From Desulfobacterales bacterium (GTDB lineage Bacteria > Desulfobacterota > Desulfobacteria > Desulfobacterales > UBA5852): a stretch of 64,000 nt of DNA. A program made the translations under genes and the position numbers. The notes below the pieces were generated by a model, which was given only the letters and a program-made list of their open reading frames with translations, had not been told where the DNA came from and did not search any database. The stretch spans positions 1,088,001 through 1,152,000 of the forward strand of contig CAXXVS010000003.1 in the NCBI GenBank assembly GCA_963674755.2, given 5' to 3'. This document shows positions 1-64,000 of the stretch, one piece after another. The first letter of the stretch is position 1. Each line of letters opens with the position of its first letter.

Positions 1-266
1 TCGAATATTTCGAAGGCCGGTACAATTTCGCCTGCTGAGTAGAGATCGATTTTCATCCTCCCACCGCTCATCTCCTCGACATCTTTGGCCCAAATTTCGG
101 CGTCCTTGTGGACCCACAATGCCTGCGGCCACGGTGTCTGGACCTTCCACACGATGGGATCTTCCTTCGTCGCGCTTGCGGCCATGGTGCCCGGTGCAGC
201 CACAAGAGCTGCGATGATAAACGCCGATAAAACAACCGCACTGATTCTAAAAGTTGTCCAACGCAT
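1..266 (-). CDS. TRAP transporter substrate-binding protein (DctP/TakP-like), N-terminal part, runs off the window edge
   Basis: Not in the ORF track. Manual translation from ATG 266 (GGAGGAAGG RBS upstream): signal peptide, then IVWKVQTPWP...VEEMSGGRMKIDLYSAGEIVPAFEIF, a typical TakP-type N-terminus. Confidence 0.85.
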   Translation of the reverse strand, partial: MRWTTFRISAVVLSAFIIAALVAAPGTMAASATKEDPIVWKVQTPWPQALWVHKDAEIWAKDVEEMSGGRMKIDLYSAGEIVPAFEIF

Positions 267-391
267 GTTACCTTCCTCCCTTTTGATGATGTTGCAACAG
301 TGTACTGGTCTTTACCGCTTCTCCCTAAGTAAATGTGTTTGTGATGAATAAGTCGTATATGGCGCCGTATGTCCGACCATTTGCGCCACTC

Positions 392-1855
392 TCAGTTGGT
401 ATCAGTGTCTTTATCGATGCCGCATAGCTTCATGGCGGCTCTCTTCTTCTCGGTCATGTTGGCCTTGCGGCCGATCATGATGCGCTGCGCTTGAGGAGAG
501 CCGGCCCCATGCATGGATTCGGTCAGGTAGCCCACCGCTGCCGTTCCCAAGGTCAGGTTCTCGATCAGGCGCAAAATACGCATGCGATCAGCGGTTGCGA
601 TGCCGGGCTGCGCTTTGAAGTACTTCTTCACCCACTTGCTGGTCGCACCGCCATCCAGATCCTTTTCGGACGGCAAGGTCACCATCAGTCCACCGGCAAT
701 ATCCTGTGCTAGCCGTGCAATTTCGTAAGGGAATCGGGTCACATTCTGCTTATGGATGTTGGCCAGCAAGGTGTTGACGGCATAGGTGCCGCTGAGTTTT
801 TTCTTCCCTTCAGTGGCGCAGGCCAGGCAGCCGCAATAGAGGGTCTCATTGAGATGGTTCATCTCGATGAGCTTGTCCCTGATGTGTGAGGCTTTGGCGA
901 CGCCGTTGTATTCGGCGGCGAGTTGGCTGGCGCCGATGAGCACGTCGCCCACCCCGACTTTGCAGGCATAGCTTTGACGATGATAGGCGGCAAACATCTC
1001 TACAAGGGATCCGGCGAATTCATATTCGCCGCACATAAACACCCGGTCCCATGGGACAAAAACGTCGTCAAAAACCACCAGCGCTTCATGCCCGCCAAAA
1101 AGCAGATTGCCCTGATCGATCGTGCCGCCTTCCAATTTTCGGGTATCGCAGGACTGGCGTCCCATGATGTAAAGGATGCCATCGGTGTCACTGGGCAGAC
1201 CAAAGGAAATCGCATAGTCGCTGTCCGCCTCTCCCAGGGCAATGGTCGGCATGACAATCACCTCATGGGAATTAACGGCACCGGTCTGATGGGCTTTCGC
1301 GCCGCGAACGACAATGCCATCATCCCGCTTTTCCACCACTCTCAGGAAGTGATCCGGATCCGGTTGTTGGTGGGGCGGCAAACTGCGATCCCCCTTGGGA
1401 TCGGTCATGGCACCGTCGCATACCAGGTCATTCTCTTGAACATAAACGAGATATTCCTTGAACCTTTGATTGTAAGGGGTGCCATATTTTTGGTCGATGT
1501 TATAGGTGATGATGGACAGGGCATTGAGAGCATCCATGCCGACACAACGCTGGAAACAACAGCCGGTTTTGCGTCCGAGAAGCCGTCCCATTTTGCTCTT
1601 TTTGACCAAGTCATCGGTGCTCTGGTGGATGTGGGTGAAGCGGTTGATGCGGTTCCCGGTAAGGTGGGATCGTGCTGTCATTAATTCTTCGTATTCAGGC
1701 CGGTGGGCTAGTTCATATGTCTTGGCAACGGCATTCATCGAGGGCCTGATAATTGGGTCATCCACAACATTTTCAACCCGTTTTCCAAACATGTATACTT
1801 CAAGATCAAGTTCTCTTAGGCTTTGTTCGTATTGTTCGGGTGTCATCATGGGCAT
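392..1855 (-). CDS. abfD: 4-hydroxybutyryl-CoA dehydratase/vinylacetyl-CoA isomerase (HpaB/AbfD fold)
   Basis: CFQRCVGMD and YHRQSYAC [4Fe-4S] ligand motifs, MTDPKGDRS, TESMHGAGSPQAQR. Confidence 0.85.
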   Translation of the reverse strand: MPMMTPEQYEQSLRELDLEVYMFGKRVENVVDDPIIRPSMNAVAKTYELAHRPEYEELMTARSHLTGNRINRFTHIHQSTDDLVKKSKMGRLLGRKTGCCFQRCVGMDALNALSIITYNIDQKYGTPYNQRFKEYLVYVQENDLVCDGAMTDPKGDRSLPPHQQPDPDHFLRVVEKRDDGIVVRGAKAHQTGAVNSHEVIVMPTIALGEADSDYAISFGLPSDTDGILYIMGRQSCDTRKLEGGTIDQGNLLFGGHEALVVFDDVFVPWDRVFMCGEYEFAGSLVEMFAAYHRQSYACKVGVGDVLIGASQLAAEYNGVAKASHIRDKLIEMNHLNETLYCGCLACATEGKKKLSGTYAVNTLLANIHKQNVTRFPYEIARLAQDIAGGLMVTLPSEKDLDGGATSKWVKKYFKAQPGIATADRMRILRLIENLTLGTAAVGYLTESMHGAGSPQAQRIMIGRKANMTEKKRAAMKLCGIDKDTDTN

Positions 1856-1899
1856 GTTATTTTTTTCCTTTTTACGTCGGCGTCCTTAAATTTTCCGTG

Positions 1900-4800
1900 T
1901 TATCGCACCTGTTGACAAAGACGGCGGTAGGTCTCTATCCGTTCCATTGAATCTCTTTTCGCCTTAGCGAATAATTTCTTTGCCATTTCAGGAGACTGCT
2001 GCATCAGGGAAGCATATCGAACCTCGCTCATGAGAAATTCCTCGAAATCCGCTTCTGGCGGTTTGGAATCAAGGATAAATGGATTAGCGCCATTTGTTCT
2101 GAGATCGGGATTATACCTGTAAAGAGACCAGTAACCCGCTTCAACCGCCCTTTTTGCCTGGTGTTGGGAATGTCCCATGCCCGATTTAATGCCATGGTTT
2201 ACGCAGGGCGCATAGCCGATGACCAGAGAGGGGCCATCATAGGCCTCTGCCTCCCGGATGGCTTTTAATGCCTGACTTTTATCGGCGCCTATGGCCACCT
2301 GGGCTACATACACATAGCCGTAACTGATCATCATCATGCCCAGGTCTTTTTTCTTGCTTCGTTTTCCAGATGATGCAAATTTTGCTATGGCTGCTGTGGG
2401 AGTTGCTTTGGACGACTGGCCGCCGGTATTGGAGTAGACTTCGGTGTCAAATACCATTACATTGATATTCTCACCGGAAGCCAAGACGTGATCAAGGCCG
2501 CCGAACCCAATGTCATAAGCCCATCCGTCTCCTCCAAAGACCCAATTTGAGTGCTTGACAAAAAGGTGGCTTTTTTGGACGATCCGGCCCAAACGGGAAT
2601 CATTTTCAAAGGGTTTTAATGCTGCGGCCAGTTTTGTGGCCCTGGCCCTCGATCCTTTGGTTTCATTCATCCCCTCAAGCCATTCCCTCATTGCCGTTTC
2701 AAGTTTTTTATCGACCCCTTCGTCCAATACCTTTTTGATGTCTGACGCCAAAGCCCGGCGAACGGTTTTGGCGCCCACATGCATTCCATATCCATATTCG
2801 GCGTTGTCTTCAAAAAGGGAGAATCCCCAGGCAGGACCGTGACCGCAACTGTTTTTGGTGTAGGGCACCGATGGTGCCGATCCACCCCAGACCGTTGCAC
2901 AGCCGGCAGAATTGGAAACCACCATCCGGTCTCCGAAAAGCTGGGTAATCAACTTCGCGTACGGGGTCTCGCCGCAACCGGCACAGGCTCCTGAAAATTC
3001 GATCAGCGGTTTGAGGAACTGGCTTCCTTTTACAGTGGAAATCTGTTTGTCGGTAAGTTCCGGTGGCTCAATGTCTTTGACATAGTCCCACAGCTCCACA
3101 TAGGTATCCCGTTTGTCTGCAAGGGGTTTCAACTCAATTGCCTTCTCTTTTGCGGGGCAGACATCTACGCAGTTTCCGCAACCCGTGCAGTCAAGAGCTG
3201 AAAATCCCATGAAATATTTACCTTCATAACTCTTGCCCAAGGCCTTGGGGGCTGTCATACTTGGAGGGGCCTTTTCAACCTGTTCATCAGAAAGCAGCAT
3301 GGGTCTGAGCACCCCATGGGGACAGACAAAGGCGCACTGGTTGCATTGTATACAGTTATCCGGACTCCAGTCGGCAACAAACAGAGAAATGGCTCTTTTC
3401 TCATATTTTGTCGTGCCGGTCGGATAGGTCCCGTCCTCATTTCCGTTAAAGACGCTAACCGGAAGGGTGTCTCCTCTCTGCTGGTTCATTGGACCCAGTA
3501 TTTTTTCGACAAATTCAGGGACATCTACTTCTTGGGTTTCATGGTCACCGACGGCATCCTTCCAGGACGTCGGGACATTAACCTTTAGCGATGCTTCCAT
3601 GCCCTGATCAATGGCCTGAAAGTTCATCTCCACGACACTTTTTCCCTTCCTGCCGTAATTTTTTTCAACCTCCTTTTTCAGATATTTTGCAGCATCGTCG
3701 GCGGGTATGACCCCGGTAAGTTTGAAAAACGCAGCCTGCATGACCATGTTGATCCTGTTGCCAAGTCCGATTTCCCTTGCAAGATCAACGGCGTTGATGG
3801 TGTAAAAATTCACATCCTTGGCAGCAATGGTCTGTTTCAAGCTAGCAGGCAACTCTTTTTCCAGGTCATTTTCCGACCAAATGCAATTCAAGAGAAAAGT
3901 TCCACCCGGCTTAATATCATCCAGAAGATTGTATTGATGAACATAGGCTTGGTTATGGCAAGCAATGAAATCCGCATTGGTAACCTGGTAGGAGGATCGA
4001 ATCTTGGTGTCGCCAAATCTCAGATGCGAGATAGTCACTCCGCCTGATTTTTTTGAATCATATGCAAAATAAGCCTGCACATATTTATCTGTATGGTCAC
4101 CGATGATTTTAACGGCCGACTTATTGGCTCCCACAGTGCCGTCGGACCCCAGTCCCCAGAATTTACAGGCGATGGTGTTCTTCGGAGTGGGGTTGAATGG
4201 CTCTTTAAAAGGCGGAAGAGACCTGAAAGTGACATCATCAACAATCCCGACGGTAAACTGATCCCGTGGGTTTTCAGAATCCATGTTTGCAAGAACTTCT
4301 TTAACGTTTAATGGTGAAAATTCCTTGGAGGCCAGTCCGTATATACCGCCAAGTATAAGGGGGGGATATTTCCTGCCGTAAAAGGCGTTTTTAACATCCA
4401 GGTAAAGGGGTTCGCCCGGGGCACCAGGCTCCTTTGTCCGGTCTAAAACAGATAGCCTTTTTACTGTTTTGGGAAGGGCGTCAATGAGGTGTTTGCTGGA
4501 AAATGGCCGATACAGGTGAACCTCCAAAATACCGTATTCGGATCCATCCTGGTTGAGGTATTCAATGGTTTCCCTGATCACATCACAGGCAGACCCCATT
4601 GCGATGATCACATTCTCAGCGGTTTCGGACCCATGATAATTAAAGAGCTTGTAATTTCTTCCGGTCAGCGCGCTCATCCTGTCCATGTGTTTTTGAAAAA
4701 TCTCGGGCAAGGGCTCGTAAAATTTATTGACGGCTTCCCGTGTCTGGAAGAAAATGTCCGGATTTTGGGTTGTCCCTCGGAGCACAGGGTTGTCTGGATT

Positions 4801-5427
4801 TAATGAGCGGGAACGAAACTGGGCGATGGCCTTCAGATCGACCATTTCTGAAAGTTTGTCATAGTCCAGTAGTTCTATTTTTTGCAGTTCATGGGAAGTT
4901 CTGAACCCGTCAAAAAAATGGAGAGTCGGTATCCTGGATTCAATGGAAACAAGGTGTGCTACTGCCCCTAAGTCCATACATTGCTGGACATTGCTGGATG
5001 CTAGAAGGGAAAAACCGGTCTGCCTGGCAGCCATAACGTCCTGATGGTCTCCGAAAATGCTCAGGGCGTTGGATGCCAGGGATCTAGCGCTTACATGAAA
5101 AACTCCAGGCAAGAGCTCTCCTGCGATCTTGTACATATTGGGAATCATGAGCAGCAGTCCCTGGGAAGCTGTGTATGTAGCGCTCAGGGCACCGCTCTGG
5201 AGGCAGCCATGGAGTGTCCCTGCGGCCCCTCCTTCGGATTGCATTTCCCTGAGTTCTACCTGCTGGTCAAAAATATTTTTAATGCCTGCAGCGGCCCATT
5301 CGTCTATCGACTCGGCCATAGGGGAAGATGGTGTAATCGGATAAATGATTGCGGTATCGATAAATGCATATGACGCGTATGCGGCAGCTGTGTTACCGTC
5401 CATTGTCTTTTTTCTGTAAGTTTTCAT
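1900..5427 (-). CDS. nifJ: Pyruvate:ferredoxin/flavodoxin oxidoreductase, single-chain type
   Basis: YPITPSS, MQSEGGAAG, two CxxCxxCxxxCP ferredoxin motifs, FSGACAGCGETPY, GGDGWAYDIG TPP motif; start trimmed to ATG 5427. Confidence 0.93.
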   Translation of the reverse strand: MKTYRKKTMDGNTAAAYASYAFIDTAIIYPITPSSPMAESIDEWAAAGIKNIFDQQVELREMQSEGGAAGTLHGCLQSGALSATYTASQGLLLMIPNMYKIAGELLPGVFHVSARSLASNALSIFGDHQDVMAARQTGFSLLASSNVQQCMDLGAVAHLVSIESRIPTLHFFDGFRTSHELQKIELLDYDKLSEMVDLKAIAQFRSRSLNPDNPVLRGTTQNPDIFFQTREAVNKFYEPLPEIFQKHMDRMSALTGRNYKLFNYHGSETAENVIIAMGSACDVIRETIEYLNQDGSEYGILEVHLYRPFSSKHLIDALPKTVKRLSVLDRTKEPGAPGEPLYLDVKNAFYGRKYPPLILGGIYGLASKEFSPLNVKEVLANMDSENPRDQFTVGIVDDVTFRSLPPFKEPFNPTPKNTIACKFWGLGSDGTVGANKSAVKIIGDHTDKYVQAYFAYDSKKSGGVTISHLRFGDTKIRSSYQVTNADFIACHNQAYVHQYNLLDDIKPGGTFLLNCIWSENDLEKELPASLKQTIAAKDVNFYTINAVDLAREIGLGNRINMVMQAAFFKLTGVIPADDAAKYLKKEVEKNYGRKGKSVVEMNFQAIDQGMEASLKVNVPTSWKDAVGDHETQEVDVPEFVEKILGPMNQQRGDTLPVSVFNGNEDGTYPTGTTKYEKRAISLFVADWSPDNCIQCNQCAFVCPHGVLRPMLLSDEQVEKAPPSMTAPKALGKSYEGKYFMGFSALDCTGCGNCVDVCPAKEKAIELKPLADKRDTYVELWDYVKDIEPPELTDKQISTVKGSQFLKPLIEFSGACAGCGETPYAKLITQLFGDRMVVSNSAGCATVWGGSAPSVPYTKNSCGHGPAWGFSLFEDNAEYGYGMHVGAKTVRRALASDIKKVLDEGVDKKLETAMREWLEGMNETKGSRARATKLAAALKPFENDSRLGRIVQKSHLFVKHSNWVFGGDGWAYDIGFGGLDHVLASGENINVMVFDTEVYSNTGGQSSKATPTAAIAKFASSGKRSKKKDLGMMMISYGYVYVAQVAIGADKSQALKAIREAEAYDGPSLVIGYAPCVNHGIKSGMGHSQHQAKRAVEAGYWSLYRYNPDLRTNGANPFILDSKPPEADFEEFLMSEVRYASLMQQSPEMAKKLFAKAKRDSMERIETYRRLCQQVR

Positions 5428-5520
5428 TAAAAAGTCCGTTTTACATATGTAGAATTGAATAGTGCGACATATAACCTTTAAGACCACGATCTAAATAAGC
5501 TGCGCGGTGTATACTCCGTG

Positions 5521-6327
5521 TTAACCTGCTTCCATTGAACGCGATATTTCTCTTGCTGTTTCTTTAACCATTTCAGAAAATAAAAGGCTTTTCTTTTTAT
5601 TAATTCTGTTTTTTGGGGTAGAAATACTTATCGAGGCAAGGCATTCATTATTGGAATTCACGATTGGTGCTGCGACACAGTAAACGCCGATTAAGGCCTC
5701 CTCATCATCGAACGCCGCACCATTTTTCCGCACTACTTCGACAGCCTTGATTAATTCCGCCATCGTGCCGATAGAATTCTCTGTCATTTTTTTCAGCCGA
5801 CTTTTTCCTCCATGAATCCTTCGTATATCCTCATTTGAAAGATACGAGAGAAATATTTTTCCCGTTGCAGAACAATGAACCGGGAACCTTGTACCTGCAG
5901 GAGTTGAAATCCTGAGCATCTCCTCGGACTCTAATCTGTATATATATCGTATCTGGTTGTATTCATTTACCGCAGCGTTGACCGTCTCTTTGCAATTCAG
6001 ATGCAGCTCACGCAAAAACGGAATCATAGACTTGCGTAGGAAACTTTCCTTTTTGTTGGGAGTTCCTATAGAGAGTGCGCGAAAGCCCAAGCCATACAAT
6101 TTTGTTGTTGGGTATTGCCTTACAAACTTTCTGTCGCGAAGAGTCCCAAGTATACGATGGACAGTCCCCTTGCCATATCCAAGCTTCTGGCAAATCTCCG
6201 TTATTGAAAGGTCTCGGCCCTCGTCGATCATCAACTCCAAAATGAGCAAAGCCTTTTCCAATGACTTTACCTGATAGGGATTGGCAGGTTTTTTTTTGTT
6301 AGCGGTATCTTTTTCTTTTGAAACCAT
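5521..6327 (-). CDS. IclR family transcriptional regulator
   Basis: VKSLEKAL N-terminal HTH, HCSATGK, DDEE...VYCVAAPI signature. Confidence 0.9.
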   Translation of the reverse strand: MVSKEKDTANKKKPANPYQVKSLEKALLILELMIDEGRDLSITEICQKLGYGKGTVHRILGTLRDRKFVRQYPTTKLYGLGFRALSIGTPNKKESFLRKSMIPFLRELHLNCKETVNAAVNEYNQIRYIYRLESEEMLRISTPAGTRFPVHCSATGKIFLSYLSNEDIRRIHGGKSRLKKMTENSIGTMAELIKAVEVVRKNGAAFDDEEALIGVYCVAAPIVNSNNECLASISISTPKNRINKKKSLLFSEMVKETAREISRSMEAG

Positions 6328-6346
6328 CGCTCCCTCCTGCTATAAA

Positions 6347-6449
6347 GTTCTGTAATTCAGAACTCTGTGTAGTAATATAGAACTATAAATACATTTTTTG
6401 ATCAAGAAAAATATTCTGTAATATAAAATTCAGTTCTGCTTTACAGAAC
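6347..6449. promoter_or_regulatory. Putative IclR operator array (GTTCTG-N5-CAGAAC)
   Basis: Palindromes GTTCTGTAATTCAGAAC (6347-6363) and GTTCTGCTTTACAGAAC (6433-6449), degenerate copies at 6367-6383 and 6413-6429, in an AT-rich spacer between two divergent iclR genes. Confidence 0.65.
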
Positions 6450-6711
6450 AAACAAAAGTCAAAAATTCATAATTACCAAATATAATTGATAATAAATGGT
6501 TTTTAAATTTAACTTAATATTGCCAATATCCCAATTCATGACAAAGATTTTAAGGAGAAATGGTTCAAAATTGATCTTGACAATAGCAATCAGCCATGTT
6601 CTTAATTCGTAAATACGTATATCGTCCGTATATGCGTACAAACAATTCTGCTCTTACAATTTGTTAAAATTGACCGATAGATGAACCTTTTTCACTCACC
6701 AGGGAATCGGA

Positions 6712-7503
6712 ATGGCTAAGATTATTCCATCAGTAAAGCGGGCATTAGATATATTGGGGCTGTTTCTAAATGGGGAGCAATCAATTTCAGTACCGCAGAT
6801 CACAACTCTGCTTCAAATACCTCGTACTACTGCGCACGATATTGTCAATACTTTGATAGAGTGTGGATATCTTGAAAAAGATATCAGTCACTCAAATCAT
6901 TTTAAGATAGGGCTTCGTGCCTTTGAATTAGGGAGCATTTACGCATCTCGCCTCAACCTATCTGAAGAGGGGCTGCAAGTTGCGCAGGGAATATCTCAGT
7001 CTTGCGATGAAACCGTCCAGGTTGCAATTCTCGATGGCACCGATGCCGTCTTTATCATTCGGGTGGATAGTTCTCGCACACTAAGATTGGTGTCTGAAGT
7101 TGGCACACGGTTATATGCCCATTGTACTGCTGTTGGTAAAATGATGTTGTCCGGCTTAACCGACGATGAATTACTCATGCTATACAAAGGAAAATCCCAA
7201 CTACCTGGAATGACCCAAAATAGCATTACAACAATTGATCGTTTGTTGAGAGAGTTATACAAAATCCGAAGACGTGGGTACGCTTATGATGACTGCGAGT
7301 CTAACAAAGATGCTAGGTGTGTTGCGGCACCGATATATGACAGCAACGACAGTATTTGTGCAGCAATCAGTATTACCGTGCCCATCACTCGAATGAACGA
7401 AAAGCGAAAGAAACTGCTTTTAAATATTTTGCAACGTGGTTCTCAAAGTTTATCTCGAAGAATGGGTGGTGGTCTTAAATTTAACAAAGATTACAATTAT
7501 TAA
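6712..7503 (+). CDS. IclR family transcriptional regulator
   Basis: IPSVKRAL HTH, HCTAVGK, ARCVAAPI. Confidence 0.9.
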   Translation: MAKIIPSVKRALDILGLFLNGEQSISVPQITTLLQIPRTTAHDIVNTLIECGYLEKDISHSNHFKIGLRAFELGSIYASRLNLSEEGLQVAQGISQSCDETVQVAILDGTDAVFIIRVDSSRTLRLVSEVGTRLYAHCTAVGKMMLSGLTDDELLMLYKGKSQLPGMTQNSITTIDRLLRELYKIRRRGYAYDDCESNKDARCVAAPIYDSNDSICAAISITVPITRMNEKRKKLLLNILQRGSQSLSRRMGGGLKFNKDYNY

Positions 7504-7533
7504 CGATAAAATTAATCCATATCGGAGGTAAGC

Positions 7534-8535
7534 ATGCTTATTGTTCAGCTACGCGATCAGGAAGGAATGCCAAAAGTCGGTGTCGTCTCGGGTGATGGCA
7601 AAAAACTCAAGATAGTTTACGACGCGAAGAGCCTGTACGCGTTGTCGATGGATGCCATTGCGAAGGGCGTTAAACTAACGGATTACATTTTGGAAACAGG
7701 CTTCGAGGCATCGGAGAACTATGACAATGTCGCCAACAGCGGCAGACTCCGGCTGCCGCTCAACCACCCTGACGAAGCGCATGCCATGATCTCGGGCACC
7801 GGCCTGACGCATACGGGCAGCGCGGCCGGTCGTGATACGATGCACAAAAAGAAGCTGTCCGATGCGGAAGCCGTGACGGATTCCATGCGGATATTTCGTT
7901 TGGGTCTGGAAGGGGGGAAACCTCAAGATGGTGATATCGGTTTTCAACCCGAATGGTTTTACAAGGGCACGACCAAAATGGCGGTTAGTTGCGGCCAACC
8001 GATACGGATGCCCGGGTTTGCACTGGATGGCGGAGAGGAGCCGGAGCTGGCGGGTCTCTATATCATTGGCCCTGACCGAAGACCCTGGCGGGTTGGCTTT
8101 TGTTTGAGCAACGAATTTTCGGACCATGTCATGGAAAAGCAAAACTACTTGAATCTGTCGCACTCCAAACTGCGTCCCTGTTCTTTTGGTCCGGAAGTTT
8201 ATGTCGGTGAAGCGCTGCCCAAAGATATTCGCGGATATGCCAAAATAGAAAGAGAAGGGCGGGAGGTTTGGAAGCGTGATTTTTTAACCGGCGAAGCCAA
8301 CATGTCACACCATATTGCCAATTTGGAGCACCACCATTTTAAGTACGAGGAATTCAGGTCCGAAGGTGATGTGCATATCCACTTTTTCGGCACTTCTACG
8401 CTGAGTTTCTCGGACGGATTCCAAACCCAAGACGGCGATATTTTTGAAATCTGGGCGCCGCCCTTTATCAGGCCGCTGCGCAATCCCCTGCATGTCGAAA
8501 AGCGCAACCCCCTCATTACGGTGGCACCGCTGTAA
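7534..8535 (+). CDS. AraD1/GguC family FAH-fold protein (putative 2-keto-3-deoxy-pentonate dehydratase)
   Basis: SGTGLTHxGSA, QPEWFYKG, DGGEEPE, NEFSDH, LSHSKLR, EHHHFKY family motifs. Confidence 0.82.
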   Translation: MLIVQLRDQEGMPKVGVVSGDGKKLKIVYDAKSLYALSMDAIAKGVKLTDYILETGFEASENYDNVANSGRLRLPLNHPDEAHAMISGTGLTHTGSAAGRDTMHKKKLSDAEAVTDSMRIFRLGLEGGKPQDGDIGFQPEWFYKGTTKMAVSCGQPIRMPGFALDGGEEPELAGLYIIGPDRRPWRVGFCLSNEFSDHVMEKQNYLNLSHSKLRPCSFGPEVYVGEALPKDIRGYAKIEREGREVWKRDFLTGEANMSHHIANLEHHHFKYEEFRSEGDVHIHFFGTSTLSFSDGFQTQDGDIFEIWAPPFIRPLRNPLHVEKRNPLITVAPL

Positions 8536-8649
8536 CAGCGAAAAATGGGGCGACTTTGGTCAAAAGTCTATCCTCTGCATGAAGGCGTAACTTTATTCTG
8601 TCAAGCGCTTGAAGCCGACAAGAGCGGTCGAGCGAATACCTAAAGGGAA

Positions 8650-10242
8650 ATGATGATGCCCATTACCGGAAATAATTTTATCGGATTCTCGAGATCGGCA
8701 ATCGAAAAGAACTATTTAAGGGCCGTTGATCCATTAACCGGCCAAAATCTTCCAGAAAAATTTGTGAGCGCGAGCTCCGAAGAAATCGAGCTGGGCATGC
8801 ATCTCGCGACAAAGGCCTCTATCACCTACCGCAAGATGGATGGTGCTGCCAAAGCGACCTTCCTGGATGCCATCGCTGATGAGATTCTCGCTCTGGGTGA
8901 TGAATTGGTTGACCGCGCGGTTCTCGAAACAGCGCTGCCACCTGCGCGGATCATGGGGGAACGCGGGCGTACGGTCGGCCAGCTAAGGCTATTTGCTAAT
9001 CTGATCAGGGAGGGCTCCTGGTGCGAACCGGTGATCGAATATGCCGACCCGGATCGGCAGCCGCTCCCCAAACCGGATATTCGACGCATGCTGATGGCCA
9101 TGGGGCCTGTTGTCGTATTCGCGGCATCCAACTTTCCCCTGGCGTTTTCGACAGCCGGCGGCGATACCGCATCCGCGCTGGCCGGCGGTAATCCCGTCAT
9201 TGTGAAAGCCCATAGCAGCCACATGGGCACGAGTGAGCTGGTCGCCTCCGCGATTATCGCGGCTGCTCGTAAGGCCGGTATGCCGGAAGGCGTTTTCTCG
9301 ATGGTTTTTGGAGACGGTCAAACCGTGGGGCAGCACTTGATCCAGCATCCATCCGTGAAAGCGGCCGCCTTTACCGGATCGCAATCCGCGGGCCGCCTCC
9401 TGTTCGACCTGGCAACCCGTCGTCCCAATCCCATTCCTTTCTTTGCCGAGATGGGCTCGCTTAATCCTGTTTTGCTTTGCTCGGATGCGCTGAGGAAAAG
9501 AGGTGTAGAGATTGCGCGCGATTTTGCCGCTTCGGTGACATTGGGATGCGGCCAGTTTTGCACCAAGCCAGGGTTGTTTTTTGCGCAAGATAGCCCAGAG
9601 TTGAATGCGTTTATCCGCGATTTCGCTGCATCCATGGAAAAGACGCGGCCTGTGACCATGCTGAATCCTAAAATTCATAGGCAGTTCACCGCTGGCCGAA
9701 ATCAGGCCTTGGAACAACCCGGCGTCCAAGCCCTGGCGTATTCGGAGGCCGCGGCGGATCTGACCGCGCACGAAGGCCAGCCGACGCTGTTCGTCATTTC
9801 GGCAGAGGATTTTATGGATAACCCGACGCTGCGCCATGAAATTTTCGGGCCCTATGCCCTGGTCGTCCGTTGCCCGAACAAGACTCAGATGGCGGCGGCT
9901 CTAGAAGCGCTGGAAGGTCAATTGACAGCCACCGTGATCGCCGAAAACGAGGAAATGGAAGATATGCAGATGATCATCGACCTGATGATCGAAAAAGCAG
10001 GCCGCGTGATCCATAACGGCGTTCCCACCGGGGTGGAGGTGTGTTCCGCCATGCAACATGGGGGACCGTATCCAGCGGCAACCGATGCGCGCTTTACTTC
10101 GGTAGGGTCCGCCGCCATCAAAAGGTTCGCGCGGCCTGTGAGCTTTCAGGACTGGCCCCAGGCCCTATTGCCGGACGAGCTCAAGAATGGGAACCCCTTA
10201 AAGGTTTGGCGCTTGGTCAATAACGAAATGACGAACGCCTAG
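8650..10242 (+). CDS. Aldehyde dehydrogenase (NADP+), alpha-ketoglutaric semialdehyde dehydrogenase type
   Basis: ASNFPLAFSTAGGDTASALA, AEMGSLNP, GQFCTKPG, HGGPYPA. Confidence 0.88.
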   Translation: MMMPITGNNFIGFSRSAIEKNYLRAVDPLTGQNLPEKFVSASSEEIELGMHLATKASITYRKMDGAAKATFLDAIADEILALGDELVDRAVLETALPPARIMGERGRTVGQLRLFANLIREGSWCEPVIEYADPDRQPLPKPDIRRMLMAMGPVVVFAASNFPLAFSTAGGDTASALAGGNPVIVKAHSSHMGTSELVASAIIAAARKAGMPEGVFSMVFGDGQTVGQHLIQHPSVKAAAFTGSQSAGRLLFDLATRRPNPIPFFAEMGSLNPVLLCSDALRKRGVEIARDFAASVTLGCGQFCTKPGLFFAQDSPELNAFIRDFAASMEKTRPVTMLNPKIHRQFTAGRNQALEQPGVQALAYSEAAADLTAHEGQPTLFVISAEDFMDNPTLRHEIFGPYALVVRCPNKTQMAAALEALEGQLTATVIAENEEMEDMQMIIDLMIEKAGRVIHNGVPTGVEVCSAMQHGGPYPAATDARFTSVGSAAIKRFARPVSFQDWPQALLPDELKNGNPLKVWRLVNNEMTNA

Positions 10243-10396
10243 TGCCGTGCTGCAAAATCCGCCGATGGCCGTCGCTTATGGCTACAATATCGGAGTAGCG
10301 GAAAGGGAGGGGTTTGGAACCGTCCCCTGCTGATCAAAGGGTTAATGCCGCACAAAAGGGACCGGTTGCCTCAGACGCGGCATGTGATTTACTCTC

Positions 10397-11233
10397 TCAG
10401 GGAATCGCGGGTGGAATTGGCGCGTTAGGGTGGGCGCTCCTTTTTCGGTGCGGGCGGTATTGGGCGATCTGCCGCGAAATCGCCACCAGGGTGTTGTTTT
10501 CATCCCAGATCTCTCCATCCTCCTCCAAGAGACCGCAGGTGATAAAGCGGGTGCGGAAGATGCATTTCAGCGACTTGGAGGCCGGCAGATTGCGAATGTT
10601 GATGGAGCACTCTATCGTCGGCACCCACGCCGCCATTCCCTGGGAAGTGAATACCGCCGGCGGGAACGCATCCGCGGCTAACAGGATCGAAGGCACGTCG
10701 AAGGCCCGGTCATCTTTGAATCTGATCCAGCCCCTGATTTCAGAGTGGTCGGAAAGTTTGCCCTCGAACCACCCGGTACAAGCCGGATCCAGGCGGATGT
10801 CCATCCTTCCGAATAGGGTATATTCGGGCATCTCCGGAACGGCTATGCATTCCTCTATACGTCTAATGTCCGGAGCCGTTGTCCGATAGCTTTCGAGAAG
10901 GCACTCACTTTTTTCATCGGTAAAGGTGCCGAAGGCGCGAATCTTTTCTTCTCCATTCTGTTCCAGACGGGCTTCCAGTCGGTCGAATTGGCGCGACAGG
11001 GACATTCGTTCCACCGATACGATGGCGTCGCCCGGGTGGCATCGCTTCAGGAAGTTGGCGGTGACGATGGGGGTGGTTCCCATTTGGCTGGACTGCAGCA
11101 AGGCGTTTGTTATCAAGGCCATCAGGTAGCCGCCGTTGGGGACGCCGTTGATGGACCAGTTAGGTGCAATGGAACCCGTGTAGCAATGGGTGTCCGCCGA
11201 TTCAACGGCGATATCCTGATCGAATTGATGCAT
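10397..11233 (-). CDS. Double hot-dog thioesterase family protein
   Basis: WSINGVPNGGY, ADAFPP, WVPTI, EEDGEIWD...SRQ. Confidence 0.82.
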   Translation of the reverse strand: MHQFDQDIAVESADTHCYTGSIAPNWSINGVPNGGYLMALITNALLQSSQMGTTPIVTANFLKRCHPGDAIVSVERMSLSRQFDRLEARLEQNGEEKIRAFGTFTDEKSECLLESYRTTAPDIRRIEECIAVPEMPEYTLFGRMDIRLDPACTGWFEGKLSDHSEIRGWIRFKDDRAFDVPSILLAADAFPPAVFTSQGMAAWVPTIECSINIRNLPASKSLKCIFRTRFITCGLLEEDGEIWDENNTLVAISRQIAQYRPHRKRSAHPNAPIPPAIP

Positions 11234-11302
11234 GAGACCCTTTCAGAGCTAAAGCACACGCCATTTTTGACCCTTTTATCGCGTCACGGCCTTTAACATG
11301 GC

Positions 11303-12412
11303 TTAAGAACGTGATTTTTCATTTTCCTCCACCACACACAAAATCCCCTGGCCTTTCATGGCCGGACCGAAGCAGAGATTGTCGGACTTGCATTTGGCCG
11401 GGGCGGTGTCGCCGGACTGCCAGCGTTTAATCAAATTCGGCTCGCGGATAAAGGGCCGGCACATGGCGATATAGTCCGCCGTTCCACCGGCGATGGTTTG
11501 CCGGGCGACATTCAGTGAGCGCATGCCGCCCACCAGGATTAAAGGCAAATCCATGGCCCTTTTATAGGCGGCCGCAGCCGCCTTGAAATAGGCTTCTTTG
11601 TCCTCCTGGTTGATGCCGGCGCGGCTGGGGGACAGTTTGCCGGAAATCAAGGTGCCCCCGGAGAGCTCGATGGCATCAAGCCCGGCATCGGCCAGCAGCT
11701 TGGCGGCCGCAACGGAATCCTCAACCGTCAGACCGTTTGCAAGGCAGTCTTCACTGTTGATTTTGATCAATACAGGGTAGTCCTTGCCGACAATTTCCCT
11801 GATGGCCTTCAAAATTTCCAAATGAACCCTGGCCCGGTTCTCTACCGAACCACCGTATTCGTCATCCCGCCGATTGTAGGCCGGCGACAGAAACTGGCTG
11901 AGCAGATAGCCGTGGGCCGAATGCATTTGAACCCCGTCAAAACCGGACTTCTTGGCGCGCCCCGCGGCATCGGCAAATGCCTGAACCAGCTTGTGGATAT
12001 CGTCTTTGGTCAGTTCATGGCGGGGGGAATCGGATAGCCCTTTAAAATCGGAAACCACGTGCGGGGCCTGGCCGGTAAGGGCCTTAGCGGCAAAATGACC
12101 GGCATGGGCCAGTTGGGCCACAATTTTCCCGCCGGCCTGGTGAACCGCATCGCACATCGATGTCAACCCCTCCACCAGTTCGTCCTTATGGATTCCCAAT
12201 TGCCAGGGGCCGGCCTGGCCTTCGGGACTGACGTAGGCATGGCCGGTGATGATCAGTCCAACCCCGCCTTCGGCCAGCGCCACAAGGGTTTGCGTCAATT
12301 TAGGGGTAACCGCACCATCATCGGTGGCCATGCCTTCCCAGGTGGCCGATCGCACAAACCGGTTGGCCAACCGCATACCGTTTATTTCTGTGGGTTCAAA
12401 CAGGTTGCTCAT
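11303..12412 (-). CDS. NADH:flavin oxidoreductase (Old Yellow Enzyme family)
   Basis: NRFVRSATWE, HSAHGYLLSQFLSP, DEYGGSVENR. Confidence 0.9.
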   Translation of the reverse strand: MSNLFEPTEINGMRLANRFVRSATWEGMATDDGAVTPKLTQTLVALAEGGVGLIITGHAYVSPEGQAGPWQLGIHKDELVEGLTSMCDAVHQAGGKIVAQLAHAGHFAAKALTGQAPHVVSDFKGLSDSPRHELTKDDIHKLVQAFADAAGRAKKSGFDGVQMHSAHGYLLSQFLSPAYNRRDDEYGGSVENRARVHLEILKAIREIVGKDYPVLIKINSEDCLANGLTVEDSVAAAKLLADAGLDAIELSGGTLISGKLSPSRAGINQEDKEAYFKAAAAAYKRAMDLPLILVGGMRSLNVARQTIAGGTADYIAMCRPFIREPNLIKRWQSGDTAPAKCKSDNLCFGPAMKGQGILCVVEENEKSRS

Positions 12413-12679
12413 TTTTCGTTCCTATCGGTTCAGGTTTGAAAACCCCTCGGCAGCATCTGTCGAGGAGCCATAAGGGAAAGACCAGTGGCGTCATGCGTGT
12501 GTCATTAAACATCTGCCACACATCAGATCCGAAGTCCCGTCTGTTCAGGCGCAATTGTCGGATTCAGTTTAGCAACGGGCCATTTCCACGAAAAGAGGCA
12601 TATATGACATAAAACAGGCTAAAACGGTCATTTGGGAAAGATTGCTCATGCACCACATGACACTGCTTGTCCAACTGCA

Positions 12680-12823
12680 CGTTTTGCGGTTCGCGCACGT
12701 TGCCGGGCCAGTCATAGCCCTGGAGCTGTTTACGGTTGGCCGCCGAGAGCCGTGGCAGGTTGCGATTCTCTCTTTTTTGGATCAGTCCCAAAAAGTGCTC
12801 GGCCAGCAGGGGGATATCGCCTT
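12680..12823 (-). pseudogene. Fragment of a sigma-54 activator paralogous to 17586..19214
   Basis: Encodes [45 protein letters not shown], closely matching 17886-18030; the rest of the gene is absent. Confidence 0.8.
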
Positions 12824-13032
12824 AAAACAGCGAAATTCCGTGATTTTACCACAAGATTTCGTTTTCATCGAATTTTCGTTGTTTTCGCCCTATCCCAAAT
12901 ACGCATGCAAGTCGTGTAATAACAAGCGCTTAAACCCTTATGGCGCTATTGGCATGCTCCTTGTAAAGCCAATGATCAACCGCAACGCAACAAAGCGCGG
13001 ACCAGTTACAAACCGCAAGTACTTCACTTAAA
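12815..13032 (+). promoter_or_regulatory. Sigma-54 promoter with three upstream activator sites (copy 1 of a 218-bp duplication)
   Basis: TGGCATGCTCCTTGT (GG-N10-GT) at 12950-12964; CGAnATTTCGT-like sites at 12828, 12849 and 12866; near-identical to 23751-23968. Confidence 0.75.
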
Positions 13033-13080
13033 CCCAAGGACGACCGACCGATCACGTCGGACAAACACAAGGAGGATGTC

Positions 13081-13446
13081 ATGAAAAAACTCACAACGAT
13101 GGTCATTATCTTCGTCAGTCTGGGTCTTATAACCACAGCGGTCGCGGCAGAGAAGTCCAAAACCATTCGGGTCACGGAAAGGCCGGGCTATTTTGAAACC
13201 CAGGGGGATGTTTTCGACATTTCACCGGGTAAATACAAATTCGTGGTGAAGAATCTGTCGGGCAAGGATGCGGGGTTCGTTTTCAACAGCGGGCAGAACA
13301 ACGTCACCACGGATAGCTCGAGCATGAAAGTGATTCTGCTCAAAAACGGTGAAGAAGGCAGTTTCACGGTCAATCTGTCCAAGGGTAACTATACGTACTT
13401 CTGCCCCATCATTCCCACACCGCCTTACCCGTTGCGAGTGAAATGA
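13081..13446 (+). CDS. Secreted cupredoxin-like domain protein
   Basis: Signal peptide, PGKYKFVVKN, GNYTYFCPIIPTP; AGGAGG RBS. Confidence 0.7.
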   Translation: MKKLTTMVIIFVSLGLITTAVAAEKSKTIRVTERPGYFETQGDVFDISPGKYKFVVKNLSGKDAGFVFNSGQNNVTTDSSSMKVILLKNGEEGSFTVNLSKGNYTYFCPIIPTPPYPLRVK

Positions 13447-13627
13447 AATTGTCTACAGGGCCGGCCCGGTGCTCTGCCGCGCCGGCCCGTGACCTTGCCG
13501 AGGGCCAAAGATACCCCCTTACGATTTACTAGCCTTGAAGTGTAACCTCAGGAGAAAGACTATGGAAAACAGACCCCCCTTCCCGCCGTTCACCAAAGAA
13601 ACGGCCACACAGAAGGAGAAACACAAA

Positions 13628-14353
13628 ATGGATTCTGACAACAAAAAGCAAAAGATGATTAAAAAAATAGTCATCGTGGCGTTGATTGGCCTGGGCGTCG
13701 TGGCCTTCCGGTACTTCGAGCTGGGGCAATACCTGACCCTCGACTATATCAAGGCTTCCCAGGAGAAGTTTCAGGCGCTCTATCTCTCCAACCGTTTTCT
13801 TGTCATTGCCGTGTATATGGCCGTCTACATTGCGGTCACGGCGTTGTCACTGCCCGGCGCCACGGTTCTCACGCTGGCGGGCGGCGGACTGTTCGGACTG
13901 GCGGTCGGAACCGTGGTGGTCTCCTTCGCCAGCACCATCGGAGCCACTTTGGCTTGTCTGGTCTCCAGATTTTTGCTGCGCGAATGGGTCCAGAACAAAT
14001 TCGGCGACAAGCTCGCAGCGATCAACGCAGGCATCGCGAAGGAGGGTGCCTTTTATCTGTTTTCCCTTCGTCTGGTACCGGTTTTTCCCTTCTTCGTCAT
14101 CAATCTGCTGATAGGACTCACGCGGATGCCCCTGCGGACGTTCTTCTGGGTATCCCAAATCGGCATGCTGGCCGGGACGGTCGTTTATGTCAATGCCGGC
14201 AAGGAACTGGCCAAGATCGATTCTTTGTCTGGAATCCTGTCCCCGGGTGTGCTGATCTCTTTCGCGGTCCTCGGTCTTTTCCCGATCACCGTCAAGAAGC
14301 TGTTGGCGTTTTACCAGAAAAGGTTCAGGACGCTGGAAGCTAGCGAGGCATAA
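13628..14353 (+). CDS. TVP38/TMEM64 (DedA/VTT) family membrane protein
   Basis: LSLPGATVLTLAGG, STIGATLA, LRLVPVFPFFVIN; start uncertain (13562, 13628 or 13655). Confidence 0.88.
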   Translation: MDSDNKKQKMIKKIVIVALIGLGVVAFRYFELGQYLTLDYIKASQEKFQALYLSNRFLVIAVYMAVYIAVTALSLPGATVLTLAGGGLFGLAVGTVVVSFASTIGATLACLVSRFLLREWVQNKFGDKLAAINAGIAKEGAFYLFSLRLVPVFPFFVINLLIGLTRMPLRTFFWVSQIGMLAGTVVYVNAGKELAKIDSLSGILSPGVLISFAVLGLFPITVKKLLAFYQKRFRTLEASEA

Positions 14354-14389
14354 CCGGCGGGTTTGCAAACACCTGAAAAGGAGACAGCG

Positions 14390-16378
14390 ATGAAAACAGA
14401 AAAAGACGACGAATTAAAAGCGAGTTTCGACAGTGAACGCCTCGCAAGCCTCACCCAACGGATTCAACGGGTATTCGACATCCGGGACCGCACCTATGGT
14501 TTCCCGTCAAAGACATACCCGAAGTGTTTCGTCGGCAGTGAAGCGGTCGTCCAACTCGTAAAGGAAGGGATTGCCATCGACGCGGAAGACGCCGTGCACA
14601 TCGGCAATATGCTGCTGGATGCCGGGGTGTTTCATCATGTACTGGACGAGCATGCGTTCAAAAACGAGAAATTGTTTTACCGCTTCATCGCGGATGAAGA
14701 CCATGGCAGTGTGGCACGCAAACCCGATGGCAGCACGGTTAGCTGGGCCGATTTCATCGCACCGCTGACCAATCCGGAAGACCGGCCGATGACCCTCCAG
14801 CCAGATATTCCCGAACGGGACCCGGAGTTGGCTTCCTTTGAGCAGGTCGATCTGGAAGCCTGCGGCGTGTCGCCGCTCGATGAGCACAATACCCGCATGC
14901 TGGATCTGCTGCATCCCAAGGTGTGGGTGGACCCGCAACCTAAATCCTCGTACAACCTGGTGGTAGTCGGTGCCGGGGCCGGCGGTCTGGTTTCCGCGGC
15001 CGGTGCGGCCGGTGTCGGGGCGCGGGTCGCGCTGATCGAGTCGCACCTGCTGGGGGGAGACTGCCTGACCGTGGGCTGCGTGCCGTCCAAAGTCCTGCTG
15101 CGCTGCGCCAAGGCGGCAGCCACCGTGCGCAACGCGTCCGAATTCGGCGTAAAGGTCGGCGGCCAGGTCTCGGTGGACTTTGGTTATGTCATGGAACGGC
15201 TGCGCCGGCTGCGGGCAGACATCTCGCCGGTGGACTCGGCCCAGCGTTACAGCGCGACGCTCGGTGTGGATGTGTTTTTGGGCAAGGGCCGCTTTACCGG
15301 CCGGAACACGATCGAAGTCAACGGACAGACCCTCAAATTTACCAAAGCGGTGGTGGCCACGGGCGGCACGGCAGCCGTTCCCCCGATTCCGGGCCTGAAG
15401 CAGGCCCCCTACCTCACCAATGCTTCGGTTTTCAACCTGACCGAACTGCCGGAACGCATGGGCGTCATCGGCGCCGGTCCCATCGGCATCGAAATGGCCC
15501 AGGCATTCCAACGTCTGGGCTCCCAGGTGACGGTTTTATCGCGCGACAGCAAAATCCTGCCCAGGGAGGACCCGGACGCCGCCAGGATCGTGGAGACCGC
15601 CTTAGAAAAGGATGGGGTGACCTTTGCCTATCACCTCACGTTCAAGAGGGTAGAGAGCAGGGGCGGAAAACCGCCGGTGACCGTCGTGGTGGAAGACCCC
15701 CATGGAGAACGGTCGCTGGTGTTCGATGCGCTTCTGATCGCCACCGGCCGCAAGCCGAACGTCACCGGCCTCAAGCTGGAAGCGGCCGGCATCGACTACG
15801 ACGAGCGCATGGGCGTTACGGTCAGCGACCGGATGCAGACGACCAACCCGGATGTTTTTGCCGTGGGCGATGTGGCCAGCCAATACCAGTTCACCCACAT
15901 GTCGGACTTCGGGGCGCGCCTGGTGATCCGCAACGCCCTTTTTTACGGCCGTGACAAGTTCTCCGATCTGCTCATTCCCTGGGCCACCTACACGGATCCC
16001 GAAGTCGCCCATGTCGGTCTTTATGAGAAAGACTTGGAAGAACGCGGGATCGAATACGCTACCATCGGCCGGGCATTCGACGATGTGGACCGCGCCATCG
16101 TGGATGGGGAGACCGAAGGGTTCGTGAAAATTCACGTCAAAAAGGGCAAGGACCGGATTCTGGGGGCGACGATTGTCGGCAGTCACGCCGGTGATATGAT
16201 CAGCGAAATTACGGTGGCGATGCAAGCCGGGATGGGGCTCGGCAAATTGGCAAGTGTCATTCACCCCTACCCGACAGCGGCCGAGGCGATTCGACAATGC
16301 GGCGATGCTTACAACCGGTCGCGTCTGACCCCCACCGTAAAAACGATATTCAACCGCCTGATGGCCATGAGACGCTGA
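14390..16378 (+). CDS. MerA/dihydrolipoamide dehydrogenase-like flavoprotein disulfide reductase with N-terminal DEP-like domain
   Basis: GAGAGG FAD site, GGDCLTVGCVPSK redox disulfide, GAGPIG, HPYPT; no C-terminal Cys-Cys; residues about 18-103 match the DEP pattern. Confidence 0.85.
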   Translation: MKTEKDDELKASFDSERLASLTQRIQRVFDIRDRTYGFPSKTYPKCFVGSEAVVQLVKEGIAIDAEDAVHIGNMLLDAGVFHHVLDEHAFKNEKLFYRFIADEDHGSVARKPDGSTVSWADFIAPLTNPEDRPMTLQPDIPERDPELASFEQVDLEACGVSPLDEHNTRMLDLLHPKVWVDPQPKSSYNLVVVGAGAGGLVSAAGAAGVGARVALIESHLLGGDCLTVGCVPSKVLLRCAKAAATVRNASEFGVKVGGQVSVDFGYVMERLRRLRADISPVDSAQRYSATLGVDVFLGKGRFTGRNTIEVNGQTLKFTKAVVATGGTAAVPPIPGLKQAPYLTNASVFNLTELPERMGVIGAGPIGIEMAQAFQRLGSQVTVLSRDSKILPREDPDAARIVETALEKDGVTFAYHLTFKRVESRGGKPPVTVVVEDPHGERSLVFDALLIATGRKPNVTGLKLEAAGIDYDERMGVTVSDRMQTTNPDVFAVGDVASQYQFTHMSDFGARLVIRNALFYGRDKFSDLLIPWATYTDPEVAHVGLYEKDLEERGIEYATIGRAFDDVDRAIVDGETEGFVKIHVKKGKDRILGATIVGSHAGDMISEITVAMQAGMGLGKLASVIHPYPTAAEAIRQCGDAYNRSRLTPTVKTIFNRLMAMRR

Positions 16379-16499
16379 TACACTCGAATATATGGTCATG
16401 ACATATCTCAAATAAACTTGGGATCCGACCATATTTCGGTTTTCATCTTAAATGAACCGATGGCTTCGCATTGATGTCGAAATAAAAAGGAGAAAAACG

Positions 16500-16714
16500 A
16501 TGAATATCAAAAAAGATACGCGCCCCGCTATGGAGGTTATTGCGCCTGGGCCGTCGCCCAAGGATCAACCGCGAGCGTTGATCCCCAAAAAGCTTGGCGT
16601 ATCGTAGACGGCAAGTTGTATCTCAACTACAGCGTCAAAATACAAAAACAGTGGGAAGAAGACATCTCGGGCAACATCCAAAAAGCCGACGCCAATTGGC
16701 CGGAGGTCCTGAAT
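16500..16714 (+). pseudogene. YHS-domain-type protein remnant (C-terminal half only)
   Basis: Frame from 16514 reads RYAPRYGGYCAWAVAQG..VDPQKAWRIVDGKLYLNY...KADANWPEV; the RBS-preceded ATG at 16500 is out of frame. Confidence 0.7.
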
Positions 16715-16863
16715 CAAGGCTTTCTTTGCGAACCGGATAGAGGCCGATCGTTGCCCCGAATGCCGGAGCAGAGGCGCGCTCGCTATAAGAGACTTGGGCA
16801 CGCAATGGAAAGGCGGGCTGATATTAACCCGTTTAAATACCGATTGGACTGGGGAGGGCAAAT

Positions 16864-17271
16864 ATGAAACAGGTTGATCTCACCGAAGAAGAATGGCGAC
16901 AGCGTTTGGACCCGGATCAGTTTCGTATCCTGCGCGACGAAGGTACCGAGCGCCCTTTTACCAGCCCTCTGCATGCCCAAAAGGGAAAAGGCGTATATAA
17001 ATGTGCCGGCTGCGGCACACCGCTTTTTACCTCGGAGATGAAGTATGACAGCGGCACCGGCTGGCCCAGCTTTTTCGAAACATTGCCCGGAATTTTTGAG
17101 ACCAAAACAGATAAGAAGCTGTTTCGCGCGCGCACCGAATATCACTGCGCGGTCTGCGGCGGTCATCATGGCCATGTTTTTAACGATGGACCGCTCCCAA
17201 CCGGTAAGCGGTATTGCAACAATGGCGCGGCTCTTCTTTTTGAGCCTGAGGAACAAGGATTCTTCCAATGA
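16864..17271 (+). CDS. msrB: Peptide-methionine (R)-S-oxide reductase
   Basis: GTERPF, two CxxC, SGTGWPSF, HHGHVFNDGP, RYCNNG. Confidence 0.95.
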   Translation: MKQVDLTEEEWRQRLDPDQFRILRDEGTERPFTSPLHAQKGKGVYKCAGCGTPLFTSEMKYDSGTGWPSFFETLPGIFETKTDKKLFRARTEYHCAVCGGHHGHVFNDGPLPTGKRYCNNGAALLFEPEEQGFFQ

Positions 17272-17585
17272 CCAGCAAACGCATCCTGTGGGTCGTCCTT
17301 TCAGCTGCAGCTTTTCTTATGGCGTGTGCGCCAACGGCCCGCCCCCCGGATCTAGGGCGACTCTATGACAATTTGGCGCAAACTGAAGACCCGGCGTTCT
17401 CGGATAATATCCTTTATTTTCTATTGGAACAGCCCATGATGTAGTTGACTTCAACACCCATAACCGAGGCGTTATCATGATCGTCTCGGTTGAGATAGTG
17501 CGAAAAGCTGAATTACTCAAAAATCAAACACTCTGGTGCATTGCTGAATTTGTGTCTGTTTGCATCACTTATGCGTTTTAGGGCG

Positions 17586-19214
17586 CTATTTGGCCACTTT
17601 GCTGATTTTCATTTTTTTTATCCGTGAAGACAGAGTAGTTGGTTTGATACCTAGCAGTTCTGCGGCGCCATCTGTTCCGTAAACTTTCCAGCTGCATTTC
17701 CGCAAAGCGGCAATGATGTTCTGCCGCTCGCGGCGCCGCATCTCGGATTCGGGAAGGACCTCGCTGCCCGCATCATTTCCTGAATCGTGTGCCGGCGTCG
17801 TGGTCGCACGGCCGAAATCCTCATCATCGGGCAAAACGAAGTGCAACGAACCTCGCTGTGACGTAATCACGGCGCGTTCGATAACGTTTTGAAGCTCGCG
17901 TACGTTTCCGGGCCAGTGATAGCCCTGGAGCTGTTTGAGGTTGGCGGCGGAAAGTCGTTGCAGGTTCCGGTTCTCTCGCTTTTGGATCAACCCCAGGAAG
18001 TGCTCGGCCAGCAGGGGGACATCCCCCTTGCGATACCGCAGGGGGGCTACCTCGATGGGGAAAACACTCAGGCGGTAATAGAGGTCCTGGCGAAAACGCC
18101 CCCTTCCGATATCCTTTTTCAGGTTGCGGTTGGTGGCGGCGATAATCCTCACGTCCACCTGACGCGTCTTCTCCTCGCCGACACGTTCATACTGACCTTC
18201 CTGCAAGACGCGCAAGAGCTTGCTTTGCAGATCGATGGGGATTTCCCCGACTTCATCCAGAAAGAGCGTTCCGCCGTCGGCGGCTTCAAACCTCCCGGCC
18301 CGATCCTTTATGGCACCGCTGAAAGCGCCTTTGACATGGCCGAAGAATTCGCTTTCATAAAGCTCCCTGCTGATGGATGCGCAATTGACTTTGATCAGGG
18401 GACGATCATGCCGGTTGCTGCGTTTGTGGATTTCACGGGCGACAAGCTCCTTGCCCGTTCCGGACTCACCCAGGATGATCACGTTGGTTTCCGTGGGGGC
18501 TACCAGTTCGACCTGTTTCAAAACACTGTTCAGCGCCTCGCTTTCTCCGACGATGTCGCCGAAGGCGCGGGCTTCCTGCACTTCCTCCCGCAAGTAGGCG
18601 CATTCCAGTTCCATTTGCTCCTGCAGTCGCTGGATCTTTTCGAAGGCCCGGGCGTTGACGATGGCGGTGGCCGCGTGGTCGGCAATCATTCGCATCCAGA
18701 CGAGTTCTTCGCGCTTCAAGCGAATGCGCGTGAAGACGGCCAGAACACCCAGGACTTCCCCCCGGTAGAGCAGCGGCTGGCCGCCGAACCCGAGAATCCC
18801 CTCCCGGCGGGCCCACTCCGGTCTGGCGATCCATTTGGAATCCTTTTCGATAGCGTCGATATGCACGGCTTTTCCCGTGGCCGCGATCCATCCGACCTTG
18901 CGGGCTCCCAGGGGAAACCGGCTGAAATCCCCATCGAGACGGGACCAGTCCGCTTCTTGGTCTGCCAAAGGACGGCCCTGGCTGGCCATCAAGTGGAGAC
19001 AGCGCGTATTGTCGTCACAGGTCGGTTCGTGGACCGGACAGGGGCAATCTCCTTCCTGAATCAGCCATATCCGGGCCAGCGCAACGTGGGGACGATGGAC
19101 GAGTTGGCGGACGATCATTTCCAAGAGCGGGGCGACAGCATGCTCCTGGGCCATCTCCAGGAGCAGCGTCTTGAGGGATTCGTATTCCGGTTTGTAATCG
19201 CGGTCTAATTTCAT
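17586..19214 (-). CDS. GAF-domain sigma-54-dependent transcriptional activator
   Basis: [14 protein letters not shown] (GAFTGA variant), [19 protein letters not shown]-terminal HTH; Cys-rich insert in the GAF domain. Confidence 0.92.
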
Positions 19215-19225
19215 GTGGGATAACT

Positions 19226-19360
19226 AACCGAAATCCCGTTGTTTCGCAACGAAAATTCGTGAACAACGAGATTTCGTCGCGTTGTTTTCAGGGCCAGTAT
19301 CAAATTAAATGTTAAATAACGGATGGTTATGGATTTTGTTAGAACTGGTACGCGTTTTGT
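19226..19360 (+). promoter_or_regulatory. Sigma-54 promoter with three upstream activator sites
   Basis: TGGTACGCGTTTTGT (GG-N10-GT) at 19346-19360; sites AACCGAAATCCCGTTG, CAACGAAAATTCGTG and CAACGAGATTTCGTCG at 19226, 19247 and 19264. Confidence 0.72.
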
Positions 19361-19448
19361 ATTTGTGAAAGTCAGCGTAACCAAGCGCTCCACGATGCAA
19401 TGCAACACTAAACTGATCGACAATCCCTAAAGCGAATAGGAGACTGAC

Positions 19449-20144
19449 ATGGCACTACCGAATCCAGGAATGAAAATCGATATCGAACGAACGGCAATGG
19501 TCATCATCGATCCCCAAAACGATTTCTTGAGCCCGGAAGGTGTTACATGGGGAGTCGTTGGCGAGAGTGTAACCGAAAACAACACGGTGGAAAATATCGA
19601 AAAGCTCTTTCAGGCCGCCAAGGAAACCGGGCTGCCCGTATTTATCTCGCCCCACTACTACTACCCTTCGGATCACGGCTGGAAGTTCGAGGGCACCTTG
19701 GAAGCCTTGATGCACAACATCGGCATGTTTGACCGCAAGGACCCTTTGAGCCTCGAAGGTTTCAAGGGTTCAGGAGCTGACTGGCTCGAGCGCTACAAGA
19801 CCTACATCGAGGATGGCGCCACCGTGGTAGTGAGCCCGCACAAGGTTTATGGGCCTGAATCCAATGACCTGGTTTTGCAACTCCGTAAACGGCACATTGG
19901 CAAAGTAATTCTGGCGGGAATGTCCGCCAACCTTTGTGTCGAGTCCCATATGAGGGAACTGCTGGAGCAGGGGTTCGAGGTGGCCGTCGTCAAAGATGCC
20001 ACCGCCGCGGCCAAGCTGCCCGAGGGTGATGGCTACCAGGCTGCGCTGATCAACTTTCGCTACCTGGCCAACACGGTTTGGACCACGGCCGCAGCCGTGA
20101 CCGCCATTAAAGAAAGCGGCCGTGCAATGAGGTCGGCTGCGTAG
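19449..20144 (+). CDS. Isochorismatase-like cysteine hydrolase
   Basis: IIDPQNDF, SPHKVYG, AGMSANLCVESH (Asp/Lys/Cys triad). Confidence 0.87.
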   Translation: MALPNPGMKIDIERTAMVIIDPQNDFLSPEGVTWGVVGESVTENNTVENIEKLFQAAKETGLPVFISPHYYYPSDHGWKFEGTLEALMHNIGMFDRKDPLSLEGFKGSGADWLERYKTYIEDGATVVVSPHKVYGPESNDLVLQLRKRHIGKVILAGMSANLCVESHMRELLEQGFEVAVVKDATAAAKLPEGDGYQAALINFRYLANTVWTTAAAVTAIKESGRAMRSAA

Positions 20145-20262
20145 GGATATGGCCGGCTCCGGGGCGAATGTCCCATTATTCGGTCCGGCTTTTCCGTGAC
20201 ACTGCAAAGAACGCATATGGTTTCCATAACCATAAACTATACCGATTGAAAGGATAAGGCCA

Positions 20263-20817
20263 ATGATACGCATCAAACCTGTAGACCCATCCAAGGCTCA
20301 AGGAAAAACCCGTGAGCTTTTAGAGGCTGTAAAGAAACAAATGGGTACCGTACCCAATATCTTCAAGGGCTTTGCCCATTCACCAGCGGCCCTCGAGTCC
20401 TATCTCTCTCAGAACCAAGCATTGGCAGGCGGCGTTCTTGATCCGAAGCTGCGCGAGCAGATCGCGGTGGCCATGGCCGGCCTCAACCAATGCGACTACT
20501 GCGCCTCCGCGCACACCTTTCTGGGGAAGAAAGCGGGGGTGTCCGCAGCCGAGTTGGCTGACAATCTCGACGGCCGATCAGCAGACGAGAAGACCGACAC
20601 CGCCCTGCGATTTGTCACGGCCATTGTTGAAGCACGCGGCCAAGTCGATAACGATGACCTTCGACACGTCCGCGAAGCTGGTTTCAGCGAAGCCGAAATC
20701 GTGGAAATGATCGCGCATGTCGGTCTGAACCTGTTCACCAACTATTTCAACAACGTGGCGCATACCGAGGTGGACTTCCCGCGTGTGCAAACGGCACACC
20801 AAGCCTCGGCCGCATAG
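20263..20817 (+). CDS. AhpD/carboxymuconolactone decarboxylase family peroxidase-related protein
   Basis: REQIAVA..NQCDYCASAH CxxC-H motif, TNYFN..A.TEVDFP. Confidence 0.87.
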   Translation: MIRIKPVDPSKAQGKTRELLEAVKKQMGTVPNIFKGFAHSPAALESYLSQNQALAGGVLDPKLREQIAVAMAGLNQCDYCASAHTFLGKKAGVSAAELADNLDGRSADEKTDTALRFVTAIVEARGQVDNDDLRHVREAGFSEAEIVEMIAHVGLNLFTNYFNNVAHTEVDFPRVQTAHQASAA

Positions 20818-21649
20818 AGGGTGGTGAACATAAAATAGCGTAGATCGCTTCCCGACGTTCGATGCCAGGGGAGCACGACGCGCAAATGAATGAGGCCGGC
20901 CGGAAGTAACGGTTTGCCGGCCGGCCCATAAACTTAGGACAGGGTTGACAGAAACCAGAAACCTTAATTCCAACTGCCGTCGGCACCAAGGACTAGTGCG
21001 ACGACGAAAAGGGGGGATGGAAATGAGCGCAATTCGAATCAACCGCAAAGACGACAATCTTGAAATTATGGCGAAGCTGCTAAACAGTGTGCAACCAACT
21101 ATGACTGCCGCATAAAATACAATTCCAGTAGTCGAAAGGTGCGGTTTGTGGGTGAAGAGGTTTACAAACCTTTCGTGATTGAAGAAACGATAAGTCTGCT
21201 TAGGTTGAAGTGATAAGCGTCGGGCGGTATCCCGCCGACAAGGTTGGCCCCTCTGGTAAACGGGCGTTTGTCCCTATAGTTGCCCGCTTTAGCCTGGGAT
21301 GCATTGCGAGCGAGCCAAGGCGGTGCCGGCCACCAGCAAAAGCTACGGAGGTGGAACCGTTGCGCAGGATGATCCAAACCTTGTCGCCGACGGTTTCGGC
21401 GATTGGAAGAGGGAACATGCCACGGCCTTAGACTTCATCGTTTTTTCCAAGGCCGGCGAGCGCTTTTCCCGCAGATCGAGATGCGGGCGACGAGGTCCAG
21501 GCGAACGCTGCATGCCTGAAACAATGGCCAGACGGCCGGAGAAGAAGCGAAGCGAATCATTTCTCTACCGGCACAATCCATCGGTGCTCGGGTGAAATTG
21601 CCTGTGCTTGAGACAATCCAAAGAGAAAAAACCCTACAGGGAGGAAGAC

Positions 21650-23401
21650 ATGCGTCTGGTATCGGTAAACGTATCCATGCCTAAGACAGTGGAGCACCTG
21701 GGTCGCAAAGTGAGTACCGGGATCTTCAAAAAGCCGGTGAACGGCCGCGTTATGGTGCGCAGGCTCAATGTGGACGGCGATGGCCAGGCGGACCTGACCG
21801 TACACGGCGGTGTCTATAAAGCCGTCTATGCCTACGCGCTTGAAAACATAGGCTACTGGCGGCAGGTTCTTGATAGAGAGGATATCGGCTATGGGCACTT
21901 CGGGGAAAATTTTACGGTTGAGGGCATGCTGGATGATCAAATTCATATCGGCGATATCTTCCGGGTCGGAGGCGCAATGCTCCAAGTCACCCAACCCCGT
22001 GTGCCCTGTTTCAAGCTCGAGATAAAGATGGATTTACCCGGATTTTCAAGGCAATTTCTCACCAGTGGCCGTCTGGGATTTTGTTTTTTGGTTCTGGAGG
22101 AGGGGGAAGTCGGCGCCGGTGACACCTTTGAACTGGTTGATAGCAATCCTGAAAAAATCTCCGTGTGGGATTTCGCCCGCCTATATTTTTTCGACTATAA
22201 CAATCATGCAAAAATTCGCCGACTCATACGCATCCCCTCCGTTCCGCCTGACTGGGTCAGCGCTTTCAAGGAGATACTGGACTCGGACGGGGAAAAGGGA
22301 AAAAGACGCAAGCCGCAGCAAAGGGCATGGAAGGGATTTCGGCCCTTTATCGTCGATAAGAAGGTTCCGGAAAGCCAGACGATCACCTCCTTTTACCTTG
22401 TTCCTGAAGATGGGCAGCCGCTGCCGGTCTACATGCCCGGCCAGTTTCTTACGTTTCGTTTGCCTATTCCTGACAGGCCCAAACCGGTCATCCGCACCTA
22501 TTCGTTATCGGAATGCCCCTGCCATGCCGAATATTACCGGGTCACCATTAAGAGAGAACCTTCGAGCCAGAGTTCGGATGTCATTTCCGGTTCTAACTTT
22601 TTCCATGATATCGTTGAACCTGGCAATCGTCTGCAAGTGGCGGCCCCTCGTGGCGATTTCTTCCTCGATCCTCAGGATGAAACCCCGGTTGTTCTGCTCA
22701 GCGGTGGCGTGGGCCTGACGCCGATGATCAGTATGCTCAATGCTATTGCAGGTTCCGGGAAAAAGAGGCCGGCCTGGTTTGTCCACGGCACACGCAACGG
22801 CATCCACCATGCCATGTGCAAACATATGCGGCAGGCCGCCGCCGAAAACGACAACATCAGCGTACACATCCGCTACAGTCAACCTCGGCCGGAAGACATC
22901 GAGGGGCGCGAGTATGACAGCATCGGCCACGTGGACCTGGACCTGTTAAAATCCCTTCTGCCCGGAAAGGACATGGACTTCTATCTTTGCGGGCCACCGC
23001 CCTTTATGAATGGCTTGCTCAAGGCGCTGTGGAATTGGGGCATACCGGAATCACGCATCCGCTTCGAGCTATTCGGCCCTGCCGCCCTTCTGCAGGAGGG
23101 TACCAGCGCCAGACGCCGCAAAAAGGAAATCGCCGCAGAGGAAAAAGCCTATGCGATCCGCTTTTCTGAGTCGGGCATTACCGCCCAATGGGACCCGGAG
23201 TATGAAAATCTGCTTGAATTTGCCGAAGACCATGGGGTGTTTCCGGAGTTTAGCTGCCGCTCCGGGATCTGTCACTCTTGCCAATACAAGATTTTGAAAG
23301 GTGAAGCCGGTTATAGTTTCGAGCCCCTGGATCCGCCTGATTCCAGCCAGGTGCTCCTTTGCTGCGCACGTCCAAGATCCGATATGGAAATCGATGCTTA
23401 A
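21650..23401 (+). CDS. MOSC (YiiM-like) + FAD/NAD-binding reductase + [2Fe-2S] fusion protein
   Basis: DGQADLTVHGG, GHFGEN, QPRVPCFKL; RTYSLS, GGVGLTP, YLCGPP; CRSGICHSC...LLCC. Confidence 0.88.
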   Translation: MRLVSVNVSMPKTVEHLGRKVSTGIFKKPVNGRVMVRRLNVDGDGQADLTVHGGVYKAVYAYALENIGYWRQVLDREDIGYGHFGENFTVEGMLDDQIHIGDIFRVGGAMLQVTQPRVPCFKLEIKMDLPGFSRQFLTSGRLGFCFLVLEEGEVGAGDTFELVDSNPEKISVWDFARLYFFDYNNHAKIRRLIRIPSVPPDWVSAFKEILDSDGEKGKRRKPQQRAWKGFRPFIVDKKVPESQTITSFYLVPEDGQPLPVYMPGQFLTFRLPIPDRPKPVIRTYSLSECPCHAEYYRVTIKREPSSQSSDVISGSNFFHDIVEPGNRLQVAAPRGDFFLDPQDETPVVLLSGGVGLTPMISMLNAIAGSGKKRPAWFVHGTRNGIHHAMCKHMRQAAAENDNISVHIRYSQPRPEDIEGREYDSIGHVDLDLLKSLLPGKDMDFYLCGPPPFMNGLLKALWNWGIPESRIRFELFGPAALLQEGTSARRRKKEIAAEEKAYAIRFSESGITAQWDPEYENLLEFAEDHGVFPEFSCRSGICHSCQYKILKGEAGYSFEPLDPPDSSQVLLCCARPRSDMEIDA

Positions 23402-23750
23402 CGCCCAAAGCTGCGGCTATCTATTGGGTGACCTTGTCTGTTCGACCGATTCCGTTGGACACGCGATGGGCGGCCGTCCCCATCGACTGCATCAATCCCT
23501 GCCTCGCAATAGAACTATTTTGAGCGCATTGGTCGTTTTCACCGCTCGGGCCGTATCGCGCCGTCGGCATTGCTGCCGGCCGAACGAAGCTTGGCAAGCG
23601 CCACGCATTTTTTATGGCCTTCCGTGTCGAGTGCAAAAGGGCTCTCGCAATAGGGGTTTGCCTCTAACGTCCTGGGCCGCCGTTGCTCCTCGTGGCGGCC
23701 GCCTATCCTTGCAGCATTTTGCTTCCGGCTCCTGACGGGGAGATTTTCTT

Positions 23751-23968
23751 TATCGCCTTAAGACAGCGAAATTCCGCGATTTTACCACAAGATTTCGTTT
23801 TCATCGAATTTTCGTTGTTTTCGCCCTATCCCAAATACGCATGTAAATCGTGTAATAACAAGCTCTTAAGCCTTTAAGGCGCTATTGGCATGCTCCTTGT
23901 AAAACCAAGGACCAACCGCAACGCAACAAGGCGCGGACCAGTTACAAACCTCAAGTACTTCACTTAAA
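23751..23968 (+). promoter_or_regulatory. Sigma-54 promoter with three activator sites (copy 2 of the 218-bp duplication)
   Basis: Near-identical to 12815-13032; TGGCATGCTCCTTGT at 23886-23900. Confidence 0.75.
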
Positions 23969-23986
23969 ACAACACGGGAGGCAGAC

Positions 23987-24427
23987 ATGAAACCTTACGT
24001 CATCGTGCGGTCAATGCCGAATGAACGATTCGCCCAAACCATAGATGCCGGGAAGCACCGGCTCATCGCCGACAAGCAGCTGTCCTTCGGTGGTGCGGAC
24101 CGCGGTCCGGGCCCCTACGGGTTCCTGCTGGCGGCCCTGGGGGCCTGAATGTCGATTACGCTCCGCATGTATGCGGAAAGGAAAGGCTGGGCCCTGCAGG
24201 ATGTCGAAGTGCAGTTGAGCCACGCACGGATCTATGCCAAGGATTGCGAAGACTGCGAAACAAAGGACGTGATGCTCGACGAGATCCGGAGCCGGATCCG
24301 CCTGGAAGGCGATCTCGACGAGAGCCAGCGCAAGCGGCTCCTGCAGATTGCCAGGCGCTGCCCGGTTCATCGGACCCTTACGTCGGAAGTAAGCGTCCGC
24401 TCGGAGCTGATAGAAAGCGCAAGTTAA
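23987..24427 (+). CDS. OsmC/YhfA family protein, probable selenoprotein (in-frame TGA at the catalytic Cys position)
   Basis: ATG 23987 with GGGAGG RBS reads ...GPGPYGFLLAALGA-TGA(24146-24148)-MSITLRMYA...RCPVHRTL in one frame; SECIS-like hairpin TCCGCA-TGTA-TGCGGA follows. Confidence 0.8.
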
Positions 24428-24766
24428 GGTCCGGTGAAAAATCGCGTCATTCCTATCGGCATCAAATAGCTGGACCATGCTGCATCGGGCCAGGTTGCGG
24501 CTGCGTCAATCCATGGAATTATTGGGTTTCAGCTGAGAGGCATGGGGTGACTGTTCAAGGGCGGTGATCAATGACGCCAATGCGTACCGCAGGAATTCAA
24601 AATCGCTTGCGTTTCATTATTCGGGAAGTCATTGTCACCAGGGCCGCGCCATCGAAGCAGCGTTTTATTTGTCGGCGGTAATCAAGCCGTGGTATTTAAC
24701 CACCGTTTTTCTCGGGTGTATATTGAAATGGCCGTTTCCATACGACGCTATAGGGATTGCAGCTAA

Positions 24767-26737
24767 ATGGGAATCGCAACCGACATAATTCTCCTCGTTG
24801 TAACGGCATTTTTCTGTGGTTTGCTGATGCAGCGGCTTGGTCAGCCCCTCATCCTGGGTTATATTGCGGCAGGGGTTATCCTCGGGCCCCATACGGGGGG
24901 CCTCACGGTTTCGGGCATTCACGAGATAGAACTTCTTGCCGAGATCGGTATTGCCCTCCTGTTGTTTGCGCTCGGCCTCGAATTCTCTCTCAAGGACCTT
25001 AAGCCGGTCAAAATGATTGCGTTGGTGGGGACCCCGATTCAAATGGCCCTCACCGTGGGGTTGGGGTTTGGTATCGGCCATCTCATGGGGCTGGATTGGA
25101 AGCTCTCCCTCTGGCTCGGCGCCCTGATCTCGCTTTCAAGCACAATGGTGATCTTAAAAACGTTGATGAATCAGGGCTGGCTGGGGACCCTGTCCAGCAA
25201 AGTGATGATCGGGATGCTGATCGTCCAGGATTTAGCCGTCATCCCGATGATGATTATCCTTCCCCAGTTGAGCAATCCGGTGGGCGGGTTGCCGGTGCTC
25301 GGCTTTGCCGCCCTCAAGGCCGCGGGGTTCATCGCGGGAATGATTTTACTGGGAACCCGCTTGCTCCCACGGCTGATGTCCCACATTGCCAAGCTTGGTT
25401 CCAGGGAGCTTTTTCTGTTGGCGATTACCGCCATCGGGCTCGGGGTGGGATATATTACCCACCTGGCGGGTCTGAGCTTTGCCTTTGGTGCGTTCGTGGC
25501 CGGAATGGTCTTGAGCGAATCGGATTTTGGCCACCAGGCGCTTAGCGATATTGTTCCGTTGCGCGACATTTTTGGTCTGCTGTTTTTTTCTTCGGTAGGG
25601 ATGCTTTTCGACCCGGCCTTCTTAATCCGCCATTTTCAAGAAACCATGTTGCTCGTCGCAACCGTATGCATTGGCAAAGGGCTTATTTTTGCCGTAGTAT
25701 CACGGCTTTTTAATTACCGAAACGTCATCCCGCTGGCGGTTGGATTGGGCCTTTTCCAAATTGGTGAGTTCTCGTTTGTTTTAGCCCGGGTAGGGCTGTC
25801 ATCCGGTTCCATCGATAACGATTTTTACACCCTGGTTTTAACCGCAACGATCGTATCCATGGTGCTTACGCCGCTGATTTCCGGCCAAACGGCAAGAATT
25901 TATGCGCTCAAGAAACGTTGGTTCCGCCATGAACGCCTGGAATGCTGCAATATGCCCGATCACGGCTACCAAGGGCATGTCATTGTTGTGGGGGGCGGAC
26001 GCGTAGGCTTCCAGATCGCACAGATTCTGAAACGCCTGAATATAAAATTTATTATCATCGAGCTTGACCATAGACGGTTCGAACAGGCCAAGGACGCCGG
26101 CATGTCCGCAGTCTACGGCGATGCCAGCCAGGAAATCGTTCTGGAAGCTTCGGGCATCAAGGACGCGACGCTGCTCATTCTGACGTTGCCCGACCTCGTG
26201 ACGACCCGGTCCACCATTGTTAACGCCAAGCGCCTGAACGGGCAGCTTGCGATCGTAGCGCGCGCATCCGGACCGGATTTTTTTAGCGAGATGAAAGATC
26301 TGGGGGTTTCAGAGGTCGTTCTTCCCGCGTTTGAAGCGAGCCTGGAGATGACGCGCCAGTCGCTTCTCCATTTAAACGTCCCGCCAACTGAGGTTCAGCG
26401 GCACACGGATGCCCTGCGCCAGGAACTATACGCCGCTTTATTCAATTCGAATGACAGCTATCGTGTGCTTTCCCAGCTCAGGGGGGCTGAGCAGCAATTT
26501 GATCTGCAATGGATTCGATTGTCGCCAATAAGTCCGATGGCCAATCGATCCATAGGGGAGAGCGAAATACGCAAAACCACCGGTGCTTCTATCGTCGGCG
26601 TTGTTCGTGATGGACACCTGAAACCCAATCCCGATGCAAACTTTGTGTTGATGCCTGAAGATTTGATCGCGATCATTGGGGGGGATGGAAATCGAGAAGC
26701 TTTTTGTCTTGTGGCGGCCCCTGTGTTACGGGCGTAG
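24767..26737 (+). CDS. CPA2 cation:proton antiporter (KefC-like) with TrkA-N and TrkA-C domains
   Basis: [43 protein letters not shown]. Confidence 0.9.
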
Positions 26738-26767
26738 CGTCTATCAAATCGTCTGTCTGGCAATTTT

Positions 26768-27331
26768 TTATTTCTCCGTAATGATTTCAACATCGCCTAT
26801 CAACTTTCCTAATTTCATCATCCCGCGAGACATGCCCACATTGAATCCAAAGAGCGTCGTCTGAATCAATTCGGTTATATAACCGAACTGGTCAATCGTA
26901 TCAAAATAGGCAAACCGGGTAATGGCCTTCCCTTTGGTTTCCAGGGTGCCCTGTTGAATGAGCTGGAGTCCAGCCTTTTTAAAGCTTTCGATACGGTTGG
27001 AAATTTTGGAAACGACAAATCCGATGTGGTGGATCCCATGGCCATGGGTGTTGAGCAAATCCGTATAGATATTGGTATCACCACGGATGACGTGAATCAG
27101 TTCAAACTGAAGGCTTCCGCTGTAGCCCACGGCAATGTCCAGTTCAAGGTCGATGGGCTTGCCGCCGTAGTGAATATCGCTCCGGACGATTTTGGCGCGG
27201 TACCAGGGGCGGATGTTCAGCATGGGAGAATAATAGCCAATCGCCTGGTGGATATCTTTGACGACGATGCCCAACTGTCCCATGGCCGGCAAATCCAATT
27301 GCTTGATGGTCGAAGTATCGATTTTTTTCAT
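26768..27331 (-). CDS. VOC family protein (methylmalonyl-CoA epimerase/glyoxalase-like)
   Basis: QLGIVVKD, QFELI, GIHHIGF, AYFDT...ELI; start trimmed to ATG 27331. Confidence 0.78.
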   Translation of the reverse strand: MKKIDTSTIKQLDLPAMGQLGIVVKDIHQAIGYYSPMLNIRPWYRAKIVRSDIHYGGKPIDLELDIAVGYSGSLQFELIHVIRGDTNIYTDLLNTHGHGIHHIGFVVSKISNRIESFKKAGLQLIQQGTLETKGKAITRFAYFDTIDQFGYITELIQTTLFGFNVGMSRGMMKLGKLIGDVEIITEK

Positions 27332-27482
27332 GAATAGGCCGCCACCAGATTCTCGGCCATGATTTTGGTGTCGCAGTAGATGAGGACTTTCATATTGAAT
27401 CCTGTCTTCAACATCCTGTTGGTTTGCAGAGTAAAGACTGGAACGCATCCGTTAGCGTGCTGAATCCCGGCTTGTTTTTCGA

Positions 27483-29153
27483 TCAGAAGTCGGAAAGGTT
27501 CTGATAGAACATGGCCGTGGCCGGGCTGCTGACCGTGGGATCGGTGACGACATTCACACAGGCCGGCTTACCGGATGCCATCGCCCGTTTGATGGCCGGG
27601 TTGATATCTTCGTCTTTTGTGACAAGCTCACCGTAGCCTCCCAAGCCCTCCACCACTTTTTCGTAGTGCCGCATCCCCAGTTCCGCGCAGGTGCAGCGGT
27701 CGCATCCAAGGCTCATTTCCTGGGAGTGTTTGATCATGCCCCAGGCACAGTCATTGTTGATAACACAGACGACCGGGATGTTGTGGCGCACCATGGTGTC
27801 GAATTCCATGGCGTTGAAACCGAAAGAGCCGTCGCCGTGCAGCAGGATAACAGGTTTGTCCGGGTGCGCCAGCTTGGCGGCCATGGCAAAAGGGATGCCG
27901 GTCCCCAGGCAGCCCAGGAGGGCCCCCGCCGGCGTCAAAACACCGGCCTTGTGGTCGGAGAGGAACCCGGCCATGCTGTAATAGCTGGTGTCACCACCAT
28001 CGGATACATAGTAGGCATCCGTGCCAAATTCTTCCATGATTCGTGCGACCAAGCGGAACGGATGGATGGGATCGGATGCGGTGTTCTTCTGCTCAATCTC
28101 GGTGGTCATAAACGCCTTGTAGGCCTTTTTGACTTTGCCCACCCAATCGTCATGACGGGTTGCATTGACCAGGGGGACCAGGGCGTCGAACACCTGGCCG
28201 CAATCCCCGGCCAGGCCTACATCGGAAGTCCTGTTTCGGTCGATTTCATTGGGGTCGATATCGATGCGGACGACTTTGGCATCCGGGAAGAGTTTGGTGG
28301 CCTGCATAACCCAGTTGAACCGGATACCCGCCGCAATGATGACATCCGCCTGGGGTGCTACTGCCGACACAGCCGTAAAAGCGCCATCGTTGATCGACAA
28401 GGGATGGGTGTCCGGCAGAACACCGCGGCCGTTATTGAGCAGGGCAAAGGGAAAACCGATTTTTTCAATAAAGTGCTTAAAACTCTGATCACTGCCACTC
28501 ATGCCGATGCCGCTGCCACCGATAAACAGGGGCTTCCGGGCGCTGTTGATAAGCGTGGCGGCTTCTTCCAACTCGGCGTCGTGGGGACGGGTGACGGTTC
28601 GGTGGCTTTTTTTGGCGGGGAAATGGACCTCTTTTTCATCCATGGACACGAAAAGGATATCCGGCGGGAGCTCCAGAAAGACCGGTCCGGGTTTTCCTTG
28701 GGTGGCCTGCCGAAAAGCCATCGCCAGATATTCGGGGATCCGTTTAATATCGTAGCAGGTGGCGGACCACTTGGTGATTGGTTTCACCATGTCGATCTGG
28801 TTCATCTCCTGCAATGCGCCCTTTAAATCATCGCGCAGGGGGTGCCGGCCGCAGAGGACGACTAGGGGGGCATTGTCCAGAAAGGCGTTGGCAATACCGG
28901 TGAGGGCGTTGGTAAACCCCGGGCCGGCCGTGACCAGGCATACGCCGGGCTTGTTTTTATAGATCGACCAGGCATGAGCCATCATGGCGGCAGCCTGTTC
29001 GTGCCGGACGTCGATGGTTTTGATATCGTAGGTGTTCAGTCCGTCCAGAAGATTTTCGATGTGGCCGCCCGAAAGGGTGAAGATCATTTCCACTTGTTCC
29101 ACATCCTTCATGTATCTGGCCGCGATGTGTCCACCGTATATCTGTGTCATCAT
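27483..29153 (-). CDS. Thiamine pyrophosphate-binding enzyme (acetolactate synthase/2-hydroxyacyl-CoA lyase-like)
   Basis: LSGGHI, VRHEQAA, TAGPGFTN, GDGSFGF...NN TPP motif. Confidence 0.88.
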   Translation of the reverse strand: MMTQIYGGHIAARYMKDVEQVEMIFTLSGGHIENLLDGLNTYDIKTIDVRHEQAAAMMAHAWSIYKNKPGVCLVTAGPGFTNALTGIANAFLDNAPLVVLCGRHPLRDDLKGALQEMNQIDMVKPITKWSATCYDIKRIPEYLAMAFRQATQGKPGPVFLELPPDILFVSMDEKEVHFPAKKSHRTVTRPHDAELEEAATLINSARKPLFIGGSGIGMSGSDQSFKHFIEKIGFPFALLNNGRGVLPDTHPLSINDGAFTAVSAVAPQADVIIAAGIRFNWVMQATKLFPDAKVVRIDIDPNEIDRNRTSDVGLAGDCGQVFDALVPLVNATRHDDWVGKVKKAYKAFMTTEIEQKNTASDPIHPFRLVARIMEEFGTDAYYVSDGGDTSYYSMAGFLSDHKAGVLTPAGALLGCLGTGIPFAMAAKLAHPDKPVILLHGDGSFGFNAMEFDTMVRHNIPVVCVINNDCAWGMIKHSQEMSLGCDRCTCAELGMRHYEKVVEGLGGYGELVTKDEDINPAIKRAMASGKPACVNVVTDPTVSSPATAMFYQNLSDF

Positions 29154-29206
29154 GTTCTCCTCGAGTCTTGAAAGTTTTGTTTCAATTTGATGGCCGCCCG
29201 ATCGAT

Positions 29207-29566
29207 TCACGACATAATAATTTTAGTACCATCCTCGAACCACTGGGCAAAAAAGCTCATGCCGGCGACTTTGAGTTTCCCCTCGGCGGCGGCATTGAAG
29301 GACGCATCTTTCTTTTTGCTGGTCAGGACCGAAAATCCGGTGGCGGCATCTCTGAAGATCAGTGCCACATCGAAGATTTCCTGATTTCCCGCCATCGAGG
29401 AAACCTTGCCCTTGTTGAAGACGAAAAGCCTCGCTCGCCGGTTGTCCCTGGTCTTGATCAGAACACGTGCATCGGTGTTGCGGATGTAATGCTTAAATGG
29501 CTTGGAGGTAATTGAGGCAACTTTCAAAATTTGCCCCAGGGCGAAAAGAAGTAACGTAAATCGCAT
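29207..29566 (-). CDS. Small hypothetical protein, possibly SCP2-like fold
   Basis: CAGGAG RBS, in operon between the ADH and the TPP enzyme; C-terminal GKLKVAG resembles SCP2 domains. Confidence 0.55.
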   Translation of the reverse strand: MRFTLLLFALGQILKVASITSKPFKHYIRNTDARVLIKTRDNRRARLFVFNKGKVSSMAGNQEIFDVALIFRDAATGFSVLTSKKKDASFNAAAEGKLKVAGMSFFAQWFEDGTKIIMS

Positions 29567-29600
29567 GAATATCTCCTGTCGTCTTTTTATGGGCTCCCGG

Positions 29601-30821
29601 CTACACAAACGATACCAGTGTTTTTACCGCTTTGTGTTTTTCCTTGTTCATGTTGACCTCGATCATGTCCAGGTAATCTTCCAATTTGAACTTATGGGTC
29701 ACCAGGGCTTCGGCATCGATCCGGCCCGCCGTCATAAACTCCAGCGCGACGTCGAACACATGGCGTTCTTTCCCCTCATAGGTCACCAAGCCATAGCCGT
29801 ACACGCCCTTTACGGTCTGGAGTTTCAACCACAGTGGCGTCAGATCTATTTTGACTTCCTTGCCGATGCCCACCACGCTCAGGGTGCCGAAGGCTGCCAG
29901 CAGCCGCAAACTCATATTCAGGGTAAATGAGTTACCCACCGTGTCGTAGATTCGGTTGAAACCACCCATGAGGATATCGCTTCCCAACAGGGGTTTGTAG
30001 ATGGTGGCGCCGGTGACGTCGGACGACTGTTTAAAAACCTGTTTCCAGGCAATGATTTCGCCTGCGCCCATTTTGATGGCCAGATCGGCGGCATAGGGGG
30101 AGGGCTCGATCACGGATATGTGACATTCCGGCGACAAGGCACGTAAAGACTGGATGACCAGATTGCCGATGACGCCGCCTCCGATGACAAGGGCCTTGTC
30201 CCCGGGCGTCGGGAGATTGTCGAACACGGTCTGCAGGGCCACGGCAAGTGGCTCGGTCATGGCGGCGGATTCCAGGGAAAGTCCATCGGGTATTTTAAAC
30301 AGCTGGCTCTGGTGGGCCACCATGAACGGCGCAAATCCGCCGTTGATCGAACTGTTGATACCGGTGAACATGCCCGGCTGAAGATTTCCCCGCGCAAAGT
30401 TCTCGCAGTTGGAAGGTCGACCGGCCCTGCAGCTGGGACACTTCGCCGCAATGCTCCGGGTTTCGCAACCTAGCCCCGGATTGACGGCGACGATGTCGCC
30501 AACCTTGAGTCCGTCGACCCTCTCGCCCGTATCGATGATTTTGCCGACGATTTCGTGGCCGGTAACGCACGGAAAGGATGTAAATGGTGAGGCTGTCGGG
30601 GAGTCGTGCAGGAGCATAAGATTGAGATCGCTCCCGCAGAAACCGCAATAGATGGTTTGGATTTTGACCCATTCTTGCGCTGGAAGCTGCGGCTCGGGGA
30701 TATCTACCAGTTTCGTCGTTTTCACCGGCCCCTTGAAAAACACCCTGTTGCCCAGAAAGGGTTTAAGGCTTTTGGCCGCAATGAACTTGGGCGTGTTGAC
30801 GCTGAATTGCAATGCTCTCAT
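29601..30821 (-). CDS. Zinc-dependent alcohol dehydrogenase (MDR family)
   Basis: CGSD, GHE, structural Zn cysteines, IGGGVIG; GGAGG RBS before ATG 30821. Confidence 0.88.
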   Translation of the reverse strand: MRALQFSVNTPKFIAAKSLKPFLGNRVFFKGPVKTTKLVDIPEPQLPAQEWVKIQTIYCGFCGSDLNLMLLHDSPTASPFTSFPCVTGHEIVGKIIDTGERVDGLKVGDIVAVNPGLGCETRSIAAKCPSCRAGRPSNCENFARGNLQPGMFTGINSSINGGFAPFMVAHQSQLFKIPDGLSLESAAMTEPLAVALQTVFDNLPTPGDKALVIGGGVIGNLVIQSLRALSPECHISVIEPSPYAADLAIKMGAGEIIAWKQVFKQSSDVTGATIYKPLLGSDILMGGFNRIYDTVGNSFTLNMSLRLLAAFGTLSVVGIGKEVKIDLTPLWLKLQTVKGVYGYGLVTYEGKERHVFDVALEFMTAGRIDAEALVTHKFKLEDYLDMIEVNMNKEKHKAVKTLVSFV

Positions 30822-30956
30822 ATGGCCTCCACAAGACGAGCAGCGGTTCCTCCCGGTGCCGATTGAGTCCCTGGTATGCGAGTCGCCGATCACAACTGGC
30901 GCTTTGCGGGCCAGAGATCCTTCAAGGTATGGGTAGCGATTACAGAAGGCATAATA

Positions 30957-31038
30957 CGAATAAATATTCATATTTGTAAAGAAAAATATTTATTAAAAAT
31001 TTAATATTATAAGTAAATAAGTCGAATAATTATTCATA
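30957..31038. promoter_or_regulatory. Two putative TetR operators
   Basis: CGAATAAATATTCATA (30957-30972) and CGAATAATTATTCATA (31023-31038), quasi-palindromic, in the divergent spacer. Confidence 0.6.
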
Positions 31039-31114
31039 AAAAATAATTCTCCTTGAAACCATTGATCAAGTGTGTAAGATTTTCTTGGTTTGATAATAAT
31101 AATGCGGAGACGAT

Positions 31115-31729
31115 ATGAGCAGTGTCAGAACACCGAAACAACAACGGGGCATTGAGACCCGCAAACAGATCATAAAGGCGGCCTTTAAATTATTTGCCGA
31201 AAAGGGAATCCATGGCACCAACTCAACGGAGATTGCCCAAAAAGCGGGGATCTCCATCGGCAGTTTTTATTCCTATTTCAAGAACAAAAAAGTACTTCTG
31301 CTTGAAATGCTGGAAGGTTATGTGGAAGAGCACTACAAGATGGTGTGGCGGAAATTGGACGGTTTTAATCTGGATGAATTAGATCGCGATAAGATCAATG
31401 CCATCATCGCAAGTGTGTTCGAGGCATACGACATCGCGCCAGAGTTCCACCGCCAGACCCATGCGCTCAGGTATTCGGACCTTGATATCAAACGCATTTA
31501 CGACAGGGAACGGGTGCGCCAGGTCGATCAGATCCAGTACCTGATAGAAAAAAATATCAATCGTCTGGTGCACATCAAAGATCCCCATATCGCCGCGATG
31601 GTCATCCATAACGCCGTTGAGAACGTCGCCCACACGGCGAAGTTTATGGGCTCCGACATCGAGGAAGGACGTCTGGTCGGTGGCCTGGCGGACATGATTT
31701 CCGGGTTCCTCCTGGGGGATAGTGGTTAA
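31115..31729 (+). CDS. TetR/AcrR family regulator
   Basis: AAFKLFAEKG...IAQKAGISIGSFYSYFKNK. Confidence 0.92.
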   Translation: MSSVRTPKQQRGIETRKQIIKAAFKLFAEKGIHGTNSTEIAQKAGISIGSFYSYFKNKKVLLLEMLEGYVEEHYKMVWRKLDGFNLDELDRDKINAIIASVFEAYDIAPEFHRQTHALRYSDLDIKRIYDRERVRQVDQIQYLIEKNINRLVHIKDPHIAAMVIHNAVENVAHTAKFMGSDIEEGRLVGGLADMISGFLLGDSG

Positions 31730-31824
31730 GCCGGTTAGTTAGGGCCGCGTCCCAACCTTCCACCGCTGACGGATCGCTTTATTAAATTTCAAGTCAAGTT
31801 CAATAAGCAACAAGAATAATCGGC

Positions 31825-32403
31825 GGTGGACCCCAAGAGTTGGACAGCCTGATGGTATAGATAAGCTATAAGCCGAGAGCGATTGTATAGAGAACAAGGC
31901 ATCAGGCAGCCTCGGCAAAAGGATGAGGTAGACCGTAATAGACCTCATCCGGGGTTAGATCGTCAAGAGAAGAATGCCCACGTTGCTGGTTGTAGTAGCG
32001 GACCCACTCCGTCAGCCCCCGTCGCAAGTCGCGACCGGAGTCAAACGAATGCAGGTAAAGATACCGATACTTGATGGTCCACCACAGCCGCTCGATGAAA
32101 ATGTTGTCCTGACAGCGGCCCCGGCCGTCCATGCTGATTTTAACCTGGTGGTCCTTGAGCACCTGGATGAAGGCTGTGCTCGTGAACTGAGCCCCCTGAT
32201 CGGTGTTGAAGATTTCCGGCGCATCATGACGATCCAGAGCCTCGTGGAGCGCTTCGACACAGAAGGAAGGCTCCAAGGTATTGGAGATGCGCCAGGATAA
32301 TATTTTACGGCTGTGCCAGTCCATGATGGCCGCCAGATACATAAAGCCACGGGCCATGGGGACATAGGGACATAGGTGATATCAGCGGCCCAGAGCCTGT
32401 TCA
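31825..32403 (-). mobile_element. IS3-family element remnant (OrfB integrase core and right end)
   Basis: WAADITYV...IMDWHSR, NTDQGAQFTS, DNIFIERLW; a short CCTATGTC duplication near 32361-32376 breaks the frame; 5' part missing. Confidence 0.85.
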
Positions 32404-32538
32404 GTCTATAGGAATCTGGTTGACTGATCGCTGTGCATCAGCTGGAGACCCACCTCCTGGTTATCGCACTAGGGGGAGCCCTATTAGGGCGTTGCTCTTA
32501 TAAAACGAATGCATCTAATTTATGGTACATGGTGCCGA

Positions 32539-33183
32539 TCAAAGCTCCAAATATATTTCGGAACAATCGTTGCAAAGGGTATGGGTGATATCCGCATCGG
32601 TGTGCTTTGTGATATAGGCTTCCAGAGGCCACCAGCGCCCGTTTTCATCCCGGATCCGTTTACATCCACTGCATATCGGCAGAAGTTCCATTAAAAGTTT
32701 ATTTTCTTTTAACAATTTCTCTTTTTCGGCCAGAGCTTCCCCGAGGCTTTTGATCAATTCAACCTGCTTTTGTTCGACCTTTTTTCGATCGCTGATCTCC
32801 TTGATGATGCAAATGATCTTCAAGGGGCGATCTTTATCGGCTGAAATCTTGGCTCGGATTTCAGCCCAATAGGTGCTGTGATCTTTATGAATCAATTCCA
32901 CTTCAACGGTCTGGAGGTCATTCACCCCCTGCTGATATCTTTCCTTGGCCTTGTTCAGTAAGCTCAGGATTCTCTGGTAGGAATCCGGCAACAACCTGTC
33001 TTTAACGGTTAATTTGCGATATTCCTCAGCCGAATAGCCGCTTATCCTTTCGATGCTGGGGTTGACGTAGTCAAATTCCAATGTTTCCGCATCCAAAACA
33101 AATACGGCCTCGATCAGATTATCGGTGATCAATCGGTATTTGTCTTCCAACTTTTCGTATCGCGCTTTGTAATTGGAACCCAT
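32539..33183 (-). CDS. PAS domain protein with C-terminal Cys-rich motif
   Basis: YVNPSIERISGYS PAS; LPICSGCKRIRD..W...THTLCNDC tail; GGAGGG RBS. Confidence 0.8.
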   Translation of the reverse strand: MGSNYKARYEKLEDKYRLITDNLIEAVFVLDAETLEFDYVNPSIERISGYSAEEYRKLTVKDRLLPDSYQRILSLLNKAKERYQQGVNDLQTVEVELIHKDHSTYWAEIRAKISADKDRPLKIICIIKEISDRKKVEQKQVELIKSLGEALAEKEKLLKENKLLMELLPICSGCKRIRDENGRWWPLEAYITKHTDADITHTLCNDCSEIYLEL

Positions 33184-33540
33184 AATAGACCCTCCATTCT
33201 TCACCGGGCGCAATCCTTATCATGCTGTTTCACTGGCCTATTATCGGCATCTATTCGAATTAGGTTAATTTTTCCCCTTGATCTTTCAAAATTTAAACGT
33301 GCTAAAGTAGAAACGTAGCATGCCACTACAAGTCTGGCAGGCAGCAGGCGCGACATGATGGACTATTGGTTTGAGGTAAATGCCTGCCCCATGGGTGCGT
33401 CGCTTGCAGGAACAACGTTGGTAGGTGCAGAGCATGCGAATTGGGTTGAAGAAGGCCGTGATAAAAAGCGCCCGCAGGGATCTTGCTCCCCGCAGGCGCG
33501 CTATCGACTACCAAATTACGCCGCCGACATATAAAAAACA

Positions 33541-33570
33541 AAAAGACACTTGCGAGCCAAGTGCCTTTTT
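33541..33570 (-). terminator. Rho-independent terminator after tRNA-Pro
   Basis: Minus strand GGCACTTG-GCTCG-CAAGTGTC followed by a T-run. Confidence 0.6.
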
Positions 33571-33581
33571 AGATTATTCGA

Positions 33582-33658
<77 letters not shown>

Positions 33659-33893
33659 ATTTTTCAGGCGAAAATCTTTAGCATGAATGGCCGGTGGCTG
33701 CAAGCGCAAAGCCTCCGCCGAATCTTATGAATTCTCAACAGGTTGGCAATTAGGAGAACGCATGAAATGCTGACTGAGGGACTGATTTACTCATTCACCT
33801 ACAACAGGTGTTATTTTCATTGGCGGCCCCTGGGTCGGGGGCCTTGTGTCGATCAAATCGTCTATCCGGGCAAGGGATGCGCCCCCGTTGTCG

Positions 33894-35522
33894 TCAAACC
33901 CGGACGACGTGCGGCAAAATGACCGGGCGCGAGCGCGTCTGACGGTAAAAAAAGTCCTGAAGGGTTTTGCAAATGCTTTCTTGCTGCCGGCAGCCGTCTT
34001 TCTTCAGGGTCCGCCGCAATGTGCGTTTGGCCTTTTCCATCAGACGCTTCGATGCATCCATTGGCATGAAGCCCTGGCTGATCAGGCGAACCTCGCCGGC
34101 CAAGCGGCGCTGCCGGTCCACGGGCACATAGCACAACACAAACCCGTTTTGCGACAAGCGCTCCCGGTCCTGCACCACCCGATCGCCGATTTCACCTACC
34201 AGGGAGCCATCCACGTACACATCTTTGAGGGGCATCGGATCCTCCAGCCATGCGCGCTGCCCGTCGCTGACCCATGCCGCCCCGTTTTCCAGGATAAACA
34301 CCGCGTCGGCATCCAGGCCGTTTTGCTGGGCCAGGTAGGAATGCAGGTGCAGGTGGCGGGTTTCGCCATGCACCGGAATCAAAAACCGCGGGTGGACGGC
34401 TTCCAGCATGATGCGCATGTCTTCGCGGCTGCCATGACCGGAAACATGCACGGTGGCGAGGTCGCCGTAAACGACGTTCGCGCCGCGCCGGAACAGGTTG
34501 TTGAGCATCCGGCCGACATTTTCTTCGTTGCCTTCGATGGCACCGCCGGAAATGACGATCGTGTCGCCCGCATGCACCTGCACGTCGCGATGGGCGCCCC
34601 GGGCCATTCGGTTGAGGGCGGAATTGGGTTCGCCCTGGGAGCCGGTTGACAAAATCACCAGCTCGTCCTGCGGTACGTCCGCCTTGATATCCACCAGCAT
34701 TCCCGCGGGGATGTCCAGGTAGCCCAATTCCTGCGCCAGTTCGGCATTCTGTATGAGGCTGCGCCCGGTCAAGGCCAGTTTGCGCCGATGCTTGGCCGCA
34801 AGATTGACGATTTCCTGGAAGCGCGCCAGCACCGAAGCGAAGGTGGCGATAATGATGCGGCTTCCGCCGGCCTCGGCAAACAGGCCGTCCAGCACCGATG
34901 TCACCAGCTGTTCGGTCGGCGTGCGGCCCGGTCGATCGGCATTGGTGCTGTCCGCCAGCAAGGCGAGCACGCCGTTGGGCGTCAAGGCCTGCAGCCGTTT
35001 CAAATCGGTCGTGCGGCCGCCGGCGGGCGTTTCATCCAGTTTGTAATCACCGGTATGCACCACCGCGCCGACCGGCGTATCGATGACGAGCCCCACGGAA
35101 GCGGGAATGGAGTGCGCCACGGCAAAAGGGCTGACCTTGAACGGGCCCAGATGGATCGTCTGCCGGTCGTCGAAGCGCTGCAGCGTCACATGAGCGAGGC
35201 CCGCCTCTTCCAGTTGGCGCGCCGCCATTCCCAGCGTCAAATCCGTGCCGTACACGGGGGCGTCCACCTGTTTGAGCAGGTAGGAAAGCCCGCCGATATG
35301 GTCCATGTGCCCGTGGGTCAGCACGATCCCACGCAACAGGGCCTTGTTTTCAATCACGTAATCAAAGTCGGGCAGCACGAGATCGATCCCGTACAAGTCG
35401 TTCTCGGGGAACATGACCCCGCAATCGACGATGATCAGGTTGCGGCCGTATTCGAGCAAGGTCATGTTCTTGCCGATTTCGCCCAGGCCGCCGATGGGAA
35501 TAATCTTTAAACGTTTAGACAT
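33894..35522 (-). CDS. rnj: Ribonuclease J
   Basis: GGLGEIGKN, THGHMDHIG, HTGDYKLD, TGSQGEP, HVSGH, PVHGE; start trimmed to ATG 35522. Confidence 0.93.
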   Translation of the reverse strand: MSKRLKIIPIGGLGEIGKNMTLLEYGRNLIIVDCGVMFPENDLYGIDLVLPDFDYVIENKALLRGIVLTHGHMDHIGGLSYLLKQVDAPVYGTDLTLGMAARQLEEAGLAHVTLQRFDDRQTIHLGPFKVSPFAVAHSIPASVGLVIDTPVGAVVHTGDYKLDETPAGGRTTDLKRLQALTPNGVLALLADSTNADRPGRTPTEQLVTSVLDGLFAEAGGSRIIIATFASVLARFQEIVNLAAKHRRKLALTGRSLIQNAELAQELGYLDIPAGMLVDIKADVPQDELVILSTGSQGEPNSALNRMARGAHRDVQVHAGDTIVISGGAIEGNEENVGRMLNNLFRRGANVVYGDLATVHVSGHGSREDMRIMLEAVHPRFLIPVHGETRHLHLHSYLAQQNGLDADAVFILENGAAWVSDGQRAWLEDPMPLKDVYVDGSLVGEIGDRVVQDRERLSQNGFVLCYVPVDRQRRLAGEVRLISQGFMPMDASKRLMEKAKRTLRRTLKKDGCRQQESICKTLQDFFYRQTRSRPVILPHVVRV

Positions 35523-36212
35523 AGTGGTTTTCGTAGGTCTCCTTTGTCGCCCTGAATGGCCGCTGATTTCCCGCGCACGATCCCGGAACGCAATGCGCCA
35601 GGCGTGCGCAATCCCCTGGCCGGGGCGGTGAGATTGAGCAGGCACCCATGGTGACAGAAAATTGAAATAATGGTGATGTTGGTTTTTCGCAGGCAGGTTT
35701 AAAAGGACTCGTGTAGGCTGGACAGGAGCTTTTCCGCCAACGGAAAGTTTGCTGACAATATCCGACCGAATGCGGTTTTGTCAAGATTCCATAATCGCCC
35801 GTCCCCATTTTCAGTGCTGCCAAGGTCAGAAACGGGGGCAAGGCGGTCCTGGCTCCCTCACAAGGGAAACCCATTTCCATTCCCTTGTGGGGGGGAAATC
35901 AGGCACCGGCCCGTCAGGGAGTGCTGATCGTCTACCGGAAACTATCCCAAAGGACGGTGATAACCCCGGACTTGCCAGGGCCCCGGCTTGTCATTTCTCG
36001 GGTCTGCCACGGCAACCCGCCAGTGTTGCGACAACAATTGGCCGATCCGGCATTTGATCGAAGGCCGGCGGCCTTTGTGGGGAAGCCGTTACGAACGGCT
36101 GCGGCTGCCTTGGCAGGCGATGCTTCGGGCGATGACGTGTCTCAGCTTGACAACCCGAACGATGACAACTATTGTCCCTATAATTCGTTAAATGGCGAAA
36201 TATGAGGGATGT

Positions 36213-36569
36213 ATGTTGGCGTTCATGAATATCACCAAAGCCCTGGCCGACGAAAACCGGGTGCGCATCCTGATGGCACTGCACGGCGAGGAGGAGCTGT
36301 GCGTCTGCCAGCTGATCGACCTGCTGCAATTGGCCCCGTCCACGGTTTCCAAGCACCTTTTCATCCTGCGCAACGCCCGTCTCGTCCTGGGACGCAAGGC
36401 GGGGCGCTGGATGTATTACCGCTTGAACGGGGCGGCGGCCGCCGGGGTGGTCAAGGAAGCCCTCGATTGGGTGGCGCGCTCGGTGGCTGAAGATCCGGTC
36501 ATCCATCAGGACAAGGCACGCCTGGCGGCATTCGGGACGGATTCGGCCCAAACGAAATGCGGCGTTTAG
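36213..36569 (+). CDS. arsR: ArsR/SmtB family repressor
   Basis: KALADENRVRIL, ELCVCQL, STVSKHL; imperfect palindrome ATTCGTTAAATGGCGAAAT just upstream. Confidence 0.88.
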   Translation: MLAFMNITKALADENRVRILMALHGEEELCVCQLIDLLQLAPSTVSKHLFILRNARLVLGRKAGRWMYYRLNGAAAAGVVKEALDWVARSVAEDPVIHQDKARLAAFGTDSAQTKCGV

Positions 36570-36743
36570 TGGTCCTATTCATCGATACGCTGACATTCGA
36601 GCGCCAATTCATCCTGTCTGACGGCGTTGTGAAACCACGGCATATTCCAGATATCCCTTAGCTTTCAAGCCTTGTCCGCCAGGCGACTTGACGCTCGTAT
36701 GACGCCACCGTTTTTACGAACAGGACCACTTAGGAGCGAGCCA

Positions 36744-37865
36744 ATGGCTGATGTAACGAAACGCCTGTCGTTTTTAGACCGCTATCTGACGCTGTGGATT
36801 TTTCTGGCCATGTTCGCCGGGGTGACGGGGGGCTATCTTTTCCCCGGCATCCGGGAGGCCATCAACTGGTTCCAGGTGGGCACCACCAACATCCCCATTG
36901 CGGTGGGATTGATCCTGATGATGTATCCGCCTCTGGCCAAAGTGCGCTACGAGGAGCTGCCCCGGGTGTTTCGCAACGGCAAGGTGCTGGCGCTGTCCCT
37001 GGTGCAGAACTGGATCATCGGCCCGATTCTGATGTTCCTGCTGGCCGTCGCTTTTCTGTCCGGTCACCATGACTATATGGTGGGGCTTATCATGATCGGA
37101 CTGGCCCGCTGCATTGCCATGGTCATCGTCTGGAACGACCTGGCCCAGGGCGATCGCGAATACTGCGCCGGGCTGGTGGCCTTCAACTCCATCTTCCAGG
37201 TGCTCTTCTTCTCCTTCTATGCCTACATTTTTATCACCCTGGTGCCCCATTGGCTGGGAATGCAGGGCATGGTGGTGAACATCTCCATCGGCCAGATCGC
37301 CCAGAGCGTCTTCATCTACCTGGGCATTCCCTTTATCGGCGGGATGGTGTCGCGGTATGTCGGCCTAAGGCTCAAAGGCCGCGACTGGTACGAGAACACG
37401 TTTATTCCCCGCATCAGCCCGATCACGTTGATCGCCCTGCTGTTCACAATCCTGGTGATGTTTTCCCTCAAGGGCAATTACATCGTCCGGTTGCCTCTGG
37501 ATGTCGTCCGCATCGCCATTCCGCTGAGCATCTATTTCGTGGTCATGTTCGTGGTGTCGTTTTTCCTGTCGATGAAAGTCGGGGCTACGTACGAGCAATC
37601 GGCCACGTTGAGCTTTACGGCCGCCTCCAACAATTTCGAACTGGCCATCGCCGTGGCGGTGGCGGTCTTCGGCATCGATTCGGGTCAGGCCTTCGCCGCC
37701 GTGATCGGCCCGCTGGTGGAGGTGCCGGTCCTGATCGCCCTGGTGAACGTGGCCTTCTGGTTCAAGCGCCGCTATTTCCCCTACGAAATCAAGGCGGTCA
37801 CCGGTGTCTGCCACGTGCATCACCGGCCGCGGGGGCTTGAATCCTGCGCTGACAAGGAATCCTGA
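36744..37865 (+). CDS. acr3: ACR3 family arsenite efflux transporter
   Basis: [53 protein letters not shown]. Confidence 0.94.
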
Positions 37866-37902
37866 CCACCATTTATAAGGAAGGGGCAATAAGGCAGGGG
37901 CT

Positions 37903-38499
37903 ATGGAAACCTACACCGTCTTCCCGGATCGAACCATAACGCAAGCCGGTCCCATGGGACGGATATTTACGGGACTTGGTATCGGAACCTTTCACGGGGC
38001 CTGCCGCTGGGTGCAGCAACTGCCCTACGGCTACAATTCCGACCGGGACGACCTCATGATCCTGTTCAAGGAAAAAAGGGGCAGCTGCACCACCAAGCAT
38101 GCAGTCATCGCCACACTGGCCGCCGAGCTGGATCTGCCCATCCACAAAAACATAGGCATCTACGCCATGACCGAGGCCCTGGTTACCGGCTCCCGGGAGA
38201 TCCTGGATCGTTATCGGTTGCCTTATGTGCCCATGCTGCACTGTTTTCTCGTCTGCCGGAACCACCGGGTCGATCTTTCCGAGGGCAACCGCAACGGCAA
38301 GAACGGTCCCATCGATCGTTTCCTTTATACAGCCGGCGTTTCGGCCACCATTTCCGCCAAAGACGAATACCGCCTTTACCGACAGGCGCTGAAGGATGAG
38401 GTCCTTTCCCGAGCGGAGCTGGAGGGGACCGATATGAAAACCATGCTCAAGGCGCGCGAAGAGGGTCTGGCCCTGCTGAAGCACAACCTAACGCGATAA
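37903..38499 (+). CDS. Hypothetical protein, possibly transglutaminase/papain-like
   Basis: LPYGYN, GSCTTKHA, HCFL, VDL pattern; inside the ars operon. Confidence 0.65.
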   Translation: METYTVFPDRTITQAGPMGRIFTGLGIGTFHGACRWVQQLPYGYNSDRDDLMILFKEKRGSCTTKHAVIATLAAELDLPIHKNIGIYAMTEALVTGSREILDRYRLPYVPMLHCFLVCRNHRVDLSEGNRNGKNGPIDRFLYTAGVSATISAKDEYRLYRQALKDEVLSRAELEGTDMKTMLKAREEGLALLKHNLTR

Positions 38500-38510
38500 A
38501 GAGGTGTATC

Positions 38511-39317
38511 ATGAAAGAAGAATCCGCCGATATCATTCGTCAAGTCGTACGGGGACGCTATGCCCAAGCGGCGGGCGGCGCGGGATGCGGCTGCGCATCC
38601 GAACCGGCATCGCCCTGCTGCGGCGCGCAACCAAGAAGTGCTTTCGATCCGAACCAGGTGATGGGCTACTCGCAGAAAGAACTGGCGAGCGTCGTGGATG
38701 GGGCCAATCTGGGGCTGGGGTGTGGCAACCCCACCGCCATCGGCTCCCTCAAGCCGGGGGAGGTCGTGCTGGATCTGGGCAGCGGCGGCGGGTTCGACTG
38801 CTTCCTGGCCGCCCAGAAGGTGGGGCGCCAGGGCCGGGTGATCGGGGTCGACATGACGCCCGAAATGCTCAGCAAGGCCCGGGAGAATGCGGCCCGTATG
38901 GAAGCCGTCAATGTCGAATTCCGCCTGGGCGAAATCGAACACCTGCCGGTGGCCGACAACAGCGTGGATGTCATCATCTCCAACTGCGTCATCAACCTTT
39001 CTCCGCAAAAAGCGCAGGTCTTCAAAGAGGCCTTTCGTGCTTTGACGCCGGGCGGCCGTCTGATGATTTCCGATGTGGTGGCCACGGCCGAAATGCCGGA
39101 AGCGTTGCGCAAGCAGGCGGCCATGCTGACGGGGTGCGTTGCCGGCGCCGTGCATGTCGATCAAATAAGGGAATTGCTGGGGACAGCAGGCTTCCGGGGA
39201 ATCAAGATCGACCTGAAAGACTACAGCAGGCAATTGATCCATGGCTGGTTTCCCGGCAGCGGCGCCGAAGACTATGTGGCCTCCGCGGCCATTGAAGCCG
39301 TAAAACCATCTCAGTGA
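38511..39317 (+). CDS. arsM: Arsenite methyltransferase
   Basis: NLGLGCGNP, VLDLGSGGGFDC, ISNCVINL, GCVAGA. Confidence 0.92.
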   Translation: MKEESADIIRQVVRGRYAQAAGGAGCGCASEPASPCCGAQPRSAFDPNQVMGYSQKELASVVDGANLGLGCGNPTAIGSLKPGEVVLDLGSGGGFDCFLAAQKVGRQGRVIGVDMTPEMLSKARENAARMEAVNVEFRLGEIEHLPVADNSVDVIISNCVINLSPQKAQVFKEAFRALTPGGRLMISDVVATAEMPEALRKQAAMLTGCVAGAVHVDQIRELLGTAGFRGIKIDLKDYSRQLIHGWFPGSGAEDYVASAAIEAVKPSQ

Positions 39318-39367
39318 TATTCGAATGGTGCCGCAGCCACGCGGCTGGCCTGGAGAAATGGCACGAC

Positions 39368-39815
39368 TAGTTTTAATCCAAACCCACCATCTCTGGTGGA
39401 GGCCCCGGAGGGTTCTGCCGATCCGGGGCGCTTTTCTATTATTGGCGCCTTCATTTTCTTGCACGTGCAAGAAAACGGAAGCAATCACGCCTCGGCCTGA
39501 CAGGCTTCAAACGCCCGTGTCCCGCTTAACCCTGCGCGTCGTCCAACCGGCCCATGAAACGGCGCCTCGTGCCGCCATGCGGCGTTGCCAGGCTTGCTCG
39601 GGTGCTCACAATCTGGCGATTGCTGCGCGCCTCACTTCACCTGTCGCCTTGCCTGACAGCACGATGCTTGCTTCATTGACCGGTTGAAGCGACCGGAGCC
39701 CGCACGCGGAAACTCGCCCCGCCTGCGACAAGCCTTCGGCGGACAGGCAGTCCGCGCGCTTTAATCCGCCCGCCCCGCCGATGCTCGGCGCGGGACAAAG
39801 GGAAATCTGAAAACC
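39368..39815. repeat. Structured intergenic repeat family A, copy 1 (with nested family B element at 39544-39686)
   Basis: Shares GGTGGAGG..GATCCGGGG, the TTTTCTTGCACGTGCAAGAAAA palindrome, CGCCCGTGTCCCG and GATGCTCGGCGCGGGACAAAGGG with 50713-50985 and 54149-54463. Confidence 0.85.
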
Positions 39816-40072
39816 GAGGGCCACAACTTCATTTTTGAAGCCTCCTTTTTGGAAGCTACCTGATGCCTCCCGCTATGCGGGAGGAGACTCGTTATGATTG
39901 AAAGCCGTTGCGAACCTGTCAAATTTGCGTTTATCCCGTCAATTGACGGATATCGATGCGCTATCGGGAGTTCACCCGAATCGGCGATTGCCGCTATGGG
40001 CGGCAACGATCGCTATTGGAATCAAAACTGACGATTTCGATGACGATTCCTATTTCGGTAAGGCAGAGCGAT

Positions 40073-40107
40073 ATCCAGCATCCAGCATCCAGTATCCAGT
40101 CTCCAGC
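40073..40107 (+). repeat. Heptamer tandem repeat (ATCCAGY) x5
   Basis: ATCCAGC ATCCAGC ATCCAGT ATCCAGT CTCCAGC just upstream of TTGACA (40122). Confidence 0.8.
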
Positions 40108-40180
40108 TTTCCCGAAACTCCTTGACAGGTTTGGTCACTCATATTAATTTGTCCATTTATTCTTGTGCTGTATGGCAGCT

Positions 40181-40267
40181 GCGAGAGTGGCGGAATTGGT
40201 AGACGCACTGGACTTAGGATCCAGCTCTGGCGACAGAGTGGGAGTTCAAGTCTCCCCTCTCGCACCA
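40181..40267 (+). tRNA. tRNA-Leu(TAG)
   Basis: CTGGA-CTTAGGA-TCCAG anticodon arm, long variable arm, GTTCAAGTC, CCA; 87 nt. Confidence 0.97.
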
Positions 40268-40446
40268 TATCCGACAGTTTTAAGAGTGCCTGGAGGTGAT
40301 CGACTCCGGGCACTCGACGTATAGGGGCTGACGCAAACACGGCCGTAGCGGGTTTGTGATCGCCCGGGCCGCTTTTGGAGTGCGTATCATGTTCGAACCC
40401 ATTCCCCGCCGCAGTGGGGATGCGGTTCGCCTGGAAAGGAACCGGA

Positions 40447-41778
40447 ATGAATTTTTCAGTTGAGGACCAGAGTACCGTTAAAAAGAAGCTCACCATCGAG
40501 GTGCCCAGGGAGGATGTCGTTCGCGAACTGGACAAGGCCTACAAGGAATTAAAACGGAGTGCCAAGGTCAAGGGGTTCCGGCCGGGCAAAGCCCCCCGCT
40601 CCGTGCTCGAGCGGTTGTACGGCAAAGACGTCCGGGCGGATGTGGCCTCGCGCCTGATTCAGGAAACCTTTGTGGAGGCGTTGAAGGAATCCGAGATGAA
40701 CGTGGTGGGCACCCCGGAGATCGACCCCCCGGATCTCAAGGTGGATGAAGGCTATACCTTTACGGCCACGGTGGAGGTGAACCCCGAGCTGGCGTCTTTC
40801 AACCTCGACGGTTTTCAATTGAAAAAAACCCTTTACCGGGCGACGGATGAAGAGGTGGACGCCCAACTGCAGATGCTGCGCAACAACCTGGCCCGCATGG
40901 TGCCCATCGAGGGGGCGCGCCCGGTGGCCGACGGCGACTACGTGATGGTGGACTACGAGGGGATGAGGGACGGCAAACCCTATGCCGAAACCCAGCGCAC
41001 GGAAAATTTTTCCATGAAAATCGGCGACGGACTGCTCCATCCGGATGTCGATGCGGCCCTTAAGGGATTGAATGCCGGCGATAGCACGGAAGTCGCCGTG
41101 AAATTTGCCGGTGACCATTTCAATGACAAGCTGGCCGGACAGGAGATCACCTTCCATGTGACCGTCAAGGAAATCCGGGAGCAGCAGATTCCGGAGATCG
41201 ACGACGAAATGGCCAAGCGGCTGGGCCCGTTCGACTCCCTGGCGGCGCTCAAAGAAAAAATCAACGAGAACCTTTCCGCGGGCTACAGCAAGCGCCAGGA
41301 GCAGGAACTCAACGAACAGGTCTTCAAAGCCCTGATCGCCCAGCAGGATTTCGAGGTCCCGGAGTCCCTGGTCAATAGCGAGCTGGAAACCATTTTGAGC
41401 GAAGCCAAACAGAAGTTCGCCTACCACAACACCTCCATGGAGGAACTGGGGCTGAATGACGAAGGCTTGCGCGACCAATATCGTGAAACAGCCCTCAACC
41501 AGGTACGCCGCCACATGATCCTGGCCAAGATTATCGCGCAGGAGTCCCTGGAGGTGTCCGACGAGGAGCTGGAAGCCGGCTATCAGGAGATGGCCGACAG
41601 CTTCAACCAGCCGGTGGATGTCATCAAGCAGGTTTATGCCCAGGACCCGGACCGGGTTGATGTGTTCAAGTACGCTTTACTTGAAAAACAGGCAATTAAG
41701 CTTATTGTTGATAGAAGTTCCATCGAGGAAGTTGAGCCGGAACTGGAAACCCCCGCTGAAGACGACAAGGCCGAATAA
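40447..41778 (+). CDS. tig: Trigger factor
   Basis: GFRPGKAP ribosome-binding motif, FKBP domain, synteny with clpPX-lon. Confidence 0.95.
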   Translation: MNFSVEDQSTVKKKLTIEVPREDVVRELDKAYKELKRSAKVKGFRPGKAPRSVLERLYGKDVRADVASRLIQETFVEALKESEMNVVGTPEIDPPDLKVDEGYTFTATVEVNPELASFNLDGFQLKKTLYRATDEEVDAQLQMLRNNLARMVPIEGARPVADGDYVMVDYEGMRDGKPYAETQRTENFSMKIGDGLLHPDVDAALKGLNAGDSTEVAVKFAGDHFNDKLAGQEITFHVTVKEIREQQIPEIDDEMAKRLGPFDSLAALKEKINENLSAGYSKRQEQELNEQVFKALIAQQDFEVPESLVNSELETILSEAKQKFAYHNTSMEELGLNDEGLRDQYRETALNQVRRHMILAKIIAQESLEVSDEELEAGYQEMADSFNQPVDVIKQVYAQDPDRVDVFKYALLEKQAIKLIVDRSSIEEVEPELETPAEDDKAE

Positions 41779-41904
41779 GGGGCCTTGTCGGATCTGAAAC
41801 CGATCACTTTGACGGGGTCTTGAAGGTGTAAGCGCTCAAGGCCCCACCTGTCATCGGACTGGTAGGCCGACAACCACCTGACATTATTTATAAGGAGAAC
41901 CATT

Positions 41905-42519
41905 GTGCCGCTAATCCCTATGGTAATTGAACAGAGCAGTCGGGGGGAACGGGCCTATGACATCTATTCCCGTCTGCTGAAGGACCGGATTATTTTTCTC
42001 GGCTCCGCCATGAATGATGAGGTGGCCAACCTCATCATCGCCCAGTTGCTGTTCCTCGAGTCGGAAGACCCTGAAAAGGACATAAATTTTTACATAAATT
42101 CACCCGGGGGGGTTGTGACTTCGGGACTTGCCGTATATGATACGATGCAGTACGTTAAGCCCGACATTGCAACGGTGTGTATCGGTCAGGCAGCCAGCAT
42201 GGGTGCCGTTTTGCTGGCCGCCGGCACTGCAAAGAAACGTTATGCCCTGCCCAACGCCCGGATCATGATTCACCAGCCCATGGGCGGCTTTCAGGGCCAG
42301 GCGTCGGACGTGGAGATTCATGCCCGTGAGATGCTACGGATGAAGCAGGATCTCAATCAAATCCTTTCCGCCCACACGGGGAAACCGATTGAGCAGGTTC
42401 AAACGGACACCGATCGTGATTATTTTATGTCCGGCGAGGAAGCCCGGGTATATGGGATCGTGGATCAAGTGATTGCCAAACGTGACGATCTCGGAGGCGG
42501 CAGCGCCACGGAGAAATGA
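41905..42519 (+). CDS. clpP: ATP-dependent Clp protease proteolytic subunit
   Basis: [31 protein letters not shown]. Confidence 0.98.
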
Positions 42520-42520
42520 G

Positions 42521-43771
42521 ATGACCCATAAAGACGATGACAATGACAACCTGTTTTGCTCGTTTTGCGGCAAGAGCCAGAAGGAAGTCAATAAACTGAT
42601 CGCCGGTCCGGCGGTCTATATCTGTGACGAGTGTATCCAGCTCTGCAGCGAAATCATCGAGGAGGAGAGCGAAAAGGACGCCGACGCGCTGGAGAATCTG
42701 CTGGCGCCCAAGGAAACCAAGACGCTCCTGGATGACTACGTCATCGAGCAGGAAGCCGCCAAAAAGATTTTGGCGGTGGCGGTCTACAACCATTACAAAC
42801 GCCTGAACTCGACGATTCACGCGGGCGATGTGGAGCTCAACAAAAGCAACATCCTGCTGATCGGCCCCACCGGTTGCGGCAAAACCTTGCTGGCCCAGAC
42901 CCTGGCGCGCTTTCTCAACGTGCCCTTCACCATCGCTGATGCCACCAGCCTGACGGAGGCCGGCTACGTGGGCGAGGATGTGGAAAACATCATTCTCTCC
43001 CTGCTGCAGAACGCCGACTACGATGTGGAACGGGCCAAAAAGGGCATCGTTTACATCGACGAGATCGACAAGATCGCCAGCAAGGGCGACAACCCCTCCA
43101 TCACCCGGGACGTGTCCGGGGAAGGCGTCCAGCAGGCGCTCCTTAAAATCATCGAAGGCACGACGGCCAGCGTGCCCCCCAAGGGCGGCCGCAAACACCC
43201 CCAGCAGGATTTCGTCAAGGTCGATACCTCCAACATCCTGTTTATCTGCGGGGGCACCTTCAACGGCCTGGAAAAGATCATCCAGCGCCGGATGGGATCC
43301 AAGGTGATGGGCTTCGGCGCCGAGATCGTCAAGTCCGCCGATCGAAGCGTGGGCGAAACCCTGTTGGACGTACAGCCCGAAGACCTCATCAAATTCGGCT
43401 TGATTCCGGAATTTCTGGGGCGTCTGCCGGTGATCGCCACCCTGGGCGAGCTCAATGAAAAATCCCTGGTGCGGATTCTGACCGAGCCCAAAAACGCCCT
43501 GGTGAAGCAGTACCGCAAGCTGTTCGAGATCGAAGGGGTCAACCTGCGGTTTACCGACAGCGCCCTGTCCGCCATCGCCAAAGAGGCGGTCAAGCGCAAA
43601 TCCGGCGCCCGCGGGCTCAGGGCGATCCTGGAAAAGACCCTGCTGGACATCATGTACGAGCTGCCTTCGGTGGAGAATGTCAAGGAGTGCGTGATCAGCG
43701 AGGATGTGGTGCTCAACAAGGAAGACCCCATCCTGCTGTTCGACCAGACCAAGACCAAGAAGCAGGCTTGA
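42521..43771 (+). CDS. clpX: ATP-dependent Clp protease ATP-binding subunit
   Basis: CSFCGK Zn finger, [22 protein letters not shown]. Confidence 0.98.
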
Positions 43772-44102
43772 TTCAACCGCGACCTTTGCCGCAGCATCGA
43801 TGCTAACGGCCCCTGGCATGACCGGTATCGTTCTGATACGCCAGGGGCCGTTTGTGCTGGTGCACGGGGAAATCCGCCCGCCCGGTCTGATCGTTCCAAT
43901 GGCCGGAGGACTTAACGGGCCGGTGGCCGAAGAATCGGCTTGCGGCAGCACGCTGTCCGATCTAAAACCGGCGCCGCGTCTTGAAATAGCCGCGTTTTCC
44001 GATTATTTTAATCGATGAGGGGCCAGGCTGCCAGGCGGTCAAACCCTCCACCGTAAATAACGGGTCATTGGTGACCCGAACAATCCAAGACCACATCAGG
44101 AA

Positions 44103-46550
44103 GTGAGTATTATGGTCAATATTCCCAATATTTTCAAAGATGAACCCCAGAGCGAAACGATTGAACTTCCGTTGCTGCCGTTGCGCGACATCGTCGTTTT
44201 TCCCCATATGGTCGCTCCGCTTTTTGTGGGCCGTACCAAATCGGTCAATGCCCTGGCCAATGCCATGGGCCGGGACAAGCGTGTCTTCCTGTCCACCCAG
44301 AAAACGGCCGGCGTGGATTCTCCGGAGGAGGCGGACATCAACCCGGTGGGCACCGTCGGCAAGGTGCTGCAGCTGCTGAAACTGCCGGACGGCACGGTCA
44401 AGGCTCTGGTGGAGGGTGAAAGCCGGGCGCGGATTCTCCGGTTTCTGGAGGAGGACGAATACTTCAATGTCGAACTGGCCCCCATGCCGGAGCCGGACGT
44501 CGATCCCATCGAAGCCCGCGCCCTGTGCCGCTCGATCCTGGAGAATTTCGAAAAGTACGCCAAGCTCAACAAGAGCATCTCCAAGGAGCTGATGGAGAGC
44601 GTCGGTGAAATCTTATCGCCTTCCAAACTGGCCGACACCGTGGCCGCGCATTTCGCCTTCAAAGTGGATGACAAGCAGCGCCTGCTGGACACCCTGTCGC
44701 CTTCGGACCGCGTGGCCGACCTGGTCAGCCTGATCAAGATGGAAATCGAGGTCATGCGCATGGACCAGCGCATCAAGGGGCGGGTCAAGGAGCAGATGGA
44801 AAAGACCCAGCGCAACTACTACCTCAACGAGCAGATGCGGGCCATCAAGAAGGAGATGGGGGCCGAGGACGACCCCAGCGAAGAACTGGAAGATCTCGAA
44901 AAACGGATTGCAGAGAAGAAATTGTCCGAGGAGGCCACTGAAAAGGTCAAGCAGGAATTCCGCAAGCTCAAGATGATGACCCCCATGTCGGCCGAGGCCA
45001 CGGTGGTGCGCAACTATATCGACTGGCTGCTGAGCCTGCCCTGGTACGATGTGAGCGAGATCAACCAGGATCTCAGCGCGGCCGAGCGCATCCTGGACGA
45101 AGACCATTACGGCCTGGAGAAGCCCAAGGAGCGCATCATCGAATACCTGGCCGTCCAGACCCTGACCCAGAAGGTCAAAGGTCCCATCCTCTGTCTGGTG
45201 GGTCCTCCGGGGGTCGGCAAGACTTCCCTGGCCAAATCCGTGGCGCGGGCTACCGGACGCAAATATGTGCGCCTCTCCCTGGGCGGGGTGCGGGACGAGG
45301 CGGAGATCCGCGGCCACCGGCGGACCTACATCGGGGCCATGCCGGGCAAGATCATGCAGTCCCTGAAAAAGGTGGGGGTCAACAACCCCGTCTTTTGCCT
45401 GGACGAGGTGGACAAGATGAGCATGGACTTCCGGGGCGACCCATCGGCGGCCCTCCTGGAAGTGCTGGATCCCGAGCAGAATTACAGCTTCAACGACCAT
45501 TACCTGGACGTGGACTACGACCTGTCGGATATCCTGTTCATCACCACGGCCAACACCCTGCCGGATATCCCTTTGCCGCTGCAGGACCGCATGGAGATCA
45601 TCCGCCTGCCGGGCTATACGGAATACGAGAAGTACAACATCGCCCATAAATTCCTGGTGGCCAAGCAGCTCGAGGCCAACGGCCTCCAAGGCCTGGACAT
45701 CGCGTTTTCCAAGAATGCCATCCTGACCATCATTCGGCGTTACACCCGGGAGGCCGGGGTGCGCAACCTGGAGCGCGAAATCGCTTCCATCTGCCGCAAG
45801 ATCGCCAAGCAGGTGGTCAAGTATCAGGACAGCGATACCTTTAAGGTCACCGCCCAGTCGGTGGCCAAATACCTCGGACCGGCGCGCTTCAAGCAGGACC
45901 AGATCGAAGACAAGGACCAGATCGGCATGGTGACGGGCCTGGCCTGGACCCAGGTGGGCGGCGAGCTCCTGATCGTGGAAACCCTGACCATGCCCGGCAA
46001 GGGCAACGTTCAGGTAACCGGCAAGCTGGGGGATGTGATGAAGGAATCCGCCCAGGCGGCGGTCAGCTATGTCCGTTCGCGCGCCGATTACCTGATGATC
46101 GATGAAAAATTCTACCGCAAGCTCGATTTGCACATCCACATCCCCGAAGGCGCCATCCCCAAGGACGGCCCCTCAGCCGGGATCGCCATGTGCACCTCCA
46201 TCGTATCGGCCCTGAGCAGACGCCCGGTGCGGCGGGATATCGCCATGACCGGCGAGATCACCCTGCGGGGCCGCGTGCTGCCCATCGGCGGGCTTAAAGA
46301 GAAGATCATCGCGGCCCACCGCGGCGGGATTAAAACCGTGCTGATTCCCAAGGAGAATGAAAAGGATCTCAAAGACATCCCCAAGCTGGTTTCCCGGAGC
46401 ATGACCATCATCCCGGTGGAGCACATGGACGAAGTCCTTGGGCATGCCCTGATCCTCGGTGAGGGGGGGCGCCTGTTCAAGGAAGTGGACCTGCCTTTCG
46501 ATATCGCCAAGGGCGAGGGTGACGGCACCAACGCCGCACCCCTGAACTGA
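44103..46550 (+). CDS. lon: Endopeptidase La
   Basis: [27 protein letters not shown]; start may be 44112. Confidence 0.98.
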
Positions 46551-46648
46551 CCGTATCGAACGGGGGCGACCTTTGCCGGAGGGCCCGGTGATCCGGGTTT
46601 CCGCTTGACAGGCTCCGGCGGATCAAGTATCAAAACAGTCCTTGCGTT

Positions 46649-46724
46649 GGGCGGGTAGCTCAGTTGGGAGAGCATCGGCCTTACAAGCCGAGGGTCACAG
46701 GTTCAAGCCCTGTTCCGCCCACCA
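46649..46724 (+). tRNA. tRNA-Val(TAC)
   Basis: TCGGC-CTTACAA-GCCGA anticodon arm, GGTTCAAGCCC, CCA; TTGACA at 46605. Confidence 0.97.
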
Positions 46725-46736
46725 TTCACAAAATTA

Positions 46737-46772
46737 AAAGGCGACCGGTCCCACGACCGGCCGCCTTTTTTA
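46737..46772. terminator. Bidirectional terminator
   Basis: AAAAGGCGACCGGTC-CCAC-GACCGGCCGCCTTTTT between convergent tRNA-Val and ACAD. Confidence 0.75.
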
Positions 46773-46795
46773 TGTCTTCTTTCCGTCACAGGACC

Positions 46796-47956
46796 CTATA
46801 GCAGTTTGGCAATGATCTCCTTCATGATCTCGGTCGTGCCGCCGCCGATGGACAGAATGCGGTTGTCCCGATAGAGCCGCTCCACCAGGTAGCCCCGCAT
46901 GGTGCCGTAGCCGCCGAAGAGCTGCACGGCATCGTAGGTCACCCGGTCGCTGACGCTGCAGGCGAAATTCTTGGCCATGGCGACTTCCTTGAACTGGTCG
47001 ATGCCGGCGTCGATTTTGGCCGCCACCCGCCAGGTGTACTCCCGGGCGATGTCCACCAGGGTGGCCATATCCACCAGCTTGTGGCGGGTCACCTGGAAAC
47101 CGGTGAGGGGTTTGCCGAAAGCCGTGCGTTCCTTGGCATAGGCCTGGGCCTGCTCCAGCGCGAGCTGGGCGGTCATGTAGGCCATGACCGCCAGGGAGAG
47201 CCGCTCCCCCTGGAAGTTTTCCATGATGGCGTAGAAGCCCTGGTGCTCCTCGCCGATCAGGTTGGCAACCGGCACACGGCAGTCGTCGAAAAAGATCTCG
47301 GCCGTGTCCGAAGCCCACCAGCCGGTCTTTTTGAGGGGCGTGGATACGGCATAGCCCGGCGTATCGGATTCGATCACCAGCATGCTGATGCCGTGGGCGC
47401 CGGGCGCGCCGGTGCGCACGGCGCAGGTGATCTGGTCGGCCCGGGTGCCGCTGGTAATAAAGGTCTTGCTCCCGTTGACGATGTAATGATCGCCGTCGCG
47501 CACCGCCGTGGTGGCCAGGTTGGAGACGTCCGACCCGCCCCCGGGTTCGGTAATGGCCAGGGCGGCGATGCGCTCGCCGGCAATCACCGGCCGGACGAAG
47601 CGCGCTTTCTGCTCTTCCGTGCCGTGCCGCAGGATGGGCGGCAGGGCGATGTGCAGTGATCCCAGCCCGGCCACGAATCCGCCCGATCCCGCGCGCATGA
47701 GTTCTTCACTGGCCGCGATGGTGAAGAAGATATCGCCGGGGGTGCCGCCGACCGCTTCCGGATAGCCGATTCCCAATATGCCCACTTCTCCGGCCTTGTG
47801 GTAGATTTCCCGCGGAAAAATTCCCGCCTCCTCCCACTCGTCGATAAAGGGCTTGATCTCCTTGTCGACAAACTCCTTGACGGATCGGCGCACCATGTCG
47901 TGGGCCTTGGAGAAGTACTGCTGACAGGATGCGCGCGCATTGAATTCGATGGCCAT
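46796..47956 (-). CDS. Acyl-CoA dehydrogenase (AtuD/long-chain-like)
   Basis: AITEPGGGSDV, NGSKTFITSG, IGGGTTEIMK. Confidence 0.92.
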   Translation of the reverse strand: MAIEFNARASCQQYFSKAHDMVRRSVKEFVDKEIKPFIDEWEEAGIFPREIYHKAGEVGILGIGYPEAVGGTPGDIFFTIAASEELMRAGSGGFVAGLGSLHIALPPILRHGTEEQKARFVRPVIAGERIAALAITEPGGGSDVSNLATTAVRDGDHYIVNGSKTFITSGTRADQITCAVRTGAPGAHGISMLVIESDTPGYAVSTPLKKTGWWASDTAEIFFDDCRVPVANLIGEEHQGFYAIMENFQGERLSLAVMAYMTAQLALEQAQAYAKERTAFGKPLTGFQVTRHKLVDMATLVDIAREYTWRVAAKIDAGIDQFKEVAMAKNFACSVSDRVTYDAVQLFGGYGTMRGYLVERLYRDNRILSIGGGTTEIMKEIIAKLL

Positions 47957-48078
47957 TTTGACTTCCTTTTTTGGCGTTTATATTTGGCCGGAAAGAGACT
48001 ATCAGGCTTAACAGCAGGTCTGGAAAAGAAATGAATCGAGTCACAGCACCTGTATGACTGATAGGTGAAAATAAATCG

Positions 48079-48213
48079 GTGTCCGATTCTGAAATGAGGA
48101 TTTTTGTCTCTGATCAAGGCCCTAAAAAGGTTAGCAGTGAGGCATACATTAGTACGCTACAGATGCCAAACCTGAAGGAATCGCAGATCTATATCAATTT
48201 TTGAATCGGCTAC
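48079..48213. repeat. Structured repeat family B-like element
   Basis: Terminal IR GTGTCCGATTCTGAAAT / ATTTTTGAATCGGCTAC; internal CAAGGC ... ATCGCAG. Confidence 0.55.
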
Positions 48214-48227
48214 AGCACAAGCAATGC

Positions 48228-48371
48228 AAGGTTCAGCCGGAATCTGTAGATTTTGGTTTCGACCAAGGCCGCAGCGATTTGGAAACCGCAGACGTAGTCA
48301 GCTACGTCGAGGATTTACAAAGAGCGAGAACGCTGGACGGGGCCAAAAGATGCCGGTTCCGGCTGAACCTT
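48228..48371. repeat. Structured repeat family B
   Basis: Terminal IR AAGGTTCAGCCGGAA / TTCCGGCTGAACCTT; core GAAACCGCAGRCGTAG..CTACGTCGAGGATTT shared with 51129 and 56873. Confidence 0.85.
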
Positions 48372-48805
48372 TACTCCAGTTTAGGGGGCGGCATGACGAG
48401 CGCCGTCCCCTCCGCCACGGTTTCCCCCTTCTGGTTGGTCCAGAGCAGGGCCATGCGCACCCAGCGCTTGTCTTCCAGCTTTTCGGTCACTTCGGCCCGG
48501 GCCGTGATGGTATCGCCGAAGCGGGTCGGCGCCCGGAAGCGCGTGTTGATTTCCAAGGCCACAGTTCCCAGGCCGGGCAGCTTCATGCCCAGCACCGGCG
48601 CGATCAGGCACTGGGGCAGGGCGCCGTGGGCGATGCGGGTGCCGAAGGGGGTCAGCTTGGCGAATTCTTCGTTGACGTGCATGGGGTTGAAGTCTCCCGA
48701 AATGCCGGCAAAGAGATAGACATCGGTCTCGGTGATGGTCTTGCTGAACGACGCCGACATGCCGATCTCCAGCTCGTCGTAGGATTTGCCCAGTTCGAAA
48801 TCCAT
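48371..48805 (-). CDS. MaoC-family (R)-specific enoyl-CoA hydratase
   Basis: FAGISGDFNPMH, RIAHG; AAGGAGG RBS. Confidence 0.9.
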   Translation of the reverse strand: MDFELGKSYDELEIGMSASFSKTITETDVYLFAGISGDFNPMHVNEEFAKLTPFGTRIAHGALPQCLIAPVLGMKLPGLGTVALEINTRFRAPTRFGDTITARAEVTEKLEDKRWVRMALLWTNQKGETVAEGTALVMPPPKLE

Positions 48806-48837
48806 GCGCCCTCCTTTGAAATCCATTTTATATTCGT

Positions 48838-50622
48838 TTATGGGGCTGCCTCATTTTGCAGTTCGGCGGGAATCGTTATGGTTTTGACGCGCAGGTATTC
48901 GCCCAGGGTCTTGGCCTGGGGGTCGCTCTTCAGGGACGCGGCCACCCCTTCCCCCAGAATCCCTTTGATATAGAAGTTCAACGCCCTCAGATTGGGCAGC
49001 GCGTAGCGTTCGATGGCATAGGGGGCCGTATCCGGCAGGAGCGATTTAAGCTGTTCCGTGGTGAGGTAGCGGTGCAGAAAAGCATAGGCCGCATCACTGC
49101 GGGCCCAGATCCCCAGGTTGGCGTTGCCCCCCTTGTCCCCCGAGCGGGTGCCGAACAGCCGTCCAAAGGGCAGCGCGACAGTATCTTGCACTGAGGGGGG
49201 GCGGTCTTCAACGGCCGTCCCAGCGGCTTGCGCCGCGGTGATTTCAGCGCCTGCGAGGGGCTCGACCATGACGCTCTCATCGCCGATCACCACCCGGGGC
49301 CGGACATGGCGGTTGGCCACCACGGCGGGCCAGTGCTGGATAGCCGGGGTGCCCTTGGTGGGCGGGGCAGTGGCTGTAAACCCGGGAATGCTCGCCAGGG
49401 CCAGCTCCACCACGGCGGCGGAAAAACGGGCGACTTTGGCCGGATCGGGATCCATGACCCCCAGGTGCAAATAGGCAAAAGCCTCCTCGTTGACGGCCGG
49501 ATCGGCCTGATCCGAGCGCACGAGACGGGCTTCGAACACGGCATACTGCTTGCGGCCGCCCAGGGCTGCGACGACGGTTTCTTCGAGGATGCGGGCTTTG
49601 GCTTCAATGTCGAGCCCGGTCAGGATGAGGGTCATACTGTTGCGGTGGCCGAAGAGATTGTTGAGGCAGACCTTGGTGGTAGGGGGCGGCGGAGCGCCCT
49701 GAACTCCGGAAACCAGGATGCGGTCTTCGCCGTCATCACTCAGTTGGATGGTGTCGAAGCAAGCGGTGACGTCCGGGGTCAGGTAATCCGGCGACCGGAT
49801 TTCGTAGAGCAGCTGGGCCGTGACCGTGCCTACGGAGACCCGGCCGCCGGTGCCGGGATGCTTGGTGATGACCGACGACCCGTCGGCATGGATTTCGGCA
49901 ATCGGAAAGCCCAGCTTGTGAAAGGAGGGGATCTCCTCGATGAAAGGGTAGTTGCCGCCGGTGGCCTGCCCGCTGCACTCGATGATGTGTCCGGCCACCG
50001 CGGCGCCGGCCAGGCGGTCCCAGTCCTCCCGCTGCCAGCCGAAATGCCAGGCCGCCGGACCGGTGACCAGGGCGGCGTCGGCCAAGCGGCCGGCCACGAC
50101 GATATCCGCCCCCCGGGTCAGGGCCTCGGCCACGGCCCAGCCGCCGATGTAGGCATTGGCGGATATGGGCTGGGCGCCGGCTTCCTGCAGCGGAGTGCCT
50201 TTGTCCAGATGCACGAAAGCCTCCCCCTGGGCCTGCAGTTCGGCCAGGCGGGGCAGCAGGTCGTCGCCCTCGATGTAGGCGATCTTGGGCGATAACCCCA
50301 ATTTCTCGGCCAGGGTCTGCAAGGCCTTGGCCAGCCCCTTGGGATTCAGACCGCCGGCGTTGCTGACCACCTTTATCTTGCGTTCCAGGCAGGTGTCCAT
50401 GACCTCTTCCATCTGGCGCAGGAAAGGGCGGGCATAGCCCAGAGCGGCGTCCTTGAGCTTCTGGCGGAAGAGGATTGCCATGGTGAGCTCCGCCAGGTAG
50501 TCACCGGTCAGGACATCGATGGGGCCGCCCTCCACCATCTCCCGGGCCGCGCTGAAGCGGTCCCCCAGGAAGCCGCTGCAGTTGGCGATGATCAGTTTGT
50601 CTGCGGATGGGGGTGCCGGCAT
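48838..50622 (-). CDS. atuA: Acyclic terpene utilization AtuA family protein
   Basis: IANCSGFLGDR, GDYLAELTM, GHIIECSGQATGGN, RSGDKGGNAN, DPQAKTLGE. Confidence 0.88.
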   Translation of the reverse strand: MPAPPSADKLIIANCSGFLGDRFSAAREMVEGGPIDVLTGDYLAELTMAILFRQKLKDAALGYARPFLRQMEEVMDTCLERKIKVVSNAGGLNPKGLAKALQTLAEKLGLSPKIAYIEGDDLLPRLAELQAQGEAFVHLDKGTPLQEAGAQPISANAYIGGWAVAEALTRGADIVVAGRLADAALVTGPAAWHFGWQREDWDRLAGAAVAGHIIECSGQATGGNYPFIEEIPSFHKLGFPIAEIHADGSSVITKHPGTGGRVSVGTVTAQLLYEIRSPDYLTPDVTACFDTIQLSDDGEDRILVSGVQGAPPPPTTKVCLNNLFGHRNSMTLILTGLDIEAKARILEETVVAALGGRKQYAVFEARLVRSDQADPAVNEEAFAYLHLGVMDPDPAKVARFSAAVVELALASIPGFTATAPPTKGTPAIQHWPAVVANRHVRPRVVIGDESVMVEPLAGAEITAAQAAGTAVEDRPPSVQDTVALPFGRLFGTRSGDKGGNANLGIWARSDAAYAFLHRYLTTEQLKSLLPDTAPYAIERYALPNLRALNFYIKGILGEGVAASLKSDPQAKTLGEYLRVKTITIPAELQNEAAP

Positions 50623-50712
50623 GTCAATTTTCTCCTCTCCCCGCGTTATCGGTTTGATCTTTCTCTTGGTTTTATGATTGTAGTCTGACGAATATTGGTT
50701 TGGGAAAACGTT

Positions 50713-50985
50713 TAGGTTCGATCTAAGCCCTCCACTTCTGGTGGAGGACCCGGAGAGGCTTTACCGATCCGGGGTGGGTTTACATCAATTGGTTCCTTCC
50801 TTTTCTTTCACGTGAAAGAAAAGGAAGCTAAAAGAAAACGCCCGTGTCCCGTTTAACCCTGCGCGTCGCCGACACGGCCGGAGCACGCGGAAACTCCCCC
50901 GCCTGCGGCGGGGTCAGACAGTCCGCGCGCCTTAATCCGGCCGCATCGCCGATGCTCGGCGCGGAACAAAGGGAATAAAACTTCG
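50713..50985. repeat. Structured intergenic repeat family A, copy 2
   Basis: Palindrome CTTCCTTTTCTTTCACGTGAAAGAAAAGGAAG plus the blocks shared with copies 1 and 3. Confidence 0.85.
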
Positions 50986-51128
50986 AAACAACCAAATTCC
51001 TATTAAACCACACAAGGAAATATTTCAGTCTTTCAATTCGTCCAGCTGTAAAGCTGCTTCTCTACGTTAAATGTGACCTACATTGTTCCTAAAGTTTTAC
51101 GAACGAAAAGGTAAGTTTTCTGCATCCT

Positions 51129-51273
51129 ACTGGGCGTCTTCAAATGGTGGATTTTGGCTCAAGGCAAGGCCCGAGGGATTTTGAAACCGCAGGCGTAGAT
51201 GCGCTACGTCGAGGATTTCAAAATCGTGAGAACGCCGCCCTGAGTCAAAAGACGCCGTTTGAAGATGCCCAGT
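51129..51273. repeat. Structured repeat family B
   Basis: Terminal IR ACTGGGCGTCTTCAAATGG / CCGTTTGAAGATGCCCAGT; shared core. Confidence 0.85.
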
Positions 51274-52044
51274 CTAGTGGCCTACAAAGTTCGGCGCCCG
51301 CTTCTCCAGAAACGCCGTAATGCCTTCGCGGGCATCCTCGGTGGCCGCCACCTCGCCCAGTTTGCCGGCCAGGAAGTCGATGGCCTGATCGAAGGGCATG
51401 TCCGCCATGGCGTAGAAGGCTTCCTTGCCGATTTTCATGCCGATGGGGCTCTTGGACGCCAGCAGGGTCAGCAAGTCGCCGACCTCTGCATCCAGGTCCT
51501 CCCGGGACACGATCCGGGTGACCAGGCCCATTTCCAGGGCTTCTCCCGCGGTCAGGCGGCGGCCGGTAAGCACCATTTCCATGGCCTTTTTGCGGGGCAC
51601 GTTGCGGTAGATCAAGGCCCCGATCATCATGGGGAAGAGGCCGACGTTGACTTCCGGCGCCCCGAAGCGGGCATCCCGGCAGGCAATGACGATATCGCAG
51701 GCCAGCATGAGCCCCAGGCCGCCGGCCATGCAGGTGCCGTTCACCCGCGCCACGACAGGTTTGGGGAAGCCTGCCAGACGTTTGAGCAGGTTGGCGTAGC
51801 GGGCGATGACGGATTCGCTGTCGGCACTCATGCCGCCCAGATCGGCACCGGCGCAAAACGCTTTGTCACCGGCGCCGGTCACACAGACCGTCCGCACCGC
51901 CGCATCGGCTTCGGCCGTGTGCAGGGCCTCGTGAAAAAGAGCCAATGCTTCGGGGCTCAGGGCATTGCGCTGGGCTTCACGGTTCATGGTGATCCAGCCG
52001 ATTCGGTTTTCAGGATGGTAGATCAAGGGTGCTGTCTCGGTCAT
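51274..52044 (-). CDS. Enoyl-CoA hydratase/isomerase (methylglutaconyl/isohexenylglutaconyl-CoA hydratase-like)
   Basis: AFCAGADL, AGGLGL, PEVNVGLFP. Confidence 0.9.
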   Translation of the reverse strand: MTETAPLIYHPENRIGWITMNREAQRNALSPEALALFHEALHTAEADAAVRTVCVTGAGDKAFCAGADLGGMSADSESVIARYANLLKRLAGFPKPVVARVNGTCMAGGLGLMLACDIVIACRDARFGAPEVNVGLFPMMIGALIYRNVPRKKAMEMVLTGRRLTAGEALEMGLVTRIVSREDLDAEVGDLLTLLASKSPIGMKIGKEAFYAMADMPFDQAIDFLAGKLGEVAATEDAREGITAFLEKRAPNFVGH

Positions 52045-52086
52045 GGCGGCCTCCCTTCCGGTTATCATGTAAAGCGAATGGTGCTG

Positions 52087-52614
52087 CTATGCTTCCGGCG
52101 CGTTTTCTTCCCCTGCGGTTTCCAGGTCCACCAGGATGTCGCCGGGCGCCACCTTGTCGTCTACGGCAACGTTGATCCCCGCCACCCGGGCATCGAAGGG
52201 CGCGGTGAGGGTCGTCTCCATCTTCATGGCCGATACCACCACCAGGCCGTCCCCGGCCTTGACCTGTTGACCCACGGCGACCATGATCTTCACCACCACA
52301 GCGGGCATGGGCGGTGTCGCGTCGCGGGGCAGCGTCGGCGAGGCGGCACCCGACACCGTGGATCGGGCCTGGGCGTCGGCATCGATCACCTGGTAGAGGA
52401 CGCCGTCGATCATGATTTGTTTGGCGTTCCCGTCGTCGCTGATAAACGCGTTGCAGCCGACCCCGTCGATGGTCAGGAAGAGATGGGTGTCATCGATGCG
52501 GCGGCCGGTCACGGCCAGGCGCTTCTCAGGCGATTCCATCTCCCAGGCGCCGTTTGCGGTGGGCGATACGGCCAAAGGGGTCGTTTTTTCCAGAAGGGTC
52601 AGATTGTATTTCAT
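52087..52614 (-). CDS. Biotin carboxyl carrier protein
   Basis: PMPAVV...SAMKME biotinylation motif. Confidence 0.9.
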   Translation of the reverse strand: MKYNLTLLEKTTPLAVSPTANGAWEMESPEKRLAVTGRRIDDTHLFLTIDGVGCNAFISDDGNAKQIMIDGVLYQVIDADAQARSTVSGAASPTLPRDATPPMPAVVVKIMVAVGQQVKAGDGLVVVSAMKMETTLTAPFDARVAGINVAVDDKVAPGDILVDLETAGEENAPEA

Positions 52615-52645
52615 CGGTGTTCTCCCGTGGGTGCTGTCCTATGGG

Positions 52646-54133
52646 TCAACCGCGCCAGCCCCCCAGACTCTGCCAAGGGGAGGGGGCGCTCGGGCCCGTA
52701 CCGGGGGTTGCGGCCGGCCGGGCTTTGGGCATCAAGGCATCGGCCACGAAAGCGGCCCGGGCCGCGTCGGGATTCGGCGCCAGCGGCGTCCAGGCGGCCA
52801 GGTGCTCCGGGATGAAATCGGTATAGGTGGCGCCCCGGCGAAACGCCTCATGGTCCAGGACGTCCCGCAGAAAGGCGATGGGGGTGCGCACGCCCAGGAT
52901 GACATAGCTGGCCAGCGCCCGCCGGGCCCGGGCTATGGCGGCCTCCCGGGTTTCGGCCTGCACCACCAGTTTGGCCAGGATGGGGTCGTATTCCACCGGG
53001 ACGTGCGCCCCGGCGTAGATGCCGGCATCGATTCGGATCCCGGGGCCCTGGGGGCTTTTCAGATAACGGATGATGCCCGGGGACGGCAGGAAGCCGCAGG
53101 CGGGATCTTCGGCATAGATGCGGCATTCGATGGCGTGGCCCCGCCCGGCGATGTCTTCCTGGGCGTAGGACAGGGGCCGGCCGGCGGCAATCCGAATCTG
53201 CTCCCGCACCAGGTCGATGCCGGTCACCATTTCGGTAATGGGGTGTTCCACTTGCAGGCGCGTATTGACTTCGAGGAAGTAGAAGCGGCCCTCCGGATCC
53301 AGCAGGAATTCCACCGTACCGGCATTGACGTAGCCGGCAGCCCGCGCCGCGCGCACGGCGGCCTCTCCCATCGCGGCCCGCAGCTTCGGTGTGAGGGCCG
53401 GGGAGGGGGTCTCTTCGATGATCTTCTGGTGGCGGCGCTGGATGGAGCATTCCCGCTCCAACACATGAATGCAGTTGCCGTGGCGGTCGGCCATGATCTG
53501 GAATTCGACGTGCCGGGTCTTGGGCAGATACTTCTCGATGTAAATTGAGCCGTTGCCGAAGGCCGCCGCGGCCTCCCGGCCGGCGGCTTCCGCCGCTTCG
53601 GCCAGCGCTTCCGGGGCATGCACGATCCGCATGCCTTTGCCGCCCCCGCCGGCAGCGGCCTTGATCAAGACGGGATAGCCGATCTCCTCGGCCGCCGCGG
53701 CCAGTTTCGCAGGGTCGGTTTCGGCCTGGAGCTGACCCGGAATGACCGGCACGCCGCTGTCCTGCATGAGACGGCGGGCCACGGTCTTGTCCCCCAGATC
53801 GCGGATGGCCTCCGCCGGCGGGCCGATGAAGGTGATCCCCTCCTCGACACAGCGGGCGGCGAAGGCGGCATTTTCTGCCAAAAACCCGTAGCCGGGGTGG
53901 ATGGCTTCGGCCCCGGCCGACCGGGCGGCGGCCAGGATGCGGTCCTGGTTGAGATAGCTGGCCGTCGGGTCGGCGGCCCCTACCAGCACGGCCCGGTCTG
54001 CCGCCAGGACGTGGGCCGCGGTCTCGTCCGCCTCGGAATAGACGGCCACGGTCTCGATCCCCATCTCCCGGCAGGTATGCATGATGCGGCAGGCGATTTC
54101 GCCGCGATTGGCAATCAGGATGCGTTTGAACAT
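52646..54133 (-). CDS. Biotin carboxylase subunit of an acyl-CoA carboxylase
   Basis: ILIANRGEIA, HPGYGFLAEN, GGGGKGMR, NTRLQVEHP; start trimmed to ATG 54133. Confidence 0.93.
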   Translation of the reverse strand: MFKRILIANRGEIACRIMHTCREMGIETVAVYSEADETAAHVLAADRAVLVGAADPTASYLNQDRILAAARSAGAEAIHPGYGFLAENAAFAARCVEEGITFIGPPAEAIRDLGDKTVARRLMQDSGVPVIPGQLQAETDPAKLAAAAEEIGYPVLIKAAAGGGGKGMRIVHAPEALAEAAEAAGREAAAAFGNGSIYIEKYLPKTRHVEFQIMADRHGNCIHVLERECSIQRRHQKIIEETPSPALTPKLRAAMGEAAVRAARAAGYVNAGTVEFLLDPEGRFYFLEVNTRLQVEHPITEMVTGIDLVREQIRIAAGRPLSYAQEDIAGRGHAIECRIYAEDPACGFLPSPGIIRYLKSPQGPGIRIDAGIYAGAHVPVEYDPILAKLVVQAETREAAIARARRALASYVILGVRTPIAFLRDVLDHEAFRRGATYTDFIPEHLAAWTPLAPNPDAARAAFVADALMPKARPAATPGTGPSAPSPWQSLGGWRG

Positions 54134-54148
54134 GATGCCGTTTCCTTT

Positions 54149-54463
54149 TAGTTTTGATCTAAACTCGCCGCCTCCGGTGGAGGACCGGAGAGGTTCGGCC
54201 GATCCGGGGAGCTTTTTTATAATTGGAGCCTTCATTTTCTTGCACGTGCAAGAAAACGGAAGCAATCACGCCTCGGCGTGACAGGCTTCAAACGCCCGTG
54301 TCCCGCGGCCCCTGCGGGGCTGCCCTGCGCGTCCCGTCGGCGGTCGGACGCGCCGAAACTCGCCCCGCCTTCGCCAAGGCTACGGCGGGACTCAGACAGT
54401 CGCCGCGTCTTTTTCGCCCTCCGACGGGATGCTCGGCGCGGGACAAAGGGAAATTCAAAACCA
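54149..54463. repeat. Structured intergenic repeat family A, copy 3
   Basis: Long near-identity to 39440-39525 plus the shared 3' blocks. Confidence 0.85.
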
Positions 54464-54552
54464 AAATCTCAAAAGCCGTTTTCAAGCCCCCTTCGGAGAG
54501 GCCAAGGGCCACGTAACGCCGATCTGGGGCCAAAAGACAATTTTGAGTTTCT

Positions 54553-56169
54553 CTACATGCGGAAAATCCCATACCCCGGCGCCCCATCCCGCAGGGGCGC
54601 ATTGAGGGCTGCGGATATGGACAGCCCCAGCACATTGCGGGTTTCGGCCGGGTCGATGATGCCGTCATCCCAGAGATTGGCCGTGCTGTAGTAGGCATTG
54701 CCCTCTTTGCGGGCCGCCTCGACGATGGGTCCCTTGATGGCCGCCACGTCTTCATCGCTCATGGGGGGGGCCCCGGCCCGGGCGAGCTGATCGTTTTTGA
54801 CCGATATGAGGACATCGGCGGCCTGTTCGCCGCCCATGACGCCGATTTCGGCATTCGGCCAGGTCCACAGGAAACGCGGGCCATAGGCCCGACCGCACAT
54901 GCCGTAGTTGCCGGCCCCGAAAGAGGCCCCCGTCATGACGGTGAACTTGGGCACCGTGGCCGTGGACACCGCGTTGACCATCTTGTGACCGTCTTTGGTG
55001 ATGCCGATCCGCTCATACTCCCGGCCGATGATATAGCCGTTGATGTTTTGCAGAAAGACCAGCGGGATGCCGCGCCGGTCGCAGAGCTGAATGAACTGGG
55101 TGGCCTTGAGGGCGCTGTCCGAAAAAAGGATCCCGTTGTTGCCGAGAATTCCCACCGGGTAGCCGTGGATGCGGGCCATGCCGCACACCAGGGTCGTTCC
55201 GTAGAGGGCCTTGAATTCGGTAAAGTCGCTGCTGTCCACGATGCGGGCGATGACTTCCCGCACGTCGTAGGGCGTTTTCAGGTCACGGCTGACGATGCCG
55301 TAGATTTCCTTGGGGTCGTAGCGGGGCGGGGCCGGATCCTGCATACGCAGGCCCGCCTTGTCGGCCTCCGGCAGGTTGCGGACCAGCTCCCGCACGATGG
55401 CAATGGCTTGGGCGTCGTTGTCGGCCATATAGTCGGAGACCCCGGACTCCCGGCAATGCAGATCCGCGCCCCCCAATTCGTCGGCCGTGACCTCTTCGCC
55501 GGTGGCGGCCCGCACCAGGGGGGGGCCGCCCAGAAAGATGGCCCCGGTGCCCCGCACGTGAACCGCTTCGTCCGACATGGCCGGGATATAGGCTCCACCG
55601 GCCGTGCACAGCCCCATGACCGCGGCGATCTGGGGGATGCCCATTTTGGACATGACGGCCTGGTTGTAGAAGATGCGCCCGCCGTCGTCCTCGTCCGGGA
55701 AGATTTCGCTCTGCAGGGGCAGAAAGGCCCCCCCGGAGTCAATCAGATAGATCGTGGGCAGCCGGTTTTCCATGGCGATCTTCTGGGCCCGCAGGGACTT
55801 CTTGACCCCCAGGGGATAGATCGTACCCCCCTTGATCATGGGGTCGTTGGCATTGACGATCACCTCGCGCCCCTCCACCACCCCGATGCCGATCACACTC
55901 CCGGCCCCGTGGACCTTGCCGTCGTACATGCCTTTGGCCGCCAGGGCGCCAATTTCCAGAAAGGGCGTGTTGCGGTCCAGGAGCAGCTCCAGCCGTTCGC
56001 GCACCGGCAGCTTGCCCACCTCCGCCACGCGTTGGCGCGCCTTGTCGGAGCGTTCTTCCCGGGCCTGCTTAAGGTTTGCTTTGAGATCCGCCACCAGGGA
56101 GGTCATGCGGGCGAAGTTCTTCTGGTACGCATCGGATTGCGTGTCGATCCGGGTCGCTATCACGGCCAT
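54553..56169 (-). CDS. Methylcrotonyl/geranyl-CoA carboxylase carboxyltransferase subunit
   Basis: DSGGAFLP, CTAGGAY, GGPPLV, GAGNYGMCGRAY, YGIFRM. Confidence 0.92.
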   Translation of the reverse strand: MAVIATRIDTQSDAYQKNFARMTSLVADLKANLKQAREERSDKARQRVAEVGKLPVRERLELLLDRNTPFLEIGALAAKGMYDGKVHGAGSVIGIGVVEGREVIVNANDPMIKGGTIYPLGVKKSLRAQKIAMENRLPTIYLIDSGGAFLPLQSEIFPDEDDGGRIFYNQAVMSKMGIPQIAAVMGLCTAGGAYIPAMSDEAVHVRGTGAIFLGGPPLVRAATGEEVTADELGGADLHCRESGVSDYMADNDAQAIAIVRELVRNLPEADKAGLRMQDPAPPRYDPKEIYGIVSRDLKTPYDVREVIARIVDSSDFTEFKALYGTTLVCGMARIHGYPVGILGNNGILFSDSALKATQFIQLCDRRGIPLVFLQNINGYIIGREYERIGITKDGHKMVNAVSTATVPKFTVMTGASFGAGNYGMCGRAYGPRFLWTWPNAEIGVMGGEQAADVLISVKNDQLARAGAPPMSDEDVAAIKGPIVEAARKEGNAYYSTANLWDDGIIDPAETRNVLGLSISAALNAPLRDGAPGYGIFRM

Positions 56170-56181
56170 AATTATAGTCTC

Positions 56182-56859
56182 CTAAACCGGGTGATCGGTA
56201 CGCAGCAGGTTCTGGATGCCGCCCACGATGAAGGCCACCGCATCCCGGCCCACCGCGTCGAGGTCGGCGTGGCGGTCCTGCCAGATCAGATATTGGTAGG
56301 CCAGGCGTTCGAACATCCCCAGGATGCTGGCTGCCATGACTTCTTCGGCCATCGTGCTCTCAAAGGGACCGAGGTTGTCGCCAATGCTTTTGAGCGCCGT
56401 CATGAGGTCGTCGATCAGCTTGTCGAAGATTTTTTTGCGGTGGGCTTCCACCGTCTCGCCCTGGCCCACCGACTCCCGGAAGATCAGAGCGATCTGGTCG
56501 GGGTGGCGAGGGCAGAAGTCTTCAAAAAAGACCATTCCGGCCCGCCGGATGCCCTCCAGGGTACCGTCGGCATTCCGGAAAGCTTCGCCCAGCAGATTGC
56601 GCAGCTCGTAGCCGGTCTGGTCCAGCAGTTTCACCAGCAGGTCTTCCTTGTTCTTGCAGTAGAAGTAGACCGTCCCCACGGAAACCTCGGCCTCGTCGGC
56701 AATGCGTTCCATGCCGGTGCGGTGGTATCCCTCCCGAGCGAATAGCCGTCCGGCGGCCGCCAGGATGGTCTGCAGGCGCTGTTCGCGTTCGCGCTGCCGC
56801 CGCAGGGCGCTCTTGGTCGATGGCGTGCGGGGCTTCGGAGGGGCTTTCGGTTTCGACAT
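56182..56859 (-). CDS. TetR/AcrR family regulator
   Basis: AAGRLFAREG...IADEAEVSVGTVYFY; CAGGAG RBS before ATG 56859. Confidence 0.9.
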   Translation of the reverse strand: MSKPKAPPKPRTPSTKSALRRQREREQRLQTILAAAGRLFAREGYHRTGMERIADEAEVSVGTVYFYCKNKEDLLVKLLDQTGYELRNLLGEAFRNADGTLEGIRRAGMVFFEDFCPRHPDQIALIFRESVGQGETVEAHRKKIFDKLIDDLMTALKSIGDNLGPFESTMAEEVMAASILGMFERLAYQYLIWQDRHADLDAVGRDAVAFIVGGIQNLLRTDHPV

Positions 56860-56872
56860 TATCTCTCCTGTG

Positions 56873-57018
56873 TAGTGCCCATCCAGAAATGTCATCTTTC
56901 GGCCCCGGCCGGCGTTCTCGCTCTTTGGAAATCCTCGACGTAGCTCACTACGCCTGCGGTTTTCAAATCGCTGCGGTCTTGGCCGGAACCAAAATCTACC
57001 ATTTCTGGATGGGCACTA
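56873..57018. repeat. Structured repeat family B (inverted orientation)
   Basis: Perfect terminal IR TAGTGCCCATCCAGAAATG / CATTTCTGGATGGGCACTA; reverse complement of the shared core. Confidence 0.88.
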
Positions 57019-57096
57019 AGTATGGGCAAAGTGATATTCGTGTCATTTCTCCAGAAAAGACAAAACCTATATGTCGCCTGCCACGCAGGAGAGGAT

Positions 57097-58233
57097 TCAC
57101 AATCTACCTAAAGCCGCGTCCCCGATCTTCACCCGGGCAATCTCGGTGGAGATGCCGGCGATCTGGCCGTATTTGGCGCAGCGGTAGGCCTGCTCGGCCG
57201 GCCCTCCCGTCAGGTAGCCGCTGCCGGACAGGATTTGCAGGGCTTTCCCGGCCACGGTCTCGGCCGCCTCGGTGCAGAACACCTTGGCGCAGAGGGTCAG
57301 GACGTTGGCTTCCCGGGGGGCGTCGTCCGCCATCCAGGCCGCCCGGTAGGCAAAAAGCTGGGCGGTCTGGCAAAGGGTCAGCATTTCCGCGAGCTTGAAG
57401 CCCACCTCCTGGTAGGCGATGATGGGCTTTCCGCCGGAGCGGTGAGTCTTGGCATGATCGCGGGCCGCTTCGAAACTGCTCTGCAGCATGCCCAGGGCGG
57501 CGGCGATCAGAATCTGGTTTTCCCACAGCTTGAGCTGACCCAGAACCGTCTCCCCGTCGAGGGGTCCGATCACCCGGTCAGCCGGCACCGGACAGCCGTC
57601 CAGTTCGAGGCCGCAAATGGCAAGCCCGTTGTAGCCCATGGTGGTCAGACGGTCCGTCATCTTCAGGCCGGGGCTTGGCCGGTCCACCAGGAAGACGGCC
57701 AGCCCGCCCTCCAGGCACCCCACCACGGCCAGGCAATCGGCCAGCGGGCCGTTGATGACATAGTTTTTCGCGCCGCTGATCAGGACCGTGTCTCCCTTGC
57801 GAGTGCCCACGGTGGTCAGGGGATCGTTCTCCACGTTCATGGCCGTTTCCGAAAGGGCCACGGCACCGACGATCCCGCCTGCCGCCACCTGCTTGGCGAG
57901 GGCCTCGACCGCCGGCGTTTGTTCGCCCAGGCTCAGGGCGCGGCCGAACAGCCGGGTGCTCATCTCCACCGCCAGGAACAGTGAAGGCGAAACCGTGGCT
58001 AGGCGTTCCATGGTGGCCATCAGGGCCAGGGTGCCCGCCACCGGCGGGTCGGGCAGGGAAGCGCCGATCTTCAGGTAGCCCAGGGGGGCCAGGGCGGCCA
58101 GGACCGCGGCCAGGTTGCCGCGCACCGTTTCAAGATCGCCGGATTCCAGGTCGCGATCCTGCGCGAGCTTGCGCAACGCGCTGCCAAGCTCGGCAAAAAA
58201 AGCGGTTTCGGTTGCGGAAAAATCAAAATTCAT
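57097..58233 (-). CDS. Divergent acyl-CoA dehydrogenase family protein
   Basis: ACAD fold motifs (ALSE, GAKNYVING, YQEVGFKLAEM) but degenerate TEPxxGSD and GGT motifs. Confidence 0.82.
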   Translation of the reverse strand: MNFDFSATETAFFAELGSALRKLAQDRDLESGDLETVRGNLAAVLAALAPLGYLKIGASLPDPPVAGTLALMATMERLATVSPSLFLAVEMSTRLFGRALSLGEQTPAVEALAKQVAAGGIVGAVALSETAMNVENDPLTTVGTRKGDTVLISGAKNYVINGPLADCLAVVGCLEGGLAVFLVDRPSPGLKMTDRLTTMGYNGLAICGLELDGCPVPADRVIGPLDGETVLGQLKLWENQILIAAALGMLQSSFEAARDHAKTHRSGGKPIIAYQEVGFKLAEMLTLCQTAQLFAYRAAWMADDAPREANVLTLCAKVFCTEAAETVAGKALQILSGSGYLTGGPAEQAYRCAKYGQIAGISTEIARVKIGDAALGRL

Positions 58234-58279
58234 CGGGTTCTCCTTACGCTGGCCTGTTTCTGGCGCTCGACGCTGGCCC

Positions 58280-59422
58280 TTACAGTAATTTCGAGATGAT
58301 CATCTTCTGGATTTCCGACGTGCCGCCGCCGATGGGTGCCAGGCGCGTATCCCGGAAGATGCGCTCCACATCGAATTCATGGGTGAAGCCGTAGCCGCCG
58401 TGCAGGGTGACGGCATCGTTGGTGATCGCCAGGCTCCAGTCGCCCACGTACAGCTTGGCGATGGCCGCCTCCAGGTGGTTAAGGGGCTTGCCCTGGTCCT
58501 TGCACCAGGCGATGCGGTAGACCAGGGTGCGGGCGGCCTCGCCAAAGATGCGGATATCGGCCAGCTTGTGCTTGATGGCCTGGAACTTTCCGATGGGCCG
58601 GCCGAACTGGACGCGCCCCCGGGCGTAGTCGGCGCATTTTTTGAGCAGATAGGTGGTCGCGCCCACGAAGGGCGCCAGCAGGGCGCTGCGGTCCCATTCC
58701 ACGGTCTGCATGGCGTAGAAAAAGCCCTCGCCCTCCTTGCCCAGCAGATTCTCAGCCGGGATCTCGCAGTCCTGGAAGACCAGTTCGCTGGTCTGGGAGG
58801 AACGCACCCCCATTTTGATGAGGGGGCGCCCCGGCGAAAACCCCGGCGTGCCCTTCTCCACGATAAAGGCGCTGATCCCGGCGTGGGCCTGCTCCGGGTC
58901 GGTCTTGGCGTAGACCACGGCCACGTCGGCAATGGGACCGTTGGTGATCCACATCTTGGTGCCGTTGAGGACGTAGCGGTCGCCGCGCTTCTCGGCCGTG
59001 GTGGTCATGGAGGCCACATCCGATCCGGCGTCCGGTTCGGAAAGCCCCATGCAGCCGATCCACTCCCCGGAGGCCAGTTTGGGAATATAGCGCCGGCGCT
59101 GGGCCTCGGTGCCGTTGCGAAACAGGGTGTCCGCGCACAGGAAGGTGTGGGCGCCGTAAGCCAGGGTCAGGCCGCCGTCCACCCCAGCCTCTCCCAGGGC
59201 CTCGCCGGCCAGCACCGTGGTGACCACGTCGGCCCCCTCGCCGCCGTATTCGGTGGGGAAGTGCATCCCCAGCAGGCCGAAGTCGCCCATCTTGCGGAAG
59301 GATTCGAAATCGAAGGCCTCCTTGAGATCATGCTCCTGCACCCGGGGGACGATTTCCTTTTTGGCAAACCGGATCACCTCTTTCTTGAACATGAGCTGTT
59401 CCCTGGTGAACGCAAAATCCAT
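58280..59422 (-). CDS. Acyl-CoA dehydrogenase (isovaleryl-CoA dehydrogenase-like)
   Basis: GLSEPDAGSDV, NGTKMWITNGP, IGGGTSEIQK. Confidence 0.92.
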   Translation of the reverse strand: MDFAFTREQLMFKKEVIRFAKKEIVPRVQEHDLKEAFDFESFRKMGDFGLLGMHFPTEYGGEGADVVTTVLAGEALGEAGVDGGLTLAYGAHTFLCADTLFRNGTEAQRRRYIPKLASGEWIGCMGLSEPDAGSDVASMTTTAEKRGDRYVLNGTKMWITNGPIADVAVVYAKTDPEQAHAGISAFIVEKGTPGFSPGRPLIKMGVRSSQTSELVFQDCEIPAENLLGKEGEGFFYAMQTVEWDRSALLAPFVGATTYLLKKCADYARGRVQFGRPIGKFQAIKHKLADIRIFGEAARTLVYRIAWCKDQGKPLNHLEAAIAKLYVGDWSLAITNDAVTLHGGYGFTHEFDVERIFRDTRLAPIGGGTSEIQKMIISKLL

Positions 59423-59506
59423 CCTGTCCGTCCTTTCACCGGCCGGCGGGCCGTTTGGCGTGATGCGCGGGTCTGCGGCTGACTATTTTTGAAGGTGATT
59501 ATAAAT

Positions 59507-59604
59507 TTGAATCTTGTTCAACCAATAAATACCAGCATTAGAGGATTCACGTTTCCCTTGTCAAGCAAAATTCGAACGAAATTATAAAATTGAATTAAGT
59601 TCAA
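59507..59604. promoter_or_regulatory. Two putative TetR operators upstream of the acyl-CoA operon
   Basis: TTGAATCTTGTTCAA (59507-59521) and TTGAATTAAGTTCAA (59590-59604). Confidence 0.62.
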
Positions 59605-59785
59605 AAACAGGGGGTGCGTGGCGTGCGGCGAGTCCGGGCGGTCATTCCGCGGCGGGAGAGAAGGAATTGCACCCGTTCCCCGGTCGGTCGGGCCGGGTCC
59701 GTTCAACCGGCTGAATCCGTATGATCCCCACCATTTTTTTGTTGACCCTCTTCCCGAAACAGTCTATATCGTAGGTCTCAATTTC

Positions 59786-59863
59786 GGGGGTGTAGTTCAG
59801 TTTGGTTAGAACGCCGGCCTGTCACGCCGGAGGTCGCGAGTTCGAGTCTCGTCGCTCCCGCCA
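59786..59863 (+). tRNA. tRNA-Asp(GTC)
   Basis: CCGGC-CTGTCAC-GCCGG anticodon arm, GTTCGAGTC, CCA; TTGACC-N17-TATATC upstream. Confidence 0.97.
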
Positions 59864-59909
59864 CGAAAATAAAGGCCTGTTACCGGTTGGTGACAGGCTT
59901 TCGTTATTT

Positions 59910-60161
59910 ATGGCTTACACTGTTTACATACTGGAGAGTGAGCGCACGGGCCGATATTATGTAGGGTCGACGGCAGATGTGGAGGAGCGCTTGACCCGCC
60001 ACAACCAGGGCCGATCTAAGTATACGAAAAGCGGTATCCCCTGGAAGGTGGTCTACACTGAGCAATGCGAAACGCGCGCTCAGGCCGTACGCCGTGAGAA
60101 ACAGATTAAGGGGCGAAAATCGCGGGCCTATATCGAAGATTTGGTTAGAACGTCCCGCTGA
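59910..60161 (+). CDS. Small GIY-YIG nuclease family protein (83 aa)
   Basis: YTVYIL...YYVGST...RLTRHN...YT..PWKVVY.E...A.RREKQIK. Confidence 0.9.
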   Translation: MAYTVYILESERTGRYYVGSTADVEERLTRHNQGRSKYTKSGIPWKVVYTEQCETRAQAVRREKQIKGRKSRAYIEDLVRTSR

Positions 60162-60204
60162 CCAGCGGGAAGGTCGCGAGTTCGAGTCTCGTCGCTCCCG
60201 CCAC
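60140..60204 (+). repeat. Partial tRNA-Asp copy with a substituted anticodon arm
   Basis: TTTGGTTAGAACG and the 34-nt AGGTC...CGCCAC are identical to tRNA-Asp; the middle is replaced by TCCCGCTG-AC-CAGCGGGA. Confidence 0.92.
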
Positions 60205-60210
60205 AAACAG

Positions 60211-60250
60211 AAACAGGGACTTAGAAGCGATTCTGAGTCCCTTGTTTTTT
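60211..60250 (+). terminator. Rho-independent terminator
   Basis: AGGGACTTAGAA-GCGA-TTCTGAGTCCCT followed by TGTTTTTT. Confidence 0.7.
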
Positions 60251-60429
60251 GCCTCAATTCTTGCGATTCCAACCCTATTTCCAACCCCCGTAAGTCGACG
60301 CCGCTTTGGTCTTAGGTCTTGATTTGATGGCGATCGTGATTTACAAATAAGTTAAAGTAATTTCATAATAACCTTCACTGAATTCCGGCTCGTTCAATCT
60401 TCCTTAGTAATTAGCTGTCATTTGAGGAT

Positions 60430-61155
60430 ATGATGAACAATACATGTAAAATGCCTGATATCGGCGATTCCCCTTGGGACTATCCAATGTATACCGCCGC
60501 TGAGGCGGCAAGGTTCGTTGGTCTATCGTCCGGTCGCGTGCGTAGATGGATAAAAGGCTACAGCTATAAATATGAGAAATCAGAAAATGTTTTTGAGGTT
60601 AAACACCAAAAACCAGTAATTAAAAGAAGTGCTCCGCCAGACTCATGCTATGCTTCATTTGTTGATCTGATTGATCTTTTGTTTGTTAAGCGTTTTTTAA
60701 ATTACGGCTTAAGCTTACAAAAAGTCAGGTCAGCCCTTGTAGAAGCAACTCAAATACTTGGTACGAATCATTTTGCCAGGGAATCATTTTTTACAGACGG
60801 AAGAAACATATACTTAGAAGTTAAAGAAAGTGGAGATGCCATATTAGAACTACTCTCCGGCGGGCAATGGGTTATTTCATCAGTTATCCGCCAACTTTCT
60901 CACCAAATCGACTTTGATCAGCCATGCGGTATTGCTAGAAGATGGTATCCATTAGGGAAGAATGGCCTAATTGTGCTTGATCCTGCAATTTCCTTTGGAA
61001 GACCAATTATTAAAAAGAAAAATATCACGACATTAAACGTGTATGATTTTTTTAAAGGCGAAAACGAAGATATCGATAGAGTTTCTAAATGGATGAACAT
61101 CAGCGAGAATGAAGTTAAGGCCGCCATTCAATTTGAGCAACAAATTGCTGCATGA
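60430..61155 (+). CDS. HTH + DUF433 antitoxin-like protein (VapB45-like)
   Basis: YTAAEAARFVG..RRWIKG, SFVDLI, VLDPAISFGRP, EVKAAIQFE. Confidence 0.8.
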   Translation: MMNNTCKMPDIGDSPWDYPMYTAAEAARFVGLSSGRVRRWIKGYSYKYEKSENVFEVKHQKPVIKRSAPPDSCYASFVDLIDLLFVKRFLNYGLSLQKVRSALVEATQILGTNHFARESFFTDGRNIYLEVKESGDAILELLSGGQWVISSVIRQLSHQIDFDQPCGIARRWYPLGKNGLIVLDPAISFGRPIIKKKNITTLNVYDFFKGENEDIDRVSKWMNISENEVKAAIQFEQQIAA

Positions 61156-61532
61156 GATTCTTCGTCGATAATAATCTTAGTGTAAATATTGTGCTTGGCT
61201 TAAGGGCATTTGGGGAAGATGTTACACACTTAACCGAATGTTTCCCACCTGAAGTACAAGATGTCGAATTGTTAAAATATATTGGTGAAAAAGGGTGGTT
61301 TTTAATAACAAGGGACGAAAGAATTCGATACAATGTTGCAGAGTTTGCCGCACTAAAGAGATATAAGGTCGGTGCTTTTTTTATAGGTGGAAAGAATAGG
61401 GGCCGATGTGAGTTAATTCGGCAAATTGTCAGAAATTGGCCGCGCATAAAAGAACAAGCCGCAAAGAATAGAACACCCTTTGCATACAAGGTACCCCCTA
61501 CTGGTACTAAGTTTAAAAAATACCCACTTTAA
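61152..61532 (+). CDS. PIN-like domain toxin (VapC45/DUF5615-like)
   Basis: MRFFVDNNL, D.ELL, LITRDERIRY..E; ATGA overlap with the upstream gene. Confidence 0.78.
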   Translation: MRFFVDNNLSVNIVLGLRAFGEDVTHLTECFPPEVQDVELLKYIGEKGWFLITRDERIRYNVAEFAALKRYKVGAFFIGGKNRGRCELIRQIVRNWPRIKEQAAKNRTPFAYKVPPTGTKFKKYPL

Positions 61533-61586
61533 AATAAGGAGGCCCAGGGAACGACGGGAGGGGACGGGTTTGATGCGTTTTCCACC

Positions 61587-62470
61587 ATGCCACGTCAATC
61601 CCGATTGGACGCACCAGGCGCCCTGCACCATATCATCGTTCGCGGTATCGAGCGGCGCAACATCTTTGCCGACGATTGTGACCGATATGATTTTATCAAC
61701 CGGTTGGGCGTTATTGTTAAAGAGACTTATACCGTCTGTTTCGCCTGGGCCCTGCTTCCCAACCATTTTCATCTTTCCTCTGCCAAGAGGACAGCTACTT
61801 CCTGGAGTTGGTGCGCTATATCCATTTGAATCCGCTAAGAGCCAAGTTGATCCCGGATATGAATGCCCCTGGTCGATATCCCTTTTGCGGCCGTAGCGTC
61901 ATCATGGGCCAAACCCAACAATCCTGGCAAGATATCGATAAAGTGCTCAGCTATTTCGGAAAGCAAAGGGGGCCAGGGCGGCGGAGCTACCGCGCGTTTG
62001 TCTCGAAAGGAATAGAGCAGGGAAGACGATCGGATTTCACCGGAGGCGGATTGATTCGGAGCCAGGGTGGCTGGGAGGCGGTCAAAAGCCTACGAAAAAC
62101 CGGAGATCACCGCGAAAGCGATGAACGTATCCTTGGCGATAGCGTTTTCGCCAAAAAAGTGCTGGCATAAAGTGAGGAGGTCTTGGAGCGAAAGTATGCC
62201 CTGCAAGCAAGGGGCATTGGCATTGAAGACATGGCCGAACGCGTGGCACATTTGCTCGGAATGACCTACGATGAGGTATGGCTTCCCGGAAAATACCAGA
62301 AACAGGTAGCTGCACGCAGCCTGTTGTGTTTTTGGGCGGTAAACGAATTGGGATTCAGCGTGACCGCCCTTGGTAAAAAATTAGGTATTTCCGTGCCTGC
62401 CATCAGCAAGTCGGTACGGCGTGGCGCTGCGATCGCTCACGAAAATAGCTATATGATTTTCCGAAGTTAA
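61587..62470 (+). pseudogene. REP-associated (Y1 HUH) tyrosine transposase pseudogene with C-terminal HTH
   Basis: MPRQSRLD..LHHIIVRG, NHFHL, then an apparent deletion/frameshift to LCQEDSYFLELVRYIHLNP; premature TAA at 62168. Confidence 0.85.
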
Positions 62471-62499
62471 GAAAGCAGGGGCGTCCCCTCCATATGTCC

Positions 62500-62766
62500 C
62501 CTGTGGGAGTCGGATCAACCCATAGTACTCTGAGACGGTCGCGCCGATTACATGGGGAAGGGGTTGACAGTGGTACGCAGCCCTCAAAGGAAACTCGTAC
62601 CGGACAAAGTCGGGCTGGAACACTACGAGCCAACCTCACTGAGGGGAACAGCAACGTTCCAAAACTGGAATCGCGGAAGCGAGTACCATTGAGGAGCCCG
62701 GTGCGGGAATACCGCACGCCGGGATCTGTGCGGGGGGTGCCGGGTAACCGGCATTCCTACCGCGAC
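62500..62766 (+). mobile_element. Group II intron remnant (DII/DIII-like region, DV, DVI; no DI, IEP deleted)
   Basis: DV GAGCCCGGTGCGGGAATACCGCACGCCGGGATCT (62694-62727); DVI GGGGGTGCCGG-GTAA-CCGGCATTCCTACC ending CGAC; upstream CATGGGGAAGGGG..GACAG DIII-like motif. Confidence 0.82.
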
Positions 62767-62789
62767 TACTCAATACACTATATAAAAAT

Positions 62790-63428
62790 ATGAAGGAACA
62801 GGACCATACATTGAAAGAAGACGTAGCAATTGGAGGCCATAGATGGATTTATGAAAATCTTATCGAACAACTTCGAAATACGGATATTGCCACTTCAGCA
62901 AAGCATCTTGATCTTACCCTGAATGACGCCGGAGAAGCCAAGATCCCGTTTTTGGGTGCGAATTTCCTCATATCCAATGAGGGCGTACGACGGGCGGATG
63001 GAAAGGGGGTCAACGATGCAATTGGAAGTATATTAATTCACTACATTTTGAAAGGCAGTAGCAGTCGGGCGGCTGGTAATTTTATAAATTTTGTGGAACT
63101 TGCGGGTCCCCTTTTCAAACAAAGTAGCTATTCCAGTAGCGCTTTAGAGAGGCCCATAATAAAGCGGTTCCAAGGACGCGTTCCGGAATTATTTGAAGTG
63201 GCGGCATTGTATGGCGGACACCAAGGAGGAGAAGCAGGCTTAGGCTCGGTGAGCTTAATTTTCGATTTGCTTCCGCACATTTTATTACAACTTATTTTCT
63301 ATGACCGAGACGATGAGTTTCCTGCGAGGGCAACCTTATTGTTCGATTCCAACTCGACTCAATTTATCGATTTTGAAGTTTTGGCCGTACTGGTGACCAT
63401 ATTCGTTCAGGCCCTTACGAAACCATGA
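62790..63428 (+). CDS. DUF3786-like domain protein
   Basis: IPFLG, ILIHYI, F.EL.G, LPHILLQLIFYDRDDEFPARATLLFD. Confidence 0.78.
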   Translation: MKEQDHTLKEDVAIGGHRWIYENLIEQLRNTDIATSAKHLDLTLNDAGEAKIPFLGANFLISNEGVRRADGKGVNDAIGSILIHYILKGSSSRAAGNFINFVELAGPLFKQSSYSSSALERPIIKRFQGRVPELFEVAALYGGHQGGEAGLGSVSLIFDLLPHILLQLIFYDRDDEFPARATLLFDSNSTQFIDFEVLAVLVTIFVQALTKP

Positions 63429-63565
63429 GTTTGGTTATGGAATAATCGTATAACCTTTGCTTTGAGAGAGACTTTTGCTATGCCATGGCTTGTTGATGTT
63501 ATAAAGAATGCGTATATCACTTGAATGATCATCGGATGGTTGAAACTGGAAAAGAAAGGCGAGCC

Positions 63566-63823
63566 ATGGGCAATCTGGATGGGAAAAAGCTACCCACTGT
63601 CGAACAGGTGGAAACCATCATGGCGGAATATGGAACATCATCCATCAAGGATTTTGCCGACCGCTTCGGGATTGAAGAAGTCGTGGTCGAGGCCACTATC
63701 GATAGTCTTCACCGCCTTCATAGGATCTCTGCAGAAGACGTCATACCCGCCATTGCCTGCTATAGGGACGACACGCTCGATTCTATCGTTCGATGTGCGG
63801 GTTCAAAGCACGGTTATGAATAA
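63566..63823 (+). CDS. Hypothetical protein
   Basis: Protein-like ORF with GAAAGG upstream; no family recognised. Confidence 0.55.
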   Translation: MGNLDGKKLPTVEQVETIMAEYGTSSIKDFADRFGIEEVVVEATIDSLHRLHRISAEDVIPAIACYRDDTLDSIVRCAGSKHGYE

Positions 63824-64000
63824 GCCGCAGGTTACCTACCACCCGTCTAACCGGCCTGAGGGTATTTAGGGGACTCTCGGAGGTCTATTCTCTAACTATT
63901 TCAATATATAACGTTGTTGACTAAATGTACAAGAGTTGGATTTGTACACTTAGTCATCAACGTCCCTTTCCCCCCCCTTATTGTTCCCGTTATATTTCTA

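What the first reader, a model, noticed from the sequence alone, without database searches (positions are those of the whole stretch)
59786..60250. tRNA-Asp / mini GIY-YIG nuclease / anticodon-swapped tRNA copy cassette
Seen: an intact tRNA-Asp and a hairpin (59871-59901) are followed by an 83-aa GIY-YIG gene. The last codons of that gene are the tRNA D-loop sequence (60140-60152), and its TGA sits at the apex of an 18-nt hairpin (TCCCGCTG-AC-CAGCGGGA) that exactly replaces the 17-nt anticodon arm. The T-arm, 3' acceptor strand and CCA are then identical for 34 nt, followed by a terminator. The D-loop blocks are 339 bp apart, so they are in the same reading frame. Known: integrase att sites duplicate one contiguous tRNA segment, and no integrase is visible here. 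Inference: this is a minimal tRNA-targeting selfish element. The nuclease might cut anticodon-arm DNA, with the swapped copy being immune, or the copy may be transcribed as a tRNA mimic that regulates the nuclease.
Basis: partly seen in the sequence, partly recalled or inferred. Interest (0 to 1): 0.85.

Follow-up and report, generated by a model that had tools for sequence, protein, structure and literature searches.

The report
Hairpin-tagged nuclease cassette in tRNA gene
A 340-base stretch holding a tiny DNA-cutting enzyme gene sits inside a tRNA gene and leaves a dead tRNA copy marked by a conserved hairpin; it looks like an undescribed, very small selfish element and is probably not a working tRNA mimic.

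Summary
Behind the genome's only tRNA-Asp lies a 340-bp insert: terminator hairpin, 83-aa Slx1-like GIY-YIG gene, partial tRNA copy whose positions 27-43 are replaced by a TCCCGC..GCGGGA hairpin (PAL). A same-genus genome lacks the insert and carries the same downstream flank directly behind its tRNA. Homologues sit behind tRNA genes in many phyla. The copy's 3' part matches the local tRNA allele (14 of 17). PAL's upper pairs covary, and the protein is under purifying selection. Many loci add an upstream half-copy that ends 6-13 nt past PAL (22 of 28). Best reading: an integrase-free selfish cassette whose nuclease binds PAL in single-stranded DNA and nicks beside it, as Neisseria SsnA does at its related NTS hairpin. 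No activity was shown. It is not filed as Ssn (SRM motif fails; separate clade in the best tree). Immunity is weak because the intact target stays next door. tRNA mimicry is weak because the 5' acceptor is missing and T-arms are often overwritten. The 339-bp frame match is chance. Ten literature searches found no description. The scan has noted this family before in at least 11 other genomes.

The parts
59742..59770 (+). Promoter-like site of the tRNA gene (TTGACC-17-TATATC); host sequence, probably also the only source of nuclease transcripts by read-through
   Evidence: Seen by eye; not listed by the consensus scan; function inferred
59786..59863 (+). Intact tRNA-Asp(GTC), the only one in the genome
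59831..59863 (+). Left direct repeat (tRNA positions 44-76)
59864..60203 (+). The 340-bp insert relative to the empty site of genome G001 (either end can slide within the 33-nt repeat)
59872..59901 (+). Hairpin 1, terminator-like, part of the cassette; its 3' arm 59890-59898 is the exact reverse complement of tRNA positions 30-38
   Evidence: (I8)
59910..60161 (+). 83-aa single-domain GIY-YIG nuclease gene, Slx1/UPF0213-like fold, Y6 Y17 G19 R27 H31 E63 intact, no evident Shine-Dalgarno, stop inside PAL
60140..60152 (+). Copy of tRNA D-loop and 3' D-stem strand up to position 26, coding for LVR and the start of T
60153..60170 (+). PAL: TCCCGC-core hairpin (7-bp stem, GACC loop) replacing tRNA positions 27-43; NTS-like core
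60171..60203 (+). Right direct repeat (tRNA positions 44-76 with CCA); most likely the displaced original 3' end
60209..60251 (+). Terminator that follows the tRNA directly in the empty site of G001; not part of the cassette

Best explanation
This is a selfish, integrase-free cassette that lives in tRNA genes. SHOWN by sequence comparison: the window equals an empty tRNA-Asp locus plus 340 bp bounded by 33-nt repeats. The insert holds a terminator hairpin, a selected GIY-YIG gene and the D-block plus PAL. A longer form in many genomes reads native tRNA 1-26, PAL, about 7-9 nt, filler, intact tRNA, terminator, nuclease, D-block, PAL, native 44-76, so PAL stands at both ends. INFERRED by analogy with SsnA: the nuclease is made at low level by read-through of the tRNA terminator. 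It binds PAL when the DNA is single-stranded (replication, transcription, incoming DNA), probably on the minus strand, and nicks some 7-13 nt away inside the tRNA-identical 3' part. Host recombination uses that tRNA-homologous end to insert, duplicate, amplify or excise the unit at tRNA genes. Only outcomes that leave one intact tRNA survive, so spare copies carry PAL and the working gene never does. PAL is thus the enzyme's own recognition tag and element end, not an RNA arm. The window is a streamlined state without the left half-copy.
For: Empty site: G001 matches window 60116-61546 at 88% over 1432 nt, starting from its own tRNA, with the same terminator and DUF433 gene. Gene-less and decayed states occur in near kin: G004, G015, G008, G026 and run X3. 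tRNA link: 40 of 66 genome loci have a same-strand tRNA within 400 nt upstream. In metagenome loci, 41 of 61 with room have tRNA-Asp upstream and 59 of 75 have PAL downstream; class loci 10 of 11 and 9 of 14. Control: 0 of 20 SRM-type GIY-YIG loci of the same class have a tRNA within 500 nt. Local origin of the 3' part: 14 of 17 full copies are identical to their own tRNA over 33 nt across 8 alleles (includes the window and one duplicate). PAL pairs 6 and 7, not fixed by the search pattern, are standard pairs in 58 and 53 of 59 hits, pair 6 as C-G 26, T-A 21, A-T 9 (3 of the 59 hits look spurious and were left in). Selection: pS 0.89 against pN 0.26 over 136 pairs of 17 genes; 8 of 8 listed ORF differences in near strains are synonymous (22 further differences over the whole stretch were not shown). 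Junctions: 22 of 61 loci have an upstream half-copy; tRNA identity right of PAL ends after 6-13 nt in 22 of 28 such copies, mode 7; second palindromes start at +6 (5) or +12 (4). From the NTS75 numbering in PMC11893778 and its review file I derive that SsnA cuts about 9 nt 5' of TCCCGC. The minus strand of the copy matches the NTS left arm at 10 of 12 and has C directly after the palindrome. The same genome holds a second lineage at tRNA-Asn with the same PAL core.
Against: No activity was measured. The copy fails the published SRM pattern (three substitutions needed, a level that unrelated stretches also reach), and 0 of 125 close-homologue loci have an SRM. The right NTS arm matches better on the plus strand (9 against 7 of 12), so the strand is uncertain. 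The nearest solved folds are UPF0213 proteins and structure-specific Slx1, so the enzyme may read branch points, not sequence. Junction counts are not independent (shared descent) and could reflect deletion bias. The empty site could be a loss rather than a pre-insertion state. No circular or back-joined form was listed (contigs only). The genome has 170 dispersed TCCCG..CGGGA palindromes, which a PAL-specific nickase would have to ignore. No base flanking PAL is shared by all isotypes.
Confidence: 0.55

Rival explanations
1. Homing model: the nuclease cuts the native anticodon-arm DNA of cassette-free tRNA genes and repair copies the cassette in; PAL is the destroyed target.
For: PAL removes positions 27-43 exactly in 31 Asp copies. 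An inverted copy of the anticodon region lies before the gene: exact 9-mer complement in 10 of 20 Asp loci against at most 6 of 9 in 20 of 20 sites without the cassette hairpin, and longer inverted tRNA pieces in L154 and L008, which may be a scar of a break at the loop. The phage GIY-YIG enzyme SegB is a homing enzyme tied to tRNA clusters.
Against: Wherever the upstream DNA is assembled, occupied loci usually keep an intact tRNA gene with the full target, so the donor is not immune. Immunity needs no conserved sequence, yet the PAL core is shared from Desulfobacterota to Bacteroidota. At tRNA-Asn other segments are replaced. The protein is 83 aa with no separate DNA-binding domain.
Confidence: 0.2
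2. Domesticated guard: nuclease plus PAL is kept by the host to cut incoming single-stranded DNA that carries PAL, or to shield or remodel the tRNA integration hotspot, as SsnA limits transformation in Neisseria.
For: Purifying selection. SsnA does this in vivo (PMC11893778). tRNA-Asp 3' flanks vary between relatives and look island-like, and this genome has many tRNA att duplications.
Against: Patchy spread (18 of 401), frequent decay, tandem arrays and gene-less copies fit birth and death of a parasite. Selfish enzymes are also under purifying selection while they spread.
Confidence: 0.1
3. The copy is transcribed as a tRNA-like RNA that regulates or decoys the nuclease, the ribosome or an anticodon nuclease.
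For: The copy ends in CCA before a terminator; PAL is about the size of an anticodon arm; the stop codon lies inside PAL in 45 of 48 fused loci.
Against: No 5' acceptor strand and no cloverleaf. The T-arm is overwritten by a second palindrome in 9 copies and tRNA identity ends within 13 nt of PAL in 20 of 61 downstream copies. The loop varies freely. CCA and terminator are simply the displaced native end. SsnA does not bind RNA.
Confidence: 0.05
4. A satellite moved by a helper tyrosine integrase in trans, or the att relic of a deleted island, with the nuclease as a passenger.
For: A 33-nt 3' tRNA repeat is what integration at a tRNA 3' end leaves (established knowledge); a direct repeat resembling an integrase arm site lies at 60267-60286 (likeness recalled).
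Against: The six ordinary duplications in this genome are single 44-54-nt blocks starting in the anticodon arm, 2-27 kb from their gene. An integrase domain was found downstream of 1 of 22 loci, there beyond another tRNA. The model does not explain the D-block, the upstream half-copies or PAL covariation. The terminator and downstream flank are shared with the empty site.
Confidence: 0.07

Closest known systems
Ssn family of site-specific ssDNA nucleases with NTS/SRM hairpins (SsnA, cd10448; PMC11893778; read parts 1-5 of 11, keyword passages, 12 of 14 supplements searched)
   Same: Single-domain GIY-YIG of about 90 aa; Y6, Y17 and a Glu at 63/64; gene beside or between hairpins with a TCCCGC..GCGGGA core and free loop; IS-like layout that the authors suggest may be mobile.
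   Different: Fails the SRM pattern; 34% identical to an SRM-flanked protein and outside that clade in the best tree; always tied to tRNA genes ('tRNA' occurs 0 times in that paper's main text); the hairpin overwrites tRNA sequence; the gene end often overlaps the hairpin.
Bacterial stand-alone Slx1-like / UPF0213 GIY-YIG proteins (PDB 1zg2, 1ywl; PMC1564403, keyword passages only)
   Same: Best sequence and fold matches; minimal domain without auxiliary parts.
   Different: No tRNA-gene link, hairpin partner or mobility appears in the passages seen; UPF0213-type proteins fall on the other side of a well-supported branch.
Free-standing GIY-YIG homing endonuclease SegB of T-even phages (PMC2330249, search listing only; PMC13096335, abstract and section 10)
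   Same: GIY-YIG gene beside tRNA genes of many isotypes; promotes inheritance and segmental amplification of tRNA regions.
   Different: Phage-borne double-strand cutter; no hairpin-bearing tRNA copy in what I read; the window's family gave no relative in viral contigs and only 11 weak phage hits.
REP/RAYT and IS200/IS605 hairpin-end elements (discussion of PMC11893778; otherwise recalled)
   Same: Small enzyme acting at its own single-stranded hairpins, with gene-less hairpin copies spread in trans.
   Different: Those use HUH tyrosine transposases that join DNA; a GIY-YIG hydrolase cannot join strands (established knowledge) and would need host recombination; the target here is a tRNA gene.
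tRNA-integrating islands and prophages (att duplications; recalled, with examples)
   Same: Duplicate the tRNA 3' end so that one gene stays intact.
   Different: No integrase, 340 bp only, two-block copy with internal replacement, upstream half-copies.

Membership tests
GIY-YIG superfamily | PF01541 above cut-off, fold, catalytic Tyr/Gly/Arg/His/Glu | tested here: met
   62.8 bits against 22.6; model pLDDT 92.8 matches 1zg2 and Slx1; Y6 Y17 G19 invariant, R27 H31 E63 at least 90% in 104 rows
Ssn (cd10448) | Single domain of about 100 aa | tested here: met
   83 aa, one domain
Ssn (cd10448) | SRM motif in the flanks | tested here: not met
   No match with up to 2 substitutions; 0 of 125 close-homologue loci (duplicates included) against 12 of 20 Ssn-like loci
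Ssn (cd10448) | Inside the Ssn clade | tested here: inconclusive
   Best tree separates the 13 Ssn-like rows from the tRNA-type rows by two 100/99 branches, but the AU test does not reject a union with 9 Asp-type rows (p 0.069). References were SRM-flanked proteins of the same class, not SsnA itself
Ssn (cd10448) | CDD assignment or BLAST E<1e-10 to N. meningitidis SsnA | not testable with these tools
   No CDD library and no SsnA sequence from a tool; E 1.5e-8 to the SRM-flanked L091 protein in a small set
Ssn (cd10448) | Site-specific cleavage of ssDNA, not dsDNA or RNA | not testable with these tools
   Needs an assay
Homing endonuclease element | Empty cognate alleles exist | tested here: met
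   G001 and other relatives
Homing endonuclease element | Occupied allele lacks the target | tested here: not met
   An intact tRNA-Asp with its native anticodon arm remains in the occupied locus, if that arm is the target
Homing endonuclease element | Cleaves the empty allele | not testable with these tools
   Needs an assay
Integrase-type tRNA island | Recombinase gene between att sites | tested here: not met
   Only the GIY-YIG ORF lies between the repeats; integrase domain downstream of 1 of 22 loci
Integrase-type tRNA island | One contiguous duplicated tRNA segment | tested here: not met
   Two blocks split by PAL, unlike six ordinary duplications in the genome
tRNA-like structural RNA | Cloverleaf with acceptor stem conserved across homologues | tested here: not met
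   no Rfam tRNA match for the copy at E<=1

The most novel reading that the evidence does not exclude
A class of autonomous mobile element of about 340 bp, spread over many bacterial phyla, in which an 83-residue ssDNA nickase writes its own recognition hairpin into tRNA genes (also in trans, as at the neighbouring tRNA-Val in L012, L069, L071) and moves by nick-primed host recombination through tRNA homology, with no transposase, integrase, intron or reverse transcriptase. It would give the uncharacterised bacterial Slx1-like nucleases a role, and could link them to the origin of Ssn/NTS and REP-like palindromes.
Probability: 0.4. Interest if true: 0.9.

Novelty: new variant of a known kind. 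Interest (0 to 1): 0.77.

Why it matters
If true, this is among the smallest self-spreading genetic elements (ranking from recall) and a route to mobility that needs only a nick and a universal 30-nt homology. It would assign a function and a testable substrate to a large unstudied nuclease group (1139 representatives at E<=1e-10, tRNA link tested only for the closest ones). It could extend the Ssn toolbox of site-specific ssDNA cutters with an 83-aa enzyme. It would explain a class of pseudo-tRNA calls (L052 'tRNA-Stop', L069, L071). It also makes testable the open suggestion in PMC11893778 that nuclease-hairpin pairs began as mobile elements.

Tried and rejected
In-frame 339-bp spacing as meaningful: rejected (19 of 48). 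SRM membership by motif: failed. Anti-anticodon arm of hairpin 1 as an obligatory RNA switch: not supported; at least 8 of 9 matches in only 27 of 76 metagenome and 3 of 12 class loci, and the forced pairing is 7.5 kcal/mol worse than tRNA plus terminator; kept as a lineage scar or optional promoter. The same test on other isotypes passed only for L011, 1 of 17 non-Asp loci. Dispersed TCCCG palindromes as tRNA-derived: only 3 of 170 have both 8-nt flanks in a tRNA. Viral contigs: none. Plasmids: none at 1e-8. Phages: 11 weak hits, not examined. Excision or circle joints: none exact in four contig sets; one skip 59864 to 60267 in X3 with unknown filler and a 20-nt side is not counted. First tree was poorly resolved and not converged; one search used 49 rows (37 picked plus 12 Ssn-like) and the simpler model. 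Rows with stops, Ns or short matches were dropped before both trees. Literature searches without a description of the cassette; subscription journals and bioRxiv supplements are not covered, and supplements 13 and 14 of PMC11893778 were not searched. Earlier-findings look-ups by place and by sequence were empty.

Full report
OBSERVATION. The tRNA-Asp is the only one in the 6.7-Mb genome. The copy consists of 13 nt up to tRNA position 26, an 18-nt palindrome (PAL) in place of positions 27-43, and positions 44-76. PAL folds as a 7-bp stem with a 4-nt loop, not 8 bp with 2 nt. The shared reading frame is chance: 19 of 48 fused loci have a spacing divisible by three. A contig from a public run spans both repeats without a difference, so this is not an assembly artefact.

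THE PROTEIN. It is a single GIY-YIG domain. Its nearest solved relatives by sequence and fold are the UPF0213 proteins 1zg2 and 1ywl and Slx1. Y6, Y17 and G19 are invariant and R27, H31 and E63 at least 90% conserved in 104 aligned rows; the SsnA mutants Y6A, Y17A and E64A are inactive. Most of the 120 listed close homologues end in LVRTSR or a near variant, which is the translated D-block and PAL start. In 17 genes, third codon positions are 0.48 conserved at 16 conserved degenerate codons of the body but 0.82-1.0 at V79-S82; R83, the covarying PAL base, is 0.59. So the end is held as DNA. pS is 0.89 and pN 0.26; 2 of the 17 have internal stops. All 8 listed ORF differences in near strains are synonymous.

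EMPTY AND OCCUPIED SITES. Of 30 tRNA-Asp loci fetched from 61 genomes searched, most run straight into a terminator. In G001 (same genus) that terminator and the following DUF433 gene are the ones that follow the copy in the window: 88% over 1432 nt. The window is therefore an empty locus plus 340 bp bounded by 33-nt repeats, and the copy's 3' part is the displaced original end. The direction (gain here or loss there) is not shown. G004 has the same hairpin 1 and PAL copy around an internally deleted gene; G015 has a gene-less tandem copy; G008 and G026 hold decayed genes. Close homologues were found in 18 of 401 class genomes across 16 genera (incomplete assemblies often lose such repeats).

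FAMILY PATTERN. 40 of 66 genome loci have a same-strand tRNA within 400 nt upstream; isotypes include Asp, Val, Met, Ala, Pro, Ser, Tyr, Phe and Ile, in Desulfobacterota, Nitrospirota, Bacteroidota and others. Metagenome loci: 41 of 61 with room have tRNA-Asp upstream, 59 of 75 have PAL at the gene end, 14 of 79 hold more than one gene. SRM-type GIY-YIG genes from the same class have a tRNA nearby in 0 of 20 cases. The 3' part of the copy equals the local tRNA allele in 14 of 17 full copies over 8 alleles, as expected if it is host sequence. PAL keeps TCCCG..CGGGA (partly by my pattern) while pairs 6 and 7 change in step (58 and 53 of 59 hits paired) and the loop is free. The same genome holds a second lineage, 40% identical, at its tRNA-Asn, with two genes and four PAL copies that replace about positions 25-34.

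THE LONG FORM. 22 of 61 Asp loci with room carry a half-copy upstream of the intact tRNA: usually positions 1-26, PAL, a few tRNA bases, then filler. At the genome's own tRNA-Asn the first half-copy stands directly behind the promoter-like site. Read this way the cassette is a PAL-ended unit dropped into the anticodon arm that brings a replacement tRNA. Identity to the right of PAL ends after 6-13 nt in 22 of 28 half-copies, most often 7 or 9. Second palindromes overwrite the T-arm from +6 or +12 in 9 downstream copies. PAL also appears in copies of the neighbouring tRNA-Val (L012, L069, L071), which suggests action in trans. These counts share ancestry and are not independent events.

HAIRPIN 1. 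Its 3' arm is the exact complement of tRNA positions 30-38 in the window and in 10 of 20 Asp loci, against at most 6 of 9 in 20 sites without it. In L154 and L008 a longer inverted tRNA piece lies before the gene and reads like a TTGACA promoter box with a 17-nt spacer (by eye). Many loci lack it (27 of 76 reach 8 of 9), so it is a lineage feature, possibly a fold-back scar. It is unexplained by the best model and mildly favours a break at the anticodon loop.

MECHANISM. SsnA binds a hairpin with the same TCCCGC..GCGGGA core in ssDNA only, needs the C after the palindrome, and cuts 5' of it; from the NTS75 numbering I derive about 9 nt before TCCCGC. On the minus strand the copy matches the NTS left arm at 10 of 12 and has that C; an equivalent cut would fall near tRNA position 52, where the half-copies end. 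I infer that the enzyme nicks beside PAL and that host recombination through tRNA homology does the rest. This is inference: the right arm fits the plus strand better, the SRM pattern fails, and the fold is Slx1-like. The authors' review reply places Ssn as sister to SLX1-like proteins, 'sparsely characterized in bacteria'. In my tree the tRNA-type proteins lie outside the Ssn-like group, though a union is not rejected (p 0.069). That the family is CDD cd10449 is my recall, not a result. So it probably works like Ssn but is not filed as Ssn.

RIVALS. Homing with immunity fails on the intact target next door, but keeps some support from the exact arm removal and the inverted anticodon piece (0.2). 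A domesticated guard role cannot be excluded (0.1). A helper integrase or att relic does not explain the two-block copy and differs from six ordinary duplications in this genome (0.07). A tRNA mimic lacks an acceptor stem and is often damaged (0.05). No RNA data bear on expression.

NOVELTY. Ten searches of the held library showed no description of a tRNA-resident GIY-YIG cassette with hairpin-swapped copies; subscription journals were not covered. The Ssn paper's main text does not mention tRNA. The scan's own notes report the family in at least 11 other genomes and six further notes; they are unchecked and not counted as support. What this locus adds, tested here: a matching empty site, allele tracking, the junction distance that fits an SsnA-like cut, and the anti-anticodon arm. 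Verdict: real, selected, probably mobile; new variant of the small-nuclease-plus-hairpin kind; interest 0.77.

Noticed in passing
G000:C1:1292640-1295850 (minus strand, outside the window): Second cassette lineage at the single tRNA-Asn: two upstream half-copies, two GIY-YIG genes 2.5 kb apart (pS 0.14, pN 0.04) with other ORFs between them, PAL replacing about positions 25-34.
   Followed up: partly
genome-wide, e.g. G000:C2:78154-78440 and C3:2585172-2585270: Several dispersed REP-like repeat families share the TCCCGC..GCGGGA core, often as pairs about 70 nt apart; 170 sites against 10-121 for permuted arms. Not tRNA-derived. Link to the nuclease or to RAYT genes untested.
   Followed up: partly
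window 60430-61532 (+): HTH/DUF433 gene and PIN_10/DUF5615 gene, a likely toxin-antitoxin pair; also behind the empty tRNA site in G001.
   Followed up: partly
window 61587-62470 (+): Fragmented REP-associated tyrosine transposase-like gene (NF047646 E 2e-4, below cut-off).
   Followed up: no
window 62692-62766 (+): Group II intron domain V/VI match, 39.4 bits, just under the gathering score; no reverse transcriptase ORF seen nearby.
   Followed up: no
window 60267-60286 (+): TTCCAACC direct repeat behind the terminator; similar repeats follow tRNA-Asp in many occupied and empty loci. Resembles an integrase arm site (recalled).
   Followed up: partly
L154:65-222, L008:2845-3003, L001, L002, L165, L182: An inverted piece of the tRNA (about positions 17-38) before the nuclease gene reads as a TTGACA box with a 17-nt spacer and a start codon about 6 nt after the second box in several of them, like a leaderless promoter built from tRNA sequence (by eye).
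   Followed up: partly
L012:2435-2830, L069, L071: PAL-bearing copies of the neighbouring tRNA-Val, some nearly full length and called as tRNA genes by ARAGORN.
   Followed up: partly
G000 C1:82002-82048; C2:169777-169823, 286679-286732, 636458-636501, 1900062-1900106, 1972153-1972197: Six ordinary att-type tRNA 3' duplications that mark islands of 2-27 kb; the last is an Arg fragment lying just behind a tRNA-Met gene.
   Followed up: no
L003 (record titled as an archaeon): Carries a Desulfobacterota-type Asp cassette; misbinning or transfer.
   Followed up: no
L091 and L233-L252: Ssn-type genes with SRM repeats occur in this class: 25 of 201 genomes, 12 of 20 loci with SRM.
   Followed up: partly
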